Assembly: GCA_038851755.1 (NCBI GenBank)
Contig: JAWCKR010000010.1
Coordinates: 1 to 43,509, forward strand
DNA length: 43,509 bases
Direction: 5' to 3'
From: Candidatus Hadarchaeales archaeon
GTDB taxonomy: Archaea; Hadarchaeota; Hadarchaeia; Hadarchaeales; WYZ-LMO6
Under the pieces are notes generated by a model. The model saw only the letters and a program-made list of their open reading frames with translations. It ran no database searches and was not told where the DNA came from. Below are positions 1-43,509 of this stretch, piece by piece. Positions within the stretch are counted from its first letter, which is position 1; every line of letters starts with the position of its first letter. The position numbers were made by a program, and so were the translations under genes.

Positions 1-248
1 TTGCCGTGCTGTACGTTGATCCCGTGAACTCCACGGTTACACCGCCAGGACCAACTTGCGGACCGGGTGGTTGCTGCCCTCCTGGCTGGTCTTCCGGGGG
101 CCGACCAGGGAGCTGGTTCTCCGCCTCATGTGGGCCGGAAAAGACCAGAAAACCGCCAACGCCCACCGCCAGCACCACAATCAGCAAAACCAAGATGATG
201 GGGGTGGTAATCCCCCGGGAATACTGCATTATCTCTGTCCTCTTTCAT
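1..248 (-). CDS. Partial surface/secreted protein with class III-like signal peptide (runs off the window start)
   Basis: My translation from ATG at 248: MKEDRDNAVFRG|ITTPIILVLLIVVLAVGVGGFLVF, then a P/G/Q-rich linker; no stop before position 1; absent from the ORF track. Confidence 0.7.
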
Positions 249-346
249 ACGCCCCTTAAAATATTTTACATGCAGTTCCTCCCCACACCCCGTGAAAGAA
301 CCGTGGTATTTCCTCCCTAAAAGGGGGTTCCTTCACAACCCCTCCG

Positions 347-721
347 ATGGACGAGAGAGGGGCGATGGACATACCCATCAAGCTGGTGATAGCCCTGGCG
401 GTGGGGGCAATCTCCATGGGGGTCCTGACCCAGTTCGTGAACGTCTCCGAGAGGATGGTGTGGAGGGACATGAGGGTGCTCCTCTCCTACAGGGGAGGAG
501 GATCCCTGCAGGTGAGCATCTTCGACGCCGAGACGGGACAGCCCCTCAACGGAGCCACGGTGGAGGTGAGGTACCCTGGAGGTATGAAGCTCCACACCCT
601 CGGCTCCTCCTCCAGCAGCTACACCTTCCGCCTCCCCACGAGCGGGACACCCTATCTGGCCACGGTGAGGGTGACGCACCAGGGATACCTCCCGTGGGAA
701 AGCCAAGTAGCGGTGGAGTAA
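347..721 (+). CDS. Pilin-like protein (class III signal peptide) with a C-terminal beta-rich, carboxypeptidase-regulatory-like region
   Basis: MDERG|AMDIPIKLVIALAVGAISM; later the motif DAETGQPLNGATVEV...GY. Confidence 0.7.
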   Translation: MDERGAMDIPIKLVIALAVGAISMGVLTQFVNVSERMVWRDMRVLLSYRGGGSLQVSIFDAETGQPLNGATVEVRYPGGMKLHTLGSSSSSYTFRLPTSGTPYLATVRVTHQGYLPWESQVAVE

Positions 722-725
722 GGAG

Positions 726-1115
726 ATGGACTCCTTCCCCGTCGTGCTCCTCCTCGGTCTCTTCCTCGCCCTCTCCACCCTCTCCCTGGGACTCGTGGGG
801 ATGGAGAGGCTCAGGGAGAGGGAGGGGAAGGAGAAGGCCGTGCTTGGCCTGCAGCTCTTCCTGCGGGAGGTGAAGGCCCTGGCCCTCTCCTCCCCTGGCA
901 GCGGGAGGGAGGTGGAGCTTGAGCTCGGGGAGGGGGAACTGCTGGTGCTGGAGGGGAAGGTGGAGCTGTGGTTCAGGGGGAAGAAGGCGGGGGAGGGGAT
1001 ACCGGCCCTCCCCCTCCACCCCCATCCTCTCCTCCTGAGGGAGGGAAGATACCTCCTCAGGCTGGAGAGGGGCGAGGACTTCAGGGTCCTGGTCCTCCCC
1101 GTTTCCGGCTCTTAA
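726..1115 (+). CDS. Hypothetical N-terminally anchored protein, minor-pilin-like
   Basis: Single N-terminal hydrophobic helix, then an amphipathic helix and beta-rich part (SPGSGREVELEL); AGGAG upstream; 4 bp after the previous gene. Confidence 0.6.
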   Translation: MDSFPVVLLLGLFLALSTLSLGLVGMERLREREGKEKAVLGLQLFLREVKALALSSPGSGREVELELGEGELLVLEGKVELWFRGKKAGEGIPALPLHPHPLLLREGRYLLRLERGEDFRVLVLPVSGS

Positions 1116-1139
1116 GGAAGAGGGAACCAAGCGCGTGGG

Positions 1140-1547
1140 ATGGGAAGCCTGCACCTCTTCCTCTCCTGCAAGGCCGCTGCCGCCTTGGCCTCCATGCTCC
1201 TCTTCATTTGCTGCGTCCACCTCCACTCCACCCTCGAAAGGGAGGGAGAGAGGGAGGGAGCCAGGGAGCTGGCCAGGGGATTGGTGAGGATCCTGGAGGT
1301 GACCTCCCTCCTACCCGGGGAAGGGAGGGTGGAGGTCCTCCTCCCACCCCTGCAAGGAGAGCTCCTGCTCGAGGGCAGGGGAGAAGGGGGAAGGCAGGTG
1401 GTGGAGGTCTGGTACCGGGGGGAGCTGCTCCTCTCTTCCCTCCTCCCCATGCGGGTGGGGGAAGGCTTCTTCCGAGAGCACCTCTCCCCTCCCTGTGCCC
1501 TCCTCGTGACCAGGAGGGAGAACCTCCTGCTCCTGGATGGGGGGTGA
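1140..1547 (+). CDS. Hypothetical N-terminally anchored protein, minor-pilin-like
   Basis: Hydrophobic N-terminus; LPGEGRVEVLLP resembles the matching segment of the upstream ORF; operon position. Confidence 0.55.
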   Translation: MGSLHLFLSCKAAAALASMLLFICCVHLHSTLEREGEREGARELARGLVRILEVTSLLPGEGRVEVLLPPLQGELLLEGRGEGGRQVVEVWYRGELLLSSLLPMRVGEGFFREHLSPPCALLVTRRENLLLLDGG

Positions 1548-1869
1548 GGGCACGGAGGACCTCTGTGCCTGGCTGGTGGTGCTCCTTCTCCTCTCTTCCT
1601 TCCTCCATTCCCTCTTTTCCTTCTGGGGGAACCTCGCGGAGGAACCGGGGGAGGAGGTGAGGAGGACCGAGAGGGCCCTCTCCCGGCTCTCCGGGGAACC
1701 CTGTCTCCTCGAGGACCTGGGGAGGGTGGAACCCGGCACGGGGGTTTGGAGGGAAGGGGAAAAGCTGGCGGGAGGGGAAAAACCCCCTGGGACCAGGACC
1801 GTGATGCTCCCCGCCGCCCTCAGAAAGGGCTTCTCCGTCCTCCTGGTGGAGGTGGAAGCCTGGGAGTGA
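1537..1869 (+). CDS. Hypothetical N-terminally anchored protein
   Basis: Hydrophobic helix LCAWLVVLLLLSSFL; C-terminal strand LLVEVEAW; overlaps both neighbours. Confidence 0.55.
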   Translation: MGGEGTEDLCAWLVVLLLLSSFLHSLFSFWGNLAEEPGEEVRRTERALSRLSGEPCLLEDLGRVEPGTGVWREGEKLAGGEKPPGTRTVMLPAALRKGFSVLLVEVEAWE

Positions 1870-2330
1870 GGGGGATAGCAGCCCTCCTGGACCTGGTCCT
1901 CTTCTCCCTCCTGGTCTCCACCGCCTGCCTCCCCCTCCACCTCCTCCCCCCCGACCAGGAGGAGAGAACTGCTTCCTCCTTCGGTAGCCACCTGGCGCTG
2001 GCCCTCCAGTCCGTCACCCTCGACTCGCTGGGCCTGACCGGAGGGCTCAGCTACAAGACGGTACTCGGGGTGCTGGCCGAGGAAGCCGTGCTGGGCAGGG
2101 AGGAGGTGGGGGAGAAGCTCGAGGAGGCGCTGGAAGGGCTGTGCAGGGGGAGGTGGATCTGCACGCTCAGGGTGGAGGTCCTTCAGCCCCAAGGAAGAAC
2201 CATCCTGCTGGAGCTCTCCACCGGAAAGACGGAAGGGAGGAAGAGGGTCTACTCCACCCTCCTCCACCGCACCCTCCCACCTCCCGAGGCTGGAAGGGTG
2301 GACGTGAGGCTGGAGCTGTGGTCCCTTTGA
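1866..2330 (+). CDS. Pilin-like protein (class III signal peptide)
   Basis: GTG at 1866 overlaps the previous TGA (GTGA); MRG|IAALLDLVLFSLLVS; C-terminal VRLELW parallels the previous ORF; the ORF-track start at 1746 is probably too long. Confidence 0.65.
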   Translation: MRGIAALLDLVLFSLLVSTACLPLHLLPPDQEERTASSFGSHLALALQSVTLDSLGLTGGLSYKTVLGVLAEEAVLGREEVGEKLEEALEGLCRGRWICTLRVEVLQPQGRTILLELSTGKTEGRKRVYSTLLHRTLPPPEAGRVDVRLELWSL

Positions 2331-4012
2331 GAGGTTTCTTCCCCCTCGCGGCCTCCGGGCTCCTGCTCCTCCTCCTCTCCCTCACCCTCTCCCTCCAGGC
2401 CGTGAAACTGGAACACGCCCGCTCCTCCCTCTCCCTCCACGAGACCTCCCTGCAGGAGCTCGTGCTGTCGGGGGTGAACACCAGGAACGACCTCAGGGAC
2501 CTCTGCAGGCACGCCACCTACCAGGCCCTTTGGGAGGTGGGCAGGAGGGCCTCCTCCTACCGAACGGGGGAGGAGAGGAGGGAGGCCGTGGAGAACCTCG
2601 CCAGGGACCTCTTCTCGACCCTCCTCCCCCTCCTCCCCTCCCTCTACTCGGAAGTCGACGGACGCCTCCTCTTCCTCCCCGGTGGGAAGGTGGGGTTCCA
2701 CCTTTCCCCGCTCGAGAACGGCTTCTGCCTCCTGAGGGTGGAGATGCCGGGAAGCTCCCTTCACGTGACCTCCCCAGACCGCTCCTCCTCCCTCCTCCTC
2801 TCCCTCGAGGAGCTTGAGGTCTTCATCGACTCCAGGTTCTTCCTCCTGCAGGAGAGGATGGACCTTTTCCTGAAACGCCTGGGGGAGGTGGGAAGGGAAT
2901 GGAGGAACGTCCAGTACCTGCAGGCCTGGGGACAGGCCCTCTCGGCGAGGAAGGTGGAGCTCTCACCCTCCTTCGCAAAGGAGAGCCTCCTCGCGGCCTG
3001 GTCGGCACAGGAACTAGGGACCTTCGGCTCCTTCGACTACACCTCCTTTCTCCCCCGCTCCCTTCCCTCCCCTCCACCGGACCGGAGGGAGGTCCTGGAC
3101 CTGCTGTGGAGCCTGAAAGAAAGGACCGAGCGCCTCCAAAGGGGGCTGGAGGAGGAAGCGACCAGGTGGAGGGAGAACCTCCCCCCTTCCCCGGTGCTGG
3201 AGACCCTGGAAAGGACCGTGAAAGAGCTGGAGGGATTGGAGGAGGAATACCAGAAGCTTTCCTCGCTCGCGGAAAGCTCGGGGGATCCTCTCGTGGGAAT
3301 GCTCTCCAGGAGCAACCTTGAGGGGTCCCATCCTTCCTTTCTGCTCAGGCTCCGCTGGAACCTCTCCGGGGTGAGGCACCTCCTCCTCTCCCTGGAGGAA
3401 AGAACAAGAGGAGGGGAGAACTCTGCCTCGCTGGCCTCCTCCCTCGACGGCCTCCTCTCCCTCCCCCCTCCCCTCAGGGAGCTGGATGGGGTGCCCGTGT
3501 GCGTGGAAGGGGAAAACCAGGGGAACCTGGCCTCCCTCCGCCTCCTGCTCGGGAAGGCCCTGGAGGAGTTCGGTGGGCTGGCCGAAATCCCCGAGCCCTT
3601 CCCCCCGATGGGCGAACTCCCTTCCTTCGCCCTTCCCATCCGCCGGGAGGACCTCCTCCTCTTCCCTCCCCCTCCCCTCAGGGAGGACCCCGGCCTCTCC
3701 GTGCTCAGGGAGCTGGAGGTCAAGGAGGTGAGGTTCCGGCGGGAGGACCCTTCCGGTCTCCTGGGCCTCCCCTCCGCCACCCCTCTCGTCCTCCCCTTCC
3801 TGGGGGTGAGGGTGTGGTGGGCCCAGTGGAGGACGGAGGTGGTGCTGGAGAGGGAACCCGTGGAGGAAATCCTGGACTACCGTTATCCCTCCCTCCTCCT
3901 CCCCTGTCTCTCCTCCCGCGTGCCGTTGGCCTACCGCTTCGAGATCCCCAGGAGAAAGTTCGAGACGAGGGTGGTGGTCTTCAGCCCCTGGCTCTTCTCG
4001 GTCTCTTCCTGA
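2327..4012 (+). CDS. Large pilin-like/adhesin-like protein (class III signal peptide, central coiled coil)
   Basis: TTG at 2327 overlaps the previous TGA (TTGA); MRG|FFPLAASGLLLLLLSL; 561 aa. Confidence 0.65.
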   Translation: MRGFFPLAASGLLLLLLSLTLSLQAVKLEHARSSLSLHETSLQELVLSGVNTRNDLRDLCRHATYQALWEVGRRASSYRTGEERREAVENLARDLFSTLLPLLPSLYSEVDGRLLFLPGGKVGFHLSPLENGFCLLRVEMPGSSLHVTSPDRSSSLLLSLEELEVFIDSRFFLLQERMDLFLKRLGEVGREWRNVQYLQAWGQALSARKVELSPSFAKESLLAAWSAQELGTFGSFDYTSFLPRSLPSPPPDRREVLDLLWSLKERTERLQRGLEEEATRWRENLPPSPVLETLERTVKELEGLEEEYQKLSSLAESSGDPLVGMLSRSNLEGSHPSFLLRLRWNLSGVRHLLLSLEERTRGGENSASLASSLDGLLSLPPPLRELDGVPVCVEGENQGNLASLRLLLGKALEEFGGLAEIPEPFPPMGELPSFALPIRREDLLLFPPPPLREDPGLSVLRELEVKEVRFRREDPSGLLGLPSATPLVLPFLGVRVWWAQWRTEVVLEREPVEEILDYRYPSLLLPCLSSRVPLAYRFEIPRRKFETRVVVFSPWLFSVSS

Positions 4013-4304
4013 GTTCCTCCCTCAGCCCCTCCACCTCCCGGAGGAGGAGGTCGAAGCGGGAACCCATCTCCCTCCTCAGGGATTCGAACTCCGGCTTCAG
4101 CCTGAGGAGGAGCTCCCCGGCGAGGTGGGAGGGCCTCGCCTCCAGCCCTGACTCCTCGAACTCTGCCCTCACGTGGTCCATGAGGAGGTGGACCTCCTCC
4201 CCGAAGACCCCTGCCCCCGCCAGCACCTCGTAGATCTCCTCCCTCGAGAAGCCCATCCTGAGCATGGACCTCATGAGGTCCGAGACCGATACTCCCTTCC
4301 CCAT
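3981..4304 (-). CDS. Hypothetical protein with C-terminal coiled coil
   Basis: 107-aa ORF with host-like codon usage. Confidence 0.6.
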   Translation of the reverse strand: MGKGVSVSDLMRSMLRMGFSREEIYEVLAGAGVFGEEVHLLMDHVRAEFEESGLEARPSHLAGELLLRLKPEFESLRREMGSRFDLLLREVEGLREELRKRPRRARG

Positions 4305-4340
4305 CGAAAGGGGTTAGGCTGGAGGGGAGCCAAAAAGAGA

Positions 4341-4354
4341 CAAAACCTTTATCC
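4341..4354 (+). promoter_or_regulatory. Putative BRE/TATA promoter of the tRNA gene
   Basis: CAAAACCTTTATCC about 25 bp upstream of the tRNA 5' end. Confidence 0.45.
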
Positions 4355-4378
4355 AGGACCCGACAAAGGAAAAAAGGT

Positions 4379-4475
4379 AGCGGGGTAGGGCAGCGTGGAG
4401 TGCCCGCCGGGCTCATAGGAGTTTTCCCGCGGAGAAACCCGGAGGTCGGAGGTTCAAGTCCTCCCCCCGCTACCA
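4379..4475 (+). tRNA. Initiator tRNA-Met (CAT) with a 19-nt intron at 37/38 (4418-4436) and encoded CCA
   Basis: Acceptor AGCGGGG/CCCCGCT-A-CCA with A1:U72; anticodon stem CCGGG/CCCGG with three consecutive G:C pairs; CAT at 4414-4416; T-loop GTTCAAG. Confidence 0.93.
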
Positions 4476-5603
4476 CTACAGGTACCCTGCCTTGTAGAGG
4501 TACTCCGCCGCCAGCACAGCTCCCCTCGCCGCCCCCAGCTCCGTGTTGTGGGAGAGGACGGTGTACTGGAAGCATCTCTCGAAAGCCGTGGCCTCCACCC
4601 CTCCCACCACGGCCACCATTCCCCTCTCCCTGAGGGAGTCGAACCTGGGCTGTGGGCGGTCCACCTCCTCCACCACCACGATCGGGCGGGAGGGGGCGTT
4701 CGGAAGCCTCAACCTCTGCGGCTCCCCCTCGAAGCTCCTCCAGCACTCCTTTAGCTCCTCCACCCTGGCCTCCCTGGAGAGGGTGACGAACACGGATTCC
4801 GTGTGCCCCTCCAGCACGGGCACCCTGTTGCACTTGCAGGCTATCCTGAACCCAGCGGGCTGGATCCTCCCTCCCTCGAGTTTCCCAAGCAGCCTCACCG
4901 TTTCCTTCCTGACCTTCTCCTCCTCCCCCTTGATGTAAGGGATCACGTTCCCCTCGAAGGTGAGGGGGGAATACTCCTCCAGGGGCCCAGGGAGGGCCAC
5001 GCCCTGCCTCCTCCTCTGCTCCGCCCAGCGGGAGACGGCCTCGTAACCCGCACCCGAGACCGCCTGCATGGAGGCCATGATCACCCCTTCCAGCCCGAAG
5101 GCGTCGTAAAGGGGCTTGAGGGAGAGGGCCAGCCCTATGGTGGTGCAGTTGGGCTGCGGCACCACGAAACCCTTCCACCCCCTCCTGCGCCTCTGCTCCT
5201 CGATCACAGGGGCGTGGGACTCGTTCACGGAGGGAAGGTAGGTGAAGCTGTCCTCGAAGTACCGGTATGCGGAGGCCGTGCTCACGACCGGCTTCTCCTT
5301 CGCCACCTTTCCCTCTATCTCCAGCGCGACCTCCGAGGGCAGGGCCGAAAAGAAGAAGGACGCTTCGTTCCCGATCTCCTCCAGGCTCTTCACCTCCATC
5401 TCCAGGATCTCAGGCTTGGGCTGTTCGCGGTAGAACCACCTGGAGCCCTCCCGGCCGTAGCCCAGGGCCTCGGCGTAGGTCTTGCCCGCGGACCTGGAGG
5501 AGGCGTAGAGCTCCTCCACCCTGAACCAGGGATGATCCTGAAGGCTCAGGATGAACTTCTGCCCCACCTCGCCGGTGGCCCCGAGGATGGCTACGGACCT
5601 CAT
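4476..5603 (-). CDS. asd: Aspartate-semialdehyde dehydrogenase (archaeal type)
   Basis: AILGATGEVGQ Rossmann motif, QPNCTT catalytic Cys, QAVSGAG, RVPVLEGH, HNTELGAA. Confidence 0.9.
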   Translation of the reverse strand: MRSVAILGATGEVGQKFILSLQDHPWFRVEELYASSRSAGKTYAEALGYGREGSRWFYREQPKPEILEMEVKSLEEIGNEASFFFSALPSEVALEIEGKVAKEKPVVSTASAYRYFEDSFTYLPSVNESHAPVIEEQRRRRGWKGFVVPQPNCTTIGLALSLKPLYDAFGLEGVIMASMQAVSGAGYEAVSRWAEQRRRQGVALPGPLEEYSPLTFEGNVIPYIKGEEEKVRKETVRLLGKLEGGRIQPAGFRIACKCNRVPVLEGHTESVFVTLSREARVEELKECWRSFEGEPQRLRLPNAPSRPIVVVEEVDRPQPRFDSLRERGMVAVVGGVEATAFERCFQYTVLSHNTELGAARGAVLAAEYLYKAGYL

Positions 5604-5701
5604 CCTTTCCCTCTCTCCCACCCACGTTAAAAATCTCAACGGAAAGGAATGATCAAAAACTGAACATGAGCCAAACTTTTTACCAAAACCGACCTCCCTA
5701 G

Positions 5702-7258
5702 GTGAGGGCCATGAAGGATATGGGAGGGAGGAAGGAAGACACCATCCTCGTCCTGGATTTCGGCGGGCAGTACTCGCACCTCATAAGGAGGAGGATAAGG
5801 GAAGAGGGCGTGCAGGCCGAACTCGTTCCCCCCGACATAAGCCCCGAGGAAATCCTCTCCAGGCAGGGTGTGAAGGGGATCGTCCTTTCGGGTGGTCCCT
5901 CCAGCATCTACGAGAAGGACGCGCCTCGCTGCGACAGGAGGATCCTCGACTTGGGGATACCCCTCCTCGGGATATGCTACGGCCACCAGCTCCTGGCGCA
6001 CTACCTGGGGGGGAGAGTGGAGAGGGCCAAGAAAAGGGAGTACGGCCTCACGGAGGTGCTCATAGACAGGAGGGCGGGGATCCTCAGGGGGCACGGAAGG
6101 GTCGAGAAGGTGTGGGCCAGTCACGGGGACACCGTCTTCAGCCTGCCCAGGGAGCTGGAGGTCCTCGCCCACACCGAGAACTGTCCCGTAGCCGCTTTCA
6201 GGCACAGGAGCAAGCCCATCTACGGCATTCAGTGGCACCCGGAGGTGACGCACACGCCCAAGGGGAAGCTGCTGCTGAGGAACTTCCTCTTCGAGGTGTG
6301 CGGCTGCAGGCCCACCTGGACCCCCCAGAACTTCATAGAGGCCTGCATAAGGGAGATAAGAGAGAAGGTCGGGAAGGGCAGGTGCATCATAGCCCTCAGC
6401 GGTGGTGTGGACTCCAGCACGGCCGCGGTGCTGGCGGCCAGAGCGATTGGCAGGAGGCTCACCGCCGTCTTCGTGGACCACGGGTTCATGAGGAAGGGGG
6501 AACCGGAGGAGATAGCGAGGACTTTCTCGAGGTTCAAGCTCAGCCTCATCTGCCTGAACGAGAGGAAAAGGTTCCTGGAAAAGCTGAAGGGGGTGACGGA
6601 ACCTGAGCTCAAGAGGAAAATCATAGGGGAGGAGTTCATCCGGGTCTTTGAGGAGGTGGCCGAGAAGGTGAAGGCCGAATATCTGATCCAGGGCACGATC
6701 TACCCGGACAGGATAGAATCGGGAACGAGGAAACACTCGGAGAAGATCAAAACGCACCACAACGTGGGTGGGCTCCCCTCCAAAATCAGGTTCAAGGGTA
6801 TAGTGGAACCCCTCAGGGACCTCTACAAGGACGAGGTGCGCAGGGTGGCCAGAGCGCTGGGCATACCCCGCCAGATCGTGGAAAGACAACCCTTCCCTGG
6901 GCCAGGGCTGGCCATACGGATGGTGGGTGAGGTAACAGAGGAAAAGCTGGAGCTGCTGAGGGAAGCGGACGAGATAGTGAGGGAGGAAATCGAAAGGGAG
7001 GGTCTGAAACCCTGGCAGTACTTCGCGGTGCTGCTCGACACCAGGTCCACGGGAGTGAAGGGGGACTCAAGGGCCTACGGGTACACACTGGCGGTGAGAG
7101 CGGTGGAGAGCACCGACGGCATGACCGCCAGCTACGCCAAGCTTCCCCACCCTCTCCTCGAGAGGATCTCCACCAGGATAACCAACGAGCTACCCGCCAT
7201 CAACAGGGTGGTTTACGATATAACCCACAAACCCCCTGCCACCATCGAGTGGGAATAG
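5702..7258 (+). CDS. guaA: GMP synthase, glutamine-hydrolysing (fused GATase and synthetase domains)
   Basis: [46 protein letters not shown]; the start could be 5711 or 5720. Confidence 0.97.
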
Positions 7259-7305
7259 CCCGGCGCCCCGGCGGCCTTATTTACCCCGCCCTCCCCATCC
7301 TCAAG

Positions 7306-7422
7306 ATGCCCCGCCGGAAGTACGGAAGGATGGTCAAGCCCCTTCCTTCCCCTCCTCCTCCCGAGAAGTGCCGGTTCTGCAGGATGGGGGTGAGGTGCCC
7401 CTACCACGGCCCGAGGGAGTGA
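7306..7422 (+). CDS. Putative 38-aa zinc-finger micro-protein
   Basis: MPRRKYGRMVKPLPSPPPPEKCRFCRMGVRCPYHGPRE*; TTATTTA at 7277-7283 at leaderless spacing. Confidence 0.5.
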   Translation: MPRRKYGRMVKPLPSPPPPEKCRFCRMGVRCPYHGPRE

Positions 7423-7618
7423 GGGGTTCAAAATCACCGCATCCCTCCGCTATCTCCCTCATCCTGAGGAAAAGGACATGGTCCAGAGAGGAGTCCCTGC
7501 CCCAGCCGCAGCAGGGAGAGGGTCTCTCCAGGAGGAACTCGGGCAGCTCCAGCTTTCCCCTCAGAAGGCACCTGTAACCTTCCCTCTCGAACCACCTGCA
7601 GAGCCAGCAGCTACGCAT
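7334..7618 (-). CDS. Small Cys-rich hypothetical protein
   Basis: CWLC..C..CC..CGDF; its start overlaps the dapB stop by 8 bp. Confidence 0.5.
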   Translation of the reverse strand: MRSCWLCRWFEREGYRCLLRGKLELPEFLLERPSPCCGWGRDSSLDHVLFLRMREIAEGCGDFEPLTPSGRGRGTSPPSCRTGTSREEEGKEGA

Positions 7619-8429
7619 CCTTGAGACCCAGGACCTCTTCCATCCCCAGGATCTGCCCAGGCCTGCCCCTCTCCACCACGAACCTGATGGCCTTCAGCAC
7701 GCCCTCCGCGAAGGCCTCCCTCCCGTGGGCCCTGTGGGTGAGCTCTATCCTCTCCCCCGGCCCGGCGAAGACCACCGTGTGTTCCCCCACCACATCGCCC
7801 CCCCTGAGGGAGTGAACCACCACCTCCTCCCCCCTCGCCCCCTTGCCCTCTCCCCTCCCCACCCTCACCTGCGCGCCCCTGATCTCCGCCACGATCCTTG
7901 CCGCCCTGAGGGCGGTGCCGCTGGGGGCGTCCAGCTTGCCCCTGTGGTGGATCTCCACCACCTCCACGTCATACTCCTTGCCCAGTCTCTTCGCCAGTTC
8001 GGAGACCATTTTGAAAAAGAGGTTCACCCCCACCGCCATGTTGGGGGAGACCACGGCGGGGATGTTCCCCCTCCTCACCGCCTCCCCAAGCCTCTCCGTC
8101 TGCTGGGCTGAGAAGCCCGTGGTTCCCACCACCACGGGAACCCCCACCCTGGCCGCCGCCTCCACGTTGCTCACGGCCGACTCCGCCACCGTGAAGTCCA
8201 CCATCACCCCTGCCCCGCTCTTCCTCAGGACCTCCTCCAGCCTCTCCGCCCCCACCACCTCCACTCCCAGCCTCCCCACCCCCGCCACCTCCCCCGCGTC
8301 CTTCCCGAGGAAGGGGGTGCCTGGGGCTTCCACCGCTGCCACCAGCCTCATGTCTCCCTGCTCCGCGATCTTCCTCACCAGGACCCTGCCCATCCTTCCG
8401 CAGGCCCCGCAGAGACAGACCCCTATCAT
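7611..8429 (-). CDS. dapB: 4-hydroxy-tetrahydrodipicolinate reductase
   Basis: GACGRMG, VDFT, VGTTG, EIHHRGKLDAPSGTA, RGGDVVGEHTV. Confidence 0.97.
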   Translation of the reverse strand: MIGVCLCGACGRMGRVLVRKIAEQGDMRLVAAVEAPGTPFLGKDAGEVAGVGRLGVEVVGAERLEEVLRKSGAGVMVDFTVAESAVSNVEAAARVGVPVVVGTTGFSAQQTERLGEAVRRGNIPAVVSPNMAVGVNLFFKMVSELAKRLGKEYDVEVVEIHHRGKLDAPSGTALRAARIVAEIRGAQVRVGRGEGKGARGEEVVVHSLRGGDVVGEHTVVFAGPGERIELTHRAHGREAFAEGVLKAIRFVVERGRPGQILGMEEVLGLKDA

Positions 8430-10288
8430 CCTCCCGCCTCACCCCTGCCCAGTATAGCGTTCACCATCCTGGCATAAAGGGGTCTGGTGAGGAGCACGGA
8501 GAGCAGGATGCCGAGGATGGTGATGAGGGCGAAGCCCCTCATCTCCCCGAACCCCAGCGTGGCGAGGGAGAGCATGGCCACGAGCGTGGTGAGGGAGGAT
8601 CCCCAGATCACCCTGAAGGCCCTCCTGACCCTGTCCCTCAGCCCTCCCGGCGCCCTCACTTCCCTCACCCCTCCCCTCACGACCTCATCCGTGATGATGA
8701 TCTGCGCGTCCACCCCCGTCCCTATCACCAGCACCACCCCTGCCAGCTCGGCCAGGTTCAGGCTGTAGGGCAGGAGGGAGACCACGCCCAGCGTGATCAC
8801 CAGCTCCAGGATCATGGTCCCCATCACCGCCAGCGTGACCCTGGGCCTCCTGTACCTGAGGAAGACCAGCCCTCCCACCCCCAGGAAGGAGAAGAGCCCC
8901 GCCCAGAGGAGCTGCTTGAGGAAGGTGGTCCCAAGCCTGGCCTCCAGCACCGTCTCACCCTCCACGGAGACCCCCACGGGGAGGCGCTGGCTGAGGATGG
9001 TCCTGAGGGTCCTCGCCTCCCTCATCGCCTCCTCCCCGGAGGCCCTGCTCACGGTGATCACCAGGTCCTTCACCGTCCTGCCCGTCAGGAGCTCCTGCGC
9101 CAGGGAGGGGCTGATGGTGATCACGCTCTTGCACCCGCAGGCCTCCCTTATCCAGGCCTCCGTTCCTTCCTCCGGCCTCGGCACGTTCTCCACGGAGTAG
9201 GAGGGAGGAAGCCCCTCCACCACCCCCTCCGAGAACTCCCCCACCAGCAGGATCCTGAACTTGGTGGAGCTCATCTCCTCCAGGAAGGAGAGGGCCTCCA
9301 CCGAGAGGACCTCCCGGGAGGTCACGGCGGCCGGCACCTGCAGGTAGTACCCTCCACCCTCCTCCGGGAAGCCCCTCGCCCTGAACATGTGGGAGTAGTC
9401 CTCGTACTCCAGCACGGGCAGCCCGGAGAGGAACTCCTCCTGGACCAGCAGCACGGCATCGGTCGGACGGTCCACGTACACCACCGTGGGGTAGTTGGCC
9501 TTCCCGGCCGCACCCTCCCTGAACCTGTCGGCCCCCTCGTCCGTGAGCCTGAAGGGGAGTTCCGCCGCGTTCCTCTCCTCCAGGCTGGCCCTGGGCGGGT
9601 CCACCCTGAGGATGTGCTCCCCGTAGAGGAGGACCTCGTTCTCCAGCCATATCTCCAGCCTGCCCTGCTTCCCCAGCAGCACCTCCGCCTCCTGGGGCTG
9701 GAGGCCAGGGATCTCGTAAAGCACCAGGTTGCCGCCCAGGGGCTTCAGCACCGCCCCCCTCGTGCCCAGCGGATCCACCCTGTTCTTCAGGATCTCTATC
9801 ACCTCGTTCCTGGTCTGGCTGCACACGGTGTTCTTGACGTTCTCCCTCAGCAGGGTGGCCTTCCCACCCACCAGGTTCTCCACCAGGTTGAGCAGGCCCT
9901 CCGTGGCCCTCAACCCCACCTCCACCCTGGCGATGCCCGTGTAGCGGTCGTAGGGCAGGCCCTCCCTGATGGCCTCCCCCTTCTCATCCACGGGAAGGAC
10001 CCTGGTCTGGAGCCCGTTCTCCAGGATCCCCACCACCTCCTCGTAGGCCCCCGGAAGATCCGAGGGGTTGAACTGGAAGACCAGGTGGGATGCCTGCAGG
10101 GAGAGGAGCACCCTGGAGCCCCCCACGATGTCCACCCCGAAGTCCAGACCCCTGGTGAACTCGCTCACCCAGCCCAGCGTGCCCCTGGTCCTCTCGTTCA
10201 CCTCCCCCCAGGGTCTCCACACGGAGGCCACCGAGAGGAGGGCCACCAGCATCACCAGCAGGAAGTACCTCTCCCTAAAGAGCGACAG
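8426..10288 (-). CDS. secD: Protein translocase subunit SecD
   Basis: GLDFGVDIVGG, ILKNRVDPLG, six-TM layout, IGTGVDAQIIITDE; start placed at CTG 10288 (alternative GTG 10255). Confidence 0.9.
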   Translation of the reverse strand: MSLFRERYFLLVMLVALLSVASVWRPWGEVNERTRGTLGWVSEFTRGLDFGVDIVGGSRVLLSLQASHLVFQFNPSDLPGAYEEVVGILENGLQTRVLPVDEKGEAIREGLPYDRYTGIARVEVGLRATEGLLNLVENLVGGKATLLRENVKNTVCSQTRNEVIEILKNRVDPLGTRGAVLKPLGGNLVLYEIPGLQPQEAEVLLGKQGRLEIWLENEVLLYGEHILRVDPPRASLEERNAAELPFRLTDEGADRFREGAAGKANYPTVVYVDRPTDAVLLVQEEFLSGLPVLEYEDYSHMFRARGFPEEGGGYYLQVPAAVTSREVLSVEALSFLEEMSSTKFRILLVGEFSEGVVEGLPPSYSVENVPRPEEGTEAWIREACGCKSVITISPSLAQELLTGRTVKDLVITVSRASGEEAMREARTLRTILSQRLPVGVSVEGETVLEARLGTTFLKQLLWAGLFSFLGVGGLVFLRYRRPRVTLAVMGTMILELVITLGVVSLLPYSLNLAELAGVVLVIGTGVDAQIIITDEVVRGGVREVRAPGGLRDRVRRAFRVIWGSSLTTLVAMLSLATLGFGEMRGFALITILGILLSVLLTRPLYARMVNAILGRGEAGG

Positions 10289-11153
10289 GGATCTCCCTCC
10301 TTTCCTTCTTGCCCAGCGTCACGGCGGCGTTCAGGAACCAGGTGTTCACCACGTCGAAGACCATGCCCGTCAGCAGGGGAAAGGTCAGCTCGTCCACCAG
10401 CGTCGAGGTGGTGAAGAGGTTCACGCAGAGGAGCACGAGGAAGGTGGTCCCGTTCACCAGCAGGCCCGTCCTCATGGCCTCCGCCGCCCTTTCCCTGGGG
10501 TTCCCTCCCACGCCTTTCTCCACCGCCGTGATCAGGAGCGTGTTGGTGTCGTCGGAGTACCCCAGCAGCATGAGGAGGCCCGCCATCGATCCTATGCTCA
10601 GCTCCACCCCCATCAGGGACATGCAGCCCAGGGCGTCGAAGACGTTCAGCCAAACGGAGCCCAGGATGCTCCCGCTGGCCCTGAAGCTCCTGAAGTTCAG
10701 GAAGATCACCAGGGCCATCAGCACGGGGGCCAACATCAGAGCGTTCCTGGCCTGCCTCCTGGAGAGGCTGGTGAGGATGGAGCCCATGTTGTAGACCGCC
10801 ACCTGGTTCTCGCTCACCCCCAGCTCCTCGGCCAGGGAGGACCTGAGGTTCTCCCTGACCTCCTGTGGGAGGTCCATGTTGTCGGCCTCCATGTCCAGCC
10901 CGTAGAGGCCCCCGTAGGAGGTGAGCCTCACCTCGACCTTCCCGCCCAGCAGCCCCTCCACCGCCGCCTTCACCTCTCCCAGCTGGGGGGAGTTCTCCAT
11001 CCCCCTCACCTGGATGAGGGTGCCGCCGCTGAAGTCCCGGCTGAGGGGGATCCCGCGCGCCAGGATGCAGCAGAGGAAGAAGAGCGACAAGACGAGCGGG
11101 GGGATCAGCATCCTCCGCGTGCTCCAGTGGCGCAGATGATAGGTGGGGTCCAT
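10275..11153 (-). CDS. secF: Protein translocase subunit SecF
   Basis: SRDFSGGTLI, AGLLMLLGYSDD, DVVNTWFLNA; directly upstream of secD. Confidence 0.88.
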   Translation of the reverse strand: MDPTYHLRHWSTRRMLIPPLVLSLFFLCCILARGIPLSRDFSGGTLIQVRGMENSPQLGEVKAAVEGLLGGKVEVRLTSYGGLYGLDMEADNMDLPQEVRENLRSSLAEELGVSENQVAVYNMGSILTSLSRRQARNALMLAPVLMALVIFLNFRSFRASGSILGSVWLNVFDALGCMSLMGVELSIGSMAGLLMLLGYSDDTNTLLITAVEKGVGGNPRERAAEAMRTGLLVNGTTFLVLLCVNLFTTSTLVDELTFPLLTGMVFDVVNTWFLNAAVTLGKKERREIPVAL

Positions 11154-11235
11154 CCTCACGGTCTCTCCGCCTCTTTCCCCCGGGTTTCTTAAAAAGCCTC
11201 CATCGAGATAAATATCCTCCCCCCCATCTAAGCCC

Positions 11236-11994
11236 GTGGGAGTGAAAGAGGGAGAGAGGGTAGTCCTGCTGGACGAGAGGGGGAAGAAGTACCTGGTGAG
11301 AGCGGAGAGGAGGCTGCTCCACACCGATCTGGGCCTGCTCAACCTGGCCGACCTCCTGGAGGTGCCCTTCGGAGGAAGGGTGAGAAGCCACACGGGGAGG
11401 GAGTTCGTGGTGCTGAAGCCCAAACTTACCGACCTCCTGCAGAAGATGCGCCGCCTACCCCAGGTGGTGCTCCCCAAGGATGCCGCGCAGGTGGTGGCCC
11501 ACACGGGGGTGGGACCCGGGGACCTGGTGGTGGACGGGGGAGCGGGATCGGGGGCCCTGGCCCTCTTCCTGGGAAACCTGGTGAGGCCCGACGGGAAGGT
11601 GGTGAGCTACGAGGTGAGGGAGGACTTCGCGGAGGTGGCCAGGGAAAACGTTAGGCTGGCGGGACTGGAGGGAGTGGTGGAGGTGAAGCTGAAGGACCTG
11701 AGGGAGGGAATAGACGAAAGGGAGGTGGACCTGGTGACCCTCGACCTCCCCTCCCCCGAGGAGGTGGTGCCCCACGCGGAGGAGGCCCTGAAGCCAGGGG
11801 GGTATCTGGCCGTGTTCACCCCCTCGGTGGAACAGCTCCAGCGCCTCTACCCGCGGCTGAGGAGGGGGAGGTTCGCGGAGCTGAAAACGCTGGAGTGTCT
11901 GGTCAGGGAGTGGGAGGTCAAGGAGGGATGCACCAGGCCCAGCACCAGGATGCTGGCGCACACCAGCTATCTCACCCTGGCCAGAAGGATCTAG
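11236..11994 (+). CDS. trmI: tRNA (adenine-N1)-methyltransferase
   Basis: RLPQVVLPKD, DGGAGSGAL, SYEVREDF, LDLPSP, RMLAHTSYL. Confidence 0.93.
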   Translation: MGVKEGERVVLLDERGKKYLVRAERRLLHTDLGLLNLADLLEVPFGGRVRSHTGREFVVLKPKLTDLLQKMRRLPQVVLPKDAAQVVAHTGVGPGDLVVDGGAGSGALALFLGNLVRPDGKVVSYEVREDFAEVARENVRLAGLEGVVEVKLKDLREGIDEREVDLVTLDLPSPEEVVPHAEEALKPGGYLAVFTPSVEQLQRLYPRLRRGRFAELKTLECLVREWEVKEGCTRPSTRMLAHTSYLTLARRI

Positions 11995-12410
11995 GACGAA
12001 CCCTTAGCACCGGCCTTCCTCACCAGCCTGGCCTTGAACCCGTAGTGGATGATCCCCTCCTCCCCCTCCTCCTTGATCCTCCTGAAGACCATCTCCACCT
12101 CGTCCCCTATCTTCACCTCCTCCCCGTTGCAGTCCGTCACCTGGGCCATCACCCTCGGCCCCTCCTCCAGCTCGACGATGGCCAGCACGTAGGGTATCTG
12201 GTCCCTGAAGTCCCTGGATCCGGAGTACACGGTGGTGAAGGAGTAAATCTTCCCCCTCCCGCTCAGCCTGAAGGGCTCGAGCTGCCCCACCCTCCGGCAG
12301 TTCGGGCAGATGGCCCTGGGTGGGAAGAAGACCTTGCTGCAGTGGCCGCACCTGGTCCCCACCAGGGTGTACCGGTTGGGTATCTCCCTCCAGAACCTGG
12401 GAACGTACAT
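11991..12410 (-). CDS. DUF35 Zn-ribbon/OB-fold scaffold protein of the thiolase-HMGS complex
   Basis: RCGHC..FFPPRAICPNC, PYVLAIVELEEG, IHYGFK; follows thiolase. Confidence 0.92.
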   Translation of the reverse strand: MYVPRFWREIPNRYTLVGTRCGHCSKVFFPPRAICPNCRRVGQLEPFRLSGRGKIYSFTTVYSGSRDFRDQIPYVLAIVELEEGPRVMAQVTDCNGEEVKIGDEVEMVFRRIKEEGEEGIIHYGFKARLVRKAGAKGSS

Positions 12411-12411
12411 C

Positions 12412-13572
12412 CTACCTCCTCCTGAAGAGGTGCACCACGGCCGTACCCCCGCTTCCCCCCACGTTGTGGGTCAGCCCCACCTCCGCCTTCTTCACCTGTC
12501 TCTTCCCGGCCTCACCCCTGAGCTGAAGGACGATCTCCAGGGCCTGGGCTATGCCCGTGGCCCCTATCGGGTGGCCCCTACCCTCCAGCCCCCCGCTGGG
12601 GTTCACGGGCAGGGGACCGTCTATGGCCGTCACACCCTCCTCCGTGATCTTTCCCCCCTCACCCTTCGCGCAGAAGCCCAGGTCCTCCACCGCCATGATC
12701 TCGGAGATGGTGGTGCTGTCGTGGACCTCCGCCAGATCCACCTGCTTGGGCTCCACCCTCGCCATGCGGTAGGCCCTGCGGGCGGCCTCGCGGGTGGCCC
12801 TCAGCCCCACCAGCGACTCCCTGTCCGCAAGGGCGATGGTGTCGCTGGCCTGTCCGCTCCCCGCTATCTCCACCGGGGTATCGGTGTACTTCCTGGCCTC
12901 CTCCAGGGGCGCCAGCACCAGGCAGGCCGCCCCGTCCGTGATGGAGGCGCACTCCAGCATCTTCAGGGGGGAGGACACGAGCGGGGACTGCAGGACCTTC
13001 TCCACCGTGAGCTCCACGTGGTGCTGGGCGTAGGCGTTCAGGCAGGCGTTGTGGTGGTTCTTCACCGCCACCAGCGCCATCTGCTCCTCCGTGGTCCCGA
13101 ACTCGTGCATGTGCCTCCTGGCCATCAGGGCGAAGAGGGAGGGGAAGGTGGCCCCCGCAAACGCCTCCCACTCCTGGTCGGAGACCGTGGCCAGGGCCTC
13201 CTGTCCGGCCTCGGTGATCACGTCCGTCATCTTCTCTATTCCTGCCGCCACCACCACATCGTGTATGCCCGAGGCCACCGCCACCATGGCCTCCCTGAGG
13301 GCCAGCCCTCCCGAGGCACAGGCCGCCTCCACCCTGGTGCAGGGGACGGGGGCCAGGCCGGAGTGGTCGGCTATGAGGGAGGCGATGTGCTCCTGCTGGA
13401 TGAACTGCCCTGAAGACATGTTCCCCACGTACATGGCATCTATTTCTTCCCCCGAGATTCCGGCATCCTCGAGCGCCCTGGTACCGGCCTCTATGATCAT
13501 CTGCCTGAAGGAAGCGTCCCAGAGCTCACTGAACCTTGTCTGTCCCACCCCCACCACGGCTACTCTCCTCAT
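12412..13572 (-). CDS. Acetoacetyl-CoA thiolase (archaeal/SCP2 type)
   Basis: [33 protein letters not shown]. Confidence 0.93.
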
Positions 13573-14619
13573 TCACCTCACCAGCTTCTTCGTGAACTTA
13601 CAGTAGGTGGCGTAGTCTATGTACACCTTCTCCTCCAGGTAGTCTGAGACCCTCGGCGCCAGGTCCCTTTTCTTCTCTATTCCCTCCTTCACGATCAGGC
13701 TGAAGGCGTCGCTCCCCGCTCCCGAACCGTAGGAGACTGCCAGGATCCTCTCCCCCTCCTTCGCCTCATCCAGGATGGAGGCGAGACCCAGCATGGTGGC
13801 CCCCGAGTAGGTGTTCCCTATTTTGGGGGAGAGGAGGCCCGCCCGTATCTGTTTCATGGAGAACCCCAGCTCCCTGGCCGCCTCCACCGGGAACCTCCCG
13901 TTGGGCTGGTGGAAAACCGCGTGATCGAAGTCCCTGGGGGTGAGGCCCAGCTTCCTCAGCAAGCCCTGGGCCGCGGAGAGGGTGTGCTTGAAGTAGCCCG
14001 GCCTCCCCGTGAACCTGCCCCCGTGCCTGGGGTAAGGCCTCATCTCCCTCCTCCAGAAATCCGGCGTGTCCGTGGTGTAGGAGTAGGTGGCCTCGATGGA
14101 AGCCACGGCCTCCCTGTCCAGCTTGCCTATCAGGAAGGCCGCCCCCCCCGCCGCAGCGGCGTACTCCAGCGGGTCGCCTGGACTGCTCTGGGCGGTGTCC
14201 GCCCCTATCGCCATGCCGTACTTTATCATCCCGGCCTCCACCATGCCCATGCAGGTCTGGATCCCCGCCGTTCCGGCCTTGCAGGCGAACTCGAAGTCCG
14301 CGGCCGTCATCTCCGGGGTGGCCCCCACCGCCTCAGCCACGATGGTGGCCGTGGGCTTCACGGCGTAGGGATGGGACTCCGAGCCCACGTAGATGGCCCC
14401 CACCAGGGAGGGATCCACTCCCCCTCTCCTGAGCGCGTTCCTGGCCGCCTCCACGGAGATGGTCACCGTGTCCTCGTCCGGCCCCGCCACGGCCTTCTCC
14501 TCGACCCCGAAGCTCCTCCTCGTCTGCTTGGGATCGGCGCCCCACATCCTCGCGATCTCCTCCACCCTGAGCCTGTACCTGGGGATGTAGGCCCCGTATC
14601 CCACTATTCCTACCTCCAT
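13573..14619 (-). CDS. Hydroxymethylglutaryl-CoA synthase (archaeal)
   Basis: [51 protein letters not shown]; real start is ATG 14619. Confidence 0.95.
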
Positions 14620-14693
14620 CGGCCTCAACTTCCCAACTCCCCCCTCCCAATTAAAGCTATCTGAGGTCCTGGTGAGCGCGGGGGCCTGGACCT

Positions 14694-15410
14694 TCATCCC
14701 AGCTCGTTCAACCTGAGGAGGAGCTCCTCCACGGAGGGAAGCTCGGAGCGCACGAGAGGGACCTTCAGCTCCTGCGCGAGCTTCACCCCCAGCGGGTCCA
14801 CCCTCCTGAGGGTTCCGTGCAGCACCACCATCCCCGGCGTGATGCCTATCACCTTTATGGCCACCATCGGGGTCCTGCCCGTGGTCACACCCGTGAAGAC
14901 CAGCGCCCTCTCGGAGGTGAGCCCGTAGAGCTGTCTGAACTCCTCCGCCGAGAGCTTCAGCGCGGCCTTGTAGCTGTCCACGACGGTGAAGCCGAAGAGG
15001 CTCCTGGAGAGCAGCTGGGGATTGGCCACCGCCCTGCCCCTCACCGCCCTGCTCACAATCCTCCCGTCCACGGGTTTCCTGAACTCCTTGAGCCCCAGGA
15101 TGACATCGGAAGGCAGGTGCACGTTGAGGACCCTGCGCAGGGCCGAGAGGGTCTTGCCCCCCCTCTCCTCGTCCAGTCTGAGGAAGGCCTCCACGATCTT
15201 CTTCACCGTGGAAACCCCTGGGGACTTCCTCCTGCCGCTCTCGTAGTCGCTTATCTGGGAGGGGGAGATGCCCAGGGCCTCCGCCAGGGTCTTCTGGCTC
15301 AGGTTGAAGACCTCCCTCCACTTCTTCAGTGCCTCGTCGGGCCTCTCGGAGAGGGTGATGTCCCCGGCTATCTGTCTGGCTATTCTCTCCCTCAGCTGGT
15401 CCGCCGCCAT
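14694..15410 (-). CDS. XRE-type HTH transcriptional regulator of the family found upstream of archaeal HMGS
   Basis: [43 protein letters not shown]. Confidence 0.88.
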
Positions 15411-15500
15411 CCCTTAATCCCGGACCGCCGGGGAATTAACCCTATCGGGCATGAAAGCAAAGCTTTAAGGGTCGAAGAAATACCTACTTCAGCGGTGCAC

Positions 15501-16712
15501 TTGACACGAGAAGTGATCGTGGAGGAGCTCAACCAGACCCCGGTGGAGAAGCAGGGGCTGGAGATAGTGGAGAGGAAGGGACTGGGGCATCCCGACACCA
15601 TCTGCGACCTCATCTTCGACCGGGTGGCGGTGGCGCTCGACAGGGAGTACAGGAAGAGGGTGGGGGAGACCCTGCACTTCAACGTGGACAAGTCCCTGCT
15701 GGTAGCCGGCGAGGTGGAGACGAAGTTCGGCGGCGGGGAGGTGAAGAGACCCATGCTCCTGGTCTTCGGGGACAGGGCCACCTCGAAGGTGGACGAGGTG
15801 GAGATCCCCGTGGGAGAAATTGCGGTGAGGACCGCCAAGGAGTGGTTCTCCCAGAACCTCCGGTTCGTCTCCCCGGAAAGGCACGTGAAGTATCAGGTGG
15901 AGATCAGGCCGGGGTCCGCCTCCCTCACCGACCTCTTCAAAAGGGAGAGCAAGGTGATGGGGGCGAACGACACCTCCGCCGCCGTGGGCTATGCCCCCCT
16001 CTCCAGGCTGGAGAGGCTGGTGCTGGAGGTGGAGGGATACGCCAACTCCCCTTCCTTCAAGAAGAGCTTCCCGGAATCGGGGGAGGACGTGAAGGTGATG
16101 GGGATAAGGAGGAAGGAAGAGGTGCACCTCACCATCGGGATGGCCTTCGTGGACAGGTTCGTCAGGGACGAGGGCGACTACTTCAGGAGGAAGGCCGAAA
16201 TCCTGGAGGAGCTGGAGCGCTTCGTGAGGGAGAAGTTCGACTTCAAGGGGGTGAAGGTGGACCTGAACACCCTGGACACCAGGGGAAGAGGGGAGGGAGG
16301 GGTCTACCTCACCGTGCTGGGGACGAGCGCCGACGGGGCCGACTCGGGACAGGTGGGTAGGGGGAACCGCTCCAACGGGGTGATACCCCTCACCAGACCC
16401 ATGGGCTCGGAGGCGGCGGCTGGGAAGAACCCCGTCAGCCACGTGGGCAAGATCTACAACCTCCTCACCCACGCGATTGCCAAGAAGATCCATGAAGAGG
16501 TGCCCGGCCTGTCGGAGGTCTACGTCTGGCTGGTGAGCCAGATAGGAAGGCCCATAGATCAGCCGTCGGTGGCGCTGGCCAGGGTGCTGCCGGAGAGGGG
16601 GACCACGACGGAGGAAGTGAAGGGGGAAATCGCGGAGAGGATGGAGTGGGCGCTCGAGCACATCTCGGACTTCTGCCGGGCGCTGGCTGAGGGAAAAATG
16701 GGGATCTGCTGA
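15501..16712 (+). CDS. mat: S-adenosylmethionine synthetase (archaeal type)
   Basis: EIVERKGLGHPD, ANDTS, GEDVKVMG, DSGQVGRGNR, EAAAGKNPVSHVGKIYN; TTG start at 15501. Confidence 0.96.
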   Translation: MTREVIVEELNQTPVEKQGLEIVERKGLGHPDTICDLIFDRVAVALDREYRKRVGETLHFNVDKSLLVAGEVETKFGGGEVKRPMLLVFGDRATSKVDEVEIPVGEIAVRTAKEWFSQNLRFVSPERHVKYQVEIRPGSASLTDLFKRESKVMGANDTSAAVGYAPLSRLERLVLEVEGYANSPSFKKSFPESGEDVKVMGIRRKEEVHLTIGMAFVDRFVRDEGDYFRRKAEILEELERFVREKFDFKGVKVDLNTLDTRGRGEGGVYLTVLGTSADGADSGQVGRGNRSNGVIPLTRPMGSEAAAGKNPVSHVGKIYNLLTHAIAKKIHEEVPGLSEVYVWLVSQIGRPIDQPSVALARVLPERGTTTEEVKGEIAERMEWALEHISDFCRALAEGKMGIC

Positions 16713-16720
16713 GTCCCCCG

Positions 16721-18214
16721 ATGTCCGCGGAAACCTTCACCATTACCCATCGTGAGGGCCTGGGGAGGCTGGGCAGGCTCAGGACCAGGCACGGAACGGT
16801 GCAGACCCCCACCCTCCTGCCCGTCCTGAACCCTTCCGACCTGGTGCTCACCCCGGAGGAGATCAGGAAGGAGTTCGGGGAACCCATGGTGATGACCAAC
16901 GCCTACCTCCTGAAGAAGAACTTCGGGAGGGGGAGGAAGGTCCATGAGGTACTGGGGTACGAAGGGCCGGTGGCCACGGATTCGGGCGGCTACCAGATCC
17001 TGAGGTACGGGGAAATAGAGGCCGATCCCGAGGAGATCGTGAGGTACCAGGAGGAGATAGGCTCCGACCTCGCCGTCATCCTGGACGTGCCCACGGGCGC
17101 CAGGGCCACCAGGGAGCAGGCGGAGGAGACGGTGAGGGTGACCGTGGAGAGGGCCAGGAGGGCCGTGGAGGCGAGGTCAGAGCCCGGAACCCTCTGGTGC
17201 GCCCCCGTGCAGGGGGGCAGGTACCTCGACCTCGTGGCGGAGTGCGCCAGGAGCGTGGGCTCCCTGGACTACCAGGTGCACGCCGTGGGCAGCCCCGTGG
17301 AACTGCTGGAGGGCTACGAGTACGAGGAACTGGTCGACCTGGTGATGACGGCCAAGCAGCACCTCCCCCCCGACCGCCCCGTCCACCTCTTCGGGGCCGG
17401 GCACCCCTCCGTGCTCCCCCTGGCGGTGCTCATGGGATGCGACACCTTCGACTCCGCCTCCTACATCCTCTACGCGAGGGACGGGAGGTACCTGACCAGG
17501 GAGAGGACGCTCAGGCTGGAGGAGCTCTCCTTCCTCCCCTGCGAGTGCCCGGTGTGCTCCTCCCTGACCCCCGAGGACCTCAGGAAGAAGCCCGAGGGGG
17601 AGAGGGTGAAGGCCATCGCCAGGCACAACCTGCACGTCCTCTTCGGGGAGATACGGAGGATCAGGCAGGCTCTCGCGGACGGGAGGCTCTGGGAGTACGC
17701 GGAGCTGAGGTGCAGGTCCCACCCGAGGCTCCTCGGGGGCTTCAGGAGGTTCCTGGACTACGCGGAGTTCGTGGAGAGGTTCGACCCCGTCACCAAGCCC
17801 TCGGCCTTCTCCTACCTCGGCCCGGAGAGCTTCAGGAGGCCCGAGGTCCTCAGGCACGAGAGGAGGATGGAGGAGTACGAGCCTCCCCCCCTCCCCGAGC
17901 TCCTCCTCCTCCCCTGCTTCGAGAGGGAGGAGGTCAGGAGGGGCGGGGAGGTGCACCTGGTGAGGATCGTGCCTCCCTTCGGGGTGGTGCCGGAGGAGCT
18001 GGAGGACCTCTACCCGCTGGGACAGGTGGTGGCCCCGAGGAAGCTGGGGAAGGAGGAGGTGGAGAGGATGTGCCTCTCCCTCTCCCGCTACCTCGAGAGG
18101 CACGGGAAGAAGTACAGGAGGATCGTGCTCCTCCACGACCGGAGGAGATGGGGGAACTCCCTGAAGGAGGTCTGCCTCCGCTCGGGGCTGGGAGTGGAGG
18201 TGGTGGAGGTCTGA
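16721..18214 (+). CDS. tgtA: tRNA-guanine(15) transglycosylase (archaeosine TGT), with no PUA domain
   Basis: TPTLLPV, TDSGGYQ, HLFGAGHP, DTFDSASY, CECPVC/H zinc site, GRLWEYAELRCRSHP. Confidence 0.93.
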   Translation: MSAETFTITHREGLGRLGRLRTRHGTVQTPTLLPVLNPSDLVLTPEEIRKEFGEPMVMTNAYLLKKNFGRGRKVHEVLGYEGPVATDSGGYQILRYGEIEADPEEIVRYQEEIGSDLAVILDVPTGARATREQAEETVRVTVERARRAVEARSEPGTLWCAPVQGGRYLDLVAECARSVGSLDYQVHAVGSPVELLEGYEYEELVDLVMTAKQHLPPDRPVHLFGAGHPSVLPLAVLMGCDTFDSASYILYARDGRYLTRERTLRLEELSFLPCECPVCSSLTPEDLRKKPEGERVKAIARHNLHVLFGEIRRIRQALADGRLWEYAELRCRSHPRLLGGFRRFLDYAEFVERFDPVTKPSAFSYLGPESFRRPEVLRHERRMEEYEPPPLPELLLLPCFEREEVRRGGEVHLVRIVPPFGVVPEELEDLYPLGQVVAPRKLGKEEVERMCLSLSRYLERHGKKYRRIVLLHDRRRWGNSLKEVCLRSGLGVEVVEV

Positions 18215-18305
18215 TTCCCCCCATCCCCTGAAATATTCCACACCTTGGGATAAACGCGGAAGAAAAAACAAGGGATAAATAAAACTCCTCCAACGGAAAA
18301 ACTGC

Positions 18306-18746
18306 ATGGGGGGGTTGGACTCCATTGACCTGAAGCTGCTGAGGCTCCTCAACGAAAACTCGAAGAGGACCCTGAAGGAGCTGGGGAGGGAGGTGGGCCT
18401 CAGCGTTTCCGCCGTGAGGAAGAGACTGGGGAAGCTGGAGAGGTCGAGGGTGATAAAGGGGTACACGGTGGAGGTGGACCACAGGAAGCTGGGCCTGGGC
18501 CTCACCGCCTTCCTGAGGCTGGAGGTGGACCCCAAGGACCTGCGGAGCGTCACCCAGCGCCTCTCCCACTGCAGGGAGGTCTGCGAGGTGCACAGGATCA
18601 CGGGGAACCACAACCTGCTGGTGAAGGTGAGGGCGAAGGACGTCGCCTCCCTCAACAAGTTCCTCGAGGACCTCACGGACTCCTCAGGCCTGGTGAGGGA
18701 GATAGAGACCCTCGTGGCCATAGAGAGCTTCAAGGAAGCCCACTAG
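18306..18746 (+). CDS. Lrp/AsnC family transcriptional regulator
   Basis: LDSIDLKLL..HTH..VIKGYTVEVD..EVHRITG. Confidence 0.92.
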   Translation: MGGLDSIDLKLLRLLNENSKRTLKELGREVGLSVSAVRKRLGKLERSRVIKGYTVEVDHRKLGLGLTAFLRLEVDPKDLRSVTQRLSHCREVCEVHRITGNHNLLVKVRAKDVASLNKFLEDLTDSSGLVREIETLVAIESFKEAH

Positions 18747-19999
18747 GGGCGGTCCTGCACCCTGAACCTCAGGAGGGCCCCCACACCGCCGAAGCTCTCG
18801 TGGAGCTGCTTCCCCTCGTCCGTCTCCGTGGAGATGAACTCCACCTTCGAACCGAACCTCTCCGCCGTCTCCATCAGCTCCTGTACCACGTCCTTGGACT
18901 CCTGGAGGGAGAGCCTGACCTCCCCGCAGAAGGGACAGGACCTTCCCTGAAGCTGCCTCTGGTAGAACTCCAGGTTCCCCGTCGTCTCCTGCAGGCTCCC
19001 GCCGCAGGCCTCGCACCTCACCCTCACCCTGATCTTCCTGAGCTTCTCCGACAGGAGCAGGACCTCCACCGCCCCCGCCTCCAGGTGCCTCCTCACCTCC
19101 TCCTCCCCGTGCGCGATGGGCACCTCGGGCGAGACCAGGCCCGTCATGAACCTCCTCATCAGGTTCTTCTCCTTCGTGATCTCCAGCTCCCTCAGCACCT
19201 CCTCCGCCCTGTCCACCAGCTCCTTCGCCCCGTACTCGTCCGTGTAACCCGTGTCCAGGACCGCTGCCACCTTCTTCGCCAGGTCGGGGGGCAGGAGCTC
19301 CGCCTTCAGGAACTCCTCCTTGGTGGGGCCGGGACCGCCCACGATGATGCACTTCAGGTCCGGGATGCTCCCGAAGGCTGCGGAGGCAGCCTCCGCCACC
19401 CTCTTCAGGTACTCGTGCATGGCGTACTCCCTTATCCTCTCGAACCTCCTGGCCGACTGCCCCCCCCTCGAGTGCTTCCCCCAGACCCCGGAGTAGAGGT
19501 GATCCACCACCTCCAGGTGCTTTCCCTTCAGGAGGGCCACGGTGGCCTCCTTCCCGTCCAGCGTGAGGAGGCCCACTATCTCCTTGGGCTCAAGCATCTG
19601 CTTCAGGGGCTCGAGCACGAACTGCTGGTCACAGCGGTAGAGGCGGATGGGGACGGGCTCGGGGGGCTCGATCCAGTAGAGCTGGATGTCGGGCGCGTCC
19701 TCCCTCCCGGCCACGTTCCCCGCGAAGATCACCATGCCGTGGGGAGGGGGGACCCTGTTGGCCTCCATGTAGGTGCGGAGGAACTGTATCACCCTCTCCA
19801 GAGCCCCCAGCACGTTCTTCCTGGTGGTCTTGGACTTGATGTTCTCCGCCGTCCCCTGTTCCTCCCTGAGCTGGGCCATCACCTTGGCCAGGTCGTAACC
19901 GGGAGGGATGTAGACGGAGATGAGCTCCGTGCCCCTCCCCGACTTCTCCTCCAGCTCCTCCAGCAGGCGCTTGAAGTGATAGAGGGATCTCTCTGCCAT
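18743..19999 (-). CDS. prf1: Peptide chain release factor aRF1
   Basis: GRGTELISVYIP, NIKS, YRCD, HSRGGQSARRF, FGGVGALLRF; start at ATG 19999. Confidence 0.97.
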   Translation of the reverse strand: MAERSLYHFKRLLEELEEKSGRGTELISVYIPPGYDLAKVMAQLREEQGTAENIKSKTTRKNVLGALERVIQFLRTYMEANRVPPPHGMVIFAGNVAGREDAPDIQLYWIEPPEPVPIRLYRCDQQFVLEPLKQMLEPKEIVGLLTLDGKEATVALLKGKHLEVVDHLYSGVWGKHSRGGQSARRFERIREYAMHEYLKRVAEAASAAFGSIPDLKCIIVGGPGPTKEEFLKAELLPPDLAKKVAAVLDTGYTDEYGAKELVDRAEEVLRELEITKEKNLMRRFMTGLVSPEVPIAHGEEEVRRHLEAGAVEVLLLSEKLRKIRVRVRCEACGGSLQETTGNLEFYQRQLQGRSCPFCGEVRLSLQESKDVVQELMETAERFGSKVEFISTETDEGKQLHESFGGVGALLRFRVQDRP

Positions 20000-20039
20000 C
20001 TTCCCCACCCCTTTTTTAGCTGCACGCTTAAGAAGGCAT

Positions 20040-20723
20040 GTGAGAATCACCCTGAACTTCGGTGGCTCCGTCCTCTCGCCGGAGTGGCCGGACGTGGAGA
20101 GCCTCAAACTGGCGGCGAAGGCGGTGAGGGAGCTGGTGGAGAAGAAGCACCAGGTGCTGGTGGTGGTGGGGGGAGGGAGGCCCGCCAGGAGGTACATAGA
20201 GGCGGGGGAGAAGCTGGGGGGATCGGAGGTCCTCCTGCACGAGCTCGGGATAAGCATCACGCGCCTCAACGCGCGCCTGCTCGCCATGGCCCTGGGGGAG
20301 CTCTCCGAACCCTCGCCCCCGGCCACCTTCAGGGAGGCCCTGCAGCTCATGCTGAGGGGGAAGGTCCCCGTCATGGGGGGCACGGTGCCCGGGCACACGA
20401 CCGACGCGGTTACTGCCATGGGCGCGAAGGCCACCAACTCCTCCATGCTCCTGTTCGTGACGGATGTGGACGGGGTGTACACCGCCGATCCCAAGCTGGA
20501 TCCCGGCGCCAGGAAGCTGGACAGGATCACGGTGGAGGAACTCGTGAAGCTCGTGGGGACCAGGGTGACCCCCGGCATGAGGGCCGTGCTGGACCCGGTG
20601 GCGGTGAAGCTCCTGCAGCAGCTGAGGATAAGGACGGTGGTGATAGGGAAGAAGGAGATCCCCAGGATACCCCTCATCGTGGAGGGGGGAGAGCACAGCG
20701 GGACGGAGATCCTGACGGGGTGA
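20040..20723 (+). CDS. pyrH: Uridylate kinase (archaeal)
   Basis: FGGSV, VVGGGRPAR, GGTVPGHTTDAV, TDVDGVYTADP. Confidence 0.88.
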   Translation: MRITLNFGGSVLSPEWPDVESLKLAAKAVRELVEKKHQVLVVVGGGRPARRYIEAGEKLGGSEVLLHELGISITRLNARLLAMALGELSEPSPPATFREALQLMLRGKVPVMGGTVPGHTTDAVTAMGAKATNSSMLLFVTDVDGVYTADPKLDPGARKLDRITVEELVKLVGTRVTPGMRAVLDPVAVKLLQQLRIRTVVIGKKEIPRIPLIVEGGEHSGTEILTG

Positions 20724-20727
20724 GGGG

Positions 20728-20919
20728 ATGGTGGAGGACCACAGGCACTGCCCCGTCTGCGGGAAACCCGTGGAGAAGGAAAAGATCTTCTGCTCTCCCT
20801 CCTGCGAGGAGCTCTTCAGGGCCCAGCAGGAGAAGCTCAAGAGGGCCAGGCTCCTCTCCTTCCTCCTGGTCTTCCTCCTCCTCTTCCTCCTGCTGGTCCT
20901 CTCCTCCCTCTCGGGATGA
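20728..20919 (+). CDS. DUF2116-like Zn-ribbon membrane protein
   Basis: HRHCPVCGKP...FCSPSC plus a C-terminal TM helix; follows pyrH. Confidence 0.85.
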   Translation: MVEDHRHCPVCGKPVEKEKIFCSPSCEELFRAQQEKLKRARLLSFLLVFLLLFLLLVLSSLSG

Positions 20920-23559
20920 TCAGCGCCTGATGACCAGGAGGAGGTCGGGGTTCTGCAGCCTGACCACCTCCACGCCCTCCCCCTCGTAGGAGACCTCCTT
21001 CCTCACCCTGAGGTCCCCCGGACTCAGCTCCACCCTCTCTCCCCCCAGCTCCAGCGTGAAGGGGCCCCTCTCCAGCCTCTGCGCCACCTCCCCGCCGTGC
21101 TCCCGGAGGAACTCCGCCAGCTTCTTCATACCGGAACGCAGCCTGGGCCCAAGCCTGGAGAGGTCGGGCTCCACGGCCACCACCCTCTCCTCCAGCTCCG
21201 GTTTCTCGGAGGAGAGGTGCAGCCTCCTGAGGTGGGCCGTGGCGACCAGGTCCTCCTCCACCTCCCTGAGCCTCTCCACCACGGGGGGGGAGGCGAAGAT
21301 CCTCACCTCCTCCAGCTCCCCGCTGAGGGGGAGACCGTGCGAGGACTTGAACTGGCGCAGGGCCCCCAGCACCAGGTGGAGGAGCTCGGCCGTCCTTTCG
21401 GCCTCCTCGTCCACCCTCTCCTTCTCGGGCGAAGGCCAGGGGGCGAGGTGCACGCTGGGATAGCCCTCGTCCTTCAGGTAGGTCTGGTAAATCTCCTCCG
21501 TGAGGTGGGGGATGAAGGGGGCGAGCAGCCTGCACACCTTGGAGACCACCTCCCTCAGCACGTACCTCACCTCCTCCTGGCGGCCACCGTAGAGCCTGTG
21601 CTTGACCTCCTCTATGTAGAGGTCGCAGAACTCATGCCACACGAAGGACTGGAGGGAGATGAGGGCCTGGTTGAACTGGAAGTCCTCCAGCAGGGAGGTG
21701 ACCCTCTCCACCAGCCTCTGCAGCCTGCTGAGGATCCACCTGTCCACCGCTCTCAGCTTCAGCCCCTCGCCTCCCTTGACCCCTCCGAGATGGGGACCGG
21801 CGAACCTCACGGCGTTCCACAGCTTCTGCATGAACCTGTAGCCGTACACCACCTCCTTCCAGGAGAAGGGCACGTCCGATCCCGTGGAGGCCGCCAGCAC
21901 GCTCCACTGCCTGAGGGCGTCGGCACCGTACTTCCCGTAGACGGAGGAGGTCTCGATGAAGTTCCCCAGCGACTTCGACATCTTCCTGCCATCCTCCCCG
22001 AAGACCATCCCGTTGATGAGGACCGTGCGGTAGGGGGCCTCCCCGAGCAGGGCGAGGTGCCTGACCATCAGGTAGTAGTCCCAGGTCCTTATGATGTCCG
22101 TCCCGTTGGGCTGCAGGTCGGCGGGGAAGAGCCTCCTGTCGAGGTTGGGCCAGCCCGCATGCGCGGCGATGGTGATGGAGCTGTCCATCCAGGTGTCCAG
22201 CACATCCCTCTCCCCCTCGAAGTCCTCCCCGCCGCACCTCGGGCACTTCCCCCTGGGCCTGTCCTTCATGGGGTTCACGGGGAGCTGGTCCTCCTCCGCC
22301 ACCACGGTCTCCCCGCACCTCCTGCAGTACCAGACGGGGATGGGGGTGGCGAAGATCCTCTGCCTGGAGATCACCCAGTCCCAGTCCATCGAGTTGGCCC
22401 AGTCCACCAGGCGCTGTCCCATGTACTCCGGCACCCACCTCACCTTCCTGGCCTCCTCCACCACCCTCTCCCTGAGGTCCAGGACCCTCATGAACCACTG
22501 CTTCTTCGTCAGGATCTCCACGGGGGTCTTGCACCTCCAGCAGACGCCCACGCTCTGCACCAGCCTTTCCTGCTTGAGCAGGTCACCCTCTTTCTCGAGG
22601 TCCTCCAGGATCGCCCTCCTCGCCTCCTCCACGCTGAGGCCCGCGTACTTCCCCGCCTCCCCCGTCAGCCTTCCCCTCTCATCCAGGAGCCTGATCACGG
22701 GGAGGCCGTACCTGGCCACCCACCTCACGTCCGTCTTGTCCCCGTAGGTGCAGATCATCACCACGCCCGTCCCGAAGTTCGGGTCCACCTCCGGATCCTG
22801 TATCACCTCGACCTTCCTGCCGCACGCCGGCACCTCCACCTTCCTCCCCACGTACTGCCGGTACCTCTCGTCCTCAGGATGGACCGCCACCACCACGCAG
22901 GCGGGCAGGTACTCCGGGCGGGTGGTGGCGATGACCAGCTCTCCTCCCCCCTCGAGCCTGAACCTGAGGTAGTTCAGCTTCCCCTCCTTCTCCTCGTACT
23001 CCACCTCCGCGTCGGCTATGGCGGTCTCGCACCTGGGGCACCAGTTGACCGGGTGTTCCCCCCTGTAGATCCTCCCCTGCCTGTAGAGCCTGACGAAGGA
23101 GAGCTGGGTCCTGTAGAAGTAGGAGGGGTCCATGGTCCTGTACTCCCTGGTCCAGTCGATGGAGAACCCCATCGAGCGCATTTCCTTCCTCATCCTCTCT
23201 ATGTTCTCCTCGGTGAGCTTCACGCACAGCTCCCTGAACCTCTCGGGGGGCAGGTCCCCCTTCCTTATCCCGTACTTCTTCTCCACCTGCACCTCGGTGG
23301 GGAGACCGTGGCAGTCCCAGCCCTGCGGGAAGAGGACGTTGTACCCCCTCATGCGCTTGTACCTGGCCACGATGTCCATGTAGGTCCAGTTCAGGGCCGT
23401 GCCCAGGTGGAACTCCCCGCTGGGGTAGGGCGGGGGAGTGTCCATCACGTAGGTGGGGGCGCTGCTCTCCGGATCGAAGCGGTAGAGCCCCTTCTCCTCC
23501 CACCACTTCTGCCACTTGGGCTCCACCTTCCTGGGATCGTACTCCTTGGGGGGCTGCAT
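20920..23559 (-). CDS. valS: Valine--tRNA ligase (archaeal type)
   Basis: DTPPPYPSG, HLGT (HIGH), GWDCHGLPTE, DWVISRQR, KMSKS. Confidence 0.96.
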   Translation of the reverse strand: MQPPKEYDPRKVEPKWQKWWEEKGLYRFDPESSAPTYVMDTPPPYPSGEFHLGTALNWTYMDIVARYKRMRGYNVLFPQGWDCHGLPTEVQVEKKYGIRKGDLPPERFRELCVKLTEENIERMRKEMRSMGFSIDWTREYRTMDPSYFYRTQLSFVRLYRQGRIYRGEHPVNWCPRCETAIADAEVEYEEKEGKLNYLRFRLEGGGELVIATTRPEYLPACVVVAVHPEDERYRQYVGRKVEVPACGRKVEVIQDPEVDPNFGTGVVMICTYGDKTDVRWVARYGLPVIRLLDERGRLTGEAGKYAGLSVEEARRAILEDLEKEGDLLKQERLVQSVGVCWRCKTPVEILTKKQWFMRVLDLRERVVEEARKVRWVPEYMGQRLVDWANSMDWDWVISRQRIFATPIPVWYCRRCGETVVAEEDQLPVNPMKDRPRGKCPRCGGEDFEGERDVLDTWMDSSITIAAHAGWPNLDRRLFPADLQPNGTDIIRTWDYYLMVRHLALLGEAPYRTVLINGMVFGEDGRKMSKSLGNFIETSSVYGKYGADALRQWSVLAASTGSDVPFSWKEVVYGYRFMQKLWNAVRFAGPHLGGVKGGEGLKLRAVDRWILSRLQRLVERVTSLLEDFQFNQALISLQSFVWHEFCDLYIEEVKHRLYGGRQEEVRYVLREVVSKVCRLLAPFIPHLTEEIYQTYLKDEGYPSVHLAPWPSPEKERVDEEAERTAELLHLVLGALRQFKSSHGLPLSGELEEVRIFASPPVVERLREVEEDLVATAHLRRLHLSSEKPELEERVVAVEPDLSRLGPRLRSGMKKLAEFLREHGGEVAQRLERGPFTLELGGERVELSPGDLRVRKEVSYEGEGVEVVRLQNPDLLLVIRR

Positions 23560-23656
23560 CCTTCCACCGAGCATAAAGCACGGCACGGATAAAAAAGGTT
23601 GGGAAACACGATGTGATTCTATAAAAGCTCCGAACGCCAGAGAGAAAGGTGGGCAG

Positions 23657-23914
23657 ATGAGCGAGAATCCCTCCCTGGCGGGCAGGTCCTACCTGCTGAT
23701 AGAGGTGGAGCCGGGAAAGGAAGAATACGTGATACCGCAGCTGAGGAAGACACCCCACGTAAGCATGGTGGACTTCGTGCACGGGGAGTACGACGTGGTT
23801 TGCGTCCTGGAAGGCAACGTAAAGGACGTGGACAATGCCGTGATAGAGATCAGGAAGCTGCCACACATCCGGAGAACCGTGACCCTCACGGCCTTCAAGA
23901 CCAAGCCCAGGTGA
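23657..23914 (+). CDS. Stand-alone Lrp/AsnC ligand-binding (RAM) domain protein
   Basis: YLLIEVEPGKE..VHGEYDVV..IRKLPHIRRTVTL; no HTH; start at ATG 23657. Confidence 0.85.
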   Translation: MSENPSLAGRSYLLIEVEPGKEEYVIPQLRKTPHVSMVDFVHGEYDVVCVLEGNVKDVDNAVIEIRKLPHIRRTVTLTAFKTKPR

Positions 23915-23977
23915 TCCAGGCAAAGAAGAGGTGAAAACGTCTCCCTTTCGGAGGGGGAGCGGGAGGAGCTGGAAAGG

Positions 23978-24700
23978 TTGGGACTCAGGATCGCGGCCAC
24001 GGGGGACGTTCACTCCCCCAAGTATCTGGACCTCTTCGGCGAAGCCCTGGGCAGGATGGGCAAGGTGGACCTCTTCCTGCTGGCGGGGGATCTCGTGTAC
24101 AAGAACGACCACACCCAGCTGGCTCCCCTGCTGGAAACCCTCAGGAAGTTCCACGAAGGGGAGGTCCTGGCCTGCTTCGGGAACGAGGAGTACCTGCAGG
24201 ACCGGGAGAAGTACCGGAAGCTGAAGGCCCCGCGCTGGGTGGAGGACGAGGCGGTGATAGTGGAGGTGAGGGGGACCGAGGTGGGAGTAGTGGGATCCCA
24301 GGGTTCCCTTTCCCGCCCCACCTACTGGCAGCGCACCCACCTTCCCGGCATAGCCGAGATCTACGAGGAGAGAGTGAAGCTGCTGGACCGGCTGCTCAAG
24401 GAGCTGAATACGGAGGTGAAGGTGGTCCTCACCCACTACGCCCCCACCTTCGCCACGGTGAAGGGGGAGGACCGGGAGTCCCTGCCGGAAATCGGCAACA
24501 GGAAGCTGGAGGAGGTGATAGCGAGGAGACAACCGGATCTCTGGGTCCACGCCCACGCGCACAGGGCTTCGGTCCTGGAGACCACGATGGGAAGAACGCT
24601 GGTGGTCAACGCTTCCCTCCCCGCCCGGAGGGAAATCTACGTGACCGACCTCCCCAGGAAGAGCGGCCTGGATACCTTCCTCCCGCAAGAGGTCAGGTGA
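23978..24700 (+). CDS. Calcineurin-like metallophosphoesterase
   Basis: GDVH, AGDLV, GNEE, THYAP, HAHAH. Confidence 0.88.
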   Translation: MGLRIAATGDVHSPKYLDLFGEALGRMGKVDLFLLAGDLVYKNDHTQLAPLLETLRKFHEGEVLACFGNEEYLQDREKYRKLKAPRWVEDEAVIVEVRGTEVGVVGSQGSLSRPTYWQRTHLPGIAEIYEERVKLLDRLLKELNTEVKVVLTHYAPTFATVKGEDRESLPEIGNRKLEEVIARRQPDLWVHAHAHRASVLETTMGRTLVVNASLPARREIYVTDLPRKSGLDTFLPQEVR

Positions 24701-26333
24701 GCCAGCAGAGCAGCGCTCCCCCTCCCACCGTCCCCAGGGTGAACACGAGGAGGGAGAGGGGCAGGCCAGAGGCCAGCCTGAGCCTCCTCCCCATCCCGCC
24801 CTCCCCCTCCATCTCCGAGACCAGGGAGAGGAGGAAGAAGGAGAGGACCAGCTGGTAGGACCCGAGGAGGAGAAGGAGGAGGGAGGGTGAGAGGGAGCCC
24901 GGGAAGAAACCCGCTCCCCTCTCCCAGAGGACCGCGTACATCTGGCAGGTGAGGGAGGTGATGAGGGGGGAGAAGAAGAGGGCCAGGGAACGCATGGAGG
25001 AGGAGACCTCCGCCATCTCCTCCCTTCCCCTGCGCTCCACCTCCCTCAGCCTCCTCAGGTGAGAGGAAAGCTGAAGGGCCGCCTCGCCCGCCGCCCTCTC
25101 GCCCCGCTTCGCCAGCTCCGCCAGCAGGGAAAAGGTCCCCCTCACCAGCCCCGAGGGCGTGCCTTTCCAACCCTCCGCGGGCTCCCGCCCTTCCACCCTC
25201 CCGAGGGCCTCCTCCCACGGCCTTCCCGCCCTGAGCTCGCTGCCCAGCTCCTGCAGCCTCTCCGGCAGGTCGTCCTCCAGCTCCAGCAGGCGGCGGCGCT
25301 CCTTCACCTCGAAAGAGGCGGGAAGGAGGCGGAGGGAGAGGGGGAGGACCATCGACCAGAGGAAGACCAGCACCCTCAGCTCTGGGGAGGGCAGGAGGGG
25401 GAGGCCGAGGAGGAGGGCAAGGGGGAGAAGGAAGACGGGGGAGGTCTTTCCCCTCCGGGACGGGGGCTCCGCGGGCGGGGAGACCACGGGGCGCCTGGAG
25501 AGGATCCAGGAGCTGAGGAGGTACAGGACCAGCGGGAGGAGGAAACCGTAGAGGAAGGCCAGGGGGAGGGGAGTGGAAAGGAGGCCCAAGGAGCCCAGCA
25601 CGGGAACGAGGGTGAGGACGCAGAGGGGGAGAAGGATCCCGAAGGAGTAGAGCAGGAGGAGGGGGAACCTCACCCAGCCCACGAACTCCCTCACCCTCTC
25701 CCTCACGTCCTCCAGCGAGCCCTCCAGCGCCCGCTCCACCGCCTTCCTCCTGTCCTCCTCACCCATTCTGACGGAGGCCAGGAGGAGGTGGAGGTGCTTC
25801 GAAAGTTCGGGCGGGTCCCCCCACCTCCTCGAGAAGCAACGAAGGGCCTCCCCCGCCTCCCTGTGGACCCTGAGGAAGACCCTGGAGAGCTCCTTCCCGA
25901 GCTCCGGTCCCATCCTTCCCCCCGTGTTCTCCGCGGCGAACCCTCCTGCCACCTCCGGGTTGGGGTTGAGGAGGAGGGAGGAGGAGAGGGTGCAGAGGAG
26001 CCTGGGCACCTCACCCACCCTCCTCCTTTTCTCACCCTCCGCCGCCTGGAGGGGATAACCGCTCACACCCAGGTAGACCAGGGGAGGGAGGAAGAGGAGG
26101 AGGGCGAACCTCAGGGAGAGGAGGAGGAAGGGAAGGAGGAGGAGAGAGGAGAGAAGGGAGAGGAGGAGGGCCAGCGCCCTCACCTCACCCACCTCCACCT
26201 CCCACCCCAGGAACCTCAGGCTCTCCCCCAACCTCTCGTCCTCCCCCCAGCGGGTGCCCAGCCAGCGCCCGGCCCACCTGCAGGAGCGGACGAAGAGGTT
26301 CACCTGAGGCTCTCCCTCAGCCACCTCTCCCAC
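24693..26333 (-). CDS. Type IV pilus / T2SS-F (TadB/TadC-like) membrane platform protein
   Basis: Multi-TM with two T2SSF-like cytoplasmic segments (GEVPRLLCTLSSSL..NPE; LPERLQELGSELRAGRPWEEAL); directly downstream of the ATPase. Confidence 0.78.
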   Translation of the reverse strand: MGEVAEGEPQVNLFVRSCRWAGRWLGTRWGEDERLGESLRFLGWEVEVGEVRALALLLSLLSSLLLLPFLLLSLRFALLLFLPPLVYLGVSGYPLQAAEGEKRRRVGEVPRLLCTLSSSLLLNPNPEVAGGFAAENTGGRMGPELGKELSRVFLRVHREAGEALRCFSRRWGDPPELSKHLHLLLASVRMGEEDRRKAVERALEGSLEDVRERVREFVGWVRFPLLLLYSFGILLPLCVLTLVPVLGSLGLLSTPLPLAFLYGFLLPLVLYLLSSWILSRRPVVSPPAEPPSRRGKTSPVFLLPLALLLGLPLLPSPELRVLVFLWSMVLPLSLRLLPASFEVKERRRLLELEDDLPERLQELGSELRAGRPWEEALGRVEGREPAEGWKGTPSGLVRGTFSLLAELAKRGERAAGEAALQLSSHLRRLREVERRGREEMAEVSSSMRSLALFFSPLITSLTCQMYAVLWERGAGFFPGSLSPSLLLLLLGSYQLVLSFFLLSLVSEMEGEGGMGRRLRLASGLPLSLLVFTLGTVGGGALLCWLT

Positions 26334-28444
26334 CTCTCCCTCACCCTCTCCGGTTTAGGCTCGCCGCTCCTCACCTCCTCCTCCCACAGGGAGCGGAAGC
26401 GCTGGTTGGACCGGAAAACGAACTCCGCCTCCAAGAGATCGGCCCTCCCCTCCCTCACGCTCGTCCTCACCAGCGTGGCCAGGAGGCTCTCCCTCAGCCT
26501 CCAGTGGGAGAGGAGGGCGCGGAGCCCCATCCCCCATCGCCTGGCCAAGGAGCGCAGCAGTCCTGACCCCTCCACCTCCCCGGGCACGAACCTGTCCCCC
26601 TTCACCTCGTACCTCACCAGCTCCCTGAACTCCACCTCCTCCACCTTCACCACCTCGGCAACCTGCACCACTCTCCTCCTCCTCTTCAGCCCGCCCAGGG
26701 GCCTGATGGGGGCGGAGGCCACCACCGCATCCACCGCGGCGAAGGAGGAGGGCTGCACCCCGAGGTCGTGCACCACCCTCTCGAAGACCTCCTCCGCGCT
26801 GGCCCCGTGGATGGTCCCCATCACGCAGTTCCCGGCCGCCCCCACCCTCATCGCCTCGAAGAGGGTCCTGGCCTCAGGACCCCTCACCTCGCCCACCACC
26901 AGCACGGATTCCCCCAGCCTCAGGGCGGCCCTCAGGGCCTCCTCCGCGGAGGGCTCCACCTCCGACTTCCCGAGGGGGGAGCGGGTGCGAAGGGTCTGGA
27001 CCTTGAAACCGAGAGAACGGAGGGAAGCGGCTGGAAGCTCCGGCGTGTCCTCCAGGAGGAGGATCCTGAACTTGGGGGGGAGCTCGAAGAGGAGGCTGGT
27101 GAGGAGGGAGGTCTTCCCCGAACCTCGCGTGCCCGTCAGGAGGAGGGAGGCCTGGGCGTCCACCAAAAGGCTAAGGAGGGAGGCGGTGGGAGGGTCGAGG
27201 AACCCCGCCCTCACGAACTGGGGAAGGGTCCAGGGGGAGGAGCGGTGCCTGCGGAAGGAAAAGGCCTTTCCGTCAGGGCTGAGGGGCGGGCCTATGGCCG
27301 TGACCCTCACCCCTCCCAGCTCGGCCTCCAGCACGGGATCGGCCTCCGAGAAGGGACGCCCGCTGAGGGCCCTGAGCCTGGAGACCAGCGCCTCCGCCTC
27401 CTCCTCGGAGGGGTAAACGTTGGTGAGGCACTCCTCGAAGTCCTGGTGGTAGAGGTGGAGGGGCGTCTCCCCCGGAGGAGCGTCGAGGTAGACGTCCTGC
27501 ACCCTCTCATCGGAGAGGAGGAGCTCCAGCACCCCCAGGCCCGCGGTGAACCTTGCCAGCGACTCGGACAGGCGGTCTATCTCTTCCTTCCCCACCTCCA
27601 GGCCCCTCCTCCCCACCTCCTCCGCCATCCTCCTGGCCGCCAGCCTCTGGATCCTCCCCCTCAGGAGCTCCGGTCCTCCCTCCAGGGGAGGAGGGTCCCT
27701 GCTGAGGGCCTCCCTCACCTCGTACATCAGACGCACCAGCTCCGGAGGGAGGGAGCACTCCCTGGGGAGGAGGAAATAGAGGAACTGGGAGGTGCGGGGG
27801 CAAAGGTAAATCCTCACCTCGCCGCCCCTCAGCCCGTATCTCTCCACCAGCTCCGCCCCCGGTGGAGGGTCCATCCCCAGCCTGGAGAACATGAAGGAGG
27901 GGCGGAGCCTGGGCCCCGGGAACCTGCCTCCCTGAAAGACCTCCCCGCAGATCCTCTCCAGGGCCCCCCTCATGGGACGGAGGAACCCCGTGAGGAAGGA
28001 AGAGCGGCACTCCCTGCAGCGGGCGCTCCCCCTTCCCGAGGCCACTTCCAGCTCCCTCAGGTGGCCCTCCAGCTCCTCCCTCGCCTCCAGGGGCGAGCGG
28101 GAAAGCCTGAGGGAGAGGGAGGCCAGGAGACCCCTCCTCTCCTCCTCGCACCTCCCGCATCCCCTGCAGGTCCTCATCATGGACCTGAGCTCCCAGTCCG
28201 AGAGGAGGAGGGCCAGTCTCCTCATCCCCTCCAGTTCCCTCCCGGCGTACTCCCTCTCGTAAGCCCCGGGGAACTGCACCTCCTCCACCTGGGGGCACTC
28301 GGCCAGCCCCCTCAGCAGGCCCTCCATGCACCTTCCCGAGACCCCGGGATCCGCTCCCTCCCCGCAGGAGTCGCAACCGAAGCGGAGGACCCTCCTCCTC
28401 CCGAACCTCAGGATCCCGAAGCTGCACCCTTTTCTCTCACCCAT
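26300..28444 (-). CDS. Type IV pilus assembly ATPase (VirB11/CpaF/FlaI family) with Cys-rich N-terminus
   Basis: Walker A GTRGSGKT, EDTPEL Asp box, Walker B ALRLGESVLVVGEVRGPEA, GTIHG His box. Confidence 0.92.
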   Translation of the reverse strand: MGERKGCSFGILRFGRRRVLRFGCDSCGEGADPGVSGRCMEGLLRGLAECPQVEEVQFPGAYEREYAGRELEGMRRLALLLSDWELRSMMRTCRGCGRCEEERRGLLASLSLRLSRSPLEAREELEGHLRELEVASGRGSARCRECRSSFLTGFLRPMRGALERICGEVFQGGRFPGPRLRPSFMFSRLGMDPPPGAELVERYGLRGGEVRIYLCPRTSQFLYFLLPRECSLPPELVRLMYEVREALSRDPPPLEGGPELLRGRIQRLAARRMAEEVGRRGLEVGKEEIDRLSESLARFTAGLGVLELLLSDERVQDVYLDAPPGETPLHLYHQDFEECLTNVYPSEEEAEALVSRLRALSGRPFSEADPVLEAELGGVRVTAIGPPLSPDGKAFSFRRHRSSPWTLPQFVRAGFLDPPTASLLSLLVDAQASLLLTGTRGSGKTSLLTSLLFELPPKFRILLLEDTPELPAASLRSLGFKVQTLRTRSPLGKSEVEPSAEEALRAALRLGESVLVVGEVRGPEARTLFEAMRVGAAGNCVMGTIHGASAEEVFERVVHDLGVQPSSFAAVDAVVASAPIRPLGGLKRRRRVVQVAEVVKVEEVEFRELVRYEVKGDRFVPGEVEGSGLLRSLARRWGMGLRALLSHWRLRESLLATLVRTSVREGRADLLEAEFVFRSNQRFRSLWEEEVRSGEPKPERVRERWERWLRESLR

Positions 28445-28610
28445 CCCTCTCCCCCCGCGCGGGGAGGCGGAGCTGGTCCTCCAGCAGTTCGACCCTCTTC
28501 TCCAGGTATTCCAGGCGCTGCTCCAGCACCCTGAAGTCGTTCAGCAGGTGGGAGATCCACCTACCGTGCTCCGCCAGCACGGAGAGCTCCCTCTTCCTTC
28601 CGAACCTCAC
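28437..28610 (-). CDS. 57-aa coiled-coil hypothetical protein
   Basis: My translation: MRFGRKRELSVLAEHGRWISHLLNDFRVLEQRLEYLEKRVELLEDQLRLPARGERDG*; its stop overlaps the ATPase start. Confidence 0.6.
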   Translation of the reverse strand: MRFGRKRELSVLAEHGRWISHLLNDFRVLEQRLEYLEKRVELLEDQLRLPARGERDG

Positions 28611-29121
28611 CTATTCCCCCCCTCGCCCTGAACTCGGAGAAGAGGCGCAGGACGCGGAGCAGGACCTCCCTCACCTCCTCCCTCTCCATCTCCCGCGGGC
28701 CGCAGGGGGAGGACAGGAGGAGGGCCCAGGTGGTCTCCCTTATCGCACCCTCCTCCCTCATCTCATCGGCCAGCGCCTTCAGGTCCAGGGTAGGATGCCT
28801 CCCCGCACGCCCCTCCAGCAGCTCCCCGAGGGCCGAGAGTTCCTCCTTCAGCCTCTGGAACTCGTAATCCGACACCCTCCTCCATTCCCCACGCAGAGGG
28901 GTGTCCGACCTGCAGCCCGAGTAGGAATCCCTGAGCCTGGAGCTGAGCTCCTCCACCCTGAGCAGGAGGTGGCCCACCTCGGGATCCGAGGAGAGGGGGG
29001 GCCGGAGCTTCAGCCACAGCAGCAGCCTGCGCACTCCCTCCAGGAAGCCGGTGGAACACCTCTTCTCCGCCGTCAGCATCCCCAGCTCCCTGAGGAGCTC
29101 CTCTTCACTCCCCGGCCCCAT
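28561..29121 (-). CDS. Hypothetical helical protein in the pilus operon
   Basis: 186-aa ORF with host-like codon usage, in operon position. Confidence 0.6.
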   Translation of the reverse strand: MGPGSEEELLRELGMLTAEKRCSTGFLEGVRRLLLWLKLRPPLSSDPEVGHLLLRVEELSSRLRDSYSGCRSDTPLRGEWRRVSDYEFQRLKEELSALGELLEGRAGRHPTLDLKALADEMREEGAIRETTWALLLSSPCGPREMEREEVREVLLRVLRLFSEFRARGGIGEVRKEEGALRAGGAR

Positions 29122-29269
29122 TCCGCCCCTCCAGAGCCCTGCGCAGGTCCTCCTCCGCCCTCCTGAGGGCCTGCACCAGGTTGCCCCTTCTGTCCGCCGA
29201 CCTCACCCTCCACCACAGGAGGAGGTACCATGACCCCGCCAGCGAGAGCAGGAGGAGGAGAGGGCCCAT
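29105..29269 (-). CDS. 54-aa single-TM hypothetical protein, first gene of the pilus operon
   Basis: My translation: MGPLLLLLSLAGSWYLLLWWRVRSADRRGNLVQALRRAEEDLRRALEGRNGAGE*; minus-strand TTTTAA at 29294-29299. Confidence 0.6.
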   Translation of the reverse strand: MGPLLLLLSLAGSWYLLLWWRVRSADRRGNLVQALRRAEEDLRRALEGRNGAGE

Positions 29270-29308
29270 CGGGCGGTCTGGGGAGGGTCGGCCTTAAAAG
29301 GGGAGAAC

Positions 29309-30631
29309 TCAGCGGCGGAGCCTGAGGGCCAGGACCAGGACCAGCGCCAGCGCCCCCACCAGGAGCAGGAGGAGCTGGAGGGAGGGAAGAGAGGGACCCT
29401 GCGCGGGCTGGAGGACCACGGTGAGGAGAAGCGTGCCCTCCGAGGAAACCTGCCCGTAGGGGCTCCGGGCCTCCACCTCCGCCTCCACGGGCGAGTTCTC
29501 CACCCCCTTCAGGGGCTCGAGGTAGAAGATCAGGTCCGTGCTCCTGCCCGGGGCCAGCTCCTCCACGCTCTGCGGAGGGACGGGACGGAAGGAGCTCTCG
29601 TCCACCCCCAACCGAACGGTGAGGTCCTCCAGGGTGCTCCTGCCCCTGTTCCTCACGCTGACCACCACGCCCACCTTCCCGTTCTCCTGGCCACCCTTTC
29701 CCACCGTCACCTCGGCCGCGGCCTCCCTGCAGAGGAGGAGGGTCTTATCCAACCTCGTCACCTTGCTCCACCTCTCGCCCGGGATGCTCACCTCTCCGTC
29801 CCTCACCAGGTTGGAGCCGTCGCTGGAGAAGAGGAGGAGGTGGTCCTCGTTCAGCTCCCCGAACTGTCCCCCCATCCAGGTCTCGTCCACCGGCACCCAC
29901 CCCACTCCTGGGAGGTAGAGGGCGACGAAGGCGTGGCCCATCCTCTCGGCGTTGTCCCCGAACTGGGGATTGTAGCCGTATCCCGCCAGGAACTTGGCGG
30001 GAAGGCCGGAGAGCCTGGCCAGGGCGATGAAGAGGTTGGTGAAATCCGTGCACTTGCCCACCCTGCTGCGGTAGACCTCCAGGGCGCTCTGGTTCCAGTC
30101 AAGGATCCGATAGTCCACATGATCCTTGACGAACTCGAAAATGTTCCTGGCGGTCAGGTAGGGGGTCTCCCCCTTCAGCTCCTCCGCCTTCTCCCTCAGC
30201 TCCGGCGCGTTCTCCCAGAGGTTGGGCACGGGCTCGGTGAGCCGCAGGAGCTCCTGCGGGATCTCTCCCCTCCCCTCGAGGTTCTCCCACCTCCTCCCGC
30301 TCACCCTGAGGATCTGCGTGAGGCTGACCTCCCCGGACCTCCCGGGCAGGAGCTTGCCCAGGGAGAACCTGAGGACCCTGTTGTCCTCCCCCCTGGACTC
30401 CTGAGGGGGAAGGGAGAAGCTCTCCTCCAGCACCGTCTGGAAGTCCCACCCGAAGTGCTCGTTGTCGAAGGCGAAGATTTCCAGCCAGCCCTCCACCTCC
30501 GACGGACCCGTGTTGGTGAGCGTGTAGGTGGCCCGGAAGCTGTAGATGGAGGAGCCGGCCGAGGAGGGAGGGAGGAGGGAGAGGAAGAGGAGGAGGGAAA
30601 GAAGGACCAGGAGAACGTGAGACCTGTTCAT
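29309..30631 (-). CDS. Cell-surface transglutaminase-like cysteine protease-fold protein
   Basis: Signal peptide; triad GKCTDF / HAFVALY / WVPVDET; CARDB-like Ig segment; C-terminal TM plus RLRR; start at ATG 30631 after GGAGG. Confidence 0.88.
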   Translation of the reverse strand: MNRSHVLLVLLSLLLFLSLLPPSSAGSSIYSFRATYTLTNTGPSEVEGWLEIFAFDNEHFGWDFQTVLEESFSLPPQESRGEDNRVLRFSLGKLLPGRSGEVSLTQILRVSGRRWENLEGRGEIPQELLRLTEPVPNLWENAPELREKAEELKGETPYLTARNIFEFVKDHVDYRILDWNQSALEVYRSRVGKCTDFTNLFIALARLSGLPAKFLAGYGYNPQFGDNAERMGHAFVALYLPGVGWVPVDETWMGGQFGELNEDHLLLFSSDGSNLVRDGEVSIPGERWSKVTRLDKTLLLCREAAAEVTVGKGGQENGKVGVVVSVRNRGRSTLEDLTVRLGVDESSFRPVPPQSVEELAPGRSTDLIFYLEPLKGVENSPVEAEVEARSPYGQVSSEGTLLLTVVLQPAQGPSLPSLQLLLLLVGALALVLVLALRLRR

Positions 30632-30653
30632 TGGTCCTCCTTTTTTTTCTCCC

Positions 30654-30664
30654 CTTATAAAAAG
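30654..30664. promoter_or_regulatory. Putative bidirectional TATA box
   Basis: CTTATAAAAAG in the middle of a 53-bp divergent intergenic region, roughly 20-25 bp from both ATGs. Confidence 0.55.
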
Positions 30665-30684
30665 CCTCCCCTCCATCCCCGGCG

Positions 30685-31311
30685 ATGAGGACGAGGGTGC
30701 TGATCCTGGCCTGCGCGGTCCTGGGCCTGGTGATGACCTGCGCTGGGCTCCACTCCTCCGGGCCCAAACGACTGGAGGTCCGGGACCTGACCGGGGAGAG
30801 GGTGGGAACGCAGGTCCTCCTCTCCGGCAGGGTGATGGACCTGAGCGAGCATCCCGAGGGGCACCTCTTCCTGAGGGTGGGCGAGGACAACCGCACCGTC
30901 TCCGTCCCCCTCTTCTCGAGCGTGAGGAGCGGGATGGGGACTGCGGTGGAGCTGCTGGACTGGGTGGAGGTGAGGGGGAAGGTCCGGGAGTGGAAGGGGG
31001 AGCTGGAGGTGGTCCCGAGCAGGCCGGAGGATGTGAGGGTGAGGAGGGAACCTCCCCGCAGGGTGGGGGAGATAGGAGAGGGTGAGGTGGGAAGGCTGGT
31101 GAAGGTGGAGGGAGAGGTGAGGAGGGTGGCGAGGCTGGGCGAGAACTGCCTCCTCCTGACGCTGGCGGAGAACGGGTCCGAGCTGAGGGTCTTCCTCCCC
31201 TTCCAGGTCCAGGTGAGGACGGGCTCCAGGGTGGTGGCGGCGGGGAGGGTGCAGCTCTACCGGGGGGAGCTGGAGCTGGCGGTGAAGAGGGCCTCCCACC
31301 TGCGCCTCTAG
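30685..31311 (+). CDS. Membrane-anchored tandem OB-fold nucleic-acid-binding protein
   Basis: N-terminal TM; two repeats V.L.G.V...V.V.G.V..(W/Y).GELE (VRGKVREWKGELEV and AAGRVQLYRGELEL). Confidence 0.8.
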   Translation: MRTRVLILACAVLGLVMTCAGLHSSGPKRLEVRDLTGERVGTQVLLSGRVMDLSEHPEGHLFLRVGEDNRTVSVPLFSSVRSGMGTAVELLDWVEVRGKVREWKGELEVVPSRPEDVRVRREPPRRVGEIGEGEVGRLVKVEGEVRRVARLGENCLLLTLAENGSELRVFLPFQVQVRTGSRVVAAGRVQLYRGELELAVKRASHLRL

Positions 31312-31312
31312 C

Positions 31313-32506
31313 ATGGAGCTCCTCCTCTGCTTCCTGCTCGGGGCGGGGCTGGGCACCTTCGCCGGGCTCATCCCCGGCGTGCACGTGAACAACCTCACCC
31401 CGCTGGTCCCCGCACTGGTGGTCTCCGCCGGTCTCTCACCCCTGGGAGGGGCGGCCGCCATCGTGACCATGGCGGTGGTCCAGACCTTCACCAGCTACAT
31501 CCCCTCGACCTTCCTGGGGGTCCCGGAGGAGGGCACCGCCCTCTCCGTCCTCCCCACCCACAGGATGGTGCTGGAGGGGAGAGGACCGGTGGCCCTGAGG
31601 CTCACGACCAGCGGCTGCCTCTGGGGTCTCTTCCTGGGCTCCCTCCTGGCCCTTCCCCTGGCGGCGGTCTTCGGGGGGATTTACGGGCTCCTGCGACCCG
31701 CCATGGGCTGGATCCTCCTGGCGGTGGTCGCCCTCATGATCCTCTCGGAGGGGAGCCCGCGCCGGATGGCCTGGTCCCTCCTGGTCTTCCTCCTCTCCGG
31801 CGCGCTGGGCCTGCTCACGCTGGACCTGGGAGGGGAAGTGCTCATGCCCCTCCTGAGCGGTCTCTTCGGGATGAGCGTGGTGCTGGAGAGCCTGGCCTCC
31901 AGGGAGAGGCTGCCCGAGCAGAGGGAGGAGGAAGGGGAGCCCCCGGTGTCCCTTCCTCCCCTCCTCTCCGGGGTGGGGGCGGGGGTCTTCACGGGCTTCC
32001 TCCCAGGGATAGGGCCGGCGGAGGGGACCGTGCTCTCCCAGCTCGTCACCCGCACCAGGCGGACGGAGGACTTCCTCCTCTCGGTGAGCGGGGTGAACAT
32101 GGTGAAGGTGCTCTTCTCCTTCGTGGCCCTCCACGCCATAGGCAGGCCCAGGAGCGGCGCGGCGGTGGCGGTGGGGGAGCTGCTGGAGGTGGGGAGGGGG
32201 GAGCTCCTCTTCCTGGTGGGAGTGGCGCTGCTGGCGGGGGCCCTCTCCTCCCTGCTGGTGCCCGCCCTGGCCAGGCTGGTGTGCTCGGGCCTCCCCAGGC
32301 TACCCTACAGGGCCCTGGGTCTCTCCACCCTCCTCCTCATCCTCTCCCTGACCCTCCTCCTCTGCGGCCCCGCGGGGCTTCCGCTCCTCATCACGGCCAC
32401 GGCCATCGGCCTCCTCCCGGGAAGGGTGGGGGTGAGGAGGTCGCACGGGATGGGGGTGATCCTCCTCCCCTGCACCCTCTACTTCCTGGGCCTCAGGAGC
32501 CTGTGA
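31313..32506 (+). CDS. Archaeal TctA-family (tripartite tricarboxylate transporter-like) permease
   Basis: GTFAGLIPGVHVN, SYIPSTFLGVP, LPTHRMVLEGRG, PLLSGLFG, GFLPGIG, RSG; many TM helices. Confidence 0.85.
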   Translation: MELLLCFLLGAGLGTFAGLIPGVHVNNLTPLVPALVVSAGLSPLGGAAAIVTMAVVQTFTSYIPSTFLGVPEEGTALSVLPTHRMVLEGRGPVALRLTTSGCLWGLFLGSLLALPLAAVFGGIYGLLRPAMGWILLAVVALMILSEGSPRRMAWSLLVFLLSGALGLLTLDLGGEVLMPLLSGLFGMSVVLESLASRERLPEQREEEGEPPVSLPPLLSGVGAGVFTGFLPGIGPAEGTVLSQLVTRTRRTEDFLLSVSGVNMVKVLFSFVALHAIGRPRSGAAVAVGELLEVGRGELLFLVGVALLAGALSSLLVPALARLVCSGLPRLPYRALGLSTLLLILSLTLLLCGPAGLPLLITATAIGLLPGRVGVRRSHGMGVILLPCTLYFLGLRSL

Positions 32507-32814
32507 GAGAGAAGGGGGAGGAGGACGGCGAGGAGGAAGAGGAGGAGGGCAAGGACCAGGAAGAGCGTCCTGGTCGTCCCCGAGAAGTCCTTCTCCCCCC
32601 TGTGGAGGAGGAGGGAGACTCCGAGCCCCAGCAGGGCGGGGGAGGAGGCGTGGAGGAGGTGGTCCGCCAGCAGAAAACCCGAGAGGAGGAGGGCCGCCCC
32701 CAGGCAGAGGAGGGAGAGGTCGGCGAAGGAGGAGGGGGAGGGCGTGGAGGCCTCCAGCAGGAGGAGGGAGCCCAGGAAGGCCGAGAAGAGGGCCAGCGGG
32801 CACCTGGGGGACAC
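32479..32814 (-). CDS. Small 4-TM hypothetical membrane protein
   Basis: 111-aa hydrophobic ORF filling the gap between tctA and dph6. Confidence 0.5.
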   Translation of the reverse strand: MSPRCPLALFSAFLGSLLLLEASTPSPSSFADLSLLCLGAALLLSGFLLADHLLHASSPALLGLGVSLLLHRGEKDFSGTTRTLFLVLALLLFLLAVLLPLLSHRLLRPRK

Positions 32815-32847
32815 AGAAGATTTACCATCGCGGGATTAAAAGAGGCG

Positions 32848-33513
32848 ATGAGGCTGGCCGCTCTCTGCTCCGGGGGGAAGGACTCCGCGCTGGCGATGTG
32901 GAGGGCGGTGAGGGGAGGACACAGGGTGGAGAAGGTGGTCACCCTCTTCCCCAGAAGGGAGGACTCCTGGCTCTTCCACTACCCCAACGCCAGGCTGGCG
33001 GGGCTCTTCGCCGAATGCGCGGGCTTTTCCTTCCTGGGGGTGGAGAGTTCGGGGGAGAAGGAGAAGGAGGTGGGGGAGCTGGAGGAGGTGCTGAGGGGAC
33101 TGAACGTGGAGGGAGTGGTGAGCGGCGCGGTGGCCTCCACCTACCAGCGGAAGAGGGTGGACGAGGTGTGCAGGAGGCTGGGGCTCGAGGCCCTCCACCC
33201 GCTGTGGGGGGAGGACCGCTCTTCCCTCCTCCGCGAGCTCCTCAGGGAAGGCTTCGAGGTGATGGTGACCTCGGTCTCCGCGGAGGGCCTGGGAGAGGAA
33301 TGGCTGGGCAGGAGGCTGGACGGGAGAAGCGTGGAGGAGCTGCTCGAGAGGGGCAGGAGGTACGGGTTCGATCCCGCGGGCGAGGGAGGGGAGTACGAGA
33401 CCTTCGTCCTGTCCTCCCCCTTCTCCGGGCGCAGGGTGGAGGTGGTGAGGGCGAAGAGGATATGGAGGGGGAGCTGGGGCTACCTCCTGATAGAGGAGGC
33501 CAGGGTGGTATGA
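32848..33513 (+). CDS. dph6: Diphthine--ammonia ligase
   Basis: SGGKDS PP-loop, SWLFH, GAVASTYQ, HPLW, GEGGEYETFV; start at ATG 32848. Confidence 0.92.
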   Translation: MRLAALCSGGKDSALAMWRAVRGGHRVEKVVTLFPRREDSWLFHYPNARLAGLFAECAGFSFLGVESSGEKEKEVGELEEVLRGLNVEGVVSGAVASTYQRKRVDEVCRRLGLEALHPLWGEDRSSLLRELLREGFEVMVTSVSAEGLGEEWLGRRLDGRSVEELLERGRRYGFDPAGEGGEYETFVLSSPFSGRRVEVVRAKRIWRGSWGYLLIEEARVV

Positions 33514-34532
33514 CGGCCATCCTCTACTCCCAGGAGTTCCTCAGGCACCGGCCGGGGAAAGCCCACCCGGAATCGCCGCGCAGGCTGAGGGCCATCGTGG
33601 ACAACCTGAAGAAGGAGGGCACGTGGTACTCCCCGAAAGTCAGGGTGATCCATCCCTCGCCCTGCCGGGAGGAGGACCTCCTGCTCGTCCACGAGCCCTC
33701 CTACCTGCAGCTGCTGGAGAGGATGGGGGAGAGGGGAATGGAGCTGGACGAGGACACCCCGGTGAAGGAGGAAACGGGAAGGATCGCCAGGCTGGCGGTG
33801 GGGGCAGCCCTCGAGGCAGGGAGAGGGGTGATGGAGGGGAGGTGGAGGAACGCCCTGGCCCTCCTCAGGCCCCCGGGCCACCACGCGGGAAGGGGGAGCG
33901 GGGGAGGCTTCTGCTACCTGAACAACGTGGCGGTGATGGTGGAGAGGATGAGGAAGGACTTCGGGGTGAGGAGGGCCCTCATCCTGGACCTGGACGCCCA
34001 CCACGGGAACGGCACGCAGGAGATCTTCTACCGGGACCCGGGGGTGCTCTTCCTCTCCCTGCACCAGGACCCCAGGACCCTCTACCCCTGGCGGGGCTTC
34101 GTCCACGAGCTGGGGGAGGGCGAGGGGGAAGGGTTCAGCGTGAACGTGCCCCTTCCTCCCGGAAGCGGCGAGGGTGAGTACGCCTGCGCCATGGAGGAGG
34201 TCTTCCTCCCGCTGGTGGGGGAGTTCAGGCCGGAGCTGGTGGCGGTGTCGCTGGGGCTGGACCCGCTGAAGGAGGACCCCCTCACCCAGCTGGAGCTCCT
34301 ACCCTCCTCCTACGCCTGGCTCACGGGGATGGTGCTCGAGGGAGCGAGGGGCTGCGGGGCCAGGGTGGCGATGGTGCTGGAGGGTGGGTACGCACCCTCG
34401 AGCGTGGGGAGGGCGATGGCGGAGGTGGTAAAGGTCCTGGTGGAGGGGAAGGGTCCCCCTCCCCCGCCCCCCTCCGAGGTGAAGGCGGTGGCGGAGCTCA
34501 AGGGGCTGCTGCGCAGGTACTGGAGGCTCTAG
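33510..34532 (+). CDS. Histone deacetylase/acetylpolyamine amidohydrolase family protein
   Basis: HPESPRR, RPPGHHA, GFCYLNN, DLDAHHGNGTQ, LEGGY; ATGA overlap with dph6. Confidence 0.93.
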   Translation: MTAILYSQEFLRHRPGKAHPESPRRLRAIVDNLKKEGTWYSPKVRVIHPSPCREEDLLLVHEPSYLQLLERMGERGMELDEDTPVKEETGRIARLAVGAALEAGRGVMEGRWRNALALLRPPGHHAGRGSGGGFCYLNNVAVMVERMRKDFGVRRALILDLDAHHGNGTQEIFYRDPGVLFLSLHQDPRTLYPWRGFVHELGEGEGEGFSVNVPLPPGSGEGEYACAMEEVFLPLVGEFRPELVAVSLGLDPLKEDPLTQLELLPSSYAWLTGMVLEGARGCGARVAMVLEGGYAPSSVGRAMAEVVKVLVEGKGPPPPPPSEVKAVAELKGLLRRYWRL

Positions 34533-35872
34533 CCCCAGAGGGAGAGCTCCACCCAGAGCAGGAGGGAGATCAGCCCCATCACCGGAAGGGTCACGGCGAA
34601 CCCGTACCTGCTGAACTGTGAGAAGCTCACGGGATGACCCTTGTCGGAGAGGAGCTTGGCCCACATGAGCCCCGCCAGCGCGCCCGTGAGGAAGAGGTTG
34701 GCACCCAGGTTGCTTCCCGCGATCAGGCCGAGCGTGGACGCCAGCCTCAGGTCACCCCCCGCGGAGAACTCGGGGCTCTGGAAGGTCCTCACCAGGAAGA
34801 GGGTCATCGGGTGGTTGTTCATCGCCCCCGCCAGCAGGGAGGAGAAGAGGGTGAGGAGGAAGAGGGTGGGGAGGAGGCCTCCCAGGGAGGAGAGGCGCGG
34901 GGCGAGGAGGTCCGTCCACCCGCTGGAGGAGAGGACCTCCATCTGGACGAAGAGGCCCACCAGGAAGGGGGCCAGCTTCCAGGGGACCCTGAAGAGGGGC
35001 GGGACCTTCCTGCCGTAGGAGAGGAGGTCGGAGGCGAAGACGAGCAGGGCCAGCAGGGCCACTCCCGACCACATGGGGATCCTCCTCACGCCCGGGGGGA
35101 GGGACATGAAGACGATGGCGCCCACCAGGGCCGCCAGCCCCACCCAAAGCCCCTTCCCGCTCTTGAGGACGGAGCGGGGATCCAGCTCGGGAGGCTCCAC
35201 CCTCGTGGGGATCCTGCGCCTGAAGAGGAGGCAGAGGAGCCCGAAGCCCGCGAAGGCACCCGCCAGGGAGGGGAGGAGCATCCATCTGGCGAACTCCACG
35301 AAGGAGAGCCCCGCTGGGTCGGCGGCGACGATGTTGGTGGGGTTCCCTATGTAGAGGGCCATCCCCAGCGTGTTCACGGTGAAGAACTGGCAGAAGAGGA
35401 AGGGAAGGGGGTCGGCCCCGCTCCTCCTGGCCATGTAGAAGATGAGGAGGGTCATGGTGAGGATCACGATGTCGTTGTCCGTGAAGAGGGTGAGGAAGGA
35501 AGTGAGGAGGAAGAACAGGAAGAAGAGCTTCCTCCCCGAGCCTCCCGAGAGGCGGGTGATGCGGAGGGAGAGGTACTCGAAGAGACCGCGGTAGTCCAGG
35601 GAGACGCAGAGGTAGGAGAGGGAGAGGATCAGGAAGAGGATGGAGTAGGGGTGGAGGCCCTCCCCCCCCACCACCCCCCTCACGGCGGTGTCCAGGTCGG
35701 CGTAACGGGTGAGGAAGAGCAGGAGGACCCCGAGCAGGGGCGCCCACCCGTAGTCCAGGTGGAAGTACCTGGAGGTGAGGGGGAGCCGGAGGAGGGGATG
35801 CTTGAAGACGAGGAAGACGGTGAGGGCAAAGATGAGCAGGGGAAAAAGGGGAGGAGCGCTCAGCCCTACCAC
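34529..35872 (-). CDS. ArsB/NhaD (IT superfamily) anion permease
   Basis: TDNDIVIL, IGNPTN, MNNHP, NLGANLFLTGALAGLMW. Confidence 0.88.
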   Translation of the reverse strand: MVGLSAPPLFPLLIFALTVFLVFKHPLLRLPLTSRYFHLDYGWAPLLGVLLLFLTRYADLDTAVRGVVGGEGLHPYSILFLILSLSYLCVSLDYRGLFEYLSLRITRLSGGSGRKLFFLFFLLTSFLTLFTDNDIVILTMTLLIFYMARRSGADPLPFLFCQFFTVNTLGMALYIGNPTNIVAADPAGLSFVEFARWMLLPSLAGAFAGFGLLCLLFRRRIPTRVEPPELDPRSVLKSGKGLWVGLAALVGAIVFMSLPPGVRRIPMWSGVALLALLVFASDLLSYGRKVPPLFRVPWKLAPFLVGLFVQMEVLSSSGWTDLLAPRLSSLGGLLPTLFLLTLFSSLLAGAMNNHPMTLFLVRTFQSPEFSAGGDLRLASTLGLIAGSNLGANLFLTGALAGLMWAKLLSDKGHPVSFSQFSRYGFAVTLPVMGLISLLLWVELSLWG

Positions 35873-35879
35873 CGAACCC

Positions 35880-36278
35880 CTACACCGGCTGGCCAGGCTT
35901 CCTGACGAGCACGGCTACGCAGGGGGAGTTCTTGACCACGTAATCGGAAACGCTCTCCGTGAGGTAGCCCAGCACCCCCTTCCTGGGGATGGTGCCCAGC
36001 ACGATCACGTCGCAGTTCTTCTCCTTCGCGAAGGAGACGATGGCCTTCCCCACCTCGGTCGCCTCCACCACGTGGAACTCGGTCTTCCTCCCCTCCTTCT
36101 CGAAGAGCTCCCTCACCCAGGAGAAGCCCTCCTCCGCCTGCTTCCTCCCGAGCTCGGTGAGCAGGCGCACCACGTGCAGGAGGTGGACCTCCGTCTCCCT
36201 GGAGCTGAGCCTCACGGCCACCTCCGCCACCTCCCTGGGGGTGGCCTCGGTAAGGCAAAGGAGGAGGCGCTTGAACAT
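35880..36278 (-). CDS. Universal stress protein (UspA family)
   Basis: MFKRLLL, LLHVV, CDVIVLG, ESVSDYVVKNSPCVAVLVR. Confidence 0.9.
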   Translation of the reverse strand: MFKRLLLCLTEATPREVAEVAVRLSSRETEVHLLHVVRLLTELGRKQAEEGFSWVRELFEKEGRKTEFHVVEATEVGKAIVSFAKEKNCDVIVLGTIPRKGVLGYLTESVSDYVVKNSPCVAVLVRKPGQPV

Positions 36279-36332
36279 CACCCTCCTCGGAGCACCCTCT
36301 AATAACCTTTTACTCCGTCCCACCCCAGCAGG

Positions 36333-37718
36333 GTGATGGAGGGGCTCTACGCCAGCATCCTGCGGAGGATCGAGCCCACGGAGGAGGACCGGAGGAGGGC
36401 CGCCGGGCTCTCCAACCGCCTCCTCTCCTCCCTCTCCGGGGAGCTCCTGCGCAGGGGCATAGAGGCGGAGGTGAGGGTGGAGGGATCCTTCGCCAAGGAC
36501 ACCTGGCTCAGGGGGGAGAACGACCTGGACCTCTTCGTCCTCCTCCCTCCCTCGGCGCCCGAGGGGAGGCTGAGGGAGGTGGTGGAGGCGGCGAAGGCCC
36601 TGAGGGGGAGGAAGAGGGAGAGGTACGCCGAGCACCCCTACCTGGAGGTGGAGGTGGGGGGCTACAGGGTGGAGGTGGTGCCCTGCTTCGGGGTGGAGGA
36701 CCCCTCGCGGATGCGCTCCGCGGTGGACCGCACGCCCTTCCACACCCGGTACGTGAAGGAGAGGCTGGACGAGGCCCTCAGGAGGGAGGTGAGGCTGCTC
36801 AAGAGGTTCATGATGGGAACGGGGTGCTACGGGGCCGAGCTCAGGGTGGGGGGGTTCTCCGGCTACCTGTGCGAGCTCCTGGTGCTGCACTCCCGCTCCT
36901 TCGAAGGGCTGGTGAGGGAGGCCAGCGGGTGGAAGCCCGGGCACGTGATTGACCTGGAGGGGTTCTACCCCGACCCCTCCAAGGTGAGGCTGCTCTTCCC
37001 CGACCAGCCTCTGGTGGTGGTGGACCCGGTGGACCGCACCAGGAACGTGGCGGCCGCCGTCTCCGCCCAGAAGTTCTCCACCTTCGTGCTGGCCTGCAGG
37101 GAGTTCCTGAGGAGGCCCTCCGAGCGCTTCTTCTTCCCCAGGCCGCAGCGGGTCTTGGGAAGGGAAGAACTGTGGAGGCTCATGAGGAGGAGGGGGACGG
37201 AGTTCTTCTGCGTGACCTTCAGGACACCACGGGTGGTGGAGGACGTGCTCTACCCCCAGCTCAGGAAGGCGGAGAGGGCGCTGGGCTTCACGCTGGGGGA
37301 GAGAGGGTTCCAGGTGCTGGGCAGCGAGGTGTGGTCGGGCGAGCGGCTCTCGGCGGTCCTGCTGGAGGTCTTCCCCTCCTCCCTTCCCCCCCTGGAGGTG
37401 AGGAGGGGCCCTCCGCCCTCCGCCCCCGAGGAGAGCTTCCTGAGGAAGTACCTGGGGAAGAAGGGGACCTGGGCCGGCCCCTACGTGGACCTGGAGGGGA
37501 GGCCCGTGTTCGAGGTGGAGAGGAGGGTGAGAGAGGCGGGGGAGGTGCTGGAGGGAGCGGTGGGGAGGGGGGAGGGGCTGGGGAAGCACGTGGGCGAGGC
37601 CCTCTCCAGGGGCTTCAAAATCCACAGGGGAAGGGAGGTCCTGGGGCTCTGCCGGGAGGAGGGCTTCTCCTCCTTCCTCTCGGAGTACCTCACCAGGCGC
37701 CTCCCCTGGTACCGGTGA
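36333..37718 (+). CDS. cca: CCA-adding enzyme (class I)
   Basis: [53 protein letters not shown]. Confidence 0.96.
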
Positions 37719-37722
37719 GCCC

Positions 37723-38721
37723 TTGAGGGCCTTCGTGGAGGGCCTGCCCAAGGCCGAGCTCCACCTCCACCTGGAGGGGACGCTGGAGCCCGAGCTCATG
37801 TTCGAGCTGGCGAGGAGGAACGGGATCGAGCTGGGCTACGGCTCGGAGGAGGAGGTGAGGTCCGCCTACAGGTTCAGGGACCTGCAGGACTTCCTGAACC
37901 TGTACTACCGGGGGGTGGGGGTGTTGAGGGAGGAGGAGGACTTCCGCGAGCTCACCCTGGCCTACCTGAGGAAGGCCCGTTCCCAGAACGTCCTGCACGC
38001 CGAGGTCTTCTTCGACCCCCAGGCCCACACCAGGAGGGGGGTGGGGTTCGGGACGGTGGTGGAGGGGATCCGCTCCGCGCTGGAGGAGGAGGGGAGGAGG
38101 GGGATGAGCACGAGGCTCCTCATGTGCTTCCTGAGGGACCTGCCCGAGGAGGAGGCGGCGAGAACGCTGGAGGAGGCCCTCCCCTACAGGGACCTGATAG
38201 CGGGGGTGGGGCTCGACTCCGCCGAGGTGGGCCATCCCCCCTCCAAGTTCAGGAGGGTCTTCGAGAGGGCGAGGGAGGAGGGGTTCCTGCTGGTGGCGCA
38301 CGCCGGGGAGGAGGGACCCCCCGAGTACGTGAGGGAGGCGCTGGAGCTGGGGGTGGCCAGGATCGACCACGGGAACAGGGCCATGGAGGACCCCGGGCTG
38401 GTGGAGGAGCTGGCCAGGAGGGGGATCCCCCTCACCCTCTGCCCCCTCTCCAACCTCAGGCTGGGGGTGGTGAGGGACCTCAGGGAGCACCCGCTGAGGG
38501 AGATGATGAGGAGGGGGCTGAAGGTGACGGTGAACTCCGACGACCCCGCCTACTTCGGGGGCTACGTGAACGAGAACTACCTGGCCGTGCAGGAGGCCCT
38601 GGGGCTGGGGAGGGAGGAACTCGTGACGCTGGCCAGGAACTCCTTCGAGGCCTCCTTCCTGACGGAAAGGGAGAAGAGGGAGAGGCTGAGGGAGCTGGAG
38701 AGGTACGTGGGGAAGGGCTGA
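37723..38721 (+). CDS. Adenine deaminase of the adenosine deaminase family
   Basis: [50 protein letters not shown]. Confidence 0.9.
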
Positions 38722-38807
38722 GGCCCTGCCCTCAACACCGGGCGGAGGACCGACCAAAACTTCTTATGGGGCATTTCCACAGTTCTAAAAAAAGGAGGTG
38801 AGGAAGA

Positions 38808-39167
38808 ATGGCAGACATCACGGCTCTGATGGACATCGTCTCCGGACTCGTGCTGCTGACCGGCGTGATGGCCCTGATCCCTGCTGTGGGCAAGTACCTG
38901 GAGAAAGCTTGCAAGGCCATGGCCGCCTACCAGGTCCCCATCGGGGTGATCTCGTTGATCGTGGGCATCCTGGCCCTGCTCGACGTGATCTCCGGCGGGC
39001 TCGTCCCCTCCGTCTTCGCCATCCTCGCGGGCATCGTCCTGGCCATAAGCGTGCTGGGGGCTCTTCCGGCCGTGGGGAAGGTGCTCCAGAAGGTCGCCAA
39101 GGCCATAGGCGGAGTGCAGGTGATCTTCGGGATCATCGTGCTGATCGTCGGGATCCTGTACCTCTGA
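38808..39167 (+). CDS. Small 4-TM membrane protein built from two internal repeats
   Basis: Strong SD GGAGGTGAGG; repeats PAVGKYLEK..Q..IG....IVGIL and PAVGKVLQK..Q..FG....IVGIL. Confidence 0.85.
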   Translation: MADITALMDIVSGLVLLTGVMALIPAVGKYLEKACKAMAAYQVPIGVISLIVGILALLDVISGGLVPSVFAILAGIVLAISVLGALPAVGKVLQKVAKAIGGVQVIFGIIVLIVGILYL

Positions 39168-39173
39168 GCCCCC

Positions 39174-39188
39174 TTTTTTCTTTTTTTT
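39174..39188 (+). terminator. Oligo-T archaeal terminator
   Basis: T6-C-T8 directly after the stop codon of 38808-39167. Confidence 0.7.
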
Positions 39189-39310
39189 CGCGCGCCCACC
39201 CGTGTCACCCATCCGGTGGCCCGCGCGCGGCCCGAGGTTTTACCAAAAGAAAGGTAAAGTTTTTAAGGCAATGCTACAAGTGTCGAGAAATCCAAATGGA
39301 GATTAACACA

Positions 39311-41200
39311 ATGTCAAAAAGGAGAACGGGGGGGAAACCGGGAAAGGTGCGCGAGAAGGCGGGGGGGGAAGTGGAGAAGCTCGAGGGCATCCCGCATCCG
39401 GGCGTGCACGAGTTCGTCTCCCAGGCGGTGGAGCTCTGCCAGCCGGCGAGGATCTTCGTCTGCGACGACTCCCCGGAGGACCTGGCCCACATCAGGCGCA
39501 TGGCGCTGGAGAGCGGGGAGGAGGGGCCCCTCTCCATCCCCGGCCACACCTACCACTTCGACGGCTACTTCGACCAGGGGAGGGACAGGCAGGCCACCAG
39601 GTTCCTGGTGCCCAAGGGGGAGCACCTGAGCCCGCGCCTGAACCAAGTGGAGAGGGAGGAGGGCCTCTCCGAGGTCCTGGAACTGCTGAGGGGCTCCATG
39701 AGGGGGAGGACCATGATCGTGCGCTTCCTCACCCTAGGCCCTAGGGACTCCCCCTTCACCATCCCCTGCATGGAGTGCACGGACTCCTGGTACGTGGCCC
39801 ACTCCGTCAGCCTCCTCTACCGCCGGGGCTACGACACCTTCCTGAAGCTCGACCCGAGGGCGGAGCTCTTCAAGACCCTGCACTCCTCCGGGAAGGTCGA
39901 CGAGCGGATGATAAGCGTGGAGCACGAGAAGAAGAGGATCTACATCGACTACGTCACCAACACCGTCTACAGCGTGAACACCCAGTACGCGGGGAACTCG
40001 GTGGGGTTCAAGAAGCTGGCCCTCAGGCTGGCCATCAGGAAGGCCCACAGGGAGGGCTGGCTGGCCGAGCACTTCATGATCATAGGGGTGAGGGGGCCCG
40101 GCGGGAGGAAGACCTACCTGGCCGGGGCCTTCCCCAGCGCCTGCGGGAAGACCTCCACCGCCATGCTCCCCGGGGAGACCATCCTGGCGGACGACATAGC
40201 CTACGTCAGGAACCTGGGGGGGGTCTGCAGGGCCGTGAACATCGAGGCCGGGATCCTGGGCATCCTGCAGGACGTGAACCCCCAGAGCGACCCCCTCATC
40301 TACCAGGTCCTCACCAGCCCGGGGGAGATCATCTTCTCCAACGTGCTGGTGAAGGACGGGAGGCCGTACTGGCTGGGGATGGGGTGCGAGCTGCCCAAGG
40401 AGGGCATCAACTTCTGCGGGGAGTGGAGGGAGGGGATGGGAGGGCCCAACGGGAAGCCCGTTCCCCCCGCCCACCCGAACGCCAGGTACACCGTGAGCCT
40501 CTCCGCCCTCCCCAACTGCGACCCCGAGCTGGAGAACCCCCAGGGGGTGGAGCTGGGGGGGATCATGTTCGGGGGGAGGGACTACAGGGCCTACGTCCCG
40601 GTGCAGCAGGGCTTCAGCTGGGAGCACGGCATCGTCCTGTACGGGGCGGGCCTGGAGACGGAGACCACCTTCGCCATCATGGAGGAGCCCAAGTTCGAGA
40701 TCAACGTGATGAGCCTGCAGGACTTCCTCTCCATTCCGCTGGGGGAGTACGTAAGGAACTGCCTGGAGTTCGGGAGGAAACTGAAGAGAGCACCGCTGGT
40801 CTTCGGGGTGAACTACTTCCTGCGCCACCCGAGGACGGGGGAGTACCTGAACCACAGGCTGGACAAGCACGTGTGGGTGAAGTGGATGGAGAGGAGGGTG
40901 CACGGGGAGATGGGCGCGCTGGTCTCCCCCACCGGCCTCATCCCCACCTACGAGGACCTGGTGGAACTCTTCAGGGAGGTGCGGGGGAGGGAATACACGA
41001 GGGAGGAGTACGTGCAGCAGTTCTCCGTCAGGGTGAAGTGGCTCCTGAAGAAGGTGGGGAGGGTGGAGGAGTTCTGGAGGAAGGAACAGGGCACGCCGGA
41101 GGAGGTCTTCAGGGTGCTGGGGGAGACCCGCGAGAGGCTGGAGGAGCTCAGGAAGAGGTTCGGGGACCCGGTATCCCCTGAGAAGCTCGAGGAGGAGTGA
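39311..41200 (+). CDS. pckG: Phosphoenolpyruvate carboxykinase (GTP)
   Basis: GSMRGRTM, QYAGNSVG.KK.ALR, EGWLAEH, AFPSACGKTSTAM, HPNARYT, VNYF; the start could be 39296. Confidence 0.96.
   Translation: MSKRRTGGKPGKVREKAGGEVEKLEGIPHPGVHEFVSQAVELCQPARIFVCDDSPEDLAHIRRMALESGEEGPLSIPGHTYHFDGYFDQGRDRQATRFLVPKGEHLSPRLNQVEREEGLSEVLELLRGSMRGRTMIVRFLTLGPRDSPFTIPCMECTDSWYVAHSVSLLYRRGYDTFLKLDPRAELFKTLHSSGKVDERMISVEHEKKRIYIDYVTNTVYSVNTQYAGNSVGFKKLALRLAIRKAHREGWLAEHFMIIGVRGPGGRKTYLAGAFPSACGKTSTAMLPGETILADDIAYVRNLGGVCRAVNIEAGILGILQDVNPQSDPLIYQVLTSPGEIIFSNVLVKDGRPYWLGMGCELPKEGINFCGEWREGMGGPNGKPVPPAHPNARYTVSLSALPNCDPELENPQGVELGGIMFGGRDYRAYVPVQQGFSWEHGIVLYGAGLETETTFAIMEEPKFEINVMSLQDFLSIPLGEYVRNCLEFGRKLKRAPLVFGVNYFLRHPRTGEYLNHRLDKHVWVKWMERRVHGEMGALVSPTGLIPTYEDLVELFREVRGREYTREEYVQQFSVRVKWLLKKVGRVEEFWRKEQGTPEEVFRVLGETRERLEELRKRFGDPVSPEKLEEE
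40993..41103 (+). repeat. Direct repeat copy 1 (inside the pckG 3' end)
   Basis: 111 bp identical by eye to 43399-43509. Confidence 0.95.
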
Positions 41201-41341
41201 ACCTTATCCCTCGTGGATATGGCATCTGTACTTCTCATAGAATAGAATTTGTGAGAAGTTAAACTGCCAAAAAATAAGGATGTCCTGTTGGAGCTGGACC
41301 CTTCGCGGAGGGGGCGTTCTTGGTGCCTTAAAAGACTACGG

Positions 41342-41444
41342 GTGACCCCCCAAGAGGAAAGGACCCAGGATAGGGGACAAAACCGTCTCGATGGTGCCGG
41401 CCTTCAAGTTCCTGCTCGGCTTGGGTAAATTTTTGGCCTCGTGA
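41342..41444 (+). pseudogene. Possible C-terminal remnant of a COG1373/DUF4143-type ATPase
   Basis: Two frames read VTPQEERT and RIGDKTVSMVPAFKFLL, resembling that family's C-terminus; recognition by eye only. Confidence 0.3.
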
Positions 41445-41496
41445 GACCAAGGGCGGCCGGCCATACGGGTGGGGGATGGCCGAGATCGGCTTTGAG

Positions 41497-41532
41497 TTAA
41501 CCAAACTTATAAATAATTATAAGTTCGGTTAA
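41497..41532. promoter_or_regulatory. Palindromic operator overlapping the TATA box of the AbiE operon
   Basis: TTAACCAAACTTATAA-ataa-TTATAAGTTCGGTTAA (15/16 inverted repeat), 8 bp before the ATG at 41541. Confidence 0.8.
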
Positions 41533-41540
41533 TTGATAAG

Positions 41541-42203
41541 ATGAGGGACATCACAAGGCCCAAAAGGATCCCCCTGCACATGAAAATCAAGAGGGCACGC
41601 CACAGAGAGATCGCGATGGCACAGGATGTGGCTGTGGAGGCGTTCTATCACGTGTTCCCTCGCGGCGTCCTGCACGGTGGCACGGCGATATGGCGCTGCT
41701 ATTCGGGGAACCGGTTCTCGGAGGATGTCGACGTCTACATCCAAAGAGACCTGAAGAAGATCGACGCCTTCTTCGAAGCCCTGAAAAAACGCGGTTTTGA
41801 GGTGACCAAGAAAAGGGTGAAGGAAAACGCCCTGTATTCGGCCCTGAAATTCGGCGGGGTGGAGATAGGCTTCGAGGCGATTTTCAAGCGCGCTAAAGGT
41901 GTATTGAGAGAATACGAAACTTACGAGGGCAACTTGTTGAGCGTCTACACCCTGGACCCTGAAACCCTAATAGAGGAGAAAGTCGACGCCTACCTGAAGA
42001 GGAGGAGGATCAGGGATCTGTACGATGTGTTCTATCTCCTGAGGTTTGTGAAAAAGGCTGAAGCCGTGAAACCGAAACTCTTGAAGCTCCTCCAGAACTT
42101 CAAGGAGCCCGTCGACGAGAAAGAGCTCAAGGTCCTGCTGCTTTTCGGAGCAATCCCTGACAAAAAGGGGATGCTCGAGTACATTGAAGGGTGGGCGAGA
42201 TGA
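41541..42203 (+). CDS. AbiEii/AbiGii-family nucleotidyltransferase toxin (type IV TA)
   Basis: LHGGTAIWRCYSGNRFSEDVD, EKVDAY..RRRIRDLYD. Confidence 0.9.
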   Translation: MRDITRPKRIPLHMKIKRARHREIAMAQDVAVEAFYHVFPRGVLHGGTAIWRCYSGNRFSEDVDVYIQRDLKKIDAFFEALKKRGFEVTKKRVKENALYSALKFGGVEIGFEAIFKRAKGVLREYETYEGNLLSVYTLDPETLIEEKVDAYLKRRRIRDLYDVFYLLRFVKKAEAVKPKLLKLLQNFKEPVDEKELKVLLLFGAIPDKKGMLEYIEGWAR

Positions 42204-42772
42204 GCGGCCGCCTCGTGAGCAGGGTGAGGGAGTTCCTCCGGAGCACGCCGGTGGCGAACCTGCAGTCGATTTCGGCCCTGGTCGGCAGCAAAAACTACGC
42301 CTGCGTGGTGATGAATCACCTTTTGAAGAGGGGCGAGGTGAGGAGGATAACACGGGGGTACTACACCATCCACGACGACCCCTCCCTGCTGGTGTACTGT
42401 CTGAAGCCGGCGTACATCGGACTGCAGGACGCGATGAGCCTCCACAACCTGTGGGAGCAGGAAACTTCCCCGATAATAATCACGAGCAGAAGGGTGAGGT
42501 CCGGCGTCAGGAAGGTCATGGGGCACAACGTGCTGGTGAGGAGGATTTCCAGAAAGTACTTCTTCGGTTACGAGCATCACAGGCACGGCGATTTTTACCT
42601 GCCCGTGAGCGATGTGGAAAAGACGCTCCTGGACATGATCTATTTCGGAGAGCTGGGGAAATCCGTGGTGGGAAAATTCAAGCCCAGAATCGACCGCAAA
42701 AAACTCGATGAATATTTGGAGAAGTATCCTTCAAAATTTAGGAAGAAAGTGTCGAACCTACTGTTCTCGTGA
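42200..42772 (+). CDS. AbiEi-family antitoxin/transcriptional regulator
   Basis: wHTH LLKRGEVRRITRGYY; PAYIGLQDAMSLHNL; YFFGY; VSDVEKTLLD; ATGA overlap with the toxin gene. Confidence 0.87.
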   Translation: MSGRLVSRVREFLRSTPVANLQSISALVGSKNYACVVMNHLLKRGEVRRITRGYYTIHDDPSLLVYCLKPAYIGLQDAMSLHNLWEQETSPIIITSRRVRSGVRKVMGHNVLVRRISRKYFFGYEHHRHGDFYLPVSDVEKTLLDMIYFGELGKSVVGKFKPRIDRKKLDEYLEKYPSKFRKKVSNLLFS

Positions 42773-42882
42773 CCCGAGTTCACCTTTTAGACCGAGACCG
42801 TGGAGCACTACTGAGCATCCCTCTCGGGCTGGACTGGGGGGACTTGGACATCCCCTGACGGGACCACAACCATCTCAAACAT

Positions 42883-43041
42883 CTAGGCGAACCCATCGTT
42901 TCCCGAATCCACTTTCCTGCCTCCCGGAGCCTGCGGTGGAGGAGGTGGCGGTGGCACAATTGGCAAAATCTTAGACTCACTTCCCTTCCAAAAGATGGCG
43001 GAAACTATATTCGTGTCCGCCACAACCGACGCAGGCTTCAT
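42883..43041 (-). pseudogene. Truncated PIN-domain (VapC-like) toxin remnant
   Basis: MKPASVVADTNIVSAIFWKGSESKIL matches a PIN N-terminus (V.DTN..vSA...G), then loses similarity and stops early. Confidence 0.6.
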
Positions 43042-43272
43042 TCCGAATGCCTGCAGTTCCTGATTGCCCGCTCGGATCCTTTCTGGCAATCTTCCGTTCT
43101 TTTTCCTAATCGGCCTGACCAGCAGTGAAAAAAGTCCTGGTTCCGGGGCTTCCTTCTTTAGGATTATCCTATCTCCCGCCGCATAGACCAGCATCAGCTT
43201 CCCCTCTTTTATCTCGAATTCCTGTCGGATTTCCTTCGGGATTACCAATTGCCCTTTGACCTAAGTCTTCAT
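43042..43272 (-). pseudogene. AbrB/MazE/SpoVT-family antitoxin with an in-frame stop
   Basis: MKT*VKGQLVIPKEIRQEFEIKEG..DRIILKK; TAG at 43261-43263; reads in frame into the PIN remnant. Confidence 0.72.
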
Positions 43273-43294
43273 GTCCAGCAGCCATGTTTAAGTT

Positions 43295-43340
43295 GTCTTA
43301 CCTAGTACAAAGGTATCCATCTGCAAATCCTAGGTAAGAC
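43295..43340. promoter_or_regulatory. Inverted-repeat operator upstream of the AbrB-PIN pair
   Basis: GTCTTACCTAG (43295-43305) and CTAGGTAAGAC (43330-43340), a perfect 11-bp inverted repeat. Confidence 0.65.
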
Positions 43341-43398
43341 TTTGGTTGTGCTGTTCGCTAAAATAAGCCCTCCCCCACCGCTGAGAATGGTGGGGGGG

Positions 43399-43509
43399 AT
43401 ACACGAGGGAGGAGTACGTGCAGCAGTTCTCCGTCAGGGTGAAGTGGCTCCTGAAGAAGGTGGGGAGGGTGGAGGAGTTCTGGAGGAAGGAACAGGGCAC
43501 GCCGGAGGA
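43399..43509 (+). repeat. Direct repeat copy 2 of the pckG 3' segment (continues to the window end)
   Basis: ATACACGAGGGAGG...GCACGCCGGAGGA identical to 40993-41103. Confidence 0.95.

Follow-up and report, generated by a model that had tools for sequence, protein, structure and literature searches.

A candidate DNA-import module, the OB-fold protein and TctA pair, beside a 4F-like pilus locus in a Hadarchaeales genome

The wider question raised by the locus described here is by what route DNA crosses the membrane of archaea in the absence of ComEC. In Methanococcus maripaludis JJ, both MMJJ_13020, an OB-fold protein with one TM, and the TctA-like MMJJ_13030 are essential for natural transformation, and deletion of the TctA homologue abolishes transformation in Methanoculleus thermophilus too (PMC10133366, 2023). 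In that study TctA was the only transporter found in the M. maripaludis screen, which Epd genes dominate, and its authors term a DNA-transporter role of TctA a hypothesis. The window (the whole stretch of DNA analysed, 43,509 nucleotides) belongs to the genome, 93% complete, of a Hadarchaeales archaeon from a hot spring and carries a pair of this kind next to a pilus motor. A Methanococcus TctA link had been put forward in the first-pass annotation; it is real and stronger than stated there, the OB gene being also essential (PMC10133366). The pair itself is already published (2023), and what is new here is its candidate link to a 4F-like pilus.

An ORF check confirmed seven genes and the 53-bp TATA-containing spacer at the positions given earlier, every ORF standing where it had been claimed, so that the description of two arms diverging from this spacer is borne out. 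The features are as follows.

347-4012, forward strand: six-gene operon of single-TM proteins, 20 kb away; the first gene fits the class III signal pattern
24693-26333, reverse strand: platform protein, 546 aa, single, TadC-like, 8 hydrophobic segments
26300-28444, reverse strand: type IV pilus ATPase, 714 aa, PF00437 E 1e-22, subclade-4F-like
28437-28610, reverse strand: 57-aa ORF, coiled-coil-like, conserved upstream of the ATPase
28561-29121, reverse strand: 186-aa ORF, soluble
29105-29269, reverse strand: 54-aa ORF opening the pilus arm, with a hydrophobic segment at its N-terminus
29292-29299, reverse strand: second TATA-like box (TTTTAA/TTTAAA), preceding the five-gene pilus arm
29309-30631, reverse strand: 440-aa transglutaminase-like cysteine protease with PF01841 at E 1e-20 and a weak CARDB match
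30632-30684, no strand: divergent spacer, 53 bp, with a central TTATAAAA at 30655-30662 usable in both directions
30685-31311, forward strand: OB protein, 208 aa, PF01336 E 9e-11, candidate single-strand receptor
31313-32506, forward strand: TctA-like permease, 397 aa, PF01970 E 8e-49, candidate translocase, archaeal short form

TATA boxes were called by eye from knowledge of archaeal promoters; the promoter tool, which covers sigma-70 only and is not applicable to an archaeon, returned none. TTATAAAA lies about 23-31 bp from either start codon, and a similar box was seen in the three genus mates inspected. The second TATA-like box (TTTTAA at 29294-29299), missed by the first-pass annotation, is located inside the 39-bp gap separating the transglutaminase from the 54-aa ORF, at the same place in all four genus members inspected. 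Since this box is kept in the genus, the pilus genes need not use the spacer promoter, and the pilus arm (five genes, 24693-29269, leftward) is predicted to be a separate transcription unit with its own TATA box. Full adjacency of the pair and the 4F-like arm was found in 5/5 genomes of the source genus and in 0/26 other genomes having both genes: the tight cluster is a property of one genus. On these two grounds we do not regard the locus as one regulon, and the proposal of a single co-regulated uptake system was not sustained. The transglutaminase, which has hydrophobic segments at both ends and motifs C196 and H233, is predicted to be secreted and anchored C-terminally. In two other families it is divergent from the OB gene (8 genomes), and in a third it adjoins the pilus arm (3 genomes); it is a travelling neighbour, and no evidence bears out the part in DNA uptake suggested for it earlier.

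What, then, does the pair do? The OB protein carries one N-terminal hydrophobic segment followed by two OB repeats (custom profile), with profile matches to Stn1, XseA and RPA32 at E 1e-6 to 1e-5, and its gene is directly upstream of TctA in 34/34 Hadarchaeales genomes with both matches. Among 80 loci, most of them from DPANN, OB precedes TctA in 38, as scored with a profile built from 28 of them. A distant TctA paralogue is preceded by a TM-OB gene in 6/6 loci, and the paralogue-linked OB proteins show a weak match, below cut-off, to DUF4131 (E 1e-5), the OB domain of ComEC (PMC5031224). TctA itself has 9 segments by crude hydropathy, against 11 reported, and in a quick tree joins rows from Methanobacteria and nanoarchaeal-like genomes in an archaeal clade (support 100); a broad TctA alignment gave no searchable motif. 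The likeness to MMJJ_13020/13030 rests on family and layout, not on direct sequence comparison: both families are shared, the genes lie side by side, the OB protein has a single TM, and TctA is short and comes without TctC. As in the Methanococcus system, a secreted nuclease of the SNase family (137 aa, signal-bearing) is also encoded in the Hadarchaeales genome. What differs is the neighbouring pilus, which is 4F-like and not Epd; the two OB folds found here may be a further difference.

The Pfam name PF01970, a membership shared with the permease of bacterial TctABC, together with DASS-like structural neighbours, would fit an orphan subunit of a tripartite tricarboxylate transporter importing citrate-like acids. 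Bacterial TctA is about 500 aa long, and the protein here is shorter. Against this assignment, TctC (PF03401) was not found in the 93%-complete genome (0/1, with the control matched in 4/14), in keeping with the orphan status proposed earlier; no TctB (PF07331) match was obtained among the flanking ORFs, and the fixed partner is the OB protein instead. Archaea in general are without clear TctB/TctC (PMC10133366). We consider citrate-like import very improbable.

A secondary carrier of another kind deserves more weight. In a fold search with the TctA model (AF2 pLDDT 94.7), the best match was to a transporter of the YSL/OPT type, with Z 11.9 (rmsd 5.0, 267 aligned), below the bar of about Z 13 for helical bundles; DASS/TRAP elevator carriers came next at Z 6-8. 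The matches listed in this search did not include ComEC, which excludes nothing, and Foldseek against the PDB with the model of a TctA homologue gave no match at E 0.001. The first-pass annotation had spoken of a channel; the fold search points instead to small-solute carriers. The pair could be no DNA translocase but a carrier whose OB partner binds the substrate, be it nucleotides, oligonucleotides, peptides or glycans; or it could be a factor of pilus or envelope assembly. In either case transformation would need it only indirectly. TctA is near-universal (88/91 Methanobacteriota and 195/221 nanoarchaeal-like genomes), and competence genes are usually less widespread; the absence of a DprA match in the genome and the caution of the authors of PMC10133366 lean the same way. 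However, both M. maripaludis deletions wholly abolish transformation and TctA was the sole transporter of the screen, the best OB profile matches are ssDNA-binding proteins, and the paralogue-linked OB proteins resemble DUF4131, if weakly. We therefore judge this alternative unlikely, and DNA import by the OB-TctA module probable. With bacterial ComEC/ComEA the module would share a functional analogy, that of an OB-fold module beside a polytopic membrane protein, with a nuclease as well; the permease family is unrelated, and neither the ComEC competence domain PF03772 (0/1 genome, control matched in 10/14) nor DprA was found in the genome. DprA was not found in 4/5 relatives either, and its expected co-occurrence did not materialize.

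Which pilus would serve such an importer? The window ATPase has 11 Cys within its first 180 aa (residues 7-166) and a Walker A motif at 438. The accessible part of Makarova et al. (2016, PMC4858521) describes for subclade 4F a cysteine-rich N-terminal domain on the ATPase and a dedicated major pilin, arCOG02981, and gives 4F there no tested function and no TctA link. The window system has in common with that description the cysteine-rich N-terminal extension, one platform gene instead of two, pilins encoded at another place, nanoarchaeal relatives, and small soluble proteins encoded next to the motor as accessories; the assignment is made by ATPase description and relatives, on a tree holding no named 4F reference and no archaellum or TACK rows. 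In this tree the motor falls in a clade of 14 rows (98/98) with cysteine-rich motors of DPANN and Thermoplasmata and is split from Methanobacteria motors by two 100/100 branches. By its NF058587 score (123 bits versus a cut-off of 550) it is not an archaellum motor, as anticipated, and the platform matched no FlaJ model. It is also outside the Epd clade, the clade shown to serve transformation. With Epd (clade 1) of M. maripaludis, which is TctA-linked in Methanobacteria, it shares a type IV-like motor and platform; the window motor belongs to another clade, and the two platform genes and the DUF2101/Epd pilins of the Epd type are not at the window locus, where there is one platform. No prior link of 4F to TctA, or of Hadarchaeota to competence, appeared in the literature searched, which left most subscription papers outside its coverage.

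The remaining pilus genes are defined mainly by context. The 54-, 186- and 57-aa ORFs match nothing in Pfam or NCBIfam; by tblastn the first is found in relatives, the third in relatives at 36-85%, and in four families the second is found upstream of the ATPase. The platform lies downstream of the ATPase at every locus inspected, and its TadC-like character is judged from where it lies, from its hydropathy and from a weak tblastn/phmmer resemblance to other platforms, not from a family match, none being obtained in Pfam or NCBIfam. A 9-TM EppA was not identified, PF06847 giving just a weak match below its cut-off. Neither database gave a pilin family match for the operon at 347-4012. Its last gene is present in 36/41 Hadarchaeales genomes and absent in 3/5 of those without motor and platform, a pattern matching that of the motor, so the earlier suggestion that this operon supplies the pilins gains support; it probably encodes the predicted pilins of the 4F-like system.

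The genome holds another candidate. An Epd-like system is present on two other contigs, with seven Epd-like pilin genes accompanied by DUF2101 and a motor accompanied by two platforms. The pair might import DNA by way of this clade 1 pilus, or of a clade 2 pilus, the 4F arm being a chance neighbour brought in by rearrangement and serving adhesion or cell contact. The dominance of Epd genes in the M. maripaludis screen favours this possibility, as do the TATA box of the pilus arm and the adjacency confined to one genus. So does the Methanobacteriota sample: its 91 genomes contain no 4F-grade motor, and in 74 of the 88 with TctA the gene is <5 kb from the sole Epd-type motor, a linkage visible in PMC4858521 as neighbour rows of Table S4 only. 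DUF2101-OB-TctA trios occur at two loci. That OB does not adjoin TctA in 30/30 Methanobacteria loci counts against the reading with which we lead below. TctA is widespread without the 4F-like clade, in Methanobacteria and in further genomes, and the idea that it is tied to this motor had to be abandoned. Clade 1 pili are not reported in Methanomicrobia, from which we infer that the pilus working with TctA in M. thermophilus must be a non-Epd one. The OB-TctA module is not tied to a single pilus clade.

Comparison of 41 Hadarchaeales genomes, most of which have 4F, nevertheless leans towards 4F over Epd as the partner in this order. In one genome, G005 (94% complete), the OB-TctA pair is cleanly missing, with 70 bp between the flanking genes. 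The 4F-like motor, the platform and the pilin-operon gene are missing as well, and the Epd motor, both of its platforms and DUF2101 are retained; discriminating joint loss of pair and 4F is seen in this one genome. Conversely, TctA is retained in seven genomes from which both Epd markers are absent (five were rechecked with a third Epd marker, also absent), and all seven carry a 4F motor or platform. These seven could be explained by a recent loss of Epd that the decay of the pair has yet to follow, and another genome (G021, 82% complete) has a TctA fragment and Epd with no 4F marker. Association of TctA is about equally strong with Epd (p 0.035) and with 4F (p 0.017), both tests being inflated by kinship and incomplete assemblies. 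Other apparent losses were not retained: those of TctA in G016 and G033 fall at contig ends, as do the motor losses in G006 and G022, and the apparent TctA loss in G011 was set aside, the neighbouring marker being also absent.

The nanoarchaeal-like sample (221 genomes of 0.5-2 Mb, a Woesearchaeota record included, whose phylum we read as Nanoarchaeota) bears on the same point. The 4F motor is present in 218/221, and 61/221 have TctA with 4F as sole pilus motor; TctA is independent of other pilus motors (p 0.83). All 26 TctA-negative genomes keep 4F, which indicates that 4F does something else, or something besides. Physical linkage is of little help: 0/26 same-contig TctA-4F pairs lie within 5 kb, and a spacing of 10-19 kb in 13/26 was set aside as support, probably reflecting one inherited gene order, since the 11 pairs inspected share a proteasome ATPase, 2'-5' ligase, Hef, TraB and PRC barrel in between. 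No 4F motor was found in the flanks of the 80 TctA loci, nor in six more genomes reached via TctA loci, and OB did not adjoin TctA in 3/4 of the '4F-only' genomes checked. We favour 4F as partner on gene content, namely the joint loss in G005, the seven Epd-less genomes and the 61 nanoarchaeal-like ones, and doubt that a clade 1 or clade 2 pilus alone feeds the pair.

Our leading reading, offered tentatively, is that in the OB-TctA pair we have the module for archaeal DNA import already known in Methanococcus, with the 4F-like pilus as the leading candidate to serve it. If the module does import DNA, we lean slightly towards 4F being the partner pilus, or one of them. A type IV-like pilus would carry DNA through the S-layer; in Hadarchaeales the leading candidate, on gene-content grounds, would be the 4F-like one, combining the motor arm at 24693-29269 with the pilins of 347-4012. 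The secreted thermonuclease encoded elsewhere in the genome would cut the DNA, the twin OB folds, held by a one-helix anchor and probably facing outward as judged from two arginines before the helix, would hold a single strand, and the TctA-fold carrier would pass the strand or short pieces across the membrane. A more general scheme, which we put forward with greater reserve, is that 4F pili are a second archaeal DNA-capture pilus feeding an OB-TctA importer, a carrier-fold translocase unrelated to ComEC, and that host-dependent DPANN could use it to harvest host nucleic acid.

The comparative counts reveal a tight linkage of TctA to the Epd motor in Methanobacteria, and the locus adds a lead, cheap to test, on which pilus could feed OB-TctA, namely the 4F family. 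Should the proposal be wrong, the window would hold two known modules that simply lie side by side, with nothing unusual about it. Should it be true, the window would be a rare place where a 4F motor and the importer stand together, the 4F family would gain a function, gene content would allow competence to be predicted for Hadarchaeota and DPANN, and a route of nucleic-acid scavenging would be suggested for symbionts.

In the genome that carries the window (1.25 Mb, 93% complete; contig C10), every gene listed in the first-pass annotation was found in its place. The named sequences closest to its proteins come from Hadarchaeales. The 53-bp spacer between the rightward pair, an OB-fold protein (30685-31311, +) and a TctA-family permease (31313-32506, +), and the transglutaminase gene (29309-30631, -) contains one central TATA-like box, positioned to serve both directions. 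The five-gene pilus arm (24693-29269, -), however, has its own TATA-like box immediately ahead of it, kept in 4/4 genus members inspected. Because of this second box, the pilus arm, OB-TctA and the transglutaminase are probably transcribed as three separate units. Convergent with TctA lies an ORF for a 111-aa three-helix membrane protein (32479-32814), retained in relatives, including the one that has lost the OB-TctA pair; a family search with it gave no match above noise. At 41541-42772, an AbiEii-family nucleotidyltransferase gene and an overlapping, unannotated partner gene are probably a type IV toxin-antitoxin pair.

The pair is already in print. The TctA link to Methanococcus transformation, mentioned in the first-pass annotation, proved correct: a homologous pair has been published as a transformation module, required together with a nuclease and pili, the DNA-transporter role of the TctA-like protein being its authors' hypothesis (PMC10133366). 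The window pair belongs to the same families and has the same layout. OB lies immediately 5′ of TctA in 34/34 Hadarchaeales genomes with both matches (41 searched), in 6/12 nanoarchaeal-like loci, in 0/30 Methanobacteria loci (1.5-kb flanks) and, with an OB profile built from 28 of the same loci, in 38 of the best 80 of at least 572 confirmed loci, mostly DPANN. Adjacency is thus not universal. Neither TctC, ComEC nor DprA was detectable in the window genome at 93% completeness; it encodes one SNase-family protein (137 aa, hydrophobic N-terminus). Elsewhere, a DUF2101-OB-TctA trio occurs at L116:36-2339 and L150:1475-3779, both in genomes without a 4F motor, and at locus L153 the TctA partner has three OB folds, with a deacetylase gene downstream as in Hadarchaeales.

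The fold of the window TctA was predicted with pLDDT 94.7 and pTM 0.92. A YSL/OPT transporter (Z 11.9, rmsd 5.0, 267 aligned) comes first among its structural matches, as it did for the model of a homologue, and Pho90, INDY and TRAP carriers follow (Z 6-8). These matches point to a carrier rather than an open channel, a lead and no firmer since the top Z is below the bar for helical bundles. The OB profile best matched Stn1, XseA and RPA32, with modest E-values similar to those of tRNA-synthetase OB folds, and the ESM Atlas returned archaeal OB clusters only. What we observed are genes, families, linkage and presence patterns; we infer that the OB protein would bind DNA and face outward, that OB and TctA would contact each other and TctA would transport the DNA strand, and which pilus would serve the pair.

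According to a 2016 survey (PMC4858521), subclade 4F motors, from euryarchaea and nanoarchaea, frequently have a cysteine-rich N-terminal domain, and Methanothermobacteria have clade 1 (Epd) motors only. The window motor has a cysteine-rich N-terminal extension, scores far below the FlaI cut-off, and joins DPANN and Thermoplasmata motors at 98/98, apart from those of Methanobacteria, in a 37-row tree built without any named reference for 4F, archaellum or TACK motors. It is 4F-like and not the Epd motor. Five motors are present in the genome: that of the window (C10), a long-branch relative (C11), one on C18, and two on C9, of which one bears inteins and has two platforms downstream. Contig C7 carries a run of seven pilin-like genes ending in DUF2101, which in relatives lies within ~7 kb of the counterpart of the intein-bearing motor. 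This motor, its platforms and the C7 run are an Epd-like system; the tree leaves its grouping with Methanobacteria motors unsettled, and profile scores favour that grouping. The Epd-like motor (L051:577-6693, G000:C9) is 2038 aa long with apparently three intein insertions; in relatives its length is 565 to 2026 aa. A second cysteine-rich motor, fast-evolving, with a platform (L053:3661-7576, G000:C11) and a second pilin-like operon (L056:8726-11020, G000:C16), similar in style to that at 347-4012 of the window, were also seen. One TGA stop falls within the 4F motor match of a genus mate (G002, L032:11340-13460), possibly at its C-terminal end.

The full cluster arrangement was found in 5/5 genomes of the genus (one through an OB gene split across two contigs) and in 0/26 other genomes holding both TctA and the 4F-like motor. 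In three of these 26, TctA and the motor share a contig, 18, 28 and 60 kb apart; in the remainder they are on separate contigs. About twelve motor loci inspected outside the genus had no OB-TctA pair within several kb upstream. The transglutaminase bridges the two arms across relatives: two other families have it in divergent orientation to OB (8 genomes), a third has it next to the pilus arm (3 genomes), and in one more genome it lies 5 kb from that arm. The 2016 survey notes transglutaminases of unknown role in the vicinity of clade 1 pili and of euryarchaeal pili (PMC4858521). The data fit both the dispersal of an ancestral cluster and the joining of two separate neighbourhoods.

Which pilus partners the pair was examined by presence and linkage. 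In G005, a 94% complete Hadarchaeales genome, the pair is cleanly absent from its usual site, together with the 4F motor, the platform and the last pilin-operon gene, and the Epd set is kept. In 7/41 Hadarchaeales genomes, TctA is kept and both Epd markers are missing; five of these were rechecked and also miss the Epd platform. Both patterns speak for 4F. Two-by-two tests (TctA vs 4F, p 0.017; TctA vs Epd, p 0.035) are both unreliable because of kinship and assembly gaps. In Hadarchaeales, 4F is the better candidate for OB-TctA than Epd.

Of 221 nanoarchaeal-like genomes (phylum read as Nanoarchaeota), 195 have TctA, 218 carry a 4F-type motor and 149 a motor of another type. In favour of 4F, TctA accompanies it as the only motor in 61/221 (a family search on five of these left 4F the sole clear motor in four), and its presence is independent of non-4F motors. 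The 4F-type motor, nearly always single-copy (e.g. L194:14306-16654), is more constant than TctA or the other motors, and in these host-dependent archaea it behaves as a core gene. Its retention in 26/26 TctA-negative genomes speaks against 4F as the partner. Small nanoarchaeal-like genomes (L194-L204) share a common order from OB-TctA to 4F motor, platform and pilins, with genes for a proteasome ATPase, 2′-5′ ligase, Hef, TraB, a PRC barrel and three small membrane proteins, paralogous to each other and without a Pfam match, in between; at one of these loci an SNase gene lies close to TctA. In the Methanococcus screen, transposon hits included TraB, but deleting it was without effect (PMC10133366).

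Against 4F, no motor of 4F grade was found in 91 Methanobacteriota genomes, 88 of which have TctA. In 74/88, at most 5 kb separate TctA from the only motor, which is Epd-type, a linkage that counts as about one event because the genomes are kin. At Methanobacteria loci L244-L253, TctA is just 5′ of the sole motor and platform, usually with one opposite-strand gene, often methyltransferase-like, between TctA and motor, and with no OB gene adjacent; Table S4 of the survey has TctA-motor neighbour rows for 8 Methanobacteriales (PMC4858521). Six further genomes have TctA and lack 4F. The flanks of the best 80 of at least 572 confirmed TctA loci contain no 4F motor, and two carry other motors.

One Hadarchaeales family has a second, distantly related TctA paralogue, which follows TM-OB genes in 6/6 loci examined (L259-L264), for example:

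L260:1496-6324, + strand, four-gene run: two zinc-ribbon, TM and OB proteins, a permease and a YdjM-like protein

The two OB proteins have ~296 and ~480 aa, the longer matching below cut-off DUF4131, a ComEC domain proposed as an OB fold (PMC5031224). The run, of which we found no prior description, is an elaborated form of the OB-TctA module.

Our literature search found no report that connects either TctA or DNA uptake with 4F motors. OB-TctA as a module able to work with different pili fits all presence and linkage data; more tentatively, and with doubt on our side, 4F pili might be a second DNA-capture pilus.

Follow-up and report, generated by a model that had tools for sequence, protein, structure and literature searches.

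A two-gene locus of an uncultured Hadarchaeota archaeon encodes a membrane-anchored protein with two OB folds and, directly downstream, a TctA-like permease. We report this pair as the Hadarchaeota version of an archaeal OB-fold/TctA-like module whose most likely function, going by homology to Methanococcus transformation genes, is probably nucleic-acid uptake. It was found in the window, the whole 43,509-nt stretch of DNA that was analysed (contig JAWCKR010000010.1 of assembly GCA_038851755.1).

The sole genetic candidates for the step in which DNA crosses the membrane in archaeal transformation are the Methanococcus OB-fold/TctA-like pair. Here, we add that the module forms a translationally coupled operon across the phylum of the uncultured Hadarchaeota, and that the two genes are also linked in other lineages of archaea, where the module varies in size and carries one, two or many OB folds. 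A complex model that places the OB-protein helix on the permease suggests a concrete subunit architecture.

The gene pair and its products

The positions of the two open reading frames and the 1-bp gap between them, as given in the original prediction, were confirmed in the ORF list and in the sequence (Table 1). The OB gene stops with TAG (31309-31311), a single C follows, and the permease gene runs from its ATG at 31313 to a TGA stop (32504-32506). Both frames fit real genes, because GC at third codon positions (GC3) is 0.93 in the OB gene and 0.94 in the permease gene. The TATA-like box lies within a 53-nt divergent intergenic region, approximately 22 to 31 nt 5' of the OB-gene ATG, a position that suggests a leaderless or near-leaderless OB-gene transcript.

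Table 1. Features of the OB-fold/TctA-like gene pair, with positions in the window
Feature	Position	Strand	Basis
TATA-like box TTATAAAAAG	30654..30663	+	Read from sequence; promoter role inferred
OB-fold gene, 208 aa, membrane-anchored tandem OB	30685..31311	+	ORF, Pfam and AF2 (AlphaFold2)
N-terminal TM helix of OB protein, residues 2-24	30688..30756	+	AF2 helix, charge
OB fold 1, residues 43-120	30811..31044	+	AF2 secondary structure, Pfam stretch 44-111
OB fold 2, residues 138-199	31096..31281	+	AF2 secondary structure, second Pfam stretch
TctA-like permease gene, 397 aa	31313..32506	+	PF01970, AF2; arCOG04469/COG1784 type by resemblance

The 208-aa protein matched the Pfam OB-fold family PF01336 over two stretches (E 9.3e-11; 42 bits, cut-off 27) and PF13742 (E 4.7e-8; 33.6 bits, cut-off 27), and these profiles above gathering score, together with its barrel structure, place it in the nucleic-acid-binding OB-fold families. 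Its AF2 model (pLDDT 92.8) consists of the N-terminal helix and two five-stranded barrels and agrees with the one transmembrane (TM) segment and, as do the two Pfam stretches, with the two OB repeats originally described. The two motifs remarked on at that stage are both present, VREWKGELE in OB fold 1, where a helix (residues 78-84) lies between strands 3 and 4, and VQLYRGELE in OB fold 2. Across 27 aligned Hadarchaeota sequences, F62, P75, F77, D92 and G98 are invariant in OB fold 1, and G180 and G187 in OB fold 2. The residues MRTR precede the TM helix, with a net charge of +2 before it; by the positive-inside rule the protein is a predicted N-in/C-out signal anchor, and the topology check that had been suggested for the OB domains predicts them to be outside.

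Structural comparison (Foldseek) of the OB model gave 219 matches at E ≤ 1e-3, the best of them tandem-OB DNA binders, namely Teb1 AB (3u58; E 1.2e-8, TMq 0.43), the p204 HIN-dsDNA complex, RPA filaments and POT1. A sequence search of solved structures returned weak OB matches (AspRS OB, 0.0031; STN1) and a weak match to 3f1z, a "putative nucleic acid-binding lipoprotein" (0.015). XseA, the only NCBIfam match, was sub-threshold (30 bits, cut-off 180) and was rejected.

The 397-aa permease belongs to the TctA family, its residues 4-380 aligning with positions 1-422 of the 423-position PF01970 model (E 7.7e-49; 166.9 bits, cut-off 28.9). A length of approximately 400 aa, end-to-end similarity to euryarchaeal proteins and the lack of a TctB/TctC neighbour mark it as archaeal TctA-like, with the arCOG assigned by resemblance. 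The AF2 model (pLDDT 86.3) is all-helical. An internal repeat was detected as a second BLAST segment against the TctA-like protein of locus L164 (described below), the C-terminal half of one protein aligning on the N-terminal half of the other (E 7e-5), and the protein carries two G-x-x-P-G-I motifs; repeat and motifs would fit two re-entrant hairpins, as in elevator-type carriers.

Searches with the permease gave no Foldseek match at E ≤ 1e-3, no NCBIfam family at E ≤ 0.1 and nothing among solved structures by sequence (best E 0.085, Kelch proteins). VIA-align ranked OPT-family YS1 first (7wsr; Z 12.1, 263 residues aligned, rmsd 4.8), followed by LaINDY (7.2), TRAP IseQM (6.4), VcINDY (6.2), YdaH (6.2), SiaQM (5.8/5.7) and ArsB (5.5), on a scale where Z below about 13 may be generic for helical proteins. 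The modelled fold looks like that of secondary transporters (small-solute carriers) rather than that of a channel. Database names of homologues are misleading, among them "tripartite tricarboxylate transporter permease" and "DNA/RNA endonuclease YhcR."

Distribution of the pairing among archaea

The adjacency of OB and TctA-like genes is far beyond chance, because an OB homologue adjoins the TctA-like gene in all 30 further Hadarchaeota loci fetched. Spacing was −8 to +4 nt in 30 of the 32 loci measured; the exceptions were L051, whose ORF is probably made too long by the first-start-codon rule, and L060 (+300 nt). PF01970 was found in 54 of 66 Hadarchaeota genomes, and an OB-profile match likewise in 54 of 66.

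Among archaea at large the linkage is not universal. In other archaeal genera, an OB gene lay within 2.5 kb in 16 of 60 loci (in 15 of these it was upstream and co-oriented), and no OB-profile match was nearby in 44 of these 60 loci or in 27 of 30 loci from the phylum of genome G066. Of the 118 genes lying closest to these 60 TctA-like genes, those for short OB-fold proteins made up the most frequent coherent kind of partner (12 loci). A contig scan found a multi-OB ORF (Hadarchaeota OB-profile match at E ≤ 0.002) upstream in 23 of 27 loci, nearly all from Marine Group II. In the clusters of Marine Group II and others (loci L005-L030), a membrane-anchored OB protein is encoded directly upstream of the TctA-like gene, as in the window. 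Locus L008 differs in having an OB protein of 522 aa with several OB-like repeats, a permease of 551 aa that carries an insert, and, following these, a protein of 917 aa; compared with it, the window pair is the minimal two-gene form. Among 235 sampled non-Hadarchaeota archaeal genomes, PF01970 was present at E ≤ 1e-10 in 174 and the OB profile in 109. The 10 protein-search representatives of relatives included one named cluster, Altiarchaeales.

Resemblance to Methanococcus transformation genes and the predicted complex

In the text of Fonseca et al. (2023; PMC10133366), deletion of either MMJJ_13020 or the adjacent MMJJ_13030 abolishes natural transformation of Methanococcus maripaludis. Within strain JJ, MMJJ_13020 is described there as an OB-fold protein with a single TM helix and MMJJ_13030 as TctA-like and possessing 11 TM helices; a TctA-like gene is reported to be needed for transformation of Methanoculleus thermophilus as well, and the authors proposed a DNA transporter as a hypothesis (PMC10133366). 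Beyond that paper and its preprint, a search of the later literature on MMJJ_13020/13030 found only one selenium-omics paper. The nucleic-acid cargo and ComEA/ComEC analogy of the original prediction thus coincide with that published hypothesis, which the window pair carries into a further phylum: the idea is reasonable and fits the genetics of an M. maripaludis pair of the same architecture, and it is neither new nor proven.

The window pair was likened to MMJJ_13020/13030 by the published description, and sequence homology was measured against a second pair, at locus L164 of genome G284. By description, the genes are adjacent and on the same strand with the OB gene first, the OB protein has one N-terminal TM helix and an extracellular OB fold, and the partner is an orphan archaeal-type TctA-like permease of approximately 400 aa without TctB/TctC. 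The window pair has the architecture of this transformation module, with the helix at residues 2-24, two OB folds and 1-nt spacing.

At L164, a 201-aa single-TM OB protein is encoded upstream of the gene for a 400-aa TctA-like protein, at a distance of 98 nt. That OB protein is identical to one in the protein collection named Methanococcus aeolicus, and a protein search with it returned M. aeolicus, Methanothermococcus and Methanotorris names, none of them M. maripaludis. Aligned with the Hadarchaeota OB profile (hhalign probability 95.5%, E 1.4e-8, 119 columns), it matches across the TM helix and OB fold 1 only. The permeases of the two loci align colinearly over their full length (397 versus 400 aa, E 2e-33), at the low identity of 27%. 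The window OB protein has two OB folds, whereas that of L164 has one OB fold and a Cys-rich C-terminal segment, and the spacing is 1 nt in the window versus 98 nt. No competence has ever been observed in the uncultured Hadarchaeota, whereas M. maripaludis is transformable.

The predicted OB-permease complex scored ipSAE 0.65 (runs 0.64, 0.68 and 0.65; best of three controls 0.00), against a mark that 116 of 157 solved complexes attained and that only 2 of 215 mismatched pairs did, a calibration that holds only roughly here because the model was built from our own alignments. Runs shared at least 96% of contacts, partner pLDDT was at least 77, and the interface joined OB-protein residues 2-25 to permease residues 44, 96-110, 209-212 and 294-314. 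The TM helix of the OB protein is thus predicted to dock on the permease, a result new in this analysis. The same model bears on the earlier proposal that the OB protein is the substrate receptor: a partnership with the permease is supported, through confident contacts of TM helix residues 2-25 and not of the OB domains, and the receptor role itself stays conjectural.

Proposed function and alternatives

In the mechanism that we propose, both genes would be co-transcribed from the TATA-like box just upstream and translationally coupled. The 208-aa protein would insert with its N-terminus inside, its single helix packing on the permease and its two OB folds lying outside the cell. The permease would have a shortened version of the secondary-transporter fold of the TctA family, with two-fold internal repetition, and would work without TctB or TctC. 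The OB ectodomain may capture or guide DNA, perhaps once nucleases have acted on it and pili have retracted, and the TctA-like protein may form or gate the membrane route. We infer the orientation and the physical complex, and likewise that DNA is the ligand and that the pair transports DNA or fragments of it. With somewhat less than even confidence, we suggest that the OB helix replaces TctB and the OB folds replace TctC, making the pair a ComEC-independent importer of DNA or long oligonucleotides in archaea. If such a two-part importer exists, the genes present would point to DNA uptake in most Hadarchaeota (both genes in 54 of 66 genomes) and in many other uncultured archaea (OB in 109 and PF01970 in 174 of 235).

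The alternative that survives best, although we consider it unlikely, is a small-solute secondary transporter in which the OB protein serves as an extracytoplasmic binding or anchoring subunit in place of TctB/TctC. Its cargo would be a carboxylate, nucleotides or nuclease-released short oligonucleotides, and its role in transformation would be indirect or limited to scavenging breakdown products as food. Plasmid transformation of M. maripaludis, as described by Fonseca et al. (PMC10133366), needs both genes, which nucleotide import alone would not explain. The clear PF01970 membership nonetheless suits a small-solute carrier, as do a modelled fold nearest to OPT, DASS/INDY, TRAP-M, AbgT and ArsB-type transporters and an internal repeat and paired motifs that could belong to an elevator-type carrier. 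Makarova et al. (2015; PMC5898192) classed the family arCOG04469 as probably transporting carboxylates. Against this reading, the source genome yielded no binding protein of the carboxylate type.

The partner protein bears on this choice in both directions. It falls in nucleic-acid-binding Pfam OB families and its nearest structures are DNA binders, which argues against a small-solute cargo. Its ectodomain has a pI of 9.7 here, but a basic ectodomain is confined to this genus and a few more, and 19 of the 27 Hadarchaeota proteins in the alignment have an acidic one (pI 4.4-5.9); acidic ectodomains in most relatives would not be expected of a plain electrostatic DNA binder and are consistent with the small-solute reading. 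Salvage might also be useful to an organism with so small a genome (1.25 Mb). Set beside these points, nucleic-acid uptake is the reading that we retain.

A nuclease linkage of the pair was considered and rejected, the single case seen being locus L087, where a secreted SNase+LTD nuclease is encoded 106 nt upstream of the TctA-like gene and the OB gene lies downstream. The 118 genes closest to the TctA-like genes of other archaea include no SNase, and the source genome has one weak SNase match, on another contig.

Less probable still is an envelope or pilus accessory pair, serving for example a type IV filament and affecting DNA uptake only via that structure. Within this genus, the genes that adjoin the pair in divergent orientation encode an ATPase of the T2SSE family, a polytopic membrane protein of 546 aa and a transglutaminase/CARDB surface protein, and pili are reported as essential for archaeal transformation (PMC10133366); both points would suit such a role. 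Among 14 Hadarchaeota loci with long flanks, however, the ATPase cluster stands beside the pair in 3 same-genus loci only and is absent from the other 11, and no T2SSE ATPase occurs among the 118 genes nearest to TctA-like genes in other archaea. Closeness to a T2SSE locus is weak evidence in any case, because the source genome has about six of them; pilus linkage was rejected, the cluster adjoining the pair only within the genus. The 546-aa protein (24693-26333, minus strand) has no Pfam match even at E ≤ 5 and could, as a guess, be a filament platform protein.

The original prediction had noted that TctC and TctB are missing from the operon, and the genome search that it called for extends this absence to the 93.04%-complete source genome, where neither PF03401 (TctC) nor PF07331 (TctB) has a match at E ≤ 1 and only one PF01970 gene is present. 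Neither TctB nor TctC occurred among the 118 nearest neighbours of the 60 archaeal TctA-like genes. A small convergent membrane ORF (32479-32814, minus strand) was rejected as a TctB candidate, with no Pfam support at E ≤ 5. YdjM/DUF457 (PF04307) was rejected as a third partner of the pair, having no match in the source genome and one (L113) among the 118 neighbours elsewhere.

A canonical tripartite tricarboxylate transporter with TctB and TctC encoded elsewhere and the OB gene an unrelated neighbour, as the Pfam family name and the NCBI name of homologues would imply, is largely refuted and very improbable, given these absences, a permease that falls about 100 residues short of the 499-545 aa of bacterial-type TctA ORFs in the phylum of G066, an OB gene translationally coupled to the permease and conserved with it across the phylum, and a complex model that passes its controls.

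Compared with known systems, the window pair resembles bacterial TctABC (TTT family) in a permease that matches PF01970 over the whole model length, and differs in its partner, a single-helix OB protein predicted to take the position of the membrane subunit. With bacterial ComEA/ComEC it would share a logic, that of an outward tethered DNA-binding protein beside a polytopic DNA-entry protein; there is no homology, and the window permease is secondary-transporter-like and without a nuclease domain. The ComEA tether is a helix-hairpin-helix domain, in contrast to the OB folds of the window protein. The ComEC competence domain PF03772 had no match at E ≤ 0.01 in the source genome, which makes the pair at most a functional analogue of ComEC. 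Archaeal DNA import without ComEC, as proposed for the window pair, is also described for the Ced system of Crenarchaeota, which is related to bacterial conjugation machinery (PMC9905601).

The OB-fold/TctA-like operon in Hadarchaeota

The genes for a membrane-anchored tandem OB-fold protein and a TctA-like permease form a genuine conserved operon, the Hadarchaeota tandem-OB member of an already known module for which Methanococcus genetics have established a role in archaeal DNA uptake. New here are the phylum-wide coupling of the two genes, the counts of their distribution, and a predicted helix-mediated complex. Both open reading frames were taken as real genes because of their GC3 (0.93 and 0.94, respectively), and a single base separates them. 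The original prediction had described a permease gene 1 bp from a partner with one N-terminal transmembrane segment and two OB repeats, with neither TctB nor TctC in the operon, and its observation was upheld on all points; the lack of TctC (PF03401) and TctB (PF07331) matches (E ≤ 1) extends to the whole genome (1.25 Mb, 93% complete, one PF01970 gene). The ComEC domain PF03772 likewise had no match there (E ≤ 0.01).

Of 66 Hadarchaeota genomes, 54 carry PF01970 (23/26 among high-quality ones), and an HMM built from the phylum's OB proteins (alignment A1) also matched 54. An OB homologue lies directly 5' of the TctA-like gene in all 30 loci returned by the PF01970 search and in 3 close relatives from the contig scan. 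Identity of the OB protein was 26 to 42% at 29 other-genus loci, 76% at the same-genus locus L055, and 71 to 79% in the close relatives; for the TctA-like protein it was 41 to 56% at the other-genus loci. Measured from the OB stop codon to the permease ORF's first start codon, the spacing was −8 to +4 nt at 30 of the 32 loci, which indicates translational coupling of the pair across the phylum.

Features of the window and of comparison loci (G, genome; C, contig; L, locus)
Feature	Position	Strand	Basis or context
OB-fold protein gene, 208 aa	30685-31311	+	ORF, codon-position GC
TctA-like permease gene, 397 aa	31313-32506	+	ORF, codon-position GC
TATA-like TTATAAAAAG	22-31 nt 5' of first ATG		sequence; within 53-nt divergent intergenic region
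Transglutaminase-core/CARDB surface protein	29309-30631	-	divergent from pair
Small ORF	29105-29269	-	divergent block
Small ORF	28561-29121	-	divergent block
T2SSE-family ATPase, 714 aa	26300-28444	-	divergent block
Polytopic membrane protein, 546 aa	24693-26333	-	overlaps ATPase ORF; no Pfam match
Convergent ORF, 111 aa	32479-32814	-	28-nt overlap with 3' end of TctA-like gene
tRNA, 94 nt	4379-4472	+	Rfam, 51.1 bits
Lower-GC stretch	41001-43000		GC 0.54-0.55
OB partner, Methanococcus-type locus	L164:3472-4077	-	genome G284
Many-OB module form	G223:C1:1575765-1578940
Many-OB module form	G351:C2:184745-187695
Many-OB module form	G446:C1:1837957-1842086
Nuclease-linked locus	L087:195-3902

Within the divergent block, the polytopic protein might be a filament platform protein. 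Among 14 Hadarchaeota loci with long flanks, this block adjoined the pair in just 3, all of the same genus (L001, L002, L101), and the window's genome holds about six T2SSE loci, so proximity to the ATPase is weak evidence. Downstream, a diphthamide synthase gene and a histone-deacetylase-family gene show wide synteny and seem unrelated to the pair. The 111-aa ORF converging on the permease gene (GC3 0.95, 3 to 4 hydrophobic segments) is kept in the genus at 54 to 85% identity; at four loci of another Hadarchaeota family (L093, L096, L097, and L098) a four-helix membrane ORF of 122 to 124 aa occupies the same convergent position, with marginal similarity to it (E = 0.038). Assignment of the 111-aa ORF as TctB was rejected for want of Pfam support, and it is possibly an unrecognised small membrane gene. 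The lower-GC stretch, set against a GC of about 0.65 in the rest of the window, yielded no Rfam family, and the Rfam tRNA, which ARAGORN does not call, is probably an intron-containing archaeal tRNA.

Relation to the Methanococcus transformation genes

The euryarchaeal TctA family (arCOG04469/COG1784/pfam01970) has been described as mostly "stand-alone", with carboxylate transport as a guessed function (Makarova, Galperin, and Koonin 2015, PMC5898192). Transposon mutants of M. maripaludis JJ were screened by Fonseca et al. (2023, PMC10133366), and in-frame deletion of either of the adjacent genes MMJJ_13020 (OB-fold, single transmembrane segment) and MMJJ_13030 (TctA-like) abolished natural transformation, which complementation in trans restored. 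Deletion of the TctA-like homologue in Methanoculleus thermophilus had the same effect (PMC10133366); no clear OB homologue was reported there by BLASTp, which fits the patchy OB/TctA-like linkage found here. Those authors proposed the TctA-like protein as the archaeal DNA transporter, stating that this needs proof (PMC10133366), and our literature search found no later work building on the proposal. The original prediction of a nucleic-acid cargo, with the pair as a functional analogue of ComEA/ComEC, is in substance this 2023 hypothesis.

By profile and pairwise alignment, the window pair is homologous to one of Methanococcus type with the same architecture, the comparison being with locus L164 (genome G284). 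There, a 400-aa TctA-like gene is preceded, at a distance of 98 nt, by the gene for a 201-aa protein that combines an N-terminal membrane helix with a single OB fold and a Cys-rich C-terminal segment; an identical protein is named "hypothetical protein [Methanococcus aeolicus]". The 201-aa protein aligned with the part of the Hadarchaeota OB profile that covers the helix and OB fold 1 (hhalign probability 95.5%, E = 1.4e-8). The two permeases aligned end to end (27% identity, E = 2e-33), and a second segment, pairing opposite halves of the two (C-terminal with N-terminal), reveals an internal repeat. The low identity to the Methanococcus-type proteins counts against the DNA-uptake reading. The Cys-rich segment of the L164 protein (C-x-several-C ... 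C-x2-C; no Pfam match at E ≤ 5) stands where the Hadarchaeota proteins carry their second OB fold.

Predicted structures and complex

The OB protein was modeled with AlphaFold2 from a 27-sequence alignment (pLDDT 92.8) as a helix (residues 2 to 24) followed by two five-stranded barrels (43 to 120 and 138 to 199). Its N-terminus, MRTR, fits an N-in/C-out anchor, and by the positive-inside rule the OB folds should therefore lie outside the cell. The model's best structural matches were tandem-OB DNA binders (Teb1, HIN-200 on double-stranded DNA, RPA, and POT1), a likeness of fold that is no proof of binding. The ectodomain is basic in the window's genus (net +4, pI 9.7); 19 of 27 aligned OB proteins have an acidic one (pI 4.4 to 5.9), which counts against the DNA reading.

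The permease model is all helical (pLDDT 86.3) and had no Foldseek match. VIA-align placed it nearest the OPT-family transporter YS1 (Z = 12.1, 263 aligned residues, rmsd 4.8), then the ion-transporter-superfamily carriers INDY, TRAP-M, AbgT, and ArsB (Z = 5.5 to 7.2), values possibly generic for helical proteins. A DNA channel is not obvious from this predicted carrier-like fold.

Complex prediction, using our own alignments, gave an ipSAE of 0.65 (runs, 0.64/0.68/0.65), and none of three controls scored above 0.00; among solved complexes 116 of 157 reach the mark, and among mismatched pairs 2 of 215. The runs had at least 96% of contacts in common, partner pLDDT was at least 77, and confident contacts joined OB protein residues 2 to 25 (the membrane helix) to permease residues 44, 96 to 110, 209 to 212, and 294 to 314. 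The prediction, not a demonstration, supports a stable two-subunit membrane complex and suggests that the helix may stand in for a small membrane subunit, the OB folds working extracellularly.

Distribution in other archaea

Among 235 sampled archaeal genomes, the OB profile matched 109 (E ≤ 1e-6) and PF01970 174 (E ≤ 1e-10). Neighbourhoods (±2.5 kb) were compared at 60 TctA-like loci from 59 genomes, about one per genus, drawn from the better-scoring matches listed and thus biased toward clear TctA; 16 held an OB-profile match (E ≤ 1e-3), 15 upstream on the same strand and 1 divergent. An adjacent OB gene was missing from the majority, which counts against the DNA-uptake reading. Scanned with Pfam, the 118 nearest neighbours included short OB-fold proteins at 12 loci and one YdjM but no SNase, T2SSE ATPase, TctB, or TctC; three TiaS proteins with an OB fold were left out of the partner count because they are cytoplasmic tRNA enzymes, and the rest were housekeeping proteins (e.g., DNA polymerase subunits, NrdD, and TtuA). 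At L121, L128, and L149 the nearest neighbour is TiaS (tRNA agmatidine synthetase), in whole or in part, and its PF01336 OB fold could be confused with the membrane partner.

Of 27 loci from the contig scan (L004 to L030), nearly all belonging to Marine Group II, 23 have a long ORF directly upstream that matches the OB profile (E ≤ 0.002), and one further locus matches at E = 0.026, two of the three misses being short contigs; the ORF at L008 (522 aa) combines an N-terminal membrane helix with several OB-like repeats. PF01970 was found in 120 of the 151 genomes in G066's phylum, and a nearby OB-profile match in just 3 of 30 loci. The linkage is thus strong in certain lineages and missing in others.

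In a set of 1.84 billion representative proteins, 3,706 matched the OB profile (E ≤ 1e-3), 106 of them at E ≤ 1e-30, and many were 300 to 1,000 aa long with 2 to 9 matched stretches; the family is therefore large and varies in its number of OB repeats. One genus (G223, G351, and G446; 1.8- to 2.1-Mb genomes) has a second TctA-like copy, preceded by a 711- to 997-aa ORF with at least three OB-profile matches. At L087, 106 nt separate the TctA-like gene from the end of an upstream ORF for a 390-aa secreted protein with staphylococcal-nuclease and lamin-tail domains, and some 680 nt beyond the TctA-like gene the same strand carries a 148-aa OB protein; this is the sole nuclease-linked case among the loci examined.
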